A stretch of 64,000 bases of DNA from Marsupella aquatica (lineage: Eukaryota; Plantae; Marchantiophyta). The translations under genes and the position numbers were made by a program. Positions 1 through 64,000 of this stretch are shown here, piece by piece (positions within the stretch are counted from its first letter, which is position 1; each line of letters opens with the position of its first letter). Where the stretch lies: positions 10,687,832 to 10,751,831 of the forward strand of contig OZ316897.1 in the NCBI GenBank assembly GCA_973895155.1, in the 5' to 3' direction. Below the pieces are notes generated by a model, which was not told the DNA's origin, did no database searches, and saw nothing but the letters and a program-made list of their open reading frames with translations.

Positions 1-1664
1 ACCAAAAATGCTCTATGGAATGTGTCTGCCCCCTTGGTGCCCATTTAAAACTTGTCGGTGCCCTATTGACCCATGGGAGTGTGTTGAAACCAGTCTCAAA
101 CCAAAAGCCCTTGGATTAAGTTTTGCCCAAAATTTGGGATCGGGTTTGGGTCATGGATGTTAATTTCTCACAGCAACTGACTGAAAAAAGGGGAAACAAC
201 ATTTTTGAGACACCTTGTTAGGTCAACTCAAAGTACTAAGGTTCACATTCCATAAGTCCTGTGTGATGAGTTTATGACCACAAGTCTTACTGACTCACAA
301 AGTCACAAGTTCATGTTCCATAACTTTTGGCCATAAGCCCTGGCTGTAAGGGGAGGCCTTTAACCATGCTCTCTGCCCAAGACAAGAAAAATTTGAATTG
401 AATTGAATTTCAATGTGAAAAAAGTTAACATCAAGTGCTGTGGCCTAAGGCTATTGAACCAAAGCATTTTGGTCCTTGTGAAACCTCAAAGAATTTTGTC
501 ATAGAAATTTTATGAAATATTATGAGCATCCTGGGTAGCATTGACTTTTCAGTGTATGCATTATTAGGAAAAATAAAAATCAAAACATTAGTCATATTTT
601 GTGATTTCCTGAAATTAAAAATAATTCACGTCTCAGTGCTGGTCCTAGGCTATCAAGGATGACACTACAGTAGCCACAATCTGGCTGGGCTTCTTAAAGC
701 TACCAAGATCTAAGGGGACAACAAGAAATGTACCAATCAAGCTTATAAAGCGCAATCAAAAGCTATTCTCTGGGCCTACCTTCGTCTAAATGGGGGCATA
801 AGTGAAAGTGAGGGTGAAAGTGAGGGTGACAAAATACAGGGATGGGGGCAAAGATGGAGAGTAAATACCATGGGATCCTTTTCTTGTGCAACTTTAGTTT
901 CTCTCCTATCTCTATATACTTTCAGGTTTGTTTTAGAATAGGATAATGTCCTGGTTAGAGGGCATTGTCGGATATAATGCCCTGAAAAAAGAGGGCAGTA
1001 GCCCGAGTTTTGAGGGCATTATTTCCATAATGCCCATAACTAAATAATGCCCATAACTAGGACATTAATGTACGTAAAACTTGAATGACTTTTCGATAAC
1101 AAACAAGAAAAAGTGAATCCCTGAAATAGAAAATTCAGATTAAAAGGTCATCCAAGAAGTGGTTGCTATGGAATTGGCCAAAAATATACGTTCTTGAGTT
1201 ATATTAGGTTCTATTCATAGATATTTTGTTTGTATCACCATATAAGATTTGGTTATCATTTTGAGATCTTGACTAAATTAAATTTTTTTTGTGTATGGTA
1301 AAATTATATTTAATTTTTACTTTTCCTATATTTATGGTGTTTTGTATAATCCCCTCTTCAAAAAAAGGGTGCATTATGAAGAATTAATGCACTCAAATAT
1401 ACAAAGAGAAAAGTCATGAAAAGCTTTATGTAAGGGTATTATTAGCATCTCTTCTCTCACACAAGAGATAAGGGTGACAAAATAATTATTTCTTGTGTGA
1501 GGTAAGAGATGCTAGTGCTAAGGCACCCTTAAAAATTGCCTTAGCACCCCGGGTTCGCTCCCATGGAACCCACTTTCTCCCACGGAACCGACCTTTTCCC
1601 ATGCAACCGAACGTGATTCTCGATTTTCGGAGGACCACATTCCGTTCGTGTGTTACTTACGGAT

Positions 1665-1676
1665 TTTCCCGCCAAA
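1665..1676. promoter_or_regulatory. E2F/DP binding site (TTTCCCGCCAAA) in the primase promoter
   Basis: Matches the E2F consensus TTTSSCGS on both strands (TTTCCCGC / TTTGGCGG), ~320 bp upstream of a DNA replication gene. Confidence 0.7.
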
Positions 1677-1983
1677 TTCACTCCCGCTGTTCTCTGCCTG
1701 AAAACCTCTTCAGCGCTTGAGGGAAACGATCTTTATGGTGTAGCGGATGGAGCAGGAATTCGACCCACAACTCCGTGCCATTTTCAAAGCAAGCTCCACA
1801 GTCGACTCGAGGGACAACCTCGTGCTGGAGTTTTGTGTGAATGTGTGACTTCGTAGTTCAACTAGCAACGAGTTTTTGTCGCAACTGAATGAAACTGGAC
1901 AAGGAGAGATACGGTCGATGAATTCAATTCACATCCATTGAGGGAAATTTGGCTTCAACTCATACATTCGTACGAGTTTGGCA

Positions 1984-4900
1984 ATGGCAGGGGGTAAGAT
2001 GTCTTCTCCCTTGCACATTGAGAATTATTGCTTTGCGTGTTGTAATGAGATTGGAAGGGAGTATTCTCAAAATGCAGAGTCTACTCCAAATTATTAGCGT
2101 TGCAAACAAGCAGCTACTGTAGGTTGCAAGTCCGAATGACAGTGATTGATCTTTATCGCCGTCGCAGATGATCTGATGGAAACTGATGAACAGAAAGCAA
2201 TTTCCACTGAACAGTTGCAGAAGCAGGACCAGAAGCACCCACCTAATGAGTTTAACCCGGACTACTTGCGATTCTATTATGGTACGCAAGAAGTTTATGC
2301 TACCTCATCTCCGAGCCAATTGATTGAATTCGTTTTTCTCAATGTCGTTACTCACTTTCTTCTGAGTAGCTTTCGTATGCTAGGCAGCCAATGGGTTTTC
2401 TAAGTGTCGACCAAAATGTACATGTGCTCCAAGATGCTTCCCTTTCTGTATGCCATTGTTTCCACTTTCTTCCCAATAGCTCTTCGTTTGCTCGGCGCCC
2501 AATAGGTTTTGTGCGTGAGGACATATACTACATGTGCTCCGAGATACTTGTCTGTGAGATTCATCGTCTAAGAATTCTGTCACGCTTGAGCTTTGGCTCT
2601 TATGTGACTCGTCCTTCAGCTGAAGAGGTGGTGGGGAGTCCCACCTCGCACAGACTTGATTGTACTATGACCGAGGTATTCAAACAATCTGCTAATGGGA
2701 AGTTGGCTCTCTTGGTTCAGGGAGGCTGTTCCCTTTCGCCGAAATTCACAAATGGCTATCGTATGGTAACGGTAAGGTTCTATGAAGACTTAAACAGACT
2801 TTTACAGTTGTTCTTAAAGGGTATCTTCATTGAAGTTTCGCAACAGTTGTGGCATCGGATTGAGTTCTAGTGGTTTATGACTGCAGATGGGAAGCATCCT
2901 GGTTGTGACAGCTCCTTCTTTGGCCGAAGGGAGTTCTCGTTCACTCTAGAGAATGAGATTTATCTCCGATATCTATCATTCCGTGATGCCTCCGGCATGG
3001 AGGCCGCGTTTCGGGACAAATGCCCCCATAAGATTGACATCGGTGCAGTCTACAATGTGGACGTGAGAGTTCTGCTCTTTCCTCCAAATTCGCATTGCCA
3101 GATCTTTACTATAGTGTTTTTGTAACTTACTTCTGATCCTCATTCGAGAATTCTGCACTCACTTTCAGAGGTATGCATCAAGCAAGCCGAGAGATGCAAT
3201 CCTCTTATAGTAATGGGTTCTTACTTCTGCCGGCAGCTATCATCCTGGGAGCTGAGAAATTTTAACATTTGAATTTTGCGATCGTCTGGAAGATTATAAT
3301 GTATTTGTTTGAAATTGCTCTTCACAGCCCTCCAAACGAACAGCTTATTCGAGTCTCGGTGGAGACAAAGTGTTTTCCGCAGTGGAGAGAGAGCTTGTAT
3401 TTGATGTCGTAAGTGCCGCCCTATCACAAAGATTGAGTTCAAATGGTGCATAATACTTTTATTCGTGGTATACTTTCACTTCTACACCTGGATTCATGGT
3501 TCAGGTTGATTGTGCACTACTGTTGTCAGAGACTAATAGAAGTCTAGTTTGTCATTCTGCAATCAACATACAACTGAGGCCAGACGGCCAATGTTACTAA
3601 GGCTGGGGAGCAAAACTAATGTAACATACTTTGTTTCCGGTTGAAAAAGTGAAAAGGAAAACAAGAAAGGAATGAGTACAACCTAGCCCTCTTCACTGGA
3701 AAACCACCAGTGTTCGTTACCAGAGCCTTCATATATCCTTGGTTGTCCGCAAGGGCAAACCGAAACTGAGCATTTTGTTTGATCGTGTTCATGTCAGGAT
3801 ATGACTGACTACGATGACATACGAAATTGCTGCAGTGGAGCTGACATTTGTCTGCGATGCTGGCCTTTGATGACCATAGCAATCAAGGTCATTGACACCG
3901 CGCTGAGAGGTATGTAACGGAGTTCATATTTTTGGTTGCTTGTCTTGAGAAGAAGAGTAGACTGTGTGTTGAGAAGAATAGAATGGACTGTGTGAATATA
4001 TTTCAGAAATGATTATGGTTTCTGGTTTGACATTTTTAACTCACGGATCCTCCAATCAAATTTTAGAACTTGAAAACAAAATCTGACGGACGTGGTTTTC
4101 ATTTAACCCTCAAGAATTGGCACTAGATGATTGTGTCATCTTCAGTGTCTGGATGTTATGCCCTCTTACTGCCCACGCTTTCTTTTGTGTTCTGCAGAGG
4201 ACTTTGGCTTCGAGCACTTACTATGGGTGTACAGTGGACGTCGAGGAGTCCATTGCTGGGTCTCCGATTCACGAGCAAGAAGGTAACTTCAACGTTTTGG
4301 TTCCGCGAATGAGTTTGGACGTGGGCAGATTTATTCCACCTCTGCTCTCGTGTTCACATGTATGTCACTTTTCAACGGTAGAAGCAGTACCTGTGGTTTT
4401 CAAGATTTTGATATCACTCTTTATCTCGTGTAAAGGTAGTAGATTGTCCGTTGTTTGTGCTGCAGATTGACAAATGAGCAGAGGGCTTCTATCACAGAAT
4501 ACTTACGTGTATACAAGGTGAATAACCGCAGTCTCACTGATCCGCTTCGAAGAAAGGGAAACACAGTGACGTTCTCATAAGATGAACATGAATACATAAG
4601 TTTCTCTCTTGAGTCCAATTACATGTTTTTCTCAACACCGGCTGCTCTCAATTTCTTATGGCTTTATTTGATGTCTATAGGGGAGTGACATGAATGGAAA
4701 GAAAGTTACGCTTGCAGGCCCGGCACTTCATCCTTCTTTATCGTGAGCAACACAACCCATTGTCAGAGCTGTTAGGGATTTGTCAGTCATGACTTGGTGG
4801 AGGTTACGTGTGGATGAAATTCAGATGAACGATGTCTTTCTCTTGTGGACCCTTGGTCTCACCTCTTGGGAATCTTCGGTGCATGGGTCTAGAAATATTT

Positions 4901-6989
4901 TCTATTTGCAGAGTTTTGCAACCTTCTTTCGAGTTGTTCTGTTATCGTTCCTCATCCCGATTCGCATTGTGGAATTCTGATTTTCGGCAGTTAGTCAAGT
5001 TTTCGAACTGTTTCAGGAAATTTTGCATGACGTAATGGTCCAGGATCTTAAGAGAGTACTCAGTCAGCGTTCTATGACGGACACTCTCATGCCCTGCTCA
5101 TGTCTTCAATATCCAGGAGAGCTTATGTTGATGTTCTCACGGACTTTTTTGAACGGCAAATTCTTCCGAATCAAAGTTTACTCAGTCCAGCTGAACACTA
5201 CGAGAAAGTTCTTGAGATGATTCCAGATGACAGTGAGTTCTACCTGCTTTTGACATTCAAAGATGGTGCGAGATTAATATCCTGTTGCGTTTGGGGAAAA
5301 TGTTCACTGCTATTTACCTCGGGTTGCCTGAGCAATTTAAATCAAAAACTGTCTAGCGAAATTGTGGTCAAGTGCTGGACATTCTCTCGATGATATCCTG
5401 GACAGGTGTAAGGGCCCAGCTTCGTGCCAAGTGGCCAGATGCCAAACGTCCCAATGACGTTAATGCCACACATTGGAAGCAGCTCAAGCAGTTGTTCGAG
5501 TCGGGCAAACAGAAGGTACGTCTTGTGATGTTACAGTTTCCTGACACACAGATTATCAATTTTTGCCATATGCATTTTGCAGCGTATTTCTATCATGTTG
5601 GATATGTTAACATTTCAAAATATGTAAGATTGGTTGACGACAAGGTATGCAATGAAACACCCCATAACCAGGGGTTGTATTAGCATCTATTCTGTCAATC
5701 TTTCAAGGGTTTCCTGGACAGGTATTGTGTCCACGAGCTGATGTAAATGAACCTTCTGGTTATTTTATGCAGGGGTTCGCCTTAAGACGATGTGTTGAAG
5801 AGATTGTCTTCTCGTATACTTATCCAAGGCTTGACTTAGAAGTAAGCTACCTTACCGCATCTACTAACAGAGTTTTATGCTGTGATTGTAGAGTTTTATG
5901 CTGTGATTGTAAGGGAGTTGCTGGACAGTAGAAACACGGAGGCAATACTCACAACCTCTTGGGTTCGGTTGTATTTCAGGTGTCAAAATCAATGAATCAT
6001 CTTCTGAAATCACCATTTTGCGTCCATCCCAAAACAGGTAGGTATCTTTTCAGTAGCATCATGGGCAGTACTCTAATGAAGCTCTGGCAATTTTCCATTT
6101 CCATCTCTCACATGATTGGTCTTGTGGTTCCGACCTAGATTTTATGTGGAATATAGAGTAAACGCTGCCGATAACCTACGAGCCCAAGCTCCTCAGCGGC
6201 AGAGTCCTCTTCTCTGCTTACTTAGAGCATGTTTCGTACATTCATGAACTGCTTCCTTTGAAGCCAACGTATTTGCTGAAATGTGCAGGCCGAGTCTGTG
6301 TTCCCATAGACCCAACGACTTGTGAGACTTTCAATCCGATGGAGGTTCCAACAATATCCCAGGTAGAGCAAGATTCTTCCAAATGTTCAAGTTGGGCAAA
6401 CTGAAAAAGGAATCGAACTTGGGTCGGATGTAGATATGCTCTTGAAACTTCCTAGTCGTTTGTCAGTCTATTTCTCATCATCTAGATGTTGACTATCCAA
6501 GGATACTTCCGCGAGAACCTGAAAGAAATTCCACCGCTGCGCAGTTACTAAATGAGCTCAATGCGGAAGATAAGCAGCTCAAAGGGAGCGATTCAAGCAC
6601 GGTGTTAAAAGGTCTCCTGTCTACTTCTATCAAGATGATTCCTCCACTCAATCAGTTCTTATCCCCGCCTCTTTTCTCTAATCTTGTGCCAACTAAGTGA
6701 ATGACCTTCACAATGTCTGGTTTTGACAGAATGGGAGAGGACGTCACTAGCAAATTCGATACATTACTTTCAGTCATCCTTTCTTGAACCACTTGTCCGG
6801 GCCTCCAAGGTAACCTTCAGTTTGTCTGCTCATCCTTCTCAGCCGAGTTGCCTACCTCTTTCTGATCTGGCTAACTTGTGATGCCTTCGCTGATAAGTTG
6901 AGTGCTGCTTTGACCACCAGGCCGAGTTGGAGAGTGCTCATCGAGCAAAGTTGCAGGATTTGGCCACCACACCATCATTACAATGGTAA
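1984..6989 (+). CDS. PRI1: DNA primase small (catalytic) subunit, ~17 exons
   Basis: GT-AG exons join in frame: YLRFYYG|[16 protein letters not shown]|[49 protein letters not shown]|[36 protein letters not shown]|[20 protein letters not shown]|[12 protein letters not shown]. Stop at 6987-6989. First exon uncertain: ATG 1984 with donor G|GTAAGA, or ATG 1889. Confidence 0.95.
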
Positions 6990-7399
6990 TGCACGGGGAC
7001 AATGCTGTAGCCTAGTAGAAACAACAACAACAACGTTTGGGTCACAGGATTATCGGGGCTTCACCTTCTCAATGACCTGACAAAAGATCCGAGATCCGAT
7101 GTCAAGAAATATTCTTCTATTCACATCCTAGCGTTTCTGCCGGACTTGGTTAATATTAGCTGTTCCTCAACCGGTCTTCCCCCTCAACGAGGCCCATTTA
7201 TGGTTGTCACATTCTCTTTACGTTGACGCCGGGATTAGAATTCGTTAGGTGAGGAACTGAGTTGTCCAAGAACCAGGCTCCATGAGCTGCTCATGGCTCG
7301 ACTTGTGGCCATATTAAGTGGCAACTTGGAGTGAGTTGTGCGCAGAGAAGTTAGTTAGTACCTTTCCGCATGTATATTATTTTTTACACACATAATTGC

Positions 7400-7690
7400 A
7401 GATGCTTCGAGGCATATTTTTCTTTGTGGGCAACGGTCTCATTGATATGAATGCGAGATGTGGCAGCATCGGGGAGGCGCGAAAAGTGCTCGACAAATTG
7501 CCCAGTTGCAGTGTTTACTCTTGGAACACGATGATCCTGAGTAGGCAAGATCTGGTCAATAGAGATTGCACTGGCGCTGTCTGAGCAAAAATGCAATGGA
7601 AAGGAAACTCTGAGAACTTTGTGGGAATGCGCTATATACGTGCTGCTGCTGGAGCACTGCAACAAGGAATTTGCGTTCACGAACGAACAA
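7400..7690 (+). pseudogene. PLS-class PPR gene remnant
   Basis: FVGNGLIDMNARCGSIGEARKVLDKLPSCSVYSWNTMI is a typical PLS-type PPR junction. It is followed by a stop, with only a YVLLLEHC-like trace afterwards. Confidence 0.7.
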
Positions 7691-9159
7691 TGCACAGTGG
7701 CTGGGAGTTTGGCATCTTGATGAGAAAGGGAAAGCACTCGCCTGATACTAGTGTTTTGGGGAGGTGAAATGTGAGCAACGTTACCTTCGCTATTGTAGTT
7801 GTAAAGTAGTGTAAACAAGAGTAGCCAGTGGCTTTAAAGTACGTACATAGTGAGGTGACGGTGAGGAGAGCAGATAGCCATGGCAGGTGAGAGGATTAGG
7901 TCCCCAAGCGTACCTCAACCGATCCTCCTAAATTGTTCCTGAACAATCATGTGTGCTCACCGGTCTGGCTGTGCCTATTTCTACCAACAAAAATGCGACT
8001 TTGACTTGAACAAGCAAGACCAGAAGCAACTTGAAGACGGGCAACAGTTGCACCGGGGGCGGCACAAGGCGACGAGCTGTCATCAACGTTGAAATACCTG
8101 TGTACTATCAAGGCAAGCAATTGCACCAGTGGGCCAGTCGGCCTATGACCCATAGCTGTGCTGGCGATGAAGGCACCTGAGGAAAGTTAGCGGTTTAGAA
8201 AAAAAAGAGGCTTTCTTGGAGACAAGCGGCACATGTCCCGCAGTATGGGTTCCTCCTGTTCCCCATCCTAAAATTGGCCAGCGCGGCCTGTTCTCCGGTG
8301 AGGTTTCCCCTATTTCTAACAAAAAAACAAGGAGGATGGCTATAAGGTATGTCTTGCACGGAGGAAATAAGATTGCACCCGACAAATACAAGAAGTTGGA
8401 TGAAGGTAAGTATAAGCTCTGCCTAGCTCGTGTTTGATTTGATAGATGCACATTGAGAGGTCTAATGTGTGTTTTGAAGTATCATCTGGGACCTACTCTA
8501 GGTGGGTGCCCACAACCAATCCGGTTCTCAATAATATACTCAGGACAAGTTTAGGAGAGTGAAACTGAATGTGAAGACCCCAGCTATCAAAAATGGACTC
8601 AGAACAAGTTTAGGTGAGTGGAACTGAAACGTGAATACAAAATATTATGAAGGATATTCAACTGGATGAGAAGAGGGAGAACAAGCTGTTTACAGTGTAA
8701 AGCAGTGGCTAATTGGAAGGATAGCGATAGTAGAACTCAAAGAATTGAATTCAAAGAACCAATGGCTTGGATGAAAGAGCCAGACAGTGATAACAGAAAT
8801 GTGCTCAGGAAAACAATAAGGAAAAGAAAACTGAAGGTTCCAATAGTTCACAGTACAATTTGATTTCATTGTCGATAACGCGGCCTGGTTTGACGTGTTT
8901 ACAATGCTTCAAATGATTTGATTGAAAGTGAAACCACCTTTGGAAGTCGTAGCTGCGACACAAATGTCAGACTCCCTTTCGCGGAGTTGTAATTCTGCCG
9001 CGGATGTGCCAAGATGCTCATCTCGATGAGCCGATAAGGCGTCCCCAAAGATATCGAGATATATTTTGAATGTGGCAGCTTTTGAGTGGAGAAAATGAGT
9101 TAAAAACGAGTTGAAAAGAGAACTTCCGACGTAATCACGGTAGAGCATCACACGAAAAA

Positions 9160-9299
9160 GAGTTTTGTTCGTTCAGTTCAGACGCGTGCACATGGCAAAC
9201 AGGAAGGAGTTTTCTAATGTCGGCTCAGACGGGTGCACATCCTAACCGGAACGAGTTTTCTTAGTTCAGCTCAGATGGGTGCACATGGCAAACAGGAAG
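9160..9299. repeat. Three degenerate ~46-bp tandem repeats
   Basis: GAGTTTT..TCAGA.G.GTGCACAT..AA..GGAA unit starting at ~9160, 9207 and 9253. Confidence 0.8.
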
Positions 9300-12200
9300 G
9301 TGCTCATCGGTAATTGTGTCAGATCGCTTCATCTAACGCAAACTTTTTGCAGTGCAGAATAATGTTACTTGACCCACTTCACAATAAACTTCTACAATGA
9401 CGTTACTTTAAAGTCACTAAGCTCTGAAAACTCATCCACAGTAATCAAGTCTTTGGAAACTGTACGAGTTCCGATTCTGAAAAGGAGACATCGAAGAAAA
9501 GCACAGGTACAAATTTAGCCACCCGTGCGAGCAAGTAGTCTAGTTCCAACCGGATCTACACATTCCTGTCAAAATTACCAATCGCTTCCAAATCAAAACC
9601 ATGATGATAAATAGGTGGCCAGAAAACCCCACATCCAAGAGGGGGCATTCCTTCAGAAAAATGAATGCCAGCACAATCTACCCAAATTCTCACAGGCGAC
9701 TGTCCATCCCCATTTTGGTTGAAATCACAACTGAACACAAACTCAGGAAGCTAGATTATCAGACAACTCCCATTGAATGGTCAAAGTGGCACCCGTCAAA
9801 TCATGCCGATCCCTGTACTATCTCGTAGACTGCACCAGTACAAGTATCCCAACTCCAAAGAAGTTGGTGGAGCCAACATCAAGTCCTTGCTGACACCGAA
9901 TTCTTTGCATGACCATTAAATATCCCGCAGAAAGCGAGGCCAAAACCACACCAATTTCGTTTAATTTCCAACAAACCTATAAAAGAGAGGGAAAGCAGTC
10001 GAAGTGAAACCCGTATGGCCATATTGGACTTTTAGCACTCCTTGGATCGGAGCCACAACAGTCCCGGCAAACAATCTTCTGTCGTGACGTACGACAATCG
10101 AGACGCGAGTCTCACTTTCCCCCCGTTTTTGTTGAACAACATGATTTCTCGTCAGCGACAGTCACTCCAGAGGGAAAATCGGGGGGAAAATTCACCGACC
10201 GCAGGAGCAGGTCCACGTACAACTTTCGTGAGAAGTGTTCCAAAAGATCACAGAATAGCTGTCTCCTTCCTTAGTAAGAGACGTGCAGAATCGTGCCATA
10301 CTTGGTCTGTGCGCAACACGCTCTATCCCTGATCAAGCACTTCACAGGACCGACCGGCAAGAGGTTGGTCCCGAGGCCTTAACGATCGAGATAAGACAGT
10401 TCCTCATCAAAAAACCACGTTGAGTCCAGCTCAGCTCTCTCCGGTACCAGCCAGACTGAGACCGAGAGGTTCCTTGATGCAGCCAATTAACCAACTTGCC
10501 ACCTTACTCTATGAATCAGATATTCATTGGTGCAGTCGGGGGAGAAACTCCATCAACAGCTTCATGTGGGGAGTATGGTACCCACATAATCGTGCCATCA
10601 GATGCCGTGTGCATCCATCCAATCCACCCAATCACAGGACCACGAGAAGGCGGACAAATTCTCTCCTACATATTGAGCCTTCCATGGACTCCCGTAATCC
10701 GTCGCCGATGACTCCCCAGATCACCAATGTTCATCGGTGAGGACTTCTCCTCCGGCCACTTCGCACTACATAATGACCAGCAGGGACGAGGACGACGACC
10801 GAGCCCACGAGAAGGCAGAAAAATTATATCCTGCACATCGCGCCCAGCCATCGCGCCTCTCCTGGACGCGCCTAGTTCGTCAACTCGTCGAGGAGGACTC
10901 CTCTTTCGATCGGTATGGTGCACGCAAGAGCTTGCTGGGCCGCTGGGGAGATGTGAATTGCGCCGCTCGCCAATTATTCGACCTCCCTCGGATCCGCGAA
11001 CGAGACTTCTGAGTTCTGATCCTGTGCGCCAGCGCCACGCCGAGAGCCGTCGAATTTGCGGAGCTACGCCGCTCGCCCAGAATCCGATTGAAAGGCATTT
11101 AATTTATTAACTAGAACTGCCGAATCACTTTGGATTTTGGAACTCCGCCGGATCCGCGATCGAGGCTTGTTAGTTGTGATCCTGTGCGCCGGCGCCACGC
11201 CGAGAGAATAATGTCGAATATATGGAGCTAGAGGAGTAGTAGAGTGGGGCTGTGGGGGAGCTCGGAATGCGAGGCGATGGCGGCAGATCGTAGAGAGCCC
11301 GGGGTAGAGAGGGTGGGGACGGATTTCCGGCAGCATGATTCGCGGGGCGATGCCGGTGATCGTCCCGCCCGCCGGCGGTCGCAGAACCGCGGGCGCCTAC
11401 AGATAGCAGTAGCAGTGGGCAAGGAACATATTATCACGGAAACTTTACAAAATGTTGGGGGCCCATATTCGGAGCGATATATTTGATGGACTCCCAAAAC
11501 AAAAAGTATTTGATGGACCCCAAAACAACAAGGCTTACTTGATCGACCCCTTGCATGATACAGACCGTTGATAGACAGCATACCCGACATCTCATGGGGT
11601 CCATCAAGTACTACTTTTCATGTAGGGGTCCATCAACTATATTATCAAGGGGGCTTTATACTATGTTGGGGTCCATATTCCTTATTATCATATTAGGGGC
11701 TTTACAAGATATTTGGGGCCCATATTTGTTTACTTCTTCATAACCAGGATCATTGTCGGCAGTCGATGCTGCCCAGTACCATTTTCTCTTTTCAATGGCC
11801 GAGATCCCTCTCGACAACCAATGACCTATAGGGTTGCTCTAATTTTAAGGAACCTTCTCCAAATGGTAATAAAACGTTTTTGGATTATCGTATGTAGATA
11901 AATCAACAAAATAAGTTTGTATTTAAGGGTGGCTTTACAAGAACTTGGGGGTAACAATTCTCTTTTTTCTAAGTGAAAGATGCAATCCTAGCCATTCAGA
12001 TGTGTGAACTGGTCACACTTGACTTTACATGAACTTGGGGGCACGATGAACCAAAAGCATTTCCAAACCTAGTCATCTCTCAGTGGGCCCCTTGTGGGTC
12101 CTTTTTTTGTTGAGGTGTCCAAGCTTTTTTGTCAAAAACTTAGACCTCCTCTTGAGGTGGTCTAAAAACTTGGAGTAAACTGTTGCTTGTTTTCAGGGAA

Positions 12201-12767
12201 TTGCATTGAGTACTTCTAAACCTGACACATTTTGGCTCAAGTATTTTAAGTTTTGTGGAAGGAAATGGCCATGGGCTTCGCTCTGGATGGAGAGAGACTC
12301 AACGGCCCCACTCTCTTGTAAAGCCCCCCTAAGATACAAAGCCCCCCTAAGATACAGAAGATTTTGAGTATTCACCCCAAAAGTACATTACCTTGTCCTG
12401 TGGTGTTTACTGCTCAAAAAGATTCTGATGTTGATGATTATAATCATTCTTTTTAGAGCTGTGATGAATTTTCTACGAACCACTTTTAAAGGAAGAATAA
12501 TTAAGTTTGGGTAACTTGGGACCTAAAGCTACAATACTTATGGCCTTACAAGGTGTTGGGGACTTGTGGCATTGGGAATGATCGTATACGCCGACCCGCT
12601 TCCCCACATGTCAGTTTTCTAGTGGGCAAATGTTTAACTTTTTCCTTTCTTTTTCGTTCTAAAAGATTGTAAATCACTTTCAAAAAAGTGGTGGGCCTTT
12701 CATGTTTGTCTCATATCGACTCATGAGACACCTAAGGGAAACACAACTTAGGAGAGAAACAAACTTA

Positions 12768-14660
12768 GAAAAAAAAGGAATATACATATACTTTTTACAG
12801 AAAAAGGCCAAATAGAATACAAAAGAATAAACAAGAGAGGTCCCAAGTGGACAAAACCAAATGCAAAAGAAGTGAGCAAAAGGAAACCCCTAAAAACCAA
12901 GAAAGAGGAACTAAAACTACCGCAAATGGACCGAGGTCCTCATCATACCTAGCAAATGTGGCAACAAGCTAGTGGTCTACATCAAGTGTTGAAACTAGAT
13001 TGGCAAGTGGGACAGGAAATGTCCTCTAGGGGGGCTAGTCGCTGCGGAGTCACACTAGCACCCATTGTCAGAGATCGACGACAGATGGCCCGAGCTTGAG
13101 CACGCTGTAAGGTGACTGAAATGCGTTGGCGAAAGTGCATGGTCAAAACAGATAGCGGGGGCCCGGTGGGACCCATCCGGCCGTGAACATCCCGAGCAGC
13201 TTGGCGAAGAAGCCCGTCGAACTGATGATGGAGACGCCCAAATATCTCAAGAGCAAGGGGCAGGAAGCTATCAGATGAAGCTCGTGCAGCATATTTGGCC
13301 TCCTTCGTTGTTGCTGCTTGTGATGCTGCTGCCCCTGCCGTTGTTGCCGCTGTCCCAATGATGTCTTGGCGCAATGGGTTTGCCACCACTACATCTGCCA
13401 AAGTACGGTGACCTTCACGGACCATGGTAAGATCCACCCGTAACCGTTGTGATGGAGGACCAGGTAACTCGAGCACCACCTCCCGCCGCGCGCAGACCAA
13501 AGAGCCAGAGAGAACTTGAGTAGTCGCATCTCTCACAGCGTCGTGAACAAAAATGGTTTCGCCACCCAAACTGCATCGAAGAAGATGGACACCTGTGGCA
13601 TCACAGGCTTCCCACAAGTGCAAGTAGGAGGTAAACCAGCAAGAAGTGGGTGGGGCAAGCCCATACGAAGACGCATGGCTGGCGCAAACTCCGCTGAAGA
13701 CATCCGCAGGTGAGGAATGACTGGATTGGCCTGAAGCCAGCCTCTTGCGCCCTTCCCTCCGGAAGAAAGAATCCAAGCTCGGTCCGTGTCAGGTGCCTCG
13801 GTGAGGATGCTGGAGAGGGTGAAAGCGTGCATACGCCCAGCAAGGTCTGCCTGAAGACGGACGGGGTCCAAGGATAAAAACTCCTGGAATGAAGGTAACG
13901 CAGCTCGAACAGGATCGGGTAATGATGACCGCGCCGTGCGCAAATGAACCTGAAATGGGAGGGAACCCTCCTCGACCTCCATGAGAGACGAAAGTAAAAA
14001 AGGTCGATCCTTAGTAAGGAAACGATCTGCCAACAATGAGAAGGCGGCCGCCCACGCACCCAAGAAAGCCAAAGGTGCAAGGCGCTCAGTGGAAGTAAGC
14101 CCAAACCCACCGTGAGAAATAGGAAGACTGAGCTGTCGATGAAGCCACGGAGATGAGAGCAAAGTACCTGGCCCTAAAAGAGAGGCCAAAGTCTCACGAA
14201 TGGAGACATCAAACGCTCGGAGGTGTAGATAAAGATCCTCGGTAGGGGGATGTGTCCGAGCCAAATAGGACGCACGAGGGTGGATGCATCTCAACAACAA
14301 CCCAAATGTTGCCTGAGAGTCTGCTAACTTAGGGAGCATAGGAGTAGGGGCTAAGGCAGCCTAGAGAGCGTCAGCAATGAAAGATGAGCAAAAGGAGGCG
14401 GTACCGACTGGGGAGCCAAGGACACGAAGACCGTCGGCTGGACGTAAGAACCCAGGGGGAAGCGCAAGATCAGAGGGTAACCCAGCTGGACTCCATGCAC
14501 GACTCTTCACCTGCTGAACCCGTGAACCGAGGCCCAACAAATGGGTGGAAAGGGTGGCGAGGGCAGAAGTAACAGCAACAGGTGGACCAATGATGTGGGT
14601 GTCATCTGAAAGGGAGGGGAAGATACACTGGAGGTGGGCCGCGGAGGCTTCCCGTAAAGC
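12768..14660 (-). mobile_element. 5'-truncated, degenerate non-LTR retrotransposon with RT, zinc knuckle and restriction-like endonuclease (CRE-like clade)
   Basis: Minus frame from ~14660 reads FPSLSDDTHIIG (RT YxDD equivalent) and GLRVLGSPVG. After an in-frame TAG come QLSLPISHGGFGL and LRMGLPHP..CTCG (frameshift ~13600), then HLLRC..HDAVRD and RLE motifs RVDL..LADVVVANP..KEAKY..FLPLALEIFGRL. The 3' boundary is approximate. Confidence 0.85.
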
Positions 14661-14908
14661 AGTAAAACAACAAACTTAAGAAAAGAAACAAACAAGGTTT
14701 TGAAACAAGGAATTACCCAGAAACCCTAAGTTTGTTTATCTGAAACAATTACCCTCATCATCAAATTTAGAAATTAAGATTCAACCTCGCTATACTAACT
14801 TACCCTCAAAACTGCACAAAATTCCTCAGTTTCCATACAAATTTACTTCAGGAGCAGTACCTTTTAGTCCCCTCGATCACCATACGGCCATCAGACCACC
14901 CAAGAAAC

Positions 14909-15897
14909 TTAATTAGTTCGTGGACCCCTATCTGTTTTGATTTGATTGAGATAAATGTGTTATACAGTGTGTGACACTGAACATAGGGCACTCAGATCAT
15001 TCTCTCGCTCAATTGAAATGCTAGTTGCTTTTGATTTGGCGTCAAAAAACTGAATTGACAATTGCAAAGCTTATACCATTTTTGCTGTGTGAGTAGGCTG
15101 GTGATTCGTGGCTGTTGAATTGTCCTTCGAATTGTCTCCCGCTCATACTCATTGACACTGGTTACGACGTCTGGGTTGGGAATTCTTGTACAACAAATTA
15201 CAGTAGTGGACATCTGACACTTAGCAGGACGGACAAGGTTCAATCTAGCTTCATCCCACATCAAATTTCGTAAGTCTTTATCTTGTGCCGGTCTACTCTA
15301 GAGAGTTGAGCAAAATTTAACTAAGTTTTACCAACTTGTGTGCCTGACTACTTTAGAGAGTTCGTTGTTGAAATTCTTTTGCTGTAGGATTTTTGGAATT
15401 GGAGCTTGGACGAGCTTGCTGCAGACGATTTACCAGCCACGTTGGGGGTTGTGTCGTCCAAGACTACTATGCCCATTCATTATGTCGGTTACTCGCAGGT
15501 ATCAATCCACAATAAATTCCACCCAATCAATTGAGATATAGAAGCAATTATATCAGTTGGTTACTTGGGCAGCAAGATTTAATAATTACGGAATTCAATC
15601 ACAATTCACAAAAAAGGGTGGGCAATCGGTTACTCAGGGTAAAATAAAACAGAGGGTGAGCCTATTGCTAAAGCACAAGTGGTTACACAAGGTAAATAAA
15701 ATGGTTATTTTTGATTACTTTTTACGTCATCTTTTATGGCATGGCGTCCTTAATTTTACCAAAAATTTGCAGCAAACATGAAAGGTGACGTAATTTCATT
15801 GTGGAAACCAATCCGTTCCTGTTTGCAGCGCGCCATGATGATGTGGCACGCTGTGGAGCCAGGAATTTTGGAAGGGACCTCTAGTGGGGTCCGTAAT
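14909..15897 (+). mobile_element. Non-coding dispersed repeat ending in a hairpin (possible Helentron/Helitron2-like non-autonomous element), copy 1
   Basis: The 3' ~190 bp (15720-15897) is clearly homologous to 50850-51020. It ends GGACCTCTAGTGGGGTCC-GTAAT and begins TTAATTAGTTCGTGGACCCC. Class assignment is inference. Confidence 0.5.
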
Positions 15898-17312
15898 TAA
15901 TTGGGCACCCCAGGAGACCTCTTCTTTCCAACAGGAACTTGGTGGGCCTCCTCGTCCCTGCAGCCGGTTGCTCTGCCCTTCCCCCTTTCAATTAGTGTCC
16001 ATACAAGTGCAGGCAGGCAACACAGATTTGACCCGCAATGAACCTCAGAGTGCAGCTTGGATGATGCACACACCTCTAAGGCAACCCACTAAATTTGACT
16101 GAAAGGAGCTCTGTTTTCTCTGGAGTGAATGAGTCAACTCACTCACAGAAACACTTGCAAAAGCACTTGTAAAAATTGTGTGGAGATTTACTACTCTCAC
16201 TCTAAACCCTGCTCCTGACCATGACTACCACACGACCTAACAAAGACAGGCTCTAAACAAATACATGTTCATATAAAAAACATGGCTACACCGTGGAGCC
16301 TGATGGGGCTCGCTTGATTCTGGCCCGCCCCTGTATGGATGAGACTTGAAAGGGGGGAGGGGCGGGCTGCAGAAACAAGGGGCCCCAGTGAGTCCTTAAT
16401 AAAAAAAGGAATTTGTTGGGTGTTTTTTTCCCGACAGAAGCCCTATCCAGTCTTCTGTTGGCCTAGCAAATTGGACTGTTGAGGCATTTCCCTGCACCTT
16501 GCACCAAATTTCCCCAAGTAAATGTACAGAATCAATAAGACACATTCCTCTGTGTATTTGCATGTAATGTAATTTGGTCAAGTGATTTAGTGAGCCACTA
16601 ATGTGCCTTGATTGACACGCTTTAGTGGGTAGACCCCCTTGCTGAGACGCTGATTGATTAACTCTTGGTAGATAGACACTAGGCAAGGCTTGTCAAGAGG
16701 ATTTTGCATCCATCTTTTTGAGATCACAATTTCACTACTAAACGAAGTTCCATTCAACAGTTTGTTCGGCTCCAGTTATAGAAAAGAGTTTACCAAATCA
16801 TTTCCAGTATTCAACTACCAGATGGTAAGAGTTTAAGATATTGTCCCCGAGGATTTTTGGTATGGCAGAAGTCCTTCAATATGTCAAGACAATAGGATGA
16901 GTAGACACAGCAGTCATAGCTGTGGAATGTGTGAGCTTCATGATCAATTCCCCACTAGTCAAATTTGGTTATTCACGGGTCCAATGTGCATGATCATCAT
17001 GTAATCCTCTGCTTTGTAGGTTCTGAGAGCTTGGTCCATAACTCATCTCACCTGAGAAATTGTAGAAACTTATGAACAGCTCTTCCAAAAGAAACATGAT
17101 TGAAAGGCAACGTTACCCAAAACAAGCTAGTTGCACTAGGAGTAGTCCTCAGTGGCTTCTTGAAACACAAGACAACTGTTGCAAGTCTTAACTATATCAG
17201 TGCACGAGTTATCTGACCTAGGTATTTGAGTAAAATCCCTGCACCATGCCTCCGCAAGCTTCGTAAAATTCAATTTCAAAGCTCTTGTTGTGTGAGCCAC
17301 TGCTGATCTTGG

Positions 17313-20309
17313 TCATTTCACTATCTCTCCCGGCCTTGCTTGTCTTATGATTGTCCCTATCCAGTTGTCTCGATTGTCGATTGGAGTCCCTTTCAAAGCC
17401 TGAAGGGCATGACAGGAGCCAGCCTGCCCAGTGCTAAACCTTAGTAGCTTCATCATCACAGTTTCCTTCCTAATTTATATTGCTTGAATCAAGAAAGGCA
17501 TATCAGGTGCATTAGTCAAGTAAAATCTCACCTGCACAATCAATACATCAATACCATGAGCTGCAATTGAGGCGGCTTCTGCAATTTTCGTTGCCATGCC
17601 TCCAGTGGTGTCATGCGCTGCAACATTTGTCTCCACTACTTCAAGAAATTGCCTATTATTAGTAATGAGAAAATGTGTGATAGATTGGTATTGCACCATT
17701 GCAACTGATCACGAAAAAGACATCACAAAACCAAGACATACCTTCGGCGGCATGTGATGCAGGATCAACTATTTTCCATGATCCATCTTCAACAGCTACA
17801 CAATGTGAAGGTGTTAAAAATGAGCCTCCTCCAGATTATGGTGTAAACAATACAGGGTTTTCTTTCGGAAAATTTGCTAGCCACATTTCAATCACCTATG
17901 AAGCAATATAACCCTCTGCCCCGAGAGAATTCACATTTGGAGCCACTAAACTAGAACAGATAGCGCATAGCACGAAGTCAATGCAGGGACTAAAGGGCAG
18001 TGGTAAAACCAATTTCCTTCAGTAAAACTGCTTGCGGCTCTGATGGAGGACGATCAAAGACACCTGGTACGTTGGTCTTAGTCCAGTTAAGTTGCTTGCA
18101 ATAAAACTTGGCAACTTTGCGTGGAGAGAAAAAGAAGGGCCCAACCATCTGAGCATGCTTGTGTAAAAGGATACCAGAAATACAACATAACTTGGCATGA
18201 GTGCAAGAGCCAGCTGACGGACAATTACATCGCCACTGAGGATTGCACAACCCTGCATCCAGTGGACACAGTTTATTGCTGATAAGACCTACGTACGCAT
18301 CAGAAACTTTGAAATGGCTGCTAAGCCTGTCACCTGACTGCTGTCCAGCACCGCATCACCGTGCAAGACCTGATCCATCCAAATATATCACATTAGCCAA
18401 GTCAAGACTCAGAAAATTCTTCTTTTAATGCTTACCCATCACCAGTTTCCGACTAAAAAGTTTTCGCCTCCTAGTACAAGAATAGACAAATGAAACCGTC
18501 AAAGATCTGGAGCATGGCACACTGGAAACTGCTCTATGATTAGCCAGGTGAGAAACACTCTTTCAGAATGCCCTTCAAAGAAGAAAGCCAAGTTCAACTG
18601 ATACTTTACAGAAACGCAACAAGGCAAAGCAGAGAATTGTGGAATAAGGGATTTGAGGGACTTACAGGCAGAAAGCCTGCATTAAGGACTTTCTCCACGC
18701 CTTCAGAGTTTTCAAGTTCGAGCTGCGAAGGAAGAAAGGAGTCCAGGGGTCCATGACTTATGATCAGCACTTTGTATTAAGAAAACGCAAATGAAAGATG
18801 CATCATGGAAGCACATGCATCATGCCTCTGATTTTGAGAGCACAAATTATCTGTCAACTTACTCCAACGTACAATGGGCAATCAGTTCTACGAAGTAGTT
18901 TTGTTCAGGTTTGTACAGTTTTATTTTTTGTTGACCATCCTGCGGAAAAAGGTGAGATGCCCACAGCCGGAATACCCTCTGCAATCAATCAGAGATGTCC
19001 AGCAGACAACATAAAGTAAATTATGCACCAGGAAAAAAGGATTTTGACAAGACTCAGGGCAAGCGCAAATTCTTCGGACGTTTTTCTGCATGCAATTGAA
19101 GACATCTGTGGATACATACCGGACGCAAAAGCTCTCACGACTTCAAGATGTAGTCTGGTGACCTTCAAACAAAGGAGTACAGAATAAACGCCCATTCTAC
19201 TGTAGATTTCTCTTCACTTGTACGCAAGCCATATAAGAAGCATTTTCAAGTGTAAATTTCTCAGGTCTACAAATCACCAGGGTTTTCAATCGCTAAGTGT
19301 ACTCTTCAACTAGATTAAGAGCACTCTTCCTGCCAGTGTGAAAGCTCCTAGATGGTCCTGCCGTGGTGTTCAAAACACAAACAAACAAGATGACCTGGAA
19401 CATGAGCAATGAATAATAAAGAGGTAGGTTGACTGTGGTTGAGAGCATGGCTTACAGATATCCTAGTAGCAACAAAACCAGCATCAACAAATGGGGTACC
19501 AAGATGTCCCTGATTCACTTTGGCTCTGCTAGCTTGGAAATGTCCAAAGGACCCTGACCATATAAGAAGAAAAAGAAGTTATCACCACAATGTTAAATTA
19601 AGTCTTTAGAAATAAATTATAGGGTCTAGAAAGCATGAAAGCAACTGAGAACCTGCGCCATGAACGACCACGAAGGCTTTCATGTCCAGAGAAGCATCCG
19701 GAGGGTAATTATCAGGGAGGACAGATTTATCAGTTGCATCCCGTCTACTCCAATCCATACTCAACTCCTCGTCCAGTGACAGCCCTGCAGCATCTCGAAG
19801 TTGCTGTGCTGTCACAGACAATATTTCGTGGTTTAGGGTTTCCCATTCATCTTTAACGGTGACAGCAGCTCCCCCTGCAAAAACTCATACTCCGCTCCTT
19901 CAGATTAGCATCATCATAAATAGTCTGCATTGACTTATAATTGATCGATTCTCTTTGGTTCCGTTAAGAATCTTCCGGTTGGCTGCTACATTTTCTTTCC
20001 TTAATTAATCCAACCAGGGTTACAGTGTTTACATCGTCACTATCAGTAATACTCAGAGTTGGGAGCTGAGTGATCACTCCCGTGACTCGAATCGGGGGTG
20101 AATCAGGGCTGTCTGGACATTTTCCAGTGCGAATAAGTCGAGAATCAACATTTGTGAGATCTAAAGCACCAAAAGCCGTGACACTAGTTTCCACAATAAA
20201 TTTAAAGTGTTAATGCACTACCTCGAACTTCAGGTGTTCTCAGTGCCCACTCACCGAGCTTCACAACGCAATGCAGGGGCCGAGGGTTGCTACCGAAGGA
20301 TGCAGACAT
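17313..20309 (-). CDS. IPK: Isopentenyl phosphate kinase (amino-acid kinase family), ~12 exons
   Basis: Spliced motifs: CVVKLG|GAAVTVKD..FVVVHGAG|SFGHFQAS..GFVATRIS|VTRLHLEVVRA..GFLP|VLHGDAVLDSSQ|GCAILSGDVIVRQL..TNVPGVFDRPP..HDTTGGMATKIAEAA..WIGTIIR. The IPK-diagnostic His is in SFGH. Stop at 17313-17315. Confidence 0.92.
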
Positions 20310-21912
20310 GATAAGCTCTGTAGCTGAGGAGGGTATCAGTTGCGAGGCCAGTCTCAGATCTGATTGAAGGTCGACTCTGCTTCTGCCCAACGACGGCGCG
20401 GCGCAACATCAAGGGTACCTACTTTGGTCTCGTTTACAACCAGAACATACAGAAACTCCAACTCAGTTGAGCTGGGATGAAATCGAGCTGGTGTACAATT
20501 TGCCACGAAATTGTAGCATAGTCTTTAGTTCAGATCCAAATGCTGAGCTGCAATTCTCCTCTGCCAACGCCAGAAGCCTCCACGTTCAGGATTTTCCTGT
20601 CTTTTTTTATAATTCTCCTGTACAATACTCATGACGAAGCCTCATGACGAAGTTCAAAGTTGGAAGCATACAGAGTTCATGTGGACGTTCCATGCCACTA
20701 ACTTCACTTTTACACAATCCTGTCTCCATCGTTAACTAAGGTGGATAGTCACAAGAAGGAACAAATCTCTCTAACAAACCTTAACAACTAAGAGCTCTAT
20801 AAGGTGAAAAGAAGGTGAAATGAAGAGCTACTGGTACGTTAAGCCCCCAAAACGCCCAACAAAAAACAGTAACAGTAATTTCTCGTACCCGCACAGGTTG
20901 ACTCATGAAACAAGGGGACATCTGGTGTATTTATATATGCCCGATAAAAACCAGACGACAATCCACACATCCAAAAATTAATTCATATTATTAACATTTC
21001 TTTCCAATGTCCCATTTCTTAACTTGCGAGATTATGTTGTTGTCTAGTGAATCCACCAATCAAAATAGACCACATGGATTAACCAAATCAACACCAGCTA
21101 CAGTAGGTTTTTAAGCTCATTATATTAGGGGAGCGTTCTTTCATAGAAACTCCACAAATACTCAAAACAACGTATAACCTTATACAATTTATAATGCAAC
21201 ATTTTATCCTGAAAACACTGTTTTATGTGGACATAATATTGATATGCTAACAGCATAAATTATATTGGGCTCAATCCCTATTTCAAAATGAGTCCAAACA
21301 TGGCTAGAATCACATGTGCATTGACCAACTGAAGTTACAATCATTCTTAGTTTTGGAATGTTGTATGATATTAATTATTTTTTATCATTGCTTGAACAGC
21401 TTTTTGAATGCAAGAATCTAAGGGTTGGAGGCATAAGGGTCTTAAGAATGCAATGATACCTGCACTTTTTGGGTCTTAATACCCTTATGCCTCTGATTCT
21501 TAGAATCCTTAGAATCCTTAGAACAGTTTTTGAATCCAAGTATCTGAGGACTGCAGAGAAGAAATTTTCAAGCTTGTAAACAGAATTTGTGTCTTGATAG
21601 ATGTTGTATTCCCTCAGGGCTACAGTAGGTACCATGAATATTGATCGCTCTTGTGAAAACTATTAAACTTTTTTTGGGCACCAGGCCCCATTTGTACAGT
21701 GTTTTGTCTCACCATGGTTGGCTGACAAGTGCGTTGGGTTACGGTGTAGTCTGTCGACAGCTGCGTGGTTGGTGTCCAAATTACTATTTTTGCTGACTTT
21801 TGGGTGTTACAAATTTTGCGGAAGGGGCACACCGTGGGGGACGGGTGGGGGGGGTGCAGGTATCATTGCCTGGATTCCTATGATGATGCAATGGGCCAAC
21901 AGGGCTATTTCA

Positions 21913-22071
21913 GAGAGATTTGCTTGGCGGGACCCCAAATGGAAATGTTTTACTTGATAGGACCCTTGAAATTTTGGGTCCGTCTATTCAAGGTAAATCA
22001 ACGGCCTAGATCACTCAGGGGTCCTATCAAGTAAAACATTTTCATTTGGGGTCCCACCAAGCAAATCCCTC
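21913..22071. mobile_element. 159-bp Mutator-type MITE
   Basis: ~55-bp near-perfect TIRs (GAGAGATTTGCTTGG..TTTTACTTGATAGGACCC) flanked by a perfect 9-bp TSD GCTATTTCA (21904-21912 and 22072-22080). Confidence 0.9.
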
Positions 22072-22222
22072 GCTATTTCATGGGCCAAGGCACATTTTTA
22101 TCAGAGTTTGCATTATTTAGAAAAAAATGGAAGCTTTTCAAAGAAATAAAATTGGGCAAAATTGAATCCAACATTGTGTTTTATGGCAAATGCTGGTAAA
22201 ACTCATTTGCCCTAGTGAGCAC

Positions 22223-22331
22223 TGTTGGAGTTGAATGAGAATGAATATCTGAATAGCCATGAGTGGTGGTACATATAGTCATGTCTGGTGACCGGCTGGT
22301 CCGGTCATCCGGCTAGAGGTAGAGTCTAACA
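22223..22331 (-). repeat. 3' LTR (109 bp) of the Bianca-like Copia
   Basis: Identical by eye to 29122-29230. Confidence 0.95.
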
Positions 22332-22684
22332 CTCCCCTTTGGATATATAGTAACAACTATATAGACAACATAGACTATACCTATTATATCATGTTCATAG
22401 AAAATACATGATATAAGTACAAGCGAGGTAGACTGCCTCGTTAAAAAACCTTTATCAACTCTAGCTTAGTAAAAACTCTACCAGTGTAGCAGAGAAAAAT
22501 ATGAGTGCTAAAGGAAAAAGAGTGCAGCCTAACAGTCCTCGTCGTAATGAATGTCAATATTAAATAAAGTCAGATGCTATAGTAAATCTAGTTTTAATAT
22601 TTGTCTCAACAATAGGTCGTCAGCATCATGTCATCAACAGCATCAATCGTCATGTGGAGTAGCAGCTTCCACGGTCATCATGCG

Positions 22685-25600
22685 TCACACGCTCCGCAGT
22701 CCAATCGCCTGGCAGTGTCGGTGATGAACTGATGGTGGTAGTGATTTGGTGAAGAGATCTGCACAGTTGTCTACACTTGAAATTTGTAAAATGTTGATCT
22801 CTTTTCCATGTAATTCGTGGGTGTAGAAAAACTTCGGAGCTATATGCTTCACGCGATCGCCTTTGATGAATCCTTTCGTGATCTGCTGTATACATGCTGC
22901 GTTATCCTCAAAAATGTTAGTAGGCTTCGTTAGTGGTGGTAGGCCGCATTTGGTGTTGATGTGGTTTATAAAGGATCGTAACCAAACGGCTTCACGACTA
23001 GCCTCATGTAGAGCTAAGATTTCTAAGTGATTCGATGAGGTTGCTGTTAGGGTCTGTTTCACGCTTTTCCAAGAAAAAGCGGTACCCCCTATGGTAAAGA
23101 CATATCTAGTTTGGGATTTTGCGGTATCAGTGTCGGAAAGATATCCGGCATCCGCGTATCCGATGAGTTCGTGGTTTGCACCGAATGGGTAAAATAATCC
23201 TGTATTGGTGGTGCCACGGAGATACCTAAATACGTGCTTAACTCCGTTCCAGTGTCTGGCTATGGGAGTTGCACTATGTCTAGCTAGTAAGTTAACTGCA
23301 AATGCAATGTCTGGTCTAGTCTGATTTGCTAGGTACATTAATGCTCCTATTGCAGAAAGATATGGAGTTTCTGGTCCTAATATGGGTTCATGTTCTTCGC
23401 GCTTGCGAAAAACATCAGTGGTGTTTTCTAATGAATGTACAACCATAGGTGATGTCAATGGGTGTGCTAGGTTCATATTGAATTGTTTTAGGATCTTTTC
23501 AGTTTGTGTAGTTTGATGGAGTATCATACCAGTAGGTAAGATCTCCAATTGTAATCCTAAGCAAAAGTTTGTATGTCCAAGGTCTTTCATCTCAAATGTT
23601 GATTTAAGACTGGTAATAGTATCTTTTGTAAGTTGGGGTGTCCCAAATATATTTAAGTCATCAACATAAATGGAAACGATGACGTATTCATCATTCACAT
23701 GTTTAATAAATAAACATGGTGTAATGGCATCATGGGAAAAACCTATGGCAATCATTTCATCAGTAAATCTTTGATACCATACTCTGCCACTTTGTTTCAG
23801 GCCATATAGTGCCTTCAACACACGGATAGCTAGTCCGCGGCGAGTATTCCGTACGGTTGACACAGCGGTGTCGTTATTATGAGTTATATGTGTAGATGAC
23901 ACATGAGGTGTAACTTGAGATAATTGTGTTATAATCTTATGTAGATATGGGATATGCGATTTAGCGCCTTGAGCTAAAGCTTGGCGACGTTGCTCCAACT
24001 CGGGAGGTGATCGCATGTATAGACAGGTGTCTACAGTGCCATATAAATATGCAATTGCAACATCTAATTGTCGCATTTGTAGTTGGTGAAAAATGGCAAA
24101 TCCGATAAGATATCGGAATGTTGTGCTATCCATAACCGGTGAGTAAGTTTCATCGTAATGAATTCCCGGTTGTTGGGTAAATCCTTTCCCTACCAGACGT
24201 GCTTTATAGCGTACAACTTGGCCTTTATCATTTCTTTTGCGGACAAATGTCCACTTGTAGCCAATTAGGTGTACGTCTTGTGGTGTTGGCTCGACTGGGC
24301 CAAAAGTGTGTCTGCTGAGTAGGGAATCTAATTCTCCATTTATAGTTTTTTGCCATTCAGGCCAATCTGGTCTGTTTTGGCATTCTAAGATAGATATTGG
24401 TTCGGGTGTATCGTCAGTGATATGTGTTGCCACCATTAATGCAAAAGTATCATCTATTGAAGTAGTATTTCTATCCCACATTGCACCTGTGTGTGCATAG
24501 TGGATAGAGATCTCTTCATGAGATGTAGGTTCGGTATGATCGACATCAGGTGAAGGTGGTATAGATGAACCACGCCTTCTTGGTTGTTTATCCTTTGATC
24601 CCAAGGGTCTGCCACGTTTGGCACGTGGCTGGGATGTGTTTGCTGGCTCACTTGATAATTCGATGCGAGCAGATGCTCTCGCAGTTGGAATATGTGAGCG
24701 GGTAACTTGTGATGTATCGACAAAAGCGTCTGGAAGTTCTTCCACAATCTTGTGGAGTTGCAAAATTCGCTGAATTTCTTTCTCCCCTTGATTGGTTCTA
24801 AGGTCTTGCCAAAATGGCGAATGTCTTTCCCACTCCAAAGGTGGTTGTGGGTGTTTAGGGGTTATTAATGATGGATAAGCGTGTTCATCAAAATGGCAAT
24901 CTAGGAATCTAGATTTAAAAACATCGTCAGTTGTAGGTTCCATATATCGGATTATGGACGGTGAGTCAAATCCGATGTATATCCCCAACTGTCGTTGGGG
25001 TCCCATCTTGGTTCGTTTGGGTGGAGTAATGGGGACCATTACTTGACATCCAAATGAACGAAGGTGGGATAAGTCAGGTTTTATACCATTGGCAATTTGA
25101 TATGGCTATAGGTATTAAAAGCCGATGGGCGGTATTGAATTAATGCATTAGCCTGTAATATGGCGTGTCCCCATGCTGAGACTGGGAGTTTCGATTGCAT
25201 TAGTAGTGGGTGTGCGATTAACTGAAGGCGTTTAATGACCGCTTCAGCTAATCCGTTCTGAAAATGCACGTGAGGTATAGGATATTGTACGTCTATGCCA
25301 AGTGATGTGCAAAAGTCGTCAAATGTTTTGGATGTGAATTCCCCTGCATTGTCCACTCTTAGTGTCTTAATGGGGTGGTCTGGGAATTGTGCTTTCACGC
25401 GCAGGATTTGCGCCAAAATGCGAGGCATAACCATGTTCCTTGTTGAAAGTAGGGTCACATTTGACCATTTAGTTGATGCGTCGATTAATACCATAAAGTA
25501 GCGGAAAGGTCCGCTTGGTGGGTTAATTGGCCCGCAAACATCTGCATGGATTATTTCCAAGAATTTGGGTATGTTGGTTGGCAATTTTGATGCCGTGGGC

Positions 25601-27309
25601 CTTGTTATTAATTTTCCGCGTGAGTATGCAGTGCATGGAGTGCTCGCTAGAATGTGGCGTGTATTGATTGGAATGCCACTTGAATTCTTAATGATTTTGC
25701 TTAGCATTGATTGGCCGGGGTGGCCGAGGCGTGCATGCCAGAGTGCGGGCAATTCACTTGTTTGAGCATTGTTATGCAGGCATTCAATATGAGTTACATA
25801 GAACCCGCAAGGATACGAGAAAAGTGTTTCTTTAATGATTTTCCCCGTAGGGGTATTTTCAACCAAGTGTATCACTTCCTGGTCTCTGGTATCGCTCGTC
25901 TGGACATGTAGTCCGTTCGCTTGTATATCTCTAAAACTGAGGAGATTACGGGTTGCGTTTGGGGCGAAAATAGCAGATTCTATGTGGATTGCTGTGCCCT
26001 ACGGGAGTCTAATGGAAGCTGGGCCGAAGCCCTCTTCTATTTGGCTAGGGCCATTGATAGTGGTTAGGGATCTACGTGAGGGTGTAATCTTGTGGAAAAG
26101 GTGCCTATCCCTGAGGATAGTATGCGTGGTTGCACTGTCAATAATACATGTGCTTGGACTATTTAAATCTGGTGTAGTGGAGCTACTTGCCACTAAGTGT
26201 GCCTCGGGTTGGTCGGGTAGGTCTGAAAAGTCTTGGAATGGGTCACTAGACTCCATAAACGCCCCGTGGGTTTCACGGGGTGGTGCCCTTGAGGTTTGTC
26301 CATCCTGGAGGAACCGTTGATATAGTTCTTTAAGATGTTGCGGGATTCTATAGTTTCTGGCTAGGTGGTTTATCATGCCACATGCATGGCATTTCGGGCG
26401 TTCCCATTGTTGTCGGGATTGTGACCAATCATTTCGGCAATCGTTGTTATATGTTCTACCGCCATTGCGTTCTCCGCGTCCGCCACGTCCTCCTCGTCCT
26501 CCTCGTTCTTCTCGTCCACCACGTCCTCCACGTCCTCGAAAGGTTCGTTGGGGGTTATATGGTGGACGTTGGTTATAGAAACTCCCCCTGTTGTGGGTGT
26601 TTCTACGGTTGCTATTCTTAGTGCGTTTAGTGCTTTGCCTCGATGTGGAGGGTTCAACATTTTCTATGTTGTGGGTTTCATTCTCTTGTCCTGAGGGCAG
26701 TGTGCCCGTAGGACGTTTTCTAGAGTTAACTAAAAGAAGTTCTTGGTTTCTCTCTGTGACTAGAAGGTGGGCTATGAGCTCGGAGTATTGCCCGAACTTC
26801 ATGTTTCGATACTGTGTGGATAGCCACACATTCGATGAATGAAATGTCGACAAGATCTTCTCTAGCAGATCCTTGTCTATGACCGGCTCTCCACATAGTG
26901 CGAGGGTTGAGGTTATTCTAAAGAGTTTGCTATTGTAGGCTGAGATTGAAGTAAAGTCCTGGACCCGCAGGTTGAGCCAGTCTTGCCTGGCTCTTGGTAA
27001 TTCGACCAGTTTCTGGTGGTCGAATCGGGTCTGGAGCGCTGTCCATAGTTCGCGAGGAGTTGAAAGGTGCATGTATTGTCTCTGGAGGAATCTATGGATA
27101 TGGCGTCTAAGGAATACAAGGGCCTTAGATTCGTTGGCTTTAGTTAACGGGTCTGGTTGGGGTTCGCCAACTAGTATAGGTTGAGCCATCCCTATAGCTG
27201 GGAGTAGGGTTAGCGAGGTAAGGTTCTCTCTGAGATTCATTGACCATTCCAGGTAGTTACTACCATCGATGTCTAGGGCTGGAAAGTTGAGTTTCTCGAG
27301 GTTGGTCAT
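22685..27309 (-). pseudogene. Copia gag-pol polyprotein, disrupted
   Basis: Gag, protease CIIDSATTH, integrase (WHARLGHPG, HADVCGP, RVDNAGEF, NGLAE), RT (YKARLV, LYGLKQSG, YVDD) and RNase H (YADA, IFEDNAAC, ADLFTK). In-frame TAG at 25999-26001, a 1-nt frameshift near 25105, and C-to-Y changes in the gag knuckle and the integrase HHCC motif. Confidence 0.93.
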
Positions 27310-29107
27310 CGGGGTGATGGCTTGATTCCTTTTAAGTGTGGTTGAGGTTTATATACTAGTAAGTATAGTAAGGAATGACAAAGCACATTTCTGCGGCATG
27401 CAAAGTGAAGCTGGGTGGAGAGAGCATGCAAATCCAAAATTCCTTTTTAGGGTTTGCGCTTATGGTTTAGGTTTTCTTTGGTATTTGGTTAACTGCAAAT
27501 TTTCCTTTGTAGGTGCTCTTTTCTTTGTTAAACTATGCAGTTATCCGGTTGTGCACTTAGGGTTGCAGTTATGGGTTGTATCTACTCGTGACTTGGTTAA
27601 GTGCACTTTCGGCTTTGTAAATCAAATCTCTTTGACGAATGTTGCAATTAACGAGGGTTTTGCGGTTATGTGCGGTTATGGAGCGTGCACTTAGCGTTTT
27701 TCGATCGGACTCGACATTTCCTCGATGTTTTGTGGTCTGATGTTGCGCTTTCCTGGTGTGCCTCCTCCCGCGACCTTCAGGTGTCATTTCCACCCGGGGT
27801 CTCTATTCTCAGTTGCTTCAACTTGTGACTCTCTTCTTTCGGGCCTCTTTTTCCAATCTCTTATCGCAGTCGTGAGTATCTCGAATGCTGCTACTTTCCT
27901 ATCTCTCTCGATTCTCCTCCAATGAGTCCGGATCGGTGTCCTTATGAATTCTCGTCTCTCACTTTTCCTGCTTCGCTGCTCTTGTGGATTCTCTCAATTG
28001 TTCCGCTCAGCCTGTCTTTATGGGGTCGCGAAGCTGCCTGCTTTCTTTGATCCTTATGAGATTATCGATGTCTTCTTCTTCTCTTCTGTTCTCATCGTCA
28101 TTAATTCTCCTCTCGATTGCTCATTTCGCCATGTCTATTTGTCATGTCCTGCGCTCCGTTGGTTGGGATCTCAGTCGATCCTCTGTTGGCGTCTTTCATT
28201 CATCCTCGAATACATCTGGTCTTACACTCCAGATCCTGGGTAGCTCCTGCTCTCTTAAATGCTGTAATACTCGCTCGCTCTTAATCTTCCTTCTGCTGTG
28301 TGCGATCTTAAGTCCGTCTCTCCATTTCTGCCTTCAGTTTTCGACTTGCAATTCCGGGGGGCTGCCGTTTATGTCTAGGCTCTGCTCTTCTGCCTCCTTA
28401 AGTGATCTTCGATGTCCTTATGAGATCGTTCCGTCATGGCTTGGCCTTGAAATCATGGTAATTTCAGATTGCGCCTCAATCTCTCTTTCGCCTCTACTGC
28501 TTCTGTTGTACAGCCAGAGATTCTTGGAGAGATTTCTCTTTGCTTTCGACCTTTTGCTGCCTTATGGTGGGCGATCCCTCGCTGCGGCTTGCTCCTTCAT
28601 TCAAGATCTCCTTCGCGCTTCTCTTATGCTCTTTTCGCTCCTTTCCTTTTTTCGATCACTTTTCGGGGTCTACTCGTGTCGTCTCGCTTCTGCCTTCTTT
28701 CTGGCCTCTCGGAATTTTCTTTCGGACAACATCGGGCATTCATCACCCCCTATCCTTTCGATTTTCGAAAAAAAGATAAATCTTATGGCCTACACGATGT
28801 TCCTTATGATTCGTCCATAAGTTATAAAGTCCATTCTCCTTTCAATCTTTTCTCTGTTTCGTTTCTGCTCGCGAGTCTCGATGTCCCTATTATCTCCTCG
28901 CACAAGGCATGGATCGTAGAAGGCCTTTTCTCGCTGTGCCTATGATAGATGGTCTATAGCTGCGGTTGCTGACGAAGAAAAGGAAATCAAATGAAATCCA
29001 CACTTCATTCGATCGCCATCATCACTTGTGACATTTCTTTGACATCCCGAGATACAATCTTCCATGGTCTATTCTCTCCTTTCTTCTTGGCTCCGCTGGC
29101 TGAGTCC

Positions 29108-29121
29108 TCGTGCTGATAACG
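29108..29121 (-). other. Primer-binding site complementary to the anticodon arm of tRNA-Ile (half-tRNA priming)
   Basis: The + strand reads TCGTGCTGATAACG immediately inside the 5' LTR. This resembles the recalled plant tRNA-Ile(AAT) segment TCGTGCTAATAACG with G at the wobble position. Confidence 0.7.
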
Positions 29122-29230
29122 TGTTGGAGTTGAATGAGAATGAATATCTGAATAGCCATGAGTGGTGGTACATATAGTCATGTCTGGTGACCGGCTGGTC
29201 CGGTCATCCGGCTAGAGGTAGAGTCTAACA
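29122..29230 (-). repeat. 5' LTR (109 bp) of the Bianca-like Copia
   Basis: TGTTGG...CTAACA followed by TSD AGCAC at 29231-29235. Confidence 0.95.
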
Positions 29231-32200
29231 AGCACATGATTTTGCGCAGAAGTTATTTATCATTGAAAATGGGTGTATGTACTTGTTGGAAGGGTAACTA
29301 TGGGAAGGAGGGGTATTGCAGTTTATTTGCAGAAGTTGCATGGATTATCTCCCCAAGCACTACAGTAGAGTGAGTGGGAGAGGATGCATTGTACTGTAGG
29401 TCAATGTAGGTCAATTGTTCACCCAGGCGATGAAAGTACAATGACCTATTAATTAGGCGCAGACCTTTTTTCAATAGGAGCAGGTGTGGTTTAAAGTGGG
29501 TCGTTTGATGAGAAGTGAGTGGGAGTCTTGTAGAGCATGAAGGTCAGCTGTTCACAGCAAATGGAGAACTATTCGGGGCAGGGCCCTGCTATAGTGGCAG
29601 AGCTGTGGTCTGAAGTCCTGAGGAAGTAAAGTACTGTCATGACGCGTCAAGTCTTTATGCTTTCTGGACAGACCGTGTCTCCTGGTTGGGCACTCTTTGT
29701 ATAATGGCAGTGCTTTATATATTTTTGTTTGGTTGGGCGCTCTTTGTAACTATGTTGTATGTTGGCAGTGCTTAATATATTTTTGTTTGCCCTAAAATGA
29801 AGGATTCTGGATTATTTATGTTCTGGCCTGGTTGATCATTCTTCAAATCAACCACAACTAGGAGAACAAGATCCAGCAGTTTTCATCATCCAAGGCCGTA
29901 AGAGGTCTCCCGGTTTAACTCTCCAAGTTCAAATGAACATGTTTTCTATGCTTTGTATCAATGTGTCAACTAAAGCTACTAGCTGGACCAATCAGCATCT
30001 AGCACTCCATTTATTAGATCCAAAACATTTATTTGAAGTATCCAATACTCAGCTAAACGTAAGAACCAAGTCTAATCAGCCAAGAACTTGCTGATACTAG
30101 CACTTCCCTAGAGTGTTGTAGTCTTCAATGCCATTGGCTCCCACAACACAGCCAACAGACTGACTGAAAAGACTACAGTAGTTGCACTTTTATGGACCCT
30201 TGTTTGTACATTGATTGGTACATTCCTCAAAATTAAAGTAAGCCTAACATACAATTGGCTCAAAAGAAGCAACCAAACAGCCTGAGCATCGCAACTCAGC
30301 ATACACTACTTCAGCGTGGCGACACTTGTGGTAGTTGTAGAATTATTATTTTTTAAATTAAGGAAATGTAACCAGGAATCTATCCGTGCAAGCTAATTGT
30401 GCAACTTGTTGAATGATAGGCTAGTAGCTACTCCTTTAAAAAATAACATACTCTCATGCAGAGAATCAGATTAAATCAGATTCTGAAAATATATAACACA
30501 GTTCCAAAGGTCAAGTTTAAACGCCAAAACCAGAGACAGGATACTAAAGGCAAAAAAAAAACCAAAAAAAGTGCAAGAGAGGGGAAAAGGACCCCAAGAA
30601 GACCAAAGAGGGTCAGGGAGGCACCTCAAATCCAAACAAAGAACAAAAATTAAGCCCACTAAGTTCCCCAGTAGACTAAAGGAAATAATTTCCTAATGTA
30701 GAAAATTCTTATTAACAGGCTTGCCGAAGAATATAAAGTAATACCTAGTAAGATATACTACCACACCGCTAAAAAGCAACATTTGCCCTTTGATCCACTA
30801 CATTCATTTTGGGTAATATGTACTAGTAGTTTTCCAGCTATTTGTTTATAGAATTGTAGATAAAGTGCAGGAAAGTGATCTTATGATTATGAAAATAATC
30901 TGAAAATTATGAAGCTGTTATATGGTGAATCCACTTTTCATAATTTGTCTTATTCAGATGTTGTGTCCCGTATTTTGATATTAATGTGCCTTAACAAGGC
31001 GAATCAATTGTATTAATTTGATTTTGAATTAACTTCTGGACCCATTTTAATTTTAGTAAACTTAGAGTATTTTGAATGTATTTGGTTCCCCTCATAAATA
31101 TTTAATATGTCATTTTCAATCACTATTTAGTGAATTCTCTTTTTTCTAGATATGAACTTGAACAACCTTTACATTTGTTGTACTAAGTTCCCTTCATAGT
31201 TTCTTTTATAAAAGTTATAGTTTTAATTGAATTGATTATCATTACTTAGAAGCAAGTGAAAATATGTATTGTGTGTATAACTCTTTAGTACTTTTATACT
31301 TTCTTGGTCATAATGTATTTTTCTTTGCATGCATACTTATTGTTTTGTGTGTTATGTCAATCACTCATATTAATTTATTGACATGTATTTTATATGTATT
31401 TCTTTTATCATAAAATAAATTAAATTAAATACGTATCACTACAAAAAAAGAAAAACCAGTGCTATATGATCAAGACTAAGGGGCAGGAAGTGCTATATGG
31501 GTTCAATCCCCTAAAAACGTCCTTTAGAAAATAAACTTCCCCAAAATAGCCTAATTTCTACATTCTTGTTGCCGGCGATACGCTATGGGGCATTGTCAGG
31601 TCGTCTTCACTTCAGTTGAATTTGTTCAGCCAAAAACACTTTTTCATTGTTGATAAGACAGTACAGCTAACACAAGTGGCAATGAGATCCAAGGAAAGGC
31701 TATTGTGTCATCAACACATATTCTCACTTCATAAAGGAGGCACGTGAAACAAGTTATCCAAGTCTTTCTCCATGCAATTTGGACTCACATGTCATGACCA
31801 AGTCTCCTACTGTAAGTGTGACTTCACATGAGGGTCATGATCTGTCACTTCCAAGATTTTACTTTTAAATTCCGCTACAACCCTTCATTTCAAGTGATTG
31901 GGCATGTTTGGCTGGGGGTTTGGCTGAACATTAGATAGAGGGTGGCTGAGGGGCACTTATGAATATTTTGTTCAAAGACCAAAAAGGAAGCAAGGCCACT
32001 GATTGTTCGAAGACCAGAAATCTATGTAAAATGTACCAAATCCCTTGACTGAAATAGCCCAAGTTTGGAAATGACTGACCTAACCCTAGCCCTAAACCTA
32101 AAACCCTAAACAAAATAAGCACTCCACAATCATGAACATTTCTTTGGGCCCAATGCTTGCCATGCAGGATTGAAACCATAATTATCAAATGTAGACCTCC

Positions 32201-33272
32201 CAGGAGTCAGTTTATTTGCCTTGCGGTCCTGATCTAGTAGTTCAATGTGACTCGTGAATGCAGACTTTACCCACTAATTGAACACCAAAGGTTGGATCCC
32301 TGTATTCTTGTGGTAGTTTCCTCCTTAGAATTCATTTGGCTCAATGCCTTCTTTTTGCCATTTAAGTAAAAAGTATCTTAAATTTCTCCCATCCTCCTCT
32401 CTTAATGAAAACTTTAAAGCTTGGAATGCTTACACATGTCTTTCAAATAGCTATAGCCTAGCCTTGCCATATTACTTCAAGCACTAAGAAGATAGTCATG
32501 AATGTGTGCGCATCATTCCTTTGTTTTATGGCTATGTCTACTGTAAGAAATCAATTTTTGATATCAGTCAGTGCTTGGGGTTTTCCTGCCACAAAAGCTT
32601 ATAGAATTGGAATATTCTTTGATTGAAATGACCCTAATGTTCTTATAAGTCTCAAAATTGAATTTAAAAGACTCTATTGTTCTTTTGCAAAAACTCTTGT
32701 CTTCCCTTAGAACCAATAAAATGGGCATAAAAGGACCCTATCCTTTGTCGCACATAATGTTCCATTTTTGTGGAAGTGAAACCCCCAAGGGCTTGGCTAA
32801 GAAGAGGTTGAGATCTCATGGTTTAGACCTTTTGCCCACCCAATGTATGTTTTTGGTAAGCAAATGTATCCATCTATAAGGATTGAGTGGCAATAAGCCT
32901 AGGGTGTGTATCAGAGTTTTTGGCAAATTGAACCCCAAAGCCTCTAAGAAGAATTAATCCGTGGATCCCCATGTTATTTTAGAGACAGTTATCTAGAAAG
33001 CCTAGATGGACCTGCAAATCTTAAGAAAAAAAATTCAAAAATGGACAAGTCAATGTTTGACACTTGAAACAATTGTTAAACTTACCAAGACAACCATAAT
33101 TAACATCAATCACAAAACAAGCTCCAATGTGAATTACTGTTTAATGTGTGGGCAGCTTAATTGCCCACTTCAGCAAAATGGTGATCGATTTCCTTCACGT
33201 TATCGAAGGGATGCTGGATGCATTCAGGTTGCATCGAAAGTAATCACTTTTCAATTCCTACATGCAGATAGA

Positions 33273-33605
33273 TGTTAAGGATTGCTCTTAGTCTTGTGAC
33301 TCATAGGTTACGGCACTTAGGCTAACCACAGTTAGGATCTTAGCTGAGGTTAGGTTAGTCATGTGTGACCTTGTATATACCAGGGCTAGTGTAAGCCGCT
33401 GGTGTGTGATGCTTACTGATGGTAACGGAGCAACTTGAGGAAGTGGGAGAGCATGTGTGTTCGTTTACTCTTGAAGTAAAAGCTTGAGTGTTCATGTGGA
33501 CGTAGCCTTGGAGAAGAGGTGAACCACGTAGAGATTGTGTCGACTACGTGTGCATGGAATGAATCATGGTTGTATGGTCGTTGCGAATGACGTCTTAGTT
33601 CAACA
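33273..33605 (+). repeat. 5' LTR (333 bp)
   Basis: TGTTAAGG...TTCAACA preceded by ATAGA and followed by the PBS. Confidence 0.95.
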
Positions 33606-34287
33606 ATTGGTATCAGAGCAAGCCTGGGAGGTGACGTTGAGGTGATCAAAATTTTCGTGACGTGTTGGTGATGGTTTTTCCAGCGGTTAGAGTTGGTAGA
33701 TTTCACGAAGATCTATCGCATGGAACTTGAAGGTGTTGGGCTCAACGGATAGATCGGGGCAAGGACTTTCCGACGGTGCAAAGAAATCTCTGAACGGAGT
33801 TCGTGGTGCGGAGGAATTCACCCCTGGGCCCTCACTCTTAGTATATTAAGTGAACCCCCCTGAGAACAGACCCCCCCTTGTACCCCTTCTTAATATTTTT
33901 TTCTTCATTAAAATATCTCTTGTTAATATAAAAATATTAATTTTTACTATTAAATTTGACCCTTGAGTAACTTATAAAAGAGGTTTCCAAATAATTGAAA
34001 ACACCCTTGACTTTTTAAAAGTATGAATGCTATATAAACATGCAAACGATTCAGAATCATAAATATAGATTATGCATATTGATATTGTTTTGCATCAAAA
34101 ACTTGATCTTACACAGGCTACACCTTTTATATAGGTAAACAAAACTAGTACCAGATAATAATATATCAGGTTACTTATAGACATCATGCCGAAAGGTGAA
34201 CTAAACTAATACTACATCTAAGAAAGTGAATATGATGCTCTAGTACCCTAGAGGAACAATTGCATATACACTCATGCTAAATTCTTC

Positions 34288-34386
34288 CATCCTGAGCTAA
34301 CCAACCAGGTAATGCCTTCATCCTGAGCTAACCAACCAGGTAATGCCTTCATCCTGACCTATCCAAACCAGGTAATGCCTTCATCC
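34288..34386. repeat. 31-bp tandem repeat x3
   Basis: CATCCTGAGCTAACCAACCAGGTAATGCCTT at 34288, 34319 and 34350 (third copy degenerate). No spacers. Confidence 0.9.
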
Positions 34387-34712
34387 TTCACACCAAATGA
34401 TCAGCAAAGTTCTTGGCAATTTCTTCTGAACCTGATTTATCAAACCACACATTAATAATTGATTCTAGACAATACTCATAACACAAGGAAATCAATACTG
34501 AGAAATATGGGAGTAATACCATAACATCTTCTTTGACTGAAATTGTTACTTAGACATGGTGGATAATTTCCCTGTCAACTCTGTGATCCAACAAGGATTG
34601 AAATATCAGAGGCAGGATCAAAATCTCATTCAAAAGCCTTTCATAGCAATCAGAAACTTAAAAGATACATGCATAAACATTGAAAATTGCTTACCCTGTT
34701 ACATATATAAGA

Positions 34713-37700
34713 TTACTGAATTTTGTTTTTGGCAAAATTATCAAGAGAAACTGCATCATCTGGATGCAATTGAAAAACTCCTGGGCATAGTGGATCCACT
34801 GTCAAGTGGACTGTTGATATGACACAGTCCAAATCGATAAATTGTGGATCACACACATTGTAGGCAAATTTATGCCTACTAGTTCCAATTGGAGAAAACC
34901 ATTGGAACATAATTTTACATGCCTCCTCACCACCAGGCCTATCAAGCAAATCCAATTCACCTCTTGCTCTGTCCTGTTTCCCACCATATTTTTTGTGTAT
35001 ACTTTGTATTCTGCCTATCCACCACATATATTTTGGTGTTGTAGTTGAATACATTGCCACAGCTGCACCTCTTGGCCTCTTCGGATTTGGAACAAAATCA
35101 TCTGATCTGCTGCTTCCTCTCTTTCTTTGTCCTTTTCCTCTCAATGTTCGTGAAATTGCTTCTGAACTTCTAGTTTCATGAGCACTGTATGTATCATCCA
35201 AGAATAGTACTCCACAATCTGAACCTACTGTTACAAACATTGTTTGAACACCTGCCCTAACATTGGGTTTGTCCACTAAATTATTGAAGTAATGATTTTG
35301 CTTTATCCGAGTCAATCTGTCTTTGCTGAGGAGAGGGTTGTGGGTCAGTTGGCTGACCAAAGTACTTTTGTAAATGGACCGATTTTGGTATTCAACGGTT
35401 GGCTTCACATCTTGTGTTGCTGCTCCATATATCAAGTCAGAATGCATGATCCCCATGGTGGCCTCCATTTGAGCAGCAACTCCCTCTACATCTGGGTCTG
35501 CATATATCAAAAGTTGTTCTGTTGGGACAGGTAACTCAGAGTCCTCAGGCTCTACAACTTCTGTTGAAGTAGATGAGGATGCAGGCTCATGAGAGGTTGT
35601 TTCACCTTCCTCAGATTCCTCCACATCTGCCCCTCCATCTACTAATGTATCAACATTCACATCACACCAACTACCAAACTTGACCCCTTTAGCCTCCATC
35701 TTCCATGGGGAATTCCACCACACCTTGTCTTTGCAAGATGTGGAAGGGTTCATTTGTAATTCAGTGCATGCATTTTGGGCAAGCTGAAAACCTTCTTGCA
35801 GTGCAATCACTATTTCTCCATTGGTTTCAATCCCTATATAGTCCATTTGATCTGCTACAGTAGGAATTCCTGCTGGGATTGTAGTGAGCTTCATCCAAAT
35901 GTTTTCATGTTTCTTGTGACTCTTCCCTACACCCATCATTCCTTCTGCCAGATCCATTGCAGCCAATCGATTTCAATTGGTAGCACATTCTACTAACTCA
36001 GCCAAGTCATAACTTCGTTCATGACCATTCATACCTCCTACAGCAGAAAAAAACTGCTCACAAGCATCTGACCCAGTCAAATGCAATGGCACTGGAAGAT
36101 GTCGAAAATTGTCTCTGAATTGGATTACCAACAGGACCACAAAATGAACTGACATCTGAATGTCAAGGAAACTTTGCATGGGAATGCAATTTTTTGTGAA
36201 ACTGATTGGTTGTGTATTCCCTCCCACTGAATGGTTTCCATGAAAGCACCATTGACGCCATAGTCTAAAGAAGAACCCCACCTTCCCACAATGGACAATC
36301 CTCTGTCGCAAATTCAGACTAGTATTCAGAAATATGTCAATGTAGTCTGCACATATCCTAGTGTAAACTTCTGTCCCAAGAGTCTGTTCAACTCTTGCAT
36401 CACCACGTTGGCGAAGCATCCGTAAGGAGGACTGTACTTTGCGACTACAGAGTCGTTGTGCACTAGCCCAATTTTGTCTGTCTTTCCTTGACTTGTCCTC
36501 TTCATTCAAGCCATGATCACTGTTCAGGTACACTTTGTAACAGGATATGATGTGACTCAGGTTTGCCATTTCCGCTCCTAATTTCAAAATACGAGAAGTA
36601 GAATCCAATGGGTTCACTAACTTCTTCCCATTATGAATAAAATCTTGATCATGCAATCCATATGCATGGATCAATGGTCCAGTAGTGGTCATAGAGTGGG
36701 TCAATTTCCAAGCTTCCCACCTTAGGTCCTGCCTTGGCCCTGGTATTCCACTTCCAGAGTAGTCTTCCAACATAAGCTTTCTCCTTCGTGCATCCCCATC
36801 GCTTGCATGACCCAATAATGGCCCCACACACTCTAGGCAATGAGTTGTCCACAGTGAGGCTAGGTTGTTCCATTGTCGCCTGACCCATGGAGCATCAAAC
36901 TTGTTACAGGTGCCCATCCCTAGTATGCACAATCGAGGGAATCCAGCAACAAGGGCATTTACTATCAAACACCTTGCCTGGTGAGCTATAACATAATTGT
37001 CAAATGCATCTGCAATGTTGTTGAAGCCAACTTCTCCTTCCCCCACTATGATCTCCAAGCCAACACTGCACTCATGATCCTTTTTTGTCCCACAAAATCC
37101 AAGAAGAGTATCATGTTTTGGCAGCCATCTGCAACCAATAGCAGGTGGTTTCTTCATTAGTTCTTGTTCAATATTTTTGTGTAGCACAAAAATACATACT
37201 GAAGGAAAAGAATGACTAGAGCAAGAGGAGGCAGTGAATAGTCACCTCACAGTCCTCTTCACACAAGTCTCGTCCTCTGCCAAAAAGCATGGAATGGGTC
37301 CATGTATATTTAATCGAGCCTTCAATTTGGAAAATACTTCCGCAATAAACTGAAATTGCTCTACATGAATTCCAGCACGAAACACTACCATGCCTCTCTT
37401 ATCCCTTTGAAGGGTGTTGAGAGTGGGACCAATTCCATTGGTTGCAAGACAATCAACTACACGTCTTCCGCCATGTAAAAACAGTGTTTGGCAAAAAAGT
37501 TTTGTTCCAGGCCTAAAACGATATCCTGTCTTCTCCCTATTGATGTTCTGTGCTATGTCTGATAACATATCCCACAGAGCTCCTCTCCCACCAAAGGCAC
37601 CTCGTTTGTGTGCCAATATTATTGAATGACAGAATTTCAATACAGTTGCTTTGTTTGGTTCCTCATAGTGAAGACACACTTCACTAATGCTGGGGACCAG

Positions 37701-39386
37701 AGCCTTTGCCATGAGTAGCTTGTGACTCAAGATTCTCTGTAACTTTCGTTCTCTCAAAATTTGGTTCCTATAACTTTTAGCTTGGTATTGGACCTCTGGA
37801 ATAGTCAAATAGTCTAAGCGCCTACCTTTACCAGCAGTTCTACAACCTCTTTTTTCAAGAGCTTTGTACTCCCTGTAAACTCTGAGTCGAAAGTCCTGCT
37901 CTGTTTTTATGCTAAAACATTGCGTACAGGATAAGTCTATAAACCCACCACCAAGTTCTGAAATTCGTCTACACTCTCTGTGTCTAAATAAACCAGAGAT
38001 CACACAGTTTTCCTGAGTCGTCAAACACCACACCTCTGCCCTCACTGTGGGCTCCGCATACCAGTTCCCATCTAATTTAAGCTGATCATTTAAAATTTCC
38101 TTGATAGGCCTGGTATCTGAACCATATTTCACCACATCACGCCAGAGACCCCAGCATAGCAAAGAGAGATTGTCAAGAGTACCTTTGTCTTTTGAACTAG
38201 AACTGGAAGCTCCTCCAGTTGAGGGGCGAGTTAAGAACCCAACTATTTTCTGTTGTTTCACATCCCTTCCATCTGGTGCACGAGGTCTTCCAGGCCTTCC
38301 ACTGTGCACTGGGTTACCCCTAGTAGGCTTTTGACTTCTCATGACATAGTTAAGATGACTTAAGCCTCCCACATGGGCTTCCAAATTTGTTTCCAAATTG
38401 CGTTGTTTTGGAATCAATGTCAAGTTTTCAGCACAAAACTCACAATGAAGTTTGAACTTCATCAACTCTAGGGGTTCTTTGTCCACATCACCTATTACTG
38501 TAAAGGTATCACACCCAACAAGCCCACCAGCATTTTGTGCTGAGTTTATCTTCTCCACAATCTTGACATGTTGATCAAGTATGGCTCTATCATTCAGAGT
38601 ACAAGCCTCAGCCCTCTGAGAAATCTCTCTGTGATCCACTTTCTCACCCCTATTAGATGCTACACGTCGAGCATGCTTTTTTGATGGCAAATGTTTCACT
38701 CTGAAGTTTGTAAACACATTATTGACCATAGTTTTATCCACACCCTTGACACTGCTACATGCAACTGCTTGATATCTGAAGTCACATTCACAACACTCAA
38801 TATGCCCACGAGGCACACCATCCTTGTCCCAGGTTCTGACTTTCCATTTGTGGTCCACACACTTAATAAAAGTCATCCACTCTATCAACTTCGTCACAGA
38901 AGTCTCCCATGCTATTTTGAGGTCATGAGACATTAATTCAGACTCTAGGCTGACTTGTGATTCAACTTCCTGGGATGGGGTACTTGCAGGTTGGGCCTCC
39001 TGAGATGGAGCTCCACCTACATGCTGGTTAGAGGGTTCATCTATTGTGGGAGTACCACAAGATGTGCTACCAGGTCCATTGGATGCATGGCTACTTCCAA
39101 GGACTTGTTGTGACCCATTCTGCACATCTCCTTGGACAAAATTGTTGGGGTATTTTGGGATAATGACAATCTTCCCACCACAATCCTCTACCAGATTATA
39201 CGTCTCAAATTTCTCCAACATTCTACAAGCAAGGTTGATGTCCATGAAATGGAACTCGAAGTCAAAACCTGACTCCAAGTTCTTTCTAGCATCATAAAAG
39301 GTTTCACCTATCTTGTAGCTATATGATGTCAGGGGTTTCCGTTCCCCTGACTCAGAGTCTGCTTGAAATACAGTGGCAGGCGGCAT
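34713..39386 (-). pseudogene. P-element/THAP9-like DDE transposase, 2 coding exons, ~1518 codons, one in-frame stop
   Basis: ORF 39386-37246 splices via a 117-bp GT..CTAA..TTGCAG intron (37245-37129) into 37128-34713, joining ..KRTVR-WLPKHD.. in frame. The 404-aa and 417-aa ORFs share a frame, separated by one TGA (35973-35975). Motifs in P-transposase order: LAEDET, HASDGD, DFIHNGKK (DxxH), SDACEQFFS. Confidence 0.8.
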
Positions 39387-41049
39387 CCTCTATGTCCAAC
39401 GTTTAATTCCCTAACCAATTGACATATGCTAGGGGCATAGGCCTGCAAACATAGCACAAGACAAGAGTGAAGCACCACAATCAAAATGGACACAATCATA
39501 ACACTTCAACCAATTATGGGTTACTTTGTAACGACCCATTCAATGACATTGCTCAACATGGGGATTTGGGAAGTTTTGGCCTCCTACAAGTAGCCTAAGG
39601 AAGCCCATATGTCAAGACCGCATCCACCAGACCAATTCCACAAGGGCCTTGCCCCATCCCGGCCATTTCTCATGGTAATTGGCTTGTCTAAGATCCATTG
39701 CAGCTTTCTCCTTTCGGGTGGGAAGGGACGTACCCTTTGCATGCAAGGACTCTGGTTTCAGCGTAAGCACAAGAGAGTATGAGATCTGCACATGGCCATT
39801 TAAGCTTGTCCTGAATTAGCTTGTCCCAACATATTAGCTTGTCCCAGTCTGTGCTTGGTCCATGTGCAGTCGGGGCCAGGCCCATCACTCCAATCCCTCT
39901 CCTCGACATGTGCAATGGGCTGATCAAAATTTATTTACTCACAGACTCGCTCAGAGAGGCTCGACCATTCATGAATAGCAACATTCCATGGACCACCCAA
40001 ATCCTATCTGGCAAGGCTCTAAGCAATCTTCCCCCCCCCCTCCCAGGCTACCTGCACCTGCTTCGCCTCCAAAGAGCGCTAGATTGTCAGGGATGAAATC
40101 TGACAATCTCCACTGAGGGCATTACTTCCCCAATGGTCTCCTTGGATTTGATGGGACCTGCAAACGGTCCTACTTCTACAACAGAAAGACAAAGCCTAAT
40201 TCACAAAACATAAAGAAATGCTTACCTGAGCAAACACACAAAGCCCTGTTTGTAAGCGGATTCATACAAGACAACAAGCATGAATCGACTGTACAAGAGA
40301 CAACGTACAATCAGGAATGCACGGCAAAATGAAAGTAGGGCATCTGACTGCAAGAAGAGGCACCACTGATTCTTTACTTACTTGTGTATTTGCATTGGCT
40401 GCTTGAACGGGTCAGGGACGGAAACTAGATCCACATTGGAAGTCGACAACAACAAGCCTGCTCCAGACAAACAACAATGAATGAATGGAGATGCAAAAAG
40501 CATTAGCCACAGTCCTGGACTTCTTGGCAGTTGACAAAACAGAGATAACAAGCAATTAGAAAACAAACCTGTAATATAGTATAGAAGTGCCGAGAATAAC
40601 TTGACCAGGGGTGGCATTCATTGATAGTATTCTAATCTTGATTAAACTTCAAGACCTGTACAAATCCACCAACAAAGAGAATCTTACAAAATATCAACAG
40701 GATACCATAGTTTAGCATCTATTCTACGATAATTTTAGTCCTGCTACCTGCCAAAAATACCGGCCAACTACTGTACGTTGGCGTCAAGTTGTGGATACCA
40801 AGGTAGAGCAGCTGGAGACTTGGAGAAAATTGATCTCATAAACCAGCGAAAGAGATAGTCTGCTAGACTGGGCAAAGTTGGACTGAGCCGGGGACAAGTC
40901 CAAACCGGGTTGAAATCACTTGGAGCCCTCTACAGTCTCCGAATAAAAGAACACTCCCCGGATGATTGTGTGTAGGAGGCAGAGAGAAGGCGAAGAGAAT
41001 ATAGGAAGCGGTGCTCGATGAGATCTACAAAGCTGAAGGAAATCGAGCT

Positions 41050-41818
41050 ATGGCTGCTGCGTCCCTGATCTGCTGCTCCAGCAGTTTGCTTCGCCACTCG
41101 CCCGCCCTTTCATCACCTTCTTTCCGTGCGAGAGCGACGTCCTCGTCCCCCTCAGCGCTCGCCTCTTTGAGCTCGGCTTCATTTTGTGGGGTGCACAACT
41201 ACAACTTGTCGTCAAATACTCTCGCGCGGTGGCCATCTTTGGAATTTTGGTGAGAAAAGTCTTGGCAATGAGGGTACTAAGCATATTATACTAATTCCTC
41301 CCTCGTTGCTGGGATTGTCGGAGAGGAACTGCACGCCGCTAGAGCTAGGGACTGTTCCTCTGTCTGAGGAGGAAGCCACGGCATTGCTTCGCAAGGTCTC
41401 TACGCTGAGCCTCACTTTATATAATAGTGTTTCTAGCTCAATTCTCCCAAAATGATTGGCCATTTGCTTCTGGGTTTACCGTTCAGTGTGACTGGTTGCA
41501 GAGAAGCAATTGAAAGAACAATTGCAAAAATATGTGACCTTCTGACGACAGTGTTAATTCAGGTATTATTTCAGCACAAAATAATTTCATGTGAAATCAA
41601 GTCTGTTACGATGACCCAGACAGGAATTGTAGGGTGGAGATTGGCAAAGGCCGACAATGGACTCAAAATCTGGACTGAATGGAAGCTGAAAGATTTTGGA
41701 GCAGGAATTTCGCTTTTCGATCGGATTGGAGCTGTCGCTGAAGTTGAAGGGCATTACCCAGAACTTCATCTTCAAGGGTTAAACACAGCTAGAGCAGAGC
41801 TCTTTACCCAGTCCATAG
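41050..41818 (+). pseudogene. RAF2: Captured fragment of Rubisco accumulation factor 2 (plastid PCD-like protein)
   Basis: Ser/Ala-rich transit peptide from ATG 41050. After a frameshift/deletion near 41240: NFGEKSLGNEGTKHIILIP..LSEEEATALLRK|intron 41396-41619|TGIVGWRL..WKLKDFGAGISLFDRIGAVAEVEGHYPELHL..ARAELFTQSIG|gt. The expected last exon (GLSxNDFIxAAKID-like) was not found. Confidence 0.82.
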
Positions 41819-44800
41819 GTACGGTTGGACCCTGAACTGATACGTCTGGACTGCTCTATGTATGTTAATTTAATGAATCTCGCAAGATTCATGTCATGTG
41901 GATGCGGCTCGCCTCAAGCATCGCCCACTATGGCGATCATGGCACGCATGTTGTAGACTTCAACTACACTGATGGCGTTTCGAGAATAAACAATTTTACC
42001 CGAAATTTGACAGACAACAAGAACTTAAAGAACATGCCTGGGAATGGTGGAAACTTCACCTTCCATAATGAGACAAAAGCAGAGGTTGTGGAAGTCAATT
42101 TGGAACCTGCAAGGAACACGTAACAGTCACTGCAATCCCAAACGTAGTTGGAGCGATATGTTGACCAAAAGAAGGCAATGCAACGGAGAAGATAGCGAAG
42201 ACTGAGGCTTTAAGACAATGGTAGACTCAGAGGCACAAAAGGCATAGAATCAATGCAGTGGTACACAACTAACAAAGTCGCGTAGTATGCAATGCGCAAT
42301 CATCAGATCCAAGTTGAGGAAATGCAGAAGGGTTTACAGTGTGATACATTGAGGAATATAGTGGCTTACATCTGTTTTTGTCAAACACGCCGACCGTCCT
42401 TCAATGAGAAACTGTCTTCTAGCTAATGTAACTCCGACTAGATCCTGTCATGTACGCAGTGACAGTTAGTTACTAGATATTATTGGTCAATATTCTAACT
42501 GAGTAGAGATAACTGAGTGTTGTCACAATGAAATTGTCCATACTTGCTGACCTCTTTTGATGCCACACACTCTTCCCTGATTCTCGATCTACCTCTCTCC
42601 CCTACGTTTAGCTCTTCTCCTCTGTGGCCCGTAGCCTTTGACAAACTCCTGTCGGGACTCCTGCCTGCCTTCTTGCCTAAGGCAAATCCTTCAATGAATG
42701 AAGGAATTAATAAATCATGCAAGGAATTAATGAATGAAGGAATTTCCAAATAGCCACAGAACGCAACTCTGTGACAAGGTGAGGAGGAGTGACGTACGGT
42801 GGTGGGGACGAACACGATGGCCGAGCAGTGCTTGACGGACTGGTTCCCAAAAACGAGGCTATCCTTGATCACATACAAGAGGTTCTTCCTGTGCCTCGTG
42901 CCAAAACTGTGCTTCTCACTAATGGGATTGTTTACTGTCATCCTCGACAAACATGTTCGCCAGCAGTAGCAAAGCGGAAGCGCGCCATCACAAACTTTGG
43001 TCTGGTCTCAATGAAATAGAACATTCCCAAGCAAAGCAAATGAAGAGCTACTTCAGTGCTCTTTACGTTACTAAATAATAGGAAAGCTATGGAAATGACG
43101 TTGGGCTCAGAAAATAGATAGCCTGATCGAAACAAGGAAAACATTGACGCAGACCACACATTCTATCTCTTTCGCCACAAAACATTCTACGAGTACACTG
43201 TAAGCATTGTTGCAGACAAGTCAAGCCCAACTCCTCGACACAAACATCACAAATGGAAGAACTGTTTGTTGAAAAGTCAATAGCAACTCACTTGTTAACA
43301 TGCAATTATCGGGGCAGTTCCGGGGGCAGTTCAAATGAATGATTGGACTCAACTGCTGCCATTTTGCGTATTGAGGGCTCCTTCCCCTCGTCCTTCCCTC
43401 AATATTCTTTACAATGTTTGGGTCCTCGTCATCTTACAGCATTACTCCTTGCGCACGCCACGCCATGCCAAGCCATCGATTGATCGCTGTCCCGGGTCGC
43501 TGTCCAAATGCAGGTTACTTCGTTGCTGGCTTCATTGCAGAATGGATTGCTTGCAATCTGCAATAAAAAAGCTCATCTTCAGAAGCATTTCGCTGCTTTT
43601 TGGCAAAACACTTACATTGACAAAAAGAGATCATGCAAAGCAATACCTTCCAAGCTCGAGCATCTTCCTCTGCAGGTTTTGCTTCCTGCACTTTGGCTTT
43701 CACCGAGTCCACCAACCAAAAGCCCTGTGTGAGAACATGTGCAAAAACTGTCAGCTACACAAGACTGAAATAAAAACCCGCCTTAAAACCTGTATCAAAA
43801 GAGGTTACATCAGATCACGGCATGTACATGTTAACGCAACCGCGCAAAGTAGCAAGCCCGGGGTAGCAAGAGGGTGGCATGCACTCACTTTGCCAAGCGA
43901 GGAGCCGAAAGAATAAGTTCACTGTGTGCAAGAGCAGAGAATACACACGGGACGGACCCTGCGTGTAGCCTAACAAACAAACATAGCTATGGCGGGTCTG
44001 AAATCCAACGCCGCATGCAGCCCAAACCCCGGCCCAAACAAGCAAATGATCGCTATGGCCAGTCTAAAATCCAACGACCTAAACTGCAGAGAAGCAGGGG
44101 GAATGCAAGGGAGGGTCACGCAAACCCTGTTGTGTGAACCCCAATGTGGCCAGCCCCCGATACCTCCCTCACCCCAATGATAAGGGAGTACAAAACCCCC
44201 ACCCCACACACACAAACACACCTGGCCGTTTGATTGAACCCATTTCAAAAGTAATCTTGTTTGTTTATGTGCTATGGAGGGGGTATTGATCCATGGTCCC
44301 CATCAATCCCCCATCAATCCCTAAACCCCAACCCCCGCCCCAACCAAGTTGGACCCAAAGATCCCGACCCAACATTTACTCAACTCCCGACTCAACTCCT
44401 AAAAATGCGAGTAAACATGTCTACTAAAACCCATTTGTCCCACCATAAGGGGGCACACAAACTTGTCTTAGGAGAACAAATAATTAAATGTGTGATTTAC
44501 TATATGGACAGGTGTGCCAATGAAGTCATGACATGTGTACCAACCATATAGTGACGCATGTCCTTGACATTTTGGGTACCCTTGCATAAGAGTAATGTGA
44601 CATGTATTTGATAAGAGCCTTATTACTAATATTGTGTCAAATGTATATATAGGGATGTTGCCGACTTTAAAAATTATTATAAAAATTAGTTTGCATTACA
44701 TTAAAAATACCCTTGCGTCGTTCGCACGTCCTCCCTGTATTAGTAACGCTAAGGGCCCAGGGGTTGGACGTCACAAAGAGAAACCCGATTCAGATGGGAA

Positions 44801-44874
44801 CAAGCTCCATATAGGGAGCAGCACAGCAATAGGGAGCAGCACAGCAATAGCACATGGAGAACGTTGGGAGGACA

Positions 44875-47800
44875 ATGATGGCATCCAAGTTTGGAGGTGT
44901 CAAGTTTGAGGTGGAAAAATATGATGGGCGCACAGATTATTTGCTATGGGAGAAGCAGGTTAAGGGAATTCTTCGTGCTATGGGCCTAGATCATCTGCTA
45001 TCGACTCGGGAGGAGTCTAGTAGTGAGGAGGAGATCCCGTTGAGGAAATGGAGGCAAGAGCAAGTGATTGCTGTGAATGCGGTTATGCTGTATCTGAAGC
45101 CACATATCATTAAGAAGCTGGACGACTACGAGGATTGTGTATCCTTATTCAAGGCCCTCAGAGAGAAGTACTACCGAGAGGATGCCTCAGATCGGTTGTA
45201 CAAGAAGTCTCTTTGATGAGCTTCAGGCTAAAAGAAGGAGGCAAGCTTCGAGATCACTTGGATGAATTCGACAGCCTAGCTGTAGATTTGTCAAATCTTG
45301 GCAAGGGAGTGGAAGATGAAGATAAGGCATTGCTTCTTCTCAGTTCCTTACCCCCATCGTATCAAGGTTTGAAGCAGGTTCTCTTGTATAGAGATCTCAA
45401 ATGGCCTCATTCACAATTGGAGGACCCAAAAGGAACGTCACACTCAAAAGTGACCATAGTTTATTATGCTTTTATTAGGATATCATTTTTAGGGTGTAAT
45501 GAGATGATATAGAAAATTTGATGTACTATACTTAATAAACATCTTATAGGTTGGTAACATTCATTAAACTATCTAGCATTTGAGACTTTGAAGCTTTCCT
45601 TATATGTCCTTCAAAGATTGATAAAAGGACTTGTCACGCAACGGGTCACATCATTTCAGGACTCAAAATGACTCTAAAAAATGCATTTTAGATAATGAAA
45701 TTTTACCAAAGCATGCATACTAATAGCATAATCTTATATTTCAAAACTTAAATAGTGACACACAGTAAACCTTTACATACAGGACAAAAATAATCAGTAA
45801 TTTTGGCTTATTTAGGGCCATCAATAATAGGATCCCTTAAAACAGTTGAAACTTTGATGTATCTACACGGTGAGGTAGGTTACACCATGCAAAATAGTCT
45901 TGTGAAAAAATTAGACTTAAATGTCTTGAGATAAAATCATGATGAACCTTTTTCCATGTTACGAAAGTCATTTTTCACTAAAAAAGCATGTTTTTGAGTC
46001 CTGAAAGTGGTTCCTGCAAGGTACACCCAATTGTGAATGAGGCCAAAACCATTTCATATGATGAGGTGGTAAGCTCTTTGTTGTCAAATGATGCACAGAA
46101 GAAACTGGGTCATGCCCAGACACCATCTTCATCTGGCAGTGCATTGAATGTGAACCGCGGGAGGACTCAACAGCGGATGACTGGTGAAAACAGGTCCTTT
46201 TCACAAATGTACCCCTCACGGAATAGAGGCAAGGAGAAGGCTCGGTCTAAGTCTAGATCCAGGTCTAGAGAGAAATCTCTAGAAAGGAAACCAATTATAT
46301 GCTAGAAATGTAACAAGCCTGGCCACATGAAACGAGACTGTCGAGTCAAGCAAACTCATCAACCATCAGCGAACGCAGCCACTGATGTTGATATGATTGA
46401 TTTGCTTGATGATGAAATCTTGTGAAGTCCAGATGTTGCCCTTTGCATTTCATCCAGTAACAACGGTGATGAATGGATTTTAGATTGTGCTTGTACCTAT
46501 CATATTTGTTGTATGAAAGAGTTTTTTACTTCTTACTCAGTATCAACCGGTTCCGTGTTGATGGGGAATGATCATCCTTGTCAAATTATTGGAATTGAAT
46601 CCGTGAAAATTCGGATGTTTGATGGAGCTGTGTGAACAGTGAGTAATGTCAGACACATACCTGACATGAAAAAGAACTTGATTTCTCTTGAAATGCTGGA
46701 AGCAAATGGATGTCGGTGGAGTTCTGCTGATGGTATTCTTCAAGTGTCAACCGGAGGCAAGGTTGTCATGAAGGGTAAGCCGCACAAGAATCTATATTTG
46801 TTGGAGGGCAACATGATTTGTGAAGAAGCCAATGTAACTAGATCTCAAGGCGAGATGACTCAGTTATGGCACTGCAGATTGGGACACATGAGTGAAAAGG
46901 GTTTGGCGGTACTTCGTAAGAAAGGACTTCTTTCTAATTTGGAATCTACTAAGCTAAATTTTTGTGAACACTGTGTGCTTGGGAAGCAGCACAGGAGAAC
47001 CTTTGGTGTTGGAACTCACAATACCAAAGCTATACTTGAGTATGTACATAGTGATGTGTGGGGTCCAGCCCCAACTCCCTCACTTTCTGGAAAATTGTAC
47101 TATGTCACGTTCATTGATGATTACTCACGGTATGTATGGATCACATTTCTACACGCCAAGTCTAAAGTTTTTGGCACTTTTAAGAAATGGAAAGCCCAAA
47201 TTGAGAATTAGACTGGATCCAAGGTGAGATATCTACGATCAGATAACGGCGGGGAGTACAGTTCAAGTGAATTTAAACTATATTGTGCAGAGCAAGGGAT
47301 TACTCGTCATCTCACGACAGTTTATACTCCTCAACAGAATGGTGTTTGTGAGCGGCTAAACCGAACACTATTGGAGCGATCGAGGAGTATGTTGAGCCAA
47401 TCAGGTTTACCGCATGAATTTTGGGCTGAAGCTATAAATATGGCAGCTTATTTGGTAAATCTTTCTCCTTCAAGTGTAATCAATTTCAAGACGCCGTTTA
47501 AAATGAGGTATGGACGGCACGCAAACTATTAGGTTTTGAGAGTCTTTGGAAGTGATGCATATGCTCTCACACCTAAGCAGAATCGATCTAAACTAGATTC
47601 TACTTCCAAGAAGTGTCTTTTTCTTGGTTATCAACCAGGTGTGAAAGGTTACAGGCTATGGGATCCAGAAGCTTGTACGTTGCTTGTCAGTAGAGATGTA
47701 TCCTTTAATGAATCCAGATCATCAAAGAAGGGGGAGAATGCTCAGGTTTCCCGTACTGACAAAGGTAAATCTCCTATCCTGGACCATGTTGTGAGAGAGA

Positions 47801-49652
47801 TTGGTCATGACAGTTTTTATGACATAAATGAAAGAGGTGCTCCGAGAATGGAGCTGGTTCTGGTATTGGAACAAGAGGAGCAAGTTGTTGTTGGAATACC
47901 TCAAATTCAACCAACAGAACAAGATCAACCAGAATCATCAGCTAGAAAATCAAGACGTACTACTCGAGTTCCTACAAGGTATGGACAATGGACAGATTCA
48001 TCAAGGTTAGATGATGTTGACATTGCACCTGAAGATGATGACAGAGCACTGATCTTGGAAGAAAGAGAACCTTCTTCTTATCATGAGGCGTGCATTTCAG
48101 ACGAGAAAGATGAATGGAATGCAGCAATGCAGAGGGAGTTGCAATCTTTAAGTGACAACAAAACATAGGAGCTGGTGCAACTGCCAAGTGATCAACAAGT
48201 GGTGGATAGCAAGTGGATTTACAAGCTGAAAGACAGCTCTTCAGATGGAGGAGACAAGATATACAAGGCAAGGCTTGTTGCCAAGGGATTCACTCAAGAG
48301 AAGGGAGTGGATTACAATGAGGTCTTCTCTCTAGTTGCCAAGTATTCCACGATACGAATTTTGTGTCAACTTGTTGTGTTTTTTGATCTGGTGTTAGATC
48401 AAATGGATGTTGTTACTGCTTTTCTCTATGGCACCTTGGAAGAACAAATTTTTATGAGGCAACCACTGGGCTTTGTGAAGAAGGGCCAAGAGAGTTTAGT
48501 TTGCAGGTTGCTTAAGTCCTTGTATGGATTGAAGCAAGCTCCTCGACAGTGGAACAAGCAGTTTGATGATTTCATGTTTGCACAAGGATTCACTAGGATG
48601 GTGTATGACCCTTGTGTGTATACAAAATCAGTCAAGAATGGTGTGTTTGGTTTGCTCATTCTGGTGCTCTATGTGGATGACATGTTGATTGCGGCTAAGG
48701 ATCAAACTAAGGTTAACAAACTCAAAGCAAAATTGAGTTCTGAATTCCGAATGAAGGATCTTGGGAAAGCCAAGAGGATCTTAGGTATGAAAATTACGAG
48801 GAACTTTGAAACTGGACAATTGTGGCTGAATCAAGGCAAGTATGCTGAAAAGGTACTTGCAAGATTCAACATGGAAAATTGTAAGCCAGTAAGAATTCCT
48901 TTGGCTCCACATTTCAAGTTATCATCGGCTTTCTGCCCCACGGATCCAGTGGAGAGAGGCTTGATGACTAAGGTTCCTTATGAGAAGGCAGTGGGCAGTC
49001 TAATGTATTTGATGACATGTACCAGGCCTGATCTAGCCCTAGCAATGGGCAAAGTGAGTAGATTCATGTCAAATCCAGGGAAGGTACATGGGAGGCTGTG
49101 AAATGGATTCTCAGGTATCTTAAGGGCACAATAGACTATGGTCTGTTGTTTGATAGTAGATCAAACAAAACCAAATCTTTGGTTGGCTATGTAGATTCTG
49201 ACTACGGAGGCTGTCTGGAAACAAGGAGGTCAACGACTGGGTATGTGTTTACTCTTGGAAGAGGATGCATAAGTTGGAGATCTACCTTGCAGAAGTGTGT
49301 ATCTCAGTCTACTATAGAAGCAGAATATGTTACAGTAGCAGAAGCAGCAAAGGAAGCAATTTGGTTGGATAAGCTGGTCACTGAGATGGGATTGGAGCAT
49401 GGAAAAATGACTCTTCATTGTGACAGCCAAAGTGCGCTTCACCTAGCTATTAACCAGGTTATGGATAGCAGGGTGAAACACATTGACATCAGGTACCATT
49501 TTATTAGGCAAGCAGTGTCTGATAAAATGTTTGAGCTAATCAAGATTGATGGAAAGCTCAACCCGGCTGATGCTTTTACCAAAGTGATTCCTTTGGAGAG
49601 TTACTCAAGACACCATGCTACTTTGCAAGTTTTGCATTTGCAGCACAAGTAG
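44875..49652 (+). pseudogene. Copia gag-pol polyprotein, disrupted by stops, frameshifts and a MITE
   Basis: Gag (LLLLSSLPPSY, C-stop-KCNKPGHMKRDC), protease (WILDCACTYH), integrase (LWHCRLGHMS, VHSDVWGP, LRSDNGGEY, PQQNGVCER), RT (YKARLVAKGF, LYGLKQAPR, YVDDML), RNase H ([20 protein letters not shown]). Confidence 0.95.
45402..46045. mobile_element. 644-bp MITE inserted in Copia gag
   Basis: Perfect 19-bp TIR TGGCCTCATTCACAATTGG / CCAATTGTGAATGAGGCCA with an AT-rich non-coding interior. Removing it plus 2 A restores gag YRDLK-TISYDEV. Confidence 0.9.
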
Positions 49653-49856
49653 AGTAACTTAACAATATGTAATTTATGTATATGGGTTACTCAATCCTGT
49701 TATGGCTACGACTTAATTCTAGTTAATCCTTAGTTAACCTTAAATGGTTTTTAGGGGGACACCTATGGTTTTAGGTGATTGTCTAGAATTTCCCGTTGAG
49801 TATCTCATATGGATAACAGAAATTGCAGTCCCCAAGACTAGAGTCAAGGGGGAGTT

Positions 49857-50189
49857 TGTTAAGGATTGCTCTTAGTCTTGTGACTCATAGGTTACGGCAC
49901 TTAGGCTAACCATAATTAGGATCTTAGCTGAGGTTAGGTTAGTCGTGTGTGACCTTGTATATACCAGGGCTAGTGTAAGCCGCTGGTGTGTGATGCTTAC
50001 TGATGGTAACGGAGCAACTTGAGGAAGTGGGAGAGCATGTGTGTTCGTTTACTCTTGAAGTAAAAGCTTAAGTGTTCATGTGGACGTAGCCTTGGAGAAG
50101 AGGTGAACCACGTAGAGATTGTGTTGACTACGTGTGCATGGAATGAATCATGGTTGTATGGTCGTTGCGAATGACGTCTTAGTTCAACA
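49857..50189 (+). repeat. 3' LTR (333 bp)
   Basis: Follows the PPT; followed by TSD ATAGA at 50190-50194. Confidence 0.95.
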
Positions 50190-50849
50190 ATAGACAAAGA
50201 GAGAGAAATCATCGGTGTCATCAAATCACTAACCTTGCATAATTGTTTAAGACAAAAACCTTCATGGAAACAAATTTCCAATTGTGGAATTCAGAATGGA
50301 TAGAAAGTTAGAAAAATTTAGAAATTCATGACCACTTTAGTACTTGATAAAATCTTCCAATGTCACATTAGAAAGCTAGAGAACATTGGAAACTTATAAT
50401 CTCCTCAAAACTCAACTAAATCTATCAATGTTAAGTTCATTAAACAACTAAAGAAATTCTAAAATTCATAATCTCTTTAGTACTCGATAAAATCTATCAA
50501 TTTTAGGTTTATTCTCATGGAAGGGGTCAACATTTCAAGGGTTGTACAACAAAATTTATATTCACATTAGAGATTACAAAATCACGGGTAAAATCTATTT
50601 TTCAAATTATTTACTCAATTCTTATCGAACGGTGACAATTCTGAGCTCATCACGACCGCCTCTTCAAGATCTTTCCAACCCCATATTATACGTGAGTTTT
50701 CATTATGATTTGACTCAACAATGTCAAATCCAAAATTATTGTCAGGAAAATTTTATGTTTTGAATGAAATCAAAATGGAAATAAAACCGTTATTGGGAGC
50801 AGTTTACCTCAATCTTTTTATCTTTTGATTTGCAAGTCAATTTTTTTAC

Positions 50850-51020
50850 ATTATTTTTTACGGCATGGCGTCCTAGTTTTTACAGCAAAGTTGCCACAAA
50901 CACGAATGTAGAAGTTAATTTTATCCAAAAACAAGTCCCTTCCTATTTGTGACATGCCATGATAATGTGGCGCACTGTGGAACCAGGAATTTTGGAAGGA
51001 CCTCTAATTGGGGTCCGTAA
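50850..51020 (+). repeat. 3' end of a second copy of the hairpin-terminated dispersed repeat
   Basis: GGCATGGCGTCCT..GCCATGAT.ATGTGGC..CTGTGGA.CCAGGAATTTTGGAAGGACCTCTAATTGGGGTCCGTAAT, homologous to 15720-15897. Confidence 0.8.
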
Positions 51021-53869
51021 TAAGTGATGATAACTATGGATATATAAGAGACACCTGAACTAAATCTCAAAAACAATATATGTTAGTCTTGCAATGTAAC
51101 TTAATTCTGTATATTAGGGGAATTTAACCCCACCTTGCTCCCAAATACACCTACCCCCAAGCATCTCACTACCTGGTATATAGGCCAATACACATGTATG
51201 TGAATACACCTAGTACTTTGCCCAATGCATAGGTATGTGAGTAAGAGGTGCTGGCAAAGTACAATTTGTGACAGGACACCGGCCATCAAGGACAACTCGC
51301 AGGCGGGACACTAGAAAGCAAGCCCACAGTGGCTTGGGAGGCTCTGGCAAGCCTACATAGTCAGGGGTCCGGTAACTGCATATCAAAATATGACAATACA
51401 CGGTAACTGCATATCAAAATATGACATGTATTGTGTACTACATCACTCCATCCCATAATAAACATAGTTGTTTTTTTATAAAACAGTGAGTACACACCAT
51501 ATGCTATCACATTTTATGTGTGATTACGGGCAGGGCACAGTCACCCCTCAGGAGTGCTCCTGACTAGACACTCCTGTCACCTCCGTATTTGGCAAATTTT
51601 TTAAAAATATCTCAAACCATTCCTTTGTTAAGGTAGCTGCTACCTAATCCCAAGGCAGGGTTACTTTGGTGAATTTTTGCCAATAAAAAAAAGGCTGGTC
51701 TCAGGGTTTAGAGATTTGGTCCTGTCAATAAAAGTAACTTCAGGATGGAATAATAGAATAGTCAATTGTCAATATATTTGGGCTCGGTTTCTACATGCTG
51801 CCCCTTGTGTGTTGCTTTCATGAAAGTAATGCTCAACCCACCACTTCCATGAACCTTTCAACCCAGATGGACCAGGCTACTGGTCAACTAGAAATTATGG
51901 ATTTTTTTGCAAAGAAAAAGTGCTATCTGATAGCTTTTCATGGTAGCATACAGGCATTTTCTCAACCTGTAGGCACTCTAGTTTCACGTTGACTGTTTAT
52001 TTCATTCATTGGGATAAGAATTTATGCTCTTCAAAACAAAACTGAAATTGAAGCCCTGATGGATCTCCTTGCTTGCCAAAAATGCTTGGATATACTTTTG
52101 CAATCAGGAAGTCTTTTTGCTACTCACATATGCTACTCACATAATGTGTGCAAGAAAATGAAATCTCTGAAAACTTGCAGGTCTCTCAATTTTCAATGAA
52201 ATTTAACTCTGTCAAGCTCTTTGGGAAGATCTTTTCAATTAGTTTCTATTGAAACTAGAAGCATCTCTTGGGTATCAAGGGAGCTACCCAATGTCAAAGT
52301 CAGGTGCACAAAAATTGGAAGGGCAACGTTTGGACAACACGTGTGGACCTTATTCATAAATTCTTAATTCTAAATTTTTCATTAAAACTATAAATCTCAT
52401 ACTCTTGGAAAGATCTTTCGAAGTAGCTTGTCTAGAGTCCAAGAAGAGTCAATTTTATTGGACATCGAGTGAGGTAGTTAAGGTCAAACGTTACTCTTAA
52501 AACTTGTTGGAAGCAAGAAGAGTGTCACCTAGCGTTTGTATAATGTGTCATTGTCCTTTGGGCTCAGCCCAGTAGACTCCGTCCATGGAGCAGCGTCCTT
52601 TTGTGACAACTGGAACCAATAATAATTACATGTTCATCCCCTCGTTTTGGACTCGGCTTCCAACCGGCCTGCTCGCCTCTTTCTACGGGGACCTTGGCTC
52701 CTTGTGTGCCTCGTTTTGATTTAGCTGTTGATTTATCCTCTCCATAAAACTTGCCCTTCCAAATGACACTGTAATCAATTCCAAATGACACTGTAATCAA
52801 TTGTCACAATGTACGCAAAATCATGATAATTAGGATGGTTTTACTGGGTTTTGGACTGGATTTCAGGCCAACTTTCCTACTTCCACTTGGCGCCCATTGG
52901 CCCCTTGCGTGCTGACCTGTTGCTTGTTACCTGTTATTTCGTTCTTTCTGATAGAAAATGCCTTTCCAATGAATATGGAGTCTATTGATGCCAGTTGACA
53001 CTTTATATAAAGTAAATTAGTATGATATGATAATGGTTCTCCTTGGGGTCTTGGACTTGGTCACGAAACGTCTCTGTTGTCCGGCTTCCAAAGGGCCCCT
53101 TTTCATCCTTTTTAGTATTAAATATTGAAGGTCAGTCTCGGCAGGTCGGCTTGAAAGCGACCTCATTTCTGACTTTTGAAGTACAGTGTACATCATTGAC
53201 TATGCATTAGACATGTAAGTCGGGAGAGACACACTATTTTAACTGCACTTGCAAACCCACGTGGCTAATTTAGCTCCACACTAAATTCTCATCATCAAAC
53301 AGTCATGAATAAAATGCCATTAAGGCCTTATGGAATATAGTCATGTTGAGACCTTATAATTGCATGGTTTACTAACAGAGTTAGTAATGAAACTCTTTTG
53401 TCTAATGGTAGAGCACTTTGATGCAGCTCACCAGGTCTGAGGTTAGACTGGTTTTGAAGTCCAAAATGGAGTGAACCATCTCTTCCTGGGAAGAAGCCTT
53501 GCTATGCGAAGATGTGTGTAAGTTGGCATCAGTAGGTGACATCTCTGGCCCTCCAAAGAGTCCTAGTTGCTTGTCCAACTTATGGTCTTTTCACGGGTGT
53601 CACTCGGCATCATGCCTGCCCCCCCTCTAACTTTCCCTGCAGATGGATGGACAGACGGAGCTATCTTGGCAGCCTGGAACCAGAGTAGCATTCTTTATAG
53701 TGCAAAATGTTGCTAGATTCCATCTCCCTTACCAGTTTCCCACCTAGCCGGCTAGCCATCACTAGCCAGCCCGGTTTAACCTGACGGGCAACTTGATGCC
53801 TTGCCAGGCACGTAAAACCGTCAAATGATGGTCCCAAAACCAGAAGTTTGACGCATATTTGCCAAAATT

Positions 53870-54300
53870 CTCTCGAACTCCCCCATATCCCCCCAGACCC
53901 TTCCCGAACTCCCCCCGGACCCCCCCGGACAATTCCTGGACTCCCCCGACTCTTCCCGGACTCCCCCCGGTGTCAGACCTGGATCCCGAGCCCCGGACCC
54001 GGACCCGGATCCCAAGCCCCTACCCGGCCCACTCCCGAGCCAAGCCCTGCCCCGGCCCTACCCCGGGCCTCTCCCAAACCGAGCCGGCCCTCCCCCAAAC
54101 CGGCTCCCCCCCCACCTGGACCGGCTCCCCCGAACCCCCCCGGATTGGCTCCCCCCGAACCACATCCCCCCCACCTGGACCGGCTCCCCTGAACCGGCTC
54201 CCCCCCCCAACCTCGGCCCGGACCTGGCTCAACAAAATTTCTCCCGAACTTCTCCCGAACCCGGCCCGGACTTGTCCTGGCCTGGATTGTTCCCGAACCC
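53870..54300. repeat. C-rich low-complexity block of CCGGCTCCCC / CCCGAAC / CCCGGAC motifs
   Basis: Dense short C-tract repeats, G-rich on the minus strand. Confidence 0.75.
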
Positions 54301-56015
54301 GGGTGATGGGTTGTCATTTTGCTGGTGTTTTTCAGCCAGTTTGATGGGCAAAGTCAAACCGAGCTAACCAGACCCTGAGGGTCGTCTTTAAATTTAGGGT
54401 CATCCTCAAATCTTGGGGTCACCCTAAGGTATCTCGAATAGTAGGGGCGTAAATTTCCTAGCATGTTCTCTTTCTACTGTAGAAAAAGTCAGAAACCTAA
54501 TAAATGAGGCTGATTGGAAATTAGGATCCGACCGAATCATTTCACAAAACGAACAAGGAATTTATGCCAAAAATACAATAAATACAACCTACTCCATGGA
54601 CGCAAGTCCCCTACAGGTCAATGTTGCTTAATCTATACTGTAGACAATGGGTCTCCCTTCGCTGTTACACTTTTCACGCCATTTGCTGTTACGTCTCCCT
54701 CAGTGTGCTGTACTCATCAGTTGGTCAATACTCTAGTTATACCCTTCGGGCTTACTGTAATTATGCGTTGTTTTCAGATCAAGGGGAAACGTGGCCAAGG
54801 AACAACCAACCACTGCAGGTTCCAAGAGGAAAGTATCTCTATGCAGGTCCAGTTTCCAAATTATTTTTAGGCCAAAGTTAAATATCAAACTACAAAAGAA
54901 CATGGGGCACCCAAACACAAGACAGGATTGCATAGACTAAAGACCCAATCAAGGGGGAGGCAACCAAAGAGCCCATTAAAGGCCAAAGAACCAGAAGAAT
55001 ACTTAGCCAAGTGAACCACAAACCAACAAAGAACCAGACCTAACGAAAACCTGTAGGGGTCTGGTAGAACTCCGGAATGAACTACACAGGGGGTCTAACA
55101 GTCGAGCCTGACTAGCTACTCTAGAACTAACTGTGTAATTTATGACTGAGCCCTCTGAAGTGCGACATACACTCATTGTCAAAAAAATAAATCGTGATGA
55201 TGGGCACAGGCCGGCAGATAAGTCCTTGAGTAAGGCCTCCACTCAACATAAAGAACAACACATGATTGTAAGAAGCTGTCAAAATTTGGGTGTAGAGCCC
55301 AACCTTTATTTAACCAATCAGACAGATTTAACCAATTAGACAAATTAACTGATCAGACAAATTAACAAATCAGACAAATTTGACCAGAGAGTGCCCTAAA
55401 ATCAGTCTTGTCACCCTTCAGACTGCAGTACAACATAATGCAGAAGTAGGAGGCGAAGTACTCTAGATATTCAAATTCTGTCTCGGATTTTGAACTTGTC
55501 AATTAGACACTGTAGTGTGATTCATGTTAGGGGGTACATCGGATAGTAATGTGCTCCGGTAAATATACTTTATTAATTACATGTAGCCACTTAACACCCT
55601 TCATGATATTTCTCTCCTCTTAACTTCTAGTATTTGTTCGTTATGGAGAAGTGTCCAGCTTTCGACGGGAACTTATGATACTTCTCCCCTATTCACTAAA
55701 AGTAATAACAAAAGCTTAAAGTTAGTGTTTTAAAGTAACCAGACATTGCCCCTCAGACTTCTAAATAGCGACGTATCAAACAATGCACTGGAGGGTATTA
55801 TTACGTACATATCATGCATATTAATTCTCCAACAACTAAATTGTCAAATAAAGACTTAGTTAAACGTCACGGGTGCAGTGGCCAGCAGGAAGACACGCTG
55901 CTTTGTAGTTCAATCTACTTAGATCAGCCCACCTGTTCTGATCGAAAGCGCGGCGAGGAACCGTTCAAACCAGGTACGCCGATCTGCTACAAAGGCTCCC
56001 TTCTTACAGCTAAGA

Positions 56016-56203
56016 TCGAACAGATATATAAGTCAGCTGTAGTGGAGTATTTAGTTCAGACTTCAGCTGAATTTAACCAAAGCATTCCCGAGTATTTCGC
56101 TCGTTAGGCTCGAACAGATATATAAGTCAGCTGTAGTGGAGTATTTAGTTCAGACTTCAGCTGAATTTAACCAAAGCATTCCCGAGTATTTCGCTCGTTA
56201 GGC
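56016..56203 (+). repeat. 94-bp perfect tandem duplication containing a TATA-like box, upstream of PPO
   Basis: TCGAACAGATATATAAGTCAGC...CGCTCGTTAGGC at 56016-56109 and 56110-56203. Confidence 0.9.
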
Positions 56204-56228
56204 TCTGGAATTTGAGTATTTAGCTCAA

Positions 56229-56233
<5 letters not shown>

Positions 56234-56275
<42 letters not shown>
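56234..56275 (+). repeat. (AG)21 microsatellite in the PPO 5' region
   Basis: Direct reading. Confidence 0.95.
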
Positions 56276-56277
<2 letters not shown>

Positions 56278-56552
56278 GACTATTCGGACGACCATTCGAG
56301 AGAACGATTCACCAATCTGAACATCACGCAGTCCACCCAGGGTTCGCACAGAGATCAACCTTCAAGCTCTATTTGGACGTGATTAGAGGATCGATCAATT
56401 ATAATTACACAACCAGCAATTATGTGCATTTCAAGTGCTCAATATCCGTGAGTCTGAGTAAGTGTAGAGGTTGCTTCTTGAGAGGCAGTAGTCAATTAGA
56501 AGCGTCTAGGAACGAAAACAGCAATCGAGGTTTGTTTTGGAGGGGCCGAGCG

Positions 56553-59380
56553 ATGGAGGTGAAACTCCTTTGGACCATGATATGGTCTGCTATGGCCATA
56601 TCATTACTTGTTCCAGCTGCTGTCACCTCCGCCCCGGTCACGATCGACTTCAACGTGTGCGTACCTGCACAGTACCCACTTAATCCGGTGAATCTCACGG
56701 GTCAGCAGGAAACTAGCTATTGCTGCCCTCTGAAGCCAACTAAGCCAGTCATAAACGGGCCCCCTCCTCTTGTGACGGATATCATGAGAGTTAGAAAAGC
56801 TTCGCAATGCACGGATGCTGCCTACGCTGCGAAGATCGAGAAGGCGTATTCACTGATGAAAGCGCTGCCAGACGATGACCCACGGTCGTTCAAGCAGCAG
56901 TGGTCCCTTCACTGCTCCTATTGCGGGGGTTCCTTCCTCACCACCAACAGCACCGGAGGTAAAGAAGGAATCGACATCCACTTCAGCTGGCTCTTCTATC
57001 CGTGGCATAGGTACGCACACGTCAGGTCTCTAGCACAGAACCAACGTAGTTCCAAATTACGCGAGTGAAGTAGATGTTTGCGGTCGGAGCTAGTGTCGAA
57101 TGCCTCGATGAAGCTGCATGTCAGGTGGTGGAATCTCCCATGATAGATGAATAAGCTAGTGTTCAATGCCTCAATGAAGCTATCGATCAGAAGGTGAATT
57201 CTGGGGCCTCAATTCCACGAGACAAAAAAAAATTAACAATTGGGGGATTCCTGAATTACTTTAACGGAGTGGTTGAGCAGGCTGGCTAATCTTCACAAGA
57301 CGCTGCCAAGTTCTCTCTTTCCCCTAGCTTGAGCTAAAGCAGTTTTTCAGCGTAAGATCGATGGACTTAATGGAATTGACGAATAAATGGAATGCAGGTG
57401 GTACTTGTACTTTCACGAAAGAATCCTGCAGTCGCTTCTTGAGGACCCAACTTTCAGTCTCAACTACTGGAACTGGGACAACCCTTACAGCGTGGGCGAT
57501 GGCTCGTCCAAGGATGGAGCGTGTCTGAAGCAGGGACATGACTTCCCCACGGTCTTCAGTAACCCTTCGACATCTACATACGATATCAACCGGTCCGATA
57601 ATGCGAAGGGAAAGGGCCCCTTGCACTTCCCAGGTGGGTTGGGTAACTGCGATCAGGGATATAGGGGAATCATGTTCATGAAGAAGCAATTCTTTCATTA
57701 TTTGATTAAACACGATTACAAACTGACTCGTGTGTCGGCCTTCTATTCGCAGACTTCTTTTACATTCCAGCACTGTCAGAATACCTTCAGCCGAACTTCA
57801 CCGCCAGTGAGGAAGCTGTGACTCTAAGTAATATGAATATAATGTACCAAACTTTAGTGAGCGGCGCAACCACTGCAGAAACGTTTATGGGCCGCCCGTA
57901 TAGAGCAGGAGAGGTTAAAGGTGTGTACAATAAACATATGGAGATTATTAATGCAGTATTTCGTTCACATTCACTATTCGAAAGATAGTCTTAACTGGCT
58001 AGTAACATATATAACGTGGTCGTTCAAGCTGAAAAAACATATAAGTTTATTTCGGTTGGGGTCCGACTATTTAGCTTCAGACGAAAGAGTCAGAATTCTT
58101 ACGCCTTCGGTAATTATTTTGAATCTGAACAGGATTCGGAGGGCCTGTTGGAGGCGCTGGAACATTGGAGTCGAGCGCTCATGCTACAGTTCATTTCTGG
58201 ATCGGAGGAGACCCACCTAGGATGGACGACATGGGACAGCTTGGACATTCTGCCCGTGATCCAGTATTTTACGCTCACCATTCCAACATCGATCGCTTGT
58301 GGCAGGTAAATGAGAGTCCAAATGGACCTTTCTATGTCCAGGAAACAATGACTAGTCTAGTCATTCAAGCTACATAATTGTGCTTAAGACAACTCATTTC
58401 ACTATAGTAGGTGTGGAACTGTTTCATCAGCACTGCAGATATATGTCACGGAAAATGATTCAGTAAGTTCTAATTAAATGCTGATCGCTTTCTCCGGTTG
58501 TTGATGAAATAGGTCTGGAAAGATATCGGACCAATTTTGGGTCAAAAGCGTGAGTACTATTCGGACCCTGATTTCCTAAATGCGGAGTTCCTTTTCTACG
58601 ACGAGAACAAGGATCTCAGAAGAGTGAAGGTAGAAGACGCGTTAGATACAACAAAACTGGGATACGTGTATCAGGGAGCGAATGATGCGGCATGGCTATT
58701 CCCAGACTTGACAAGGTAATATAGTTGAAGACTGCAATGACGTAGATCGAAGTTTTACCCGCATTAGAGATCGACCACTGATGTCGTGAAGTTCTTCATG
58801 GCGTCTTGTGGCTTTAAAACCACACACTGTGCTAACTACGATCTGTCTAAATCGACGTGCTCGCGTGCCACGATAGGCTACTACTAATCATGAAATCACC
58901 GGTCCTAACCCTTGCAGGTGCTCCAAGTTGAGCTACTTGGAACTCATTGCCCAAGCGGAAGATTTGCCTGTGCCCAAGAAAACGGAAGGATATTATCATC
59001 TGCAAGCCGGGACACCATTTGTGCTGGTGATTGACAGACCGGACAATCCGCATGGAATTGAGGAGTTTCTCACGATTGACGGTATCACGCTGGACAGATC
59101 TTGCATTGCAGGGTTTGACGTATTTGTTGATTTGCCGACCCCTTCGGATTACCAGGTCGCTTCCAAGTGCGCTGAATATAATGGGAGATTCACGAATATG
59201 GCTCAAAGTCAGAGCGTGTCTACAAAATCGTTGCTCTGGAAGCAAAGTATCACCAGAACTTTAGTCGACATTCAAGCTCCAACAGCCCTTTCTAAAGTTG
59301 TGATTACTCTGATTCCCTTTTCCCAGTCGGGCGGCTACGAAACCATCAAGTTTAAGTGCATAACCGTCAACACTAGTTGA
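56553..59380 (+). CDS. PPO: Polyphenol oxidase (type-3 copper), signal-peptide form, 6 exons
   Basis: Exons ~56553-57010, 57398-57633, 57771-57920, 58133-58305, 58513-58714, 58918-59380. CuA: HCSYC..HFSWLFYPWHR|WYLYFHERIL. CuB: HATVHFW..DMG..SARDPVFYAHHSNIDRLW. DWL-like domain DPDFLNAEFLFYDEN..KLGYVY; KFDV-like domain EEFLTIDGI..FDVFV..EYNGRF. Confidence 0.95.
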
Positions 59381-60644
59381 CACTCGACCAGTTTCCATAG
59401 TTATGGACCTGAAGATGGTAGGAAATAGGGTACAAGGGAAACCCCTTCAAAATTTTGTTGAGTTTTATCATTTTTTCAGAATCACATTGTTTCAAATTCA
59501 TAGGATGAAAACCAGTGTGAAGCATAGTTTGAGATACCACTGTTATTCTGTAAAAGCATCATTATTCTTTTTTAATTGCAGATACTAGGTTGCAAAAATT
59601 AAAAAACGTCATTGTTACTCTCGGAAAGTTGCAGGTTACGCAATTGCTCTAATAAATTCCTGCCTTTCGCAACGCGTTCCTTTTCTCGATCATTGTTTTG
59701 GCGTAGAAAAAGGTAGGCCTGCCCTGCAATTGTTAGATAAACCCAAGTCTGTAATACATTAATGACGATATTCGTTTTGATTGTATTTTACAAATATTGC
59801 ACTGGACGCAGAATGCCAATTGATCATAGTTAGCAGATTGTCGACCTTTTGGTGCATTATATATATCTGCGCATTTGTTTGAAATTCGTGAGCCACTTTC
59901 ATTCAAATGGTTGTCAAATTTGGGATAAGTAGTAGCAATACGCCCTTCAACCCCGCCTTCAACGCAAGTAGTTTTAGTCAGACCAGTGCTTCACAGTCAA
60001 AGTACTTATTTGCTGTTAGTCATTCGGGAATAGATCGCCGTCACTCACAGAAAACAATTTCCAGACACAAAGTTGCATGACATTCATGCTTCGTTCCCTC
60101 CGTTACTAAGAGGCAGATTCTGGGGAAGTGATCCTATGTGATTGTCGCCTTCGTTTCGCAGTGATATGCTGTCCCCAATGTAAACGGAACACAGTAAGAA
60201 ATAATGTGAGCGTTGATTTACTTCACTGTTGCCTCAATTGGTCGTGGTAACACAGTTTGTGAATCCAAATGTGGTTTCTTAACATTATTTGTGGAGTCCA
60301 AAATTGGTCTTGTTAACACTGCTCTCGGCACTTTATCCAATTAGTTTAGGTTCTTAACATTGTTTGTGAAGTCCAAAATTGGTCTTGGTAACACTGCTCT
60401 TGGCAATACTTTCTGTAGTCCAAATTGGTCGCGGTAACCTATTTATGCAACCTAAACTTTGAGCTGCTAGAGTATATCCACTGGTAGCTAGCACAAAATG
60501 CTAGGCTGGTAAAGTCTTTGACATTTTGGGCACCGTATTCTGAAAAAGAATCCCAACCCGGATATGTGACATTCAAACCCGATCTGGTTTCATGCAAATG
60601 TTTTGGTATCTATAGTGTCCCTCACAAATAATGTGACATTGTTT

Positions 60645-60810
60645 AATTAATATTTTCTTGAACCAATAAAATGACACTATCATTTATAACACATGATGTA
60701 TCATTTTTATGAAAATAGAACACTTGTTAATTAGTATTTTCTTGAACCAATAAAATGACACTATCATTTATAACACATGATGTATCATTTTTATGAAAAT
60801 AGAACACTTG
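60645..60810. repeat. ~84-bp tandem duplication
   Basis: TATTTTCTTGAACCAATAAAATGACAC...AATAGAACACTTG occurs at 60651 and 60735. Confidence 0.9.
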
Positions 60811-63800
60811 AGAGATAACACTAACAAAGTTAGTTGCAATAATTGTTGATACACAGTTATTGTTAGTTAGAGTAACTTGGGTAAACAATGTACTGTACAT
60901 AATTTGTTAGCATCATCCTATCTACAGTAGCTAGATTCTCCCTTGATAAAGCTTGCAAGTCAAATATGCTCTTTCCCAAAAGTCCGGAGGAAGGTAATCT
61001 AGACGGACAAACCCTCTCTACGCTTGTCCATGCCAATAGAAAATGCCCTTGCGCATTACCAAAAAAAGAGTTCGATGTAGAAATGTAATGAAATTATGCC
61101 CTTGCAGAGTATGGACCCAATATTTGGTTTGGGGGTGGGTCCTCTTTGTTTGAGAAGCATTACTTTTTGGAGGGCTATGGGGCTGGCAACCAGCCAGGGA
61201 GGGCACAAGCAAGTGAAGGAGGGCTATGGGCTGAAGGGTGGAGAACCATGGGCTGGAGGGTGGATGGCTACGGGATGGAAGGCGGAGGGCTACTGCCCCG
61301 TTGGCAGACAGGCTATGGAATGAAAACTAACATAATAGTCAGCTTAGAAATTAACTTTTAGCACCAGATCTTAAAGTCCGAACATCATGAGCTGTTTGAA
61401 AAACAATGCAAAAGAGCTGATGGGCTTATAAAGGAAAAAACAAGGGCAAGTCACAAGCACATATACATGCGTTCCAAGAATGTGAGCCAAAAAGTGCAGA
61501 GTAGACATGTTGTGCAATAGTGGATATTGAGTAGATTCAAACTTGGCACTGCAGATTTTAAAGGGATACTACTTTTTCCACTTGCACAGAATTGAGAATT
61601 TCTTATCAATCACTACAGTTACTGTATTAAATCCACCATTTTACTCTTATGGTGAGTTTATGATGGGGTTTATGAAATGCAAGCTAGATGGAATTAATCG
61701 CCACCCTTAAACTGTAGACTGTATTTTGAATTCCAAAAGAAAGGATTCACATTGCATACTGGGGTTATTTTGAGTGCAACCTGTCCCAGCATCCCCATCC
61801 ATCGAAGCCATCCAAACATCCCAAACATCCCTATATGTAAATGCATTTTATGTAGAGACAAAGGACACAAATGAGCTGGATTCAATATTACAAATGTAAA
61901 TTTTTGGGTTGGTTTGAGTGTAATTAGGACAAGACACTGAGAATCTGTACCTTAAGTGTACAGGTTTTCAAGAATTGTGCACTTTGTACTTTTACTGATC
62001 ATTATTTGAAACATACTTTTATTTGGCATGTGTTCTCCCACTCAATCCTGTTAACTAGTAGCTAATAGTCATGTACATATCATTACAAGACAAACAAATG
62101 AAGCATGTTCCAAGATGAGCATGCTATACTATATTCTTATAGTACATGAAGTGTGTGGCATAGTGAAAAGCTGATAGTTATTTCAGTACGAGGTCAAGCA
62201 CCCAGACATATATATGGAGCATATCTACTCCTCTAGACGACAATTACAGTATATGGCTCCTGGTGCTAGGTCCTTGGGCTGCTTATGAAATCTACAAGAC
62301 ATTGTGAGAGTATACTTCAAGACATTCTAGACTCACTTCAATTGGCAGATTTTGCAACATTCAAGATACAGCAAGAGCTCCTCCATTTGTTTCATGAATT
62401 TGGCAAGTTCTTTGCAAATCATATTAAAGCACCTCCAATCTTCACACAATTCCAATCTTGGAAGTCACCCAGGCTGTAGAAGGTTTCTACAGTTCATTTG
62501 ACATGATCTCAATCATTCATGTCATAGCAAATTCCAAAATCCAGATGACCTAACCATCAGGACAGAGTCAGAGTTTCTAGATTCCACTTTAATTGATCAT
62601 TTCTTGCTTCAATCATTATGTTTTATAGTTTTACATCTTCACGTTCATAGTGTAAGACCAAGATCTGGAACATAATTACTACCCTCGTATAATTATATTG
62701 TTCAAAACAATTAGTTTCGTATAATTATATTGTTCAAAACAATTAGTTTCATCACATTGAGCATTTCTCTTGGATTTCATCCTGTTTATTGTTACGTAAT
62801 TATACCTGATTGAGGAGCCCAAAGCCAATTTATTGCTGATGCCAAGCCAATTTACAAAGCTACAACGCCCTGCTTGATAAGACACTTACAATCTCTGGTG
62901 AAAATTCTCCCACAAAGTTGTTCCCTCATTTCAAGCTTTAATCTGTGAGAATTGTAGCGAACACTTCAGCAGCCAAATTTTTTATCTGCGTAGGCAGCTA
63001 GCCATTAATTGAGATGGGTAGGAGAGTTTGCCGGGACCTGTCTAATTTGCTTCTTTCTCTCGTGGTGGCTTTCTAGAAACAAATTGGATCTCTCGAGGTG
63101 GCTTCACATTCCACAATTGAATGAAAACTATAAAAGATCCAATCAAAACAAACTATAAATTAAAGATGCAATCACAGCTTACCATAAAAGATGCTACCCA
63201 AGTCTTCTTAAACATTTTGCTCTACTCTATCTTGGAATCTTTGGAAATCCATCTAGGCTTATTTCCCTTTATCAATGATGAAAATATCTAATATTCTCCA
63301 ATAGGATAACATTATTGTTCATACACCCTAAACCCGATTGTCCAATAATATAAGATTACAAATATACTTTCATTTTAATGTTTGTAAAAAATTAAAGTAG
63401 TGATATTCTTTAATTTGTGGGCCCCCTTTATGCATCAGTCAAGTTCTTTCTTTTCTCCACATCCATGCCCTGGTTTACCCACCCCTGCATATTTAAGAGT
63501 CAACCCCCTTGGAGCTGTGCGGTATCTCTGGTCCGGACCCTTTGAGGTGTTGATAATTATACTTAGGATAACATTCAAGATGCGATGGCAACAATTGCTT
63601 GGAATGCCATGTCATTGACTATTATAGAGCAACCTAGTGCATGTGCTTCAAATTACCCGGAGATGGGGTCACTAATGCTGAGCAAACTTAATATGACATG
63701 CACAATGACATGCCCATGATCATCCTATGCACGAGTAGTCAACATAGAGAGATACGTGGTGCACTTTAGTTGAGGTGTGACAGGGCCAATGGTCCCAAGG

Positions 63801-64000
63801 AATGATTTTAAAGGGTAATAGTGACGCACACATGTAAATAAATAGATTTGTGTCAAGTTTTTTTCTTTTGTTCTCTTACAACCTTGCCAACCATATTTAT
63901 GCGCAATATAGATGAGGGAAGTAGTCCTCTTAATTTTAGTTATCGGCCACGCCTCAGAGTAAAGGGGGTTGGCCGCTGGCCAGTGCGGGGCAAGGCATGT

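Follow-up and report, generated by a model that had tools for sequence, protein, structure and literature searches.

The 10,945-bp segment at positions 33820-44764 of the window, i.e. the whole 64-kb stretch of DNA that was analysed, is a genuine bounded transposon with terminal inverted repeats (TIRs) of the cut-and-paste type. Taken together, the data make it rather probable that it is a P-superfamily copy residing in a young Copia retrotransposon, that its family normally generates 8-bp target site duplications (TSDs) while this copy has a defect of its own at the left junction, and that it has captured cargo of the PCD/RAF2 type.

With respect to the boundaries, the window contains the 13-bp TIR ACCCCTGGGCCCT at exactly two places, namely 33820-33832 on the plus strand and, as a perfect reverse complement, 44752-44764 on the minus strand, compared to a mean of 0.03 matches for such a pair in shuffle controls; when extended, the two arms match at 19 of 24 positions. 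Relative to the transposase gene, the left TIR is on the 3' side, with a 31-bp tandem repeat of 3.2 copies (34288-34387) located 470 bp inward from the left end. There are no internal copies of the TIR within the element, which speaks against two elements having been combined into a composite, and self-BLAST of the window revealed no second copy of either the element or the Copia leader. In a metagenome scan the right-end 20-mer had no match, and the 12 contigs containing the left-end 18-mer were rejected as chance matches showing no further similarity and no transposase; ten of these 12 have a G + C content of 49-73%, and soil bacterial contigs are among them.

The host Copia has LTRs of 333 bp (33273-33605 and 49857-50189, both on the plus strand) that differ at five positions (1.5%), is flanked on both sides by the TSD ATAGA (33268-33272 and 50190-50194), and is a young element. 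The transposon sits between its primer-binding site TGGTATCAGAGC (33608-33619) and the gag start codon at 44854. That the Copia LTRs and the ATAGA duplications are intact across the insert argues against an assembly chimera. With the TIR pair, the LTRs, the primer-binding site and gag all located, the TIR-bounded segment within a Copia leader described in the original prediction is confirmed.

The transposase gene (34713-39386, minus strand) encodes about 1,500 aa and is interrupted by one GT-AG intron and by a single premature TGA; its exons were searched separately. Exon 1 (37246-39386, minus strand, 714 codons), to which homologues align throughout, is without a Pfam or THAP match, but by eye two CxxC...H...H zinc-finger-like motifs can be discerned N-terminally, and the catalytic motif LAEDET is found at the exon end. 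Removal of the in-frame, 117-nt GT-AG intron (37129-37245, minus strand) restores the family spacing AEDET-x7-W-x4-DTL, and a gap of similar size is present at this place in the Riccia copies and missing in the ENA relatives. The first part of exon 2 (35976-37128, minus strand) contains the catalytic core, as indicated by homologues, conserved columns, the fold of a homologue and ESM-Atlas neighbours. It harbours the motifs GHASDGD, HDQDxIHNGKK, DRQNW and GSDACEQFFS, of which, judging from motif conservation, GHASDGD would provide the second catalytic Asp and GSDACEQFFS the Glu. The premature in-frame TGA (35973-35975, minus strand) falls into a column of aligned residues outside the intron, where the spacing equals that of the homologue P0066 residue for residue, and it removes the C-terminal 417 codons. 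This remaining frame (34713-35972, minus strand; 417 codons plus TAA) is conserved in the relatives over its last 258 codons (34716-35489). The AF2 model of the C-terminal domain is of low confidence (pLDDT 58 overall, 70-84 in the beta part), and its best VIA matches are BAH domains at Z 6-7, weakly suggesting a BAH-like domain that may serve as a chromatin reader.

The catalytic core has 109 homologues, in none of which a Pfam domain could be found, and a family profile search at E up to 0.001 yielded 4,982 clusters at 50% identity. For the fold, the homologue P0066 was modelled instead of the window's own split protein; P0066 has 33% identity to exon 2 of the window over an aligned stretch that includes all three motifs. 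In VIA comparisons, the AF2 model of P0066 (pLDDT 86) matches the Drosophila P transposase (6P5A_A) with Z 23.9 and an rmsd of 4.0 over 392 of 442 residues, RAG1 being the next-best family with Z 10.8, and Foldseek gave an E value of 1e-9 against 6P5A. For the window's own exon, the ESM-Atlas neighbours carry TNP-like_RNaseH_N, GBD and RNaseH_C domains (PF21787, PF21788, PF21789), i.e. TNP-like/THAP9 domains, so that the P-like nature of the transposase assumed in the original prediction is borne out by both the homologue model and the neighbours of the exon itself. By sequence, the Pfam P-element models matched no ORF of the window at E up to 0.01 and none of six full-length relatives; PF21787 reached E values of about 0.03 in three of 24 family members, which is below threshold. 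Likewise, no true match emerged from the PDB sequences, whether single pieces or the family profile served as the query, the profile missing even 6P5A, and Pfam detected no THAP domain in exon 1 or in the long relatives.

P transposases use GTP as a cofactor and cleave the donor DNA with a 17-nt stagger, and the superfamily is characterised by TSDs of 7-8 bp, canonical P elements having termini that begin with CA. Of the features of this superfamily, the RNase-H-like DDE domain with a large (GTP-binding) insertion domain is recovered here in the homologue model and in the Atlas neighbours, and TIRs are present, measuring 13 bp without mismatch in this copy and 15-17 bp in its relatives. The fold comparisons thereby support a P-like transposase and the placement of the element in a P-superfamily lineage of liverworts and land plants. 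With the Drosophila P element and THAP9 (P superfamily, including Galileo and 1360) the element has in common this type of fold, the TIRs, a single long, intron-bearing transposase gene and, in its relatives, 8-bp TSDs. In contrast, identity to the Drosophila P transposase is only 12-13%, which is under Pfam detection, the protein length is about 1,500 aa compared to 751 aa, zinc-finger-like motifs take the place of the THAP domain of Drosophila P and THAP9, and there is a conserved, putatively BAH-like C-terminal domain that Drosophila P lacks. Furthermore, the termini lack an initial CA, the element resides in a land plant, and this copy has no TSD. The accessible part of a 2022 review lists six TIR superfamilies in land plants and mentions P elements with the Drosophila example only (PMC9033089), and no account of P-type transposons from land plants was found in the accessible parts of the literature.

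Three complete relatives with a homologous transposase could be delimited, of which Riccia fluitans contributed one and the ENA assembly ERZ25073694 the other two. L013 is 13,244 bp in size, with the TIR CTTGGGGAAGTCACTCA and the TSD ACTGGAGG (8/8); L015 (8,940 bp) has the TIR CTCGGGGGGTGCAGT and the TSD AGTAGCTT (8/8); and L017 (9,706 bp) has the same TIR as L015 and a TSD matching at 7/8 positions. All three complete relatives thus have an 8-bp TSD, compared to a 5/8 match in the window copy, their identity to it in the catalytic core being 46-52% and their TIR sequences being different, with CTYGGGG termini instead of ACCCC...; no second copy having the TIR of the window element was retrieved. 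Like the window element, they are about 9-13 kb long, belong to the same transposase family, and carry TIRs and variable extra DNA. However, this extra DNA lies 3' of the gene in the relatives and 5' of it in the window element, which in addition differs by its TIR sequence, its PCD/RAF2 fragment and its missing TSD. Between L015 and L017, similarity is confined to the gene and some 200 bp at either end, and part of the extra DNA of L017 is also found in L015 and L016 at places outside the elements. No clear TIR could be found for L001 and L002, and the ten apparent places of P0061 were discarded as a single locus seen in many samples.

As for the insertion site, the flanks read ...GGAGGAATTC on the left and TGGACGTCAC... 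on the right, and neither direct repeats of at least 5 bp nor flanking duplications of 2-11 bp were found at any boundary offset of up to 8 nt, in agreement with the absence of a 2-9 bp duplication noted before. At the exact ends, the left 8-mer AGGAATTC and the right 8-mer TGGACGTC agree at five of eight positions, other lengths giving 0-4 matching positions. The comparison with uninterrupted Copia copies, proposed in the original prediction as a means of reconstructing the empty site, succeeded on one side: insert-free Copia contigs stop matching at 44763-44766 in three public runs, with loose ends at 44763 and 44766 placing the right boundary within 1 nt, and over four runs the break lies exactly at 44765/44766. 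The left flank had no counterpart in these contigs, and the empty site of this particular Copia was not recovered. Their upstream sequence differs from the left flank of the element; a conserved stretch of 33 nt, obtained by merging loose-end consensus sequences, is found neither in the left flank nor anywhere else in the window, and a 20-nt upstream consensus is likewise absent from the window. Since the left flank is unlike the sequence normally preceding the site, it points to a deletion, a rearrangement or an aberrant insertion as the probable cause at the left junction. The upstream 18 nt of the insert-free contigs match, in reversed orientation, a leader module of the related Copia contig L030, and these contigs may represent a subfamily whose leader is organised differently. 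Two related Copia contigs retrieved by a gag search were also tried for the empty site and rejected, their leaders being too diverged or rearranged.

From the transposase ATG to the right TIR, the element has 5.4 kb of additional DNA (39387-44751). Judging from k-mer depths together with the pieces, joints and loose ends of contigs, this DNA is a mosaic, with low-depth cargo at about 40224-44458 and higher-depth repeats at about 39500-39900 and in the terminal part, 44458-44764. This right subterminal region is common to many copies, as seen from loose ends at 44452, 44458 and 44479 and a joint 44271->44458: k-mer depth over the last 265 bp (44500-44764; bin 44500-44699) is 20-33x that of the cargo, and about 5-7x in the bin 44300-44499. 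Depth is raised at 39500-39900 in all four runs and at 43100-43900 mainly in run X3, while most of the cargo is flat and low in depth like unique or low-copy DNA; the cargo contigs are near-identical across four public runs. Among ten cargo ORFs, Pfam recognised only a Pterin_4a domain (E = 1.1e-9), which belongs to the 5' part, of about 1 kb, of a pterin-4a-carbinolamine-dehydratase-like (RAF2-type) gene at 40887-41888 on the plus strand. The fragment has an ATG at 41050, followed by a Ser-rich beginning that resembles a transit peptide. The frame changes near 41215-41243, after which come coding sequence at 41243-41395, a GT-AG intron at 41396-41619 and an exon at 41620-41818; the fragment breaks off after 41818, inside the start of the next intron. 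Its Atlas neighbours are all Pterin_4a proteins; a PDB search with the 66-aa exon gave weak DCoH/PCD matches (E 0.1-0.3), and a word-index search with the 127-aa ORF gave none. A paralogous form without this block (joint 40886->41889) exists in all four runs, the cargo having 3.6-15x its depth, which is a ratio of contig depths with an uncalibrated single-copy level and does not translate into a copy number. A low-depth variant of exon 1 was seen in run X2.

The gene-fragment cargo is therefore real, and the earlier description of a segment holding a transposase and more than 5 kb of other DNA, including host-gene exons carried as cargo, holds true in the form of the gene at 34713-39386, the 5.4 kb of extra DNA and a Pterin_4a-like piece that has a start codon and an intron and is truncated in the next one. 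As in Pack-MULEs, Pack-CACTA elements and Helitron captures, a truncated piece of a host gene (5' exons plus intron) lies inside the element, here between the TIRs, and the mosaic cargo and the block-less variant form are further likenesses to Pack-type transposons. Pack-MULEs, however, are non-autonomous and have no transposase gene, while the present element, P-like and not of the Mutator superfamily, retains a full-length transposase frame broken by one premature stop. A movement of host genes in the manner of Pack-MULEs, as put forward originally, would be a possible extension of these findings.

The missing TSD is best read as a defect of this single copy, because the relatives generate 8-bp TSDs and the left flank is abnormal when compared to insert-free Copia; accordingly, the claim that it reflects a different integration chemistry and a new superfamily does not stand. 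It is highly improbable that the ACCCC... lineage integrates without staggered cuts and hence never creates a TSD: this copy indeed has none at any offset, and its TIR is unlike the CTYGGGG termini of the three relatives, but its catalytic core belongs to the same family as theirs and has the P-transposase fold, TSD length normally tracks the transposase family, the flanks match best at exactly 8 bp, and a copy-specific accident explains the left flank. The latter match could also suggest that a normal TSD NGGACGTC was formed and its left copy later mutated to AGGAATTC, with a binomial estimate of about 0.03 for five of eight matches at the family-typical length. This is nevertheless very unlikely, as an insertion that postdates a Copia with 1.5% LTR divergence could not be expected to have accumulated as many as three substitutions within 8 bp, no CpG transition is among them, and the bases further to the left are also unlike those preceding the site in other copies. 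Hardly credible is a chance TIR match or an assembly chimera with no bounded element at all. A single copy was seen, and left-end 18-mers do turn up by chance in soil bacteria; on the other hand, the TIR pair is rare in shuffled sequence and has a transposase gene between its arms, the break in insert-free Copia copies falls within 1 nt of the right end, the Copia LTRs and 5-bp TSD agree across the insert, and the cargo and the gene-to-cargo junction recur at 99.9% identity in independent runs.

Concerning the cargo, it is possible, albeit doubtful, that most of the 5.4 kb are nested repeats or host DNA trapped between the ends (a composite or macro-transposon), the PCD block being the only true capture. 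The stretches of raised depth described above, the restriction of the similarity between L015 and L017 to the gene and the ends, the occurrence of L017 extra DNA outside elements, and the remaining ORFs without a Pfam domain all fit such a composition, but an internal TIR copy is absent, most of 40224-44458 is flat and low in depth, and TIR or TSD signatures of nested elements were not seen. Unlikely, too, is that the cargo-bearing form is multi-copy and recently moving, with some 4-15 near-identical copies per genome in two organisms, and that the TSD-less junction reflects a repair-mediated route of insertion; if this were true, the element would be a P-superfamily counterpart of Pack-MULEs, spreading a RAF2-type fragment head-to-head with the transposase gene.

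In the favoured reading of a P-superfamily copy with a junction defect of its own, zinc fingers would occupy the N-terminal region of the protein, followed by an RNase-H-like DDE core that carries the P-type insertion domain and, at the C-terminus, by a BAH-like domain, and the protein would bind the ends, excise the element and rejoin it into the target with an 8-bp stagger. The element would have landed in the leader of the young Copia with an exact right junction, while on the left the 8-bp duplication was presumably lost or never formed, possibly because the neighbouring Copia leader suffered a deletion or was rearranged, or through recombination between two nearby copies or repair-mediated insertion of the excised element. 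With its gene cut short by the premature stop, this copy would need a transposase provided in trans. The low-copy DNA of about 4-5 kb, with the genomic PCD/RAF2-type fragment of about 1 kb in it, would be cargo that the element took up internally in the way of Pack-type transposons.

The transposase family described here is invisible to standard profiles and yet comprises thousands of clusters in a profile search. For annotation, this means that P-like elements of 9-13 kb can be delimited by short TIRs together with an 8-bp TSD, the internal DNA varying between copies, and that an absent TSD need not imply a new chemistry. The present copy shows that P-like elements can nest in a young retrotransposon and carry an intron-containing fragment of a host gene.

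The segment at 33820-44764 contains a single transposase frame, which runs on the minus strand from 39386 to 34713 and is interrupted twice. It is broken first by a canonical GT-AG intron of 117 nt (37245-37129, minus strand), whose excision restores the family spacing AEDET-x7-W-x4-DTL. The second break, a TGA at 35973-35975 (minus strand), falls on an aligned residue column, which makes it a premature stop rather than an intron. In Riccia copies (L012-L014, about 9580-9700) the alignment shows a gap of some 120 nt at the AEDET/W position, which suggests that they have the 37129-37245 intron in common with the window copy; the relatives L015 and L017 (ENA ERZ25073694) lack it. The last ~258 codons (34716-35489, minus strand) are conserved among relatives, with the motifs LSKDRLTRIK and WW.GR.Q, and gave a weak structural model with best matches to BAH domains (Z 6-7), a hint and no more of a candidate chromatin reader or chromatin-targeting module of the histone-reader BAH-like type. 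In the window copy this part lies downstream of the premature stop.

When the transposase pieces were searched separately, not as one joined sequence, no piece had a Pfam domain. The search with exon 2 yielded 109 homologues (Riccia, Adiantum and many metagenome/Logan contigs), none of them with a Pfam domain (0/109), and a family profile search at E up to 0.001 yielded 4,982 clusters (50% identity). Pfam searches of six full-length relatives returned assorted additional domains only, the P-element domain being absent. The structure was modelled on an intact homologue, P0066, which spans all three motifs, from a 53-row alignment including the window's own pieces (pLDDT 86). Foldseek placed the Drosophila P-element transposase (6P5A) first, with an E-value of 1e-9, followed by Transib and RAG1, and in a VIA-align comparison with 48,161 chains 6P5A reached Z 23.9 (rmsd 4.0, 392/442 residues), with RAG1 as the runner-up family at Z 10.8. 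Faint matches to PF21787 (TNP-like RNase H N) were found in three of 24 family members, and the ESM-Atlas neighbours of the window's exon 2 (scores 0.90-0.92) belong to clusters with TNP-like_RNaseH_N, GBD and RNaseH_C, the domains of THAP9 and P transposase. These comparisons indicate that the enzyme, as modelled, has the P-transposase fold.

The ends of the element are given by the 13-mer ACCCCTGGGCCCT, which occurs twice in the 64-kb window (33820-33832, plus strand; 44752-44764, minus strand), against a mean of 0.03 matches expected from shuffled sequence. The arms continue imperfectly beyond 13 bp (19/24 positions), and inside the segment no further TIR copy with up to three mismatches was found. 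Two copies of the heptamer ACCCTTG lie within 190 bp of either end (33959, 34003, 44578 and 44709, all plus strand), so that four of its 15 matches in the window sit in about 400 bp of element ends. A role as a subterminal binding motif is possible, although the orientation is, oddly, direct and not inverted. In addition, a 31-bp unit is tandemly repeated in 3.2 copies at 34288-34387, 470 bp inward of the left end.

The surrounding Copia element has LTRs of 333 bp at 33273-33605 and 49857-50189 with five differences between them, an ATAGA duplication adjoining both, a PBS at 33608-33619 (TGGTATCAGAGC) and a gag ATG at 44854, with Gag, integrase and RT domains downstream. As the LTRs and the 5-bp duplication agree across the insert, they provide evidence against the assembly chimera that the original prediction had allowed for. 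The gag-pol region (44854-49652) is broken into at least six ORFs despite 98.5% LTR identity; the host is a young insertion of a copy that was defective beforehand.

The lack of a visible TSD, which had been taken to point to a different integration chemistry, is borne out for the window copy: no flanking direct repeat of at least 5 bp was found with boundary shifts within 8 nt, and the 8-mers at the exact ends, AGGAATTC and TGGACGTC, are identical at 5/8 positions. The chemistry of the family, however, appears ordinary. Scanning the loci around homologues for inverted repeats of at least 9 bp flanked by an 8-bp direct repeat revealed three complete elements, each with a homologous gene, namely L013 in Riccia fluitans (CM092411.1, 6686-19929; 13,244 bp; TIR CTTGGGGAAGTCACTCA; TSD ACTGGAGG, 8/8) and, in ENA ERZ25073694, L015 (7240-16179; 8,940 bp; TIR CTCGGGGGGTGCAGT; TSD AGTAGCTT, 8/8) and L017 (8278-17983; 9,706 bp; the same TIR as L015; TSD 7/8). 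The relatives thus make the 8-bp TSD that is the signature of the P superfamily; of the original prediction, what was observed is confirmed, but the proposed new integration chemistry is not.

Why the window copy has no TSD was approached by comparing Logan contigs of four public runs (X1-X4), from two organisms, over 39300-45299. Insert-free Copia contigs lose their match at 44766 (nine contigs in X3, 13 in X4) or 44763 (nine in X1), with a conserved sequence ending in TTCTTCCACCGAGTC ahead of the break and GGACGTCAC after it, which supports the insert's right end as real and fixes it within 1 nt. Their conserved upstream sequence was not found in the window, and it aligns with the left flank of the window copy no better than shuffled controls. 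By comparison with a related Copia contig (L030), the window's left leader is genuine Copia leader up to about 33754, and the insert-free upstream sequence matches, in reverse orientation (17/18), a second leader module of L030 that is missing from the window copy. This abundant Copia family has a leader built of modules (window 44765-44853; X1, X3 and X4; L030 5582-5600): most copies have, just upstream of 44766, the reverse complement of the module that L030 has forward, and other Copia subfamilies part from the window at 44829 instead of 44766.

We infer, as the simplest reading of these sequences, that the leader DNA beside the left end is missing or rearranged in the window copy together with the left TSD copy. 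A flanking deletion, recombination of two nearby copies or a repair-mediated insertion could each have left such a junction. Alternatively, the left copy of a normal 8-bp duplication might have mutated afterwards; the 5/8 agreement of the end 8-mers would fit, but three non-CpG changes would be required, and the insertion is younger than the LTRs, which themselves have diverged by 1.5%.

Between 40224 and about 44458 the cargo has a flat, low summed k-mer depth (about 380 in X1, 73 in X2, 470 in X3 and 182 in X4), these values being relative depths and not copy numbers. Depth rises to 7-22 times this level at 39500-39900 in all four runs, to 20-33 times in the bin 44500-44699 and to 60-490 times in the Copia flank; it is also raised at 43100-43900, chiefly in X3. 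Some of the remaining extra DNA (39500-39900, 43100-43900) may thus be nested repeats, and loose contig ends at 44452-44479 show that most copies part from the window copy a short way into its right subterminal region. In each of the four runs the cargo contigs are near-identical to the window (e.g., four differences in one 2,797-nt contig), and the runs agree with one another against it at 39468, 41139, 41618, 41703, 44558, 44567 and 44663, with nine additional nucleotides, TCCTCGTCC, after 41139. Either the window derives from another individual, or the contigs represent the form that predominates in a multi-copy cargo.

Head-to-head with the transposase, the plus strand of the cargo carries at 40887-41888 the 5' portion of a pterin-4a-dehydratase-like (RAF2-type) gene, with an ATG at 41050 and a Ser-rich beginning, a change of reading frame near 41215-41243, coding sequence at 41243-41395, a GT-AG intron at 41396-41619 and an exon at 41620-41818, followed by the beginning of the next intron, within which the block stops. 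A paralogous form without the block is present in all four runs, 40886 being joined to 41889 with 23 other letters between, the final 14 of which are similar to 41873-41886; its depth is 3.6-15 times below that of the cargo-bearing form, which may be single-copy or present at 4-15 copies, the depths being relative only. With an intron inside it and a form that lacks it, the block was therefore acquired as a discrete piece, and from genomic DNA and not cDNA, as happens in Pack-type elements. The predicted Pack-type cargo thus holds insofar as an intron-bearing gene fragment is carried between the TIRs as in Pack-MULEs, but unlike these the element retains its transposase gene.

In the three complete relatives 0.5-0.85 kb separates the start of the gene from one end, and 3.9-8 kb of non-conserved DNA follows on the 3' side of the gene, whereas the extra DNA of the window element lies 5' of the gene. 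L013 (6686-19929) and L014 (7235-19798), 13-kb Riccia fluitans copies 1.9 Mb apart on one chromosome, have in common, at ~82% identity, some 8 kb of extra DNA on the gene's 3' side, so in Riccia it travels with the element. A palindrome of the TIR core, GGAAGTCACTC ... GAGTGACTTCC, at 12925-12955 of L014 is conserved at the equivalent position of L013 and might form an internal hairpin to which the transposase binds.

For land plants, a 2022 review gives the number of TIR superfamilies as six and, in the part of its text available, mentions P elements only as a Drosophila example (PMC9033089). The window family operates like a P element and has the fold in common with it and, through its relatives, the 8-bp TSD, but it differs in that the enzyme escapes curated P-element sequence models, has no detectable THAP domain and comes with additional domains. 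We assign the element to the P superfamily, as a divergent lineage of land plants. Within this lineage, L015 and L017 have nothing in common beyond the gene and about 200 bp at either end, and variable internal DNA is thus a habit of the family.
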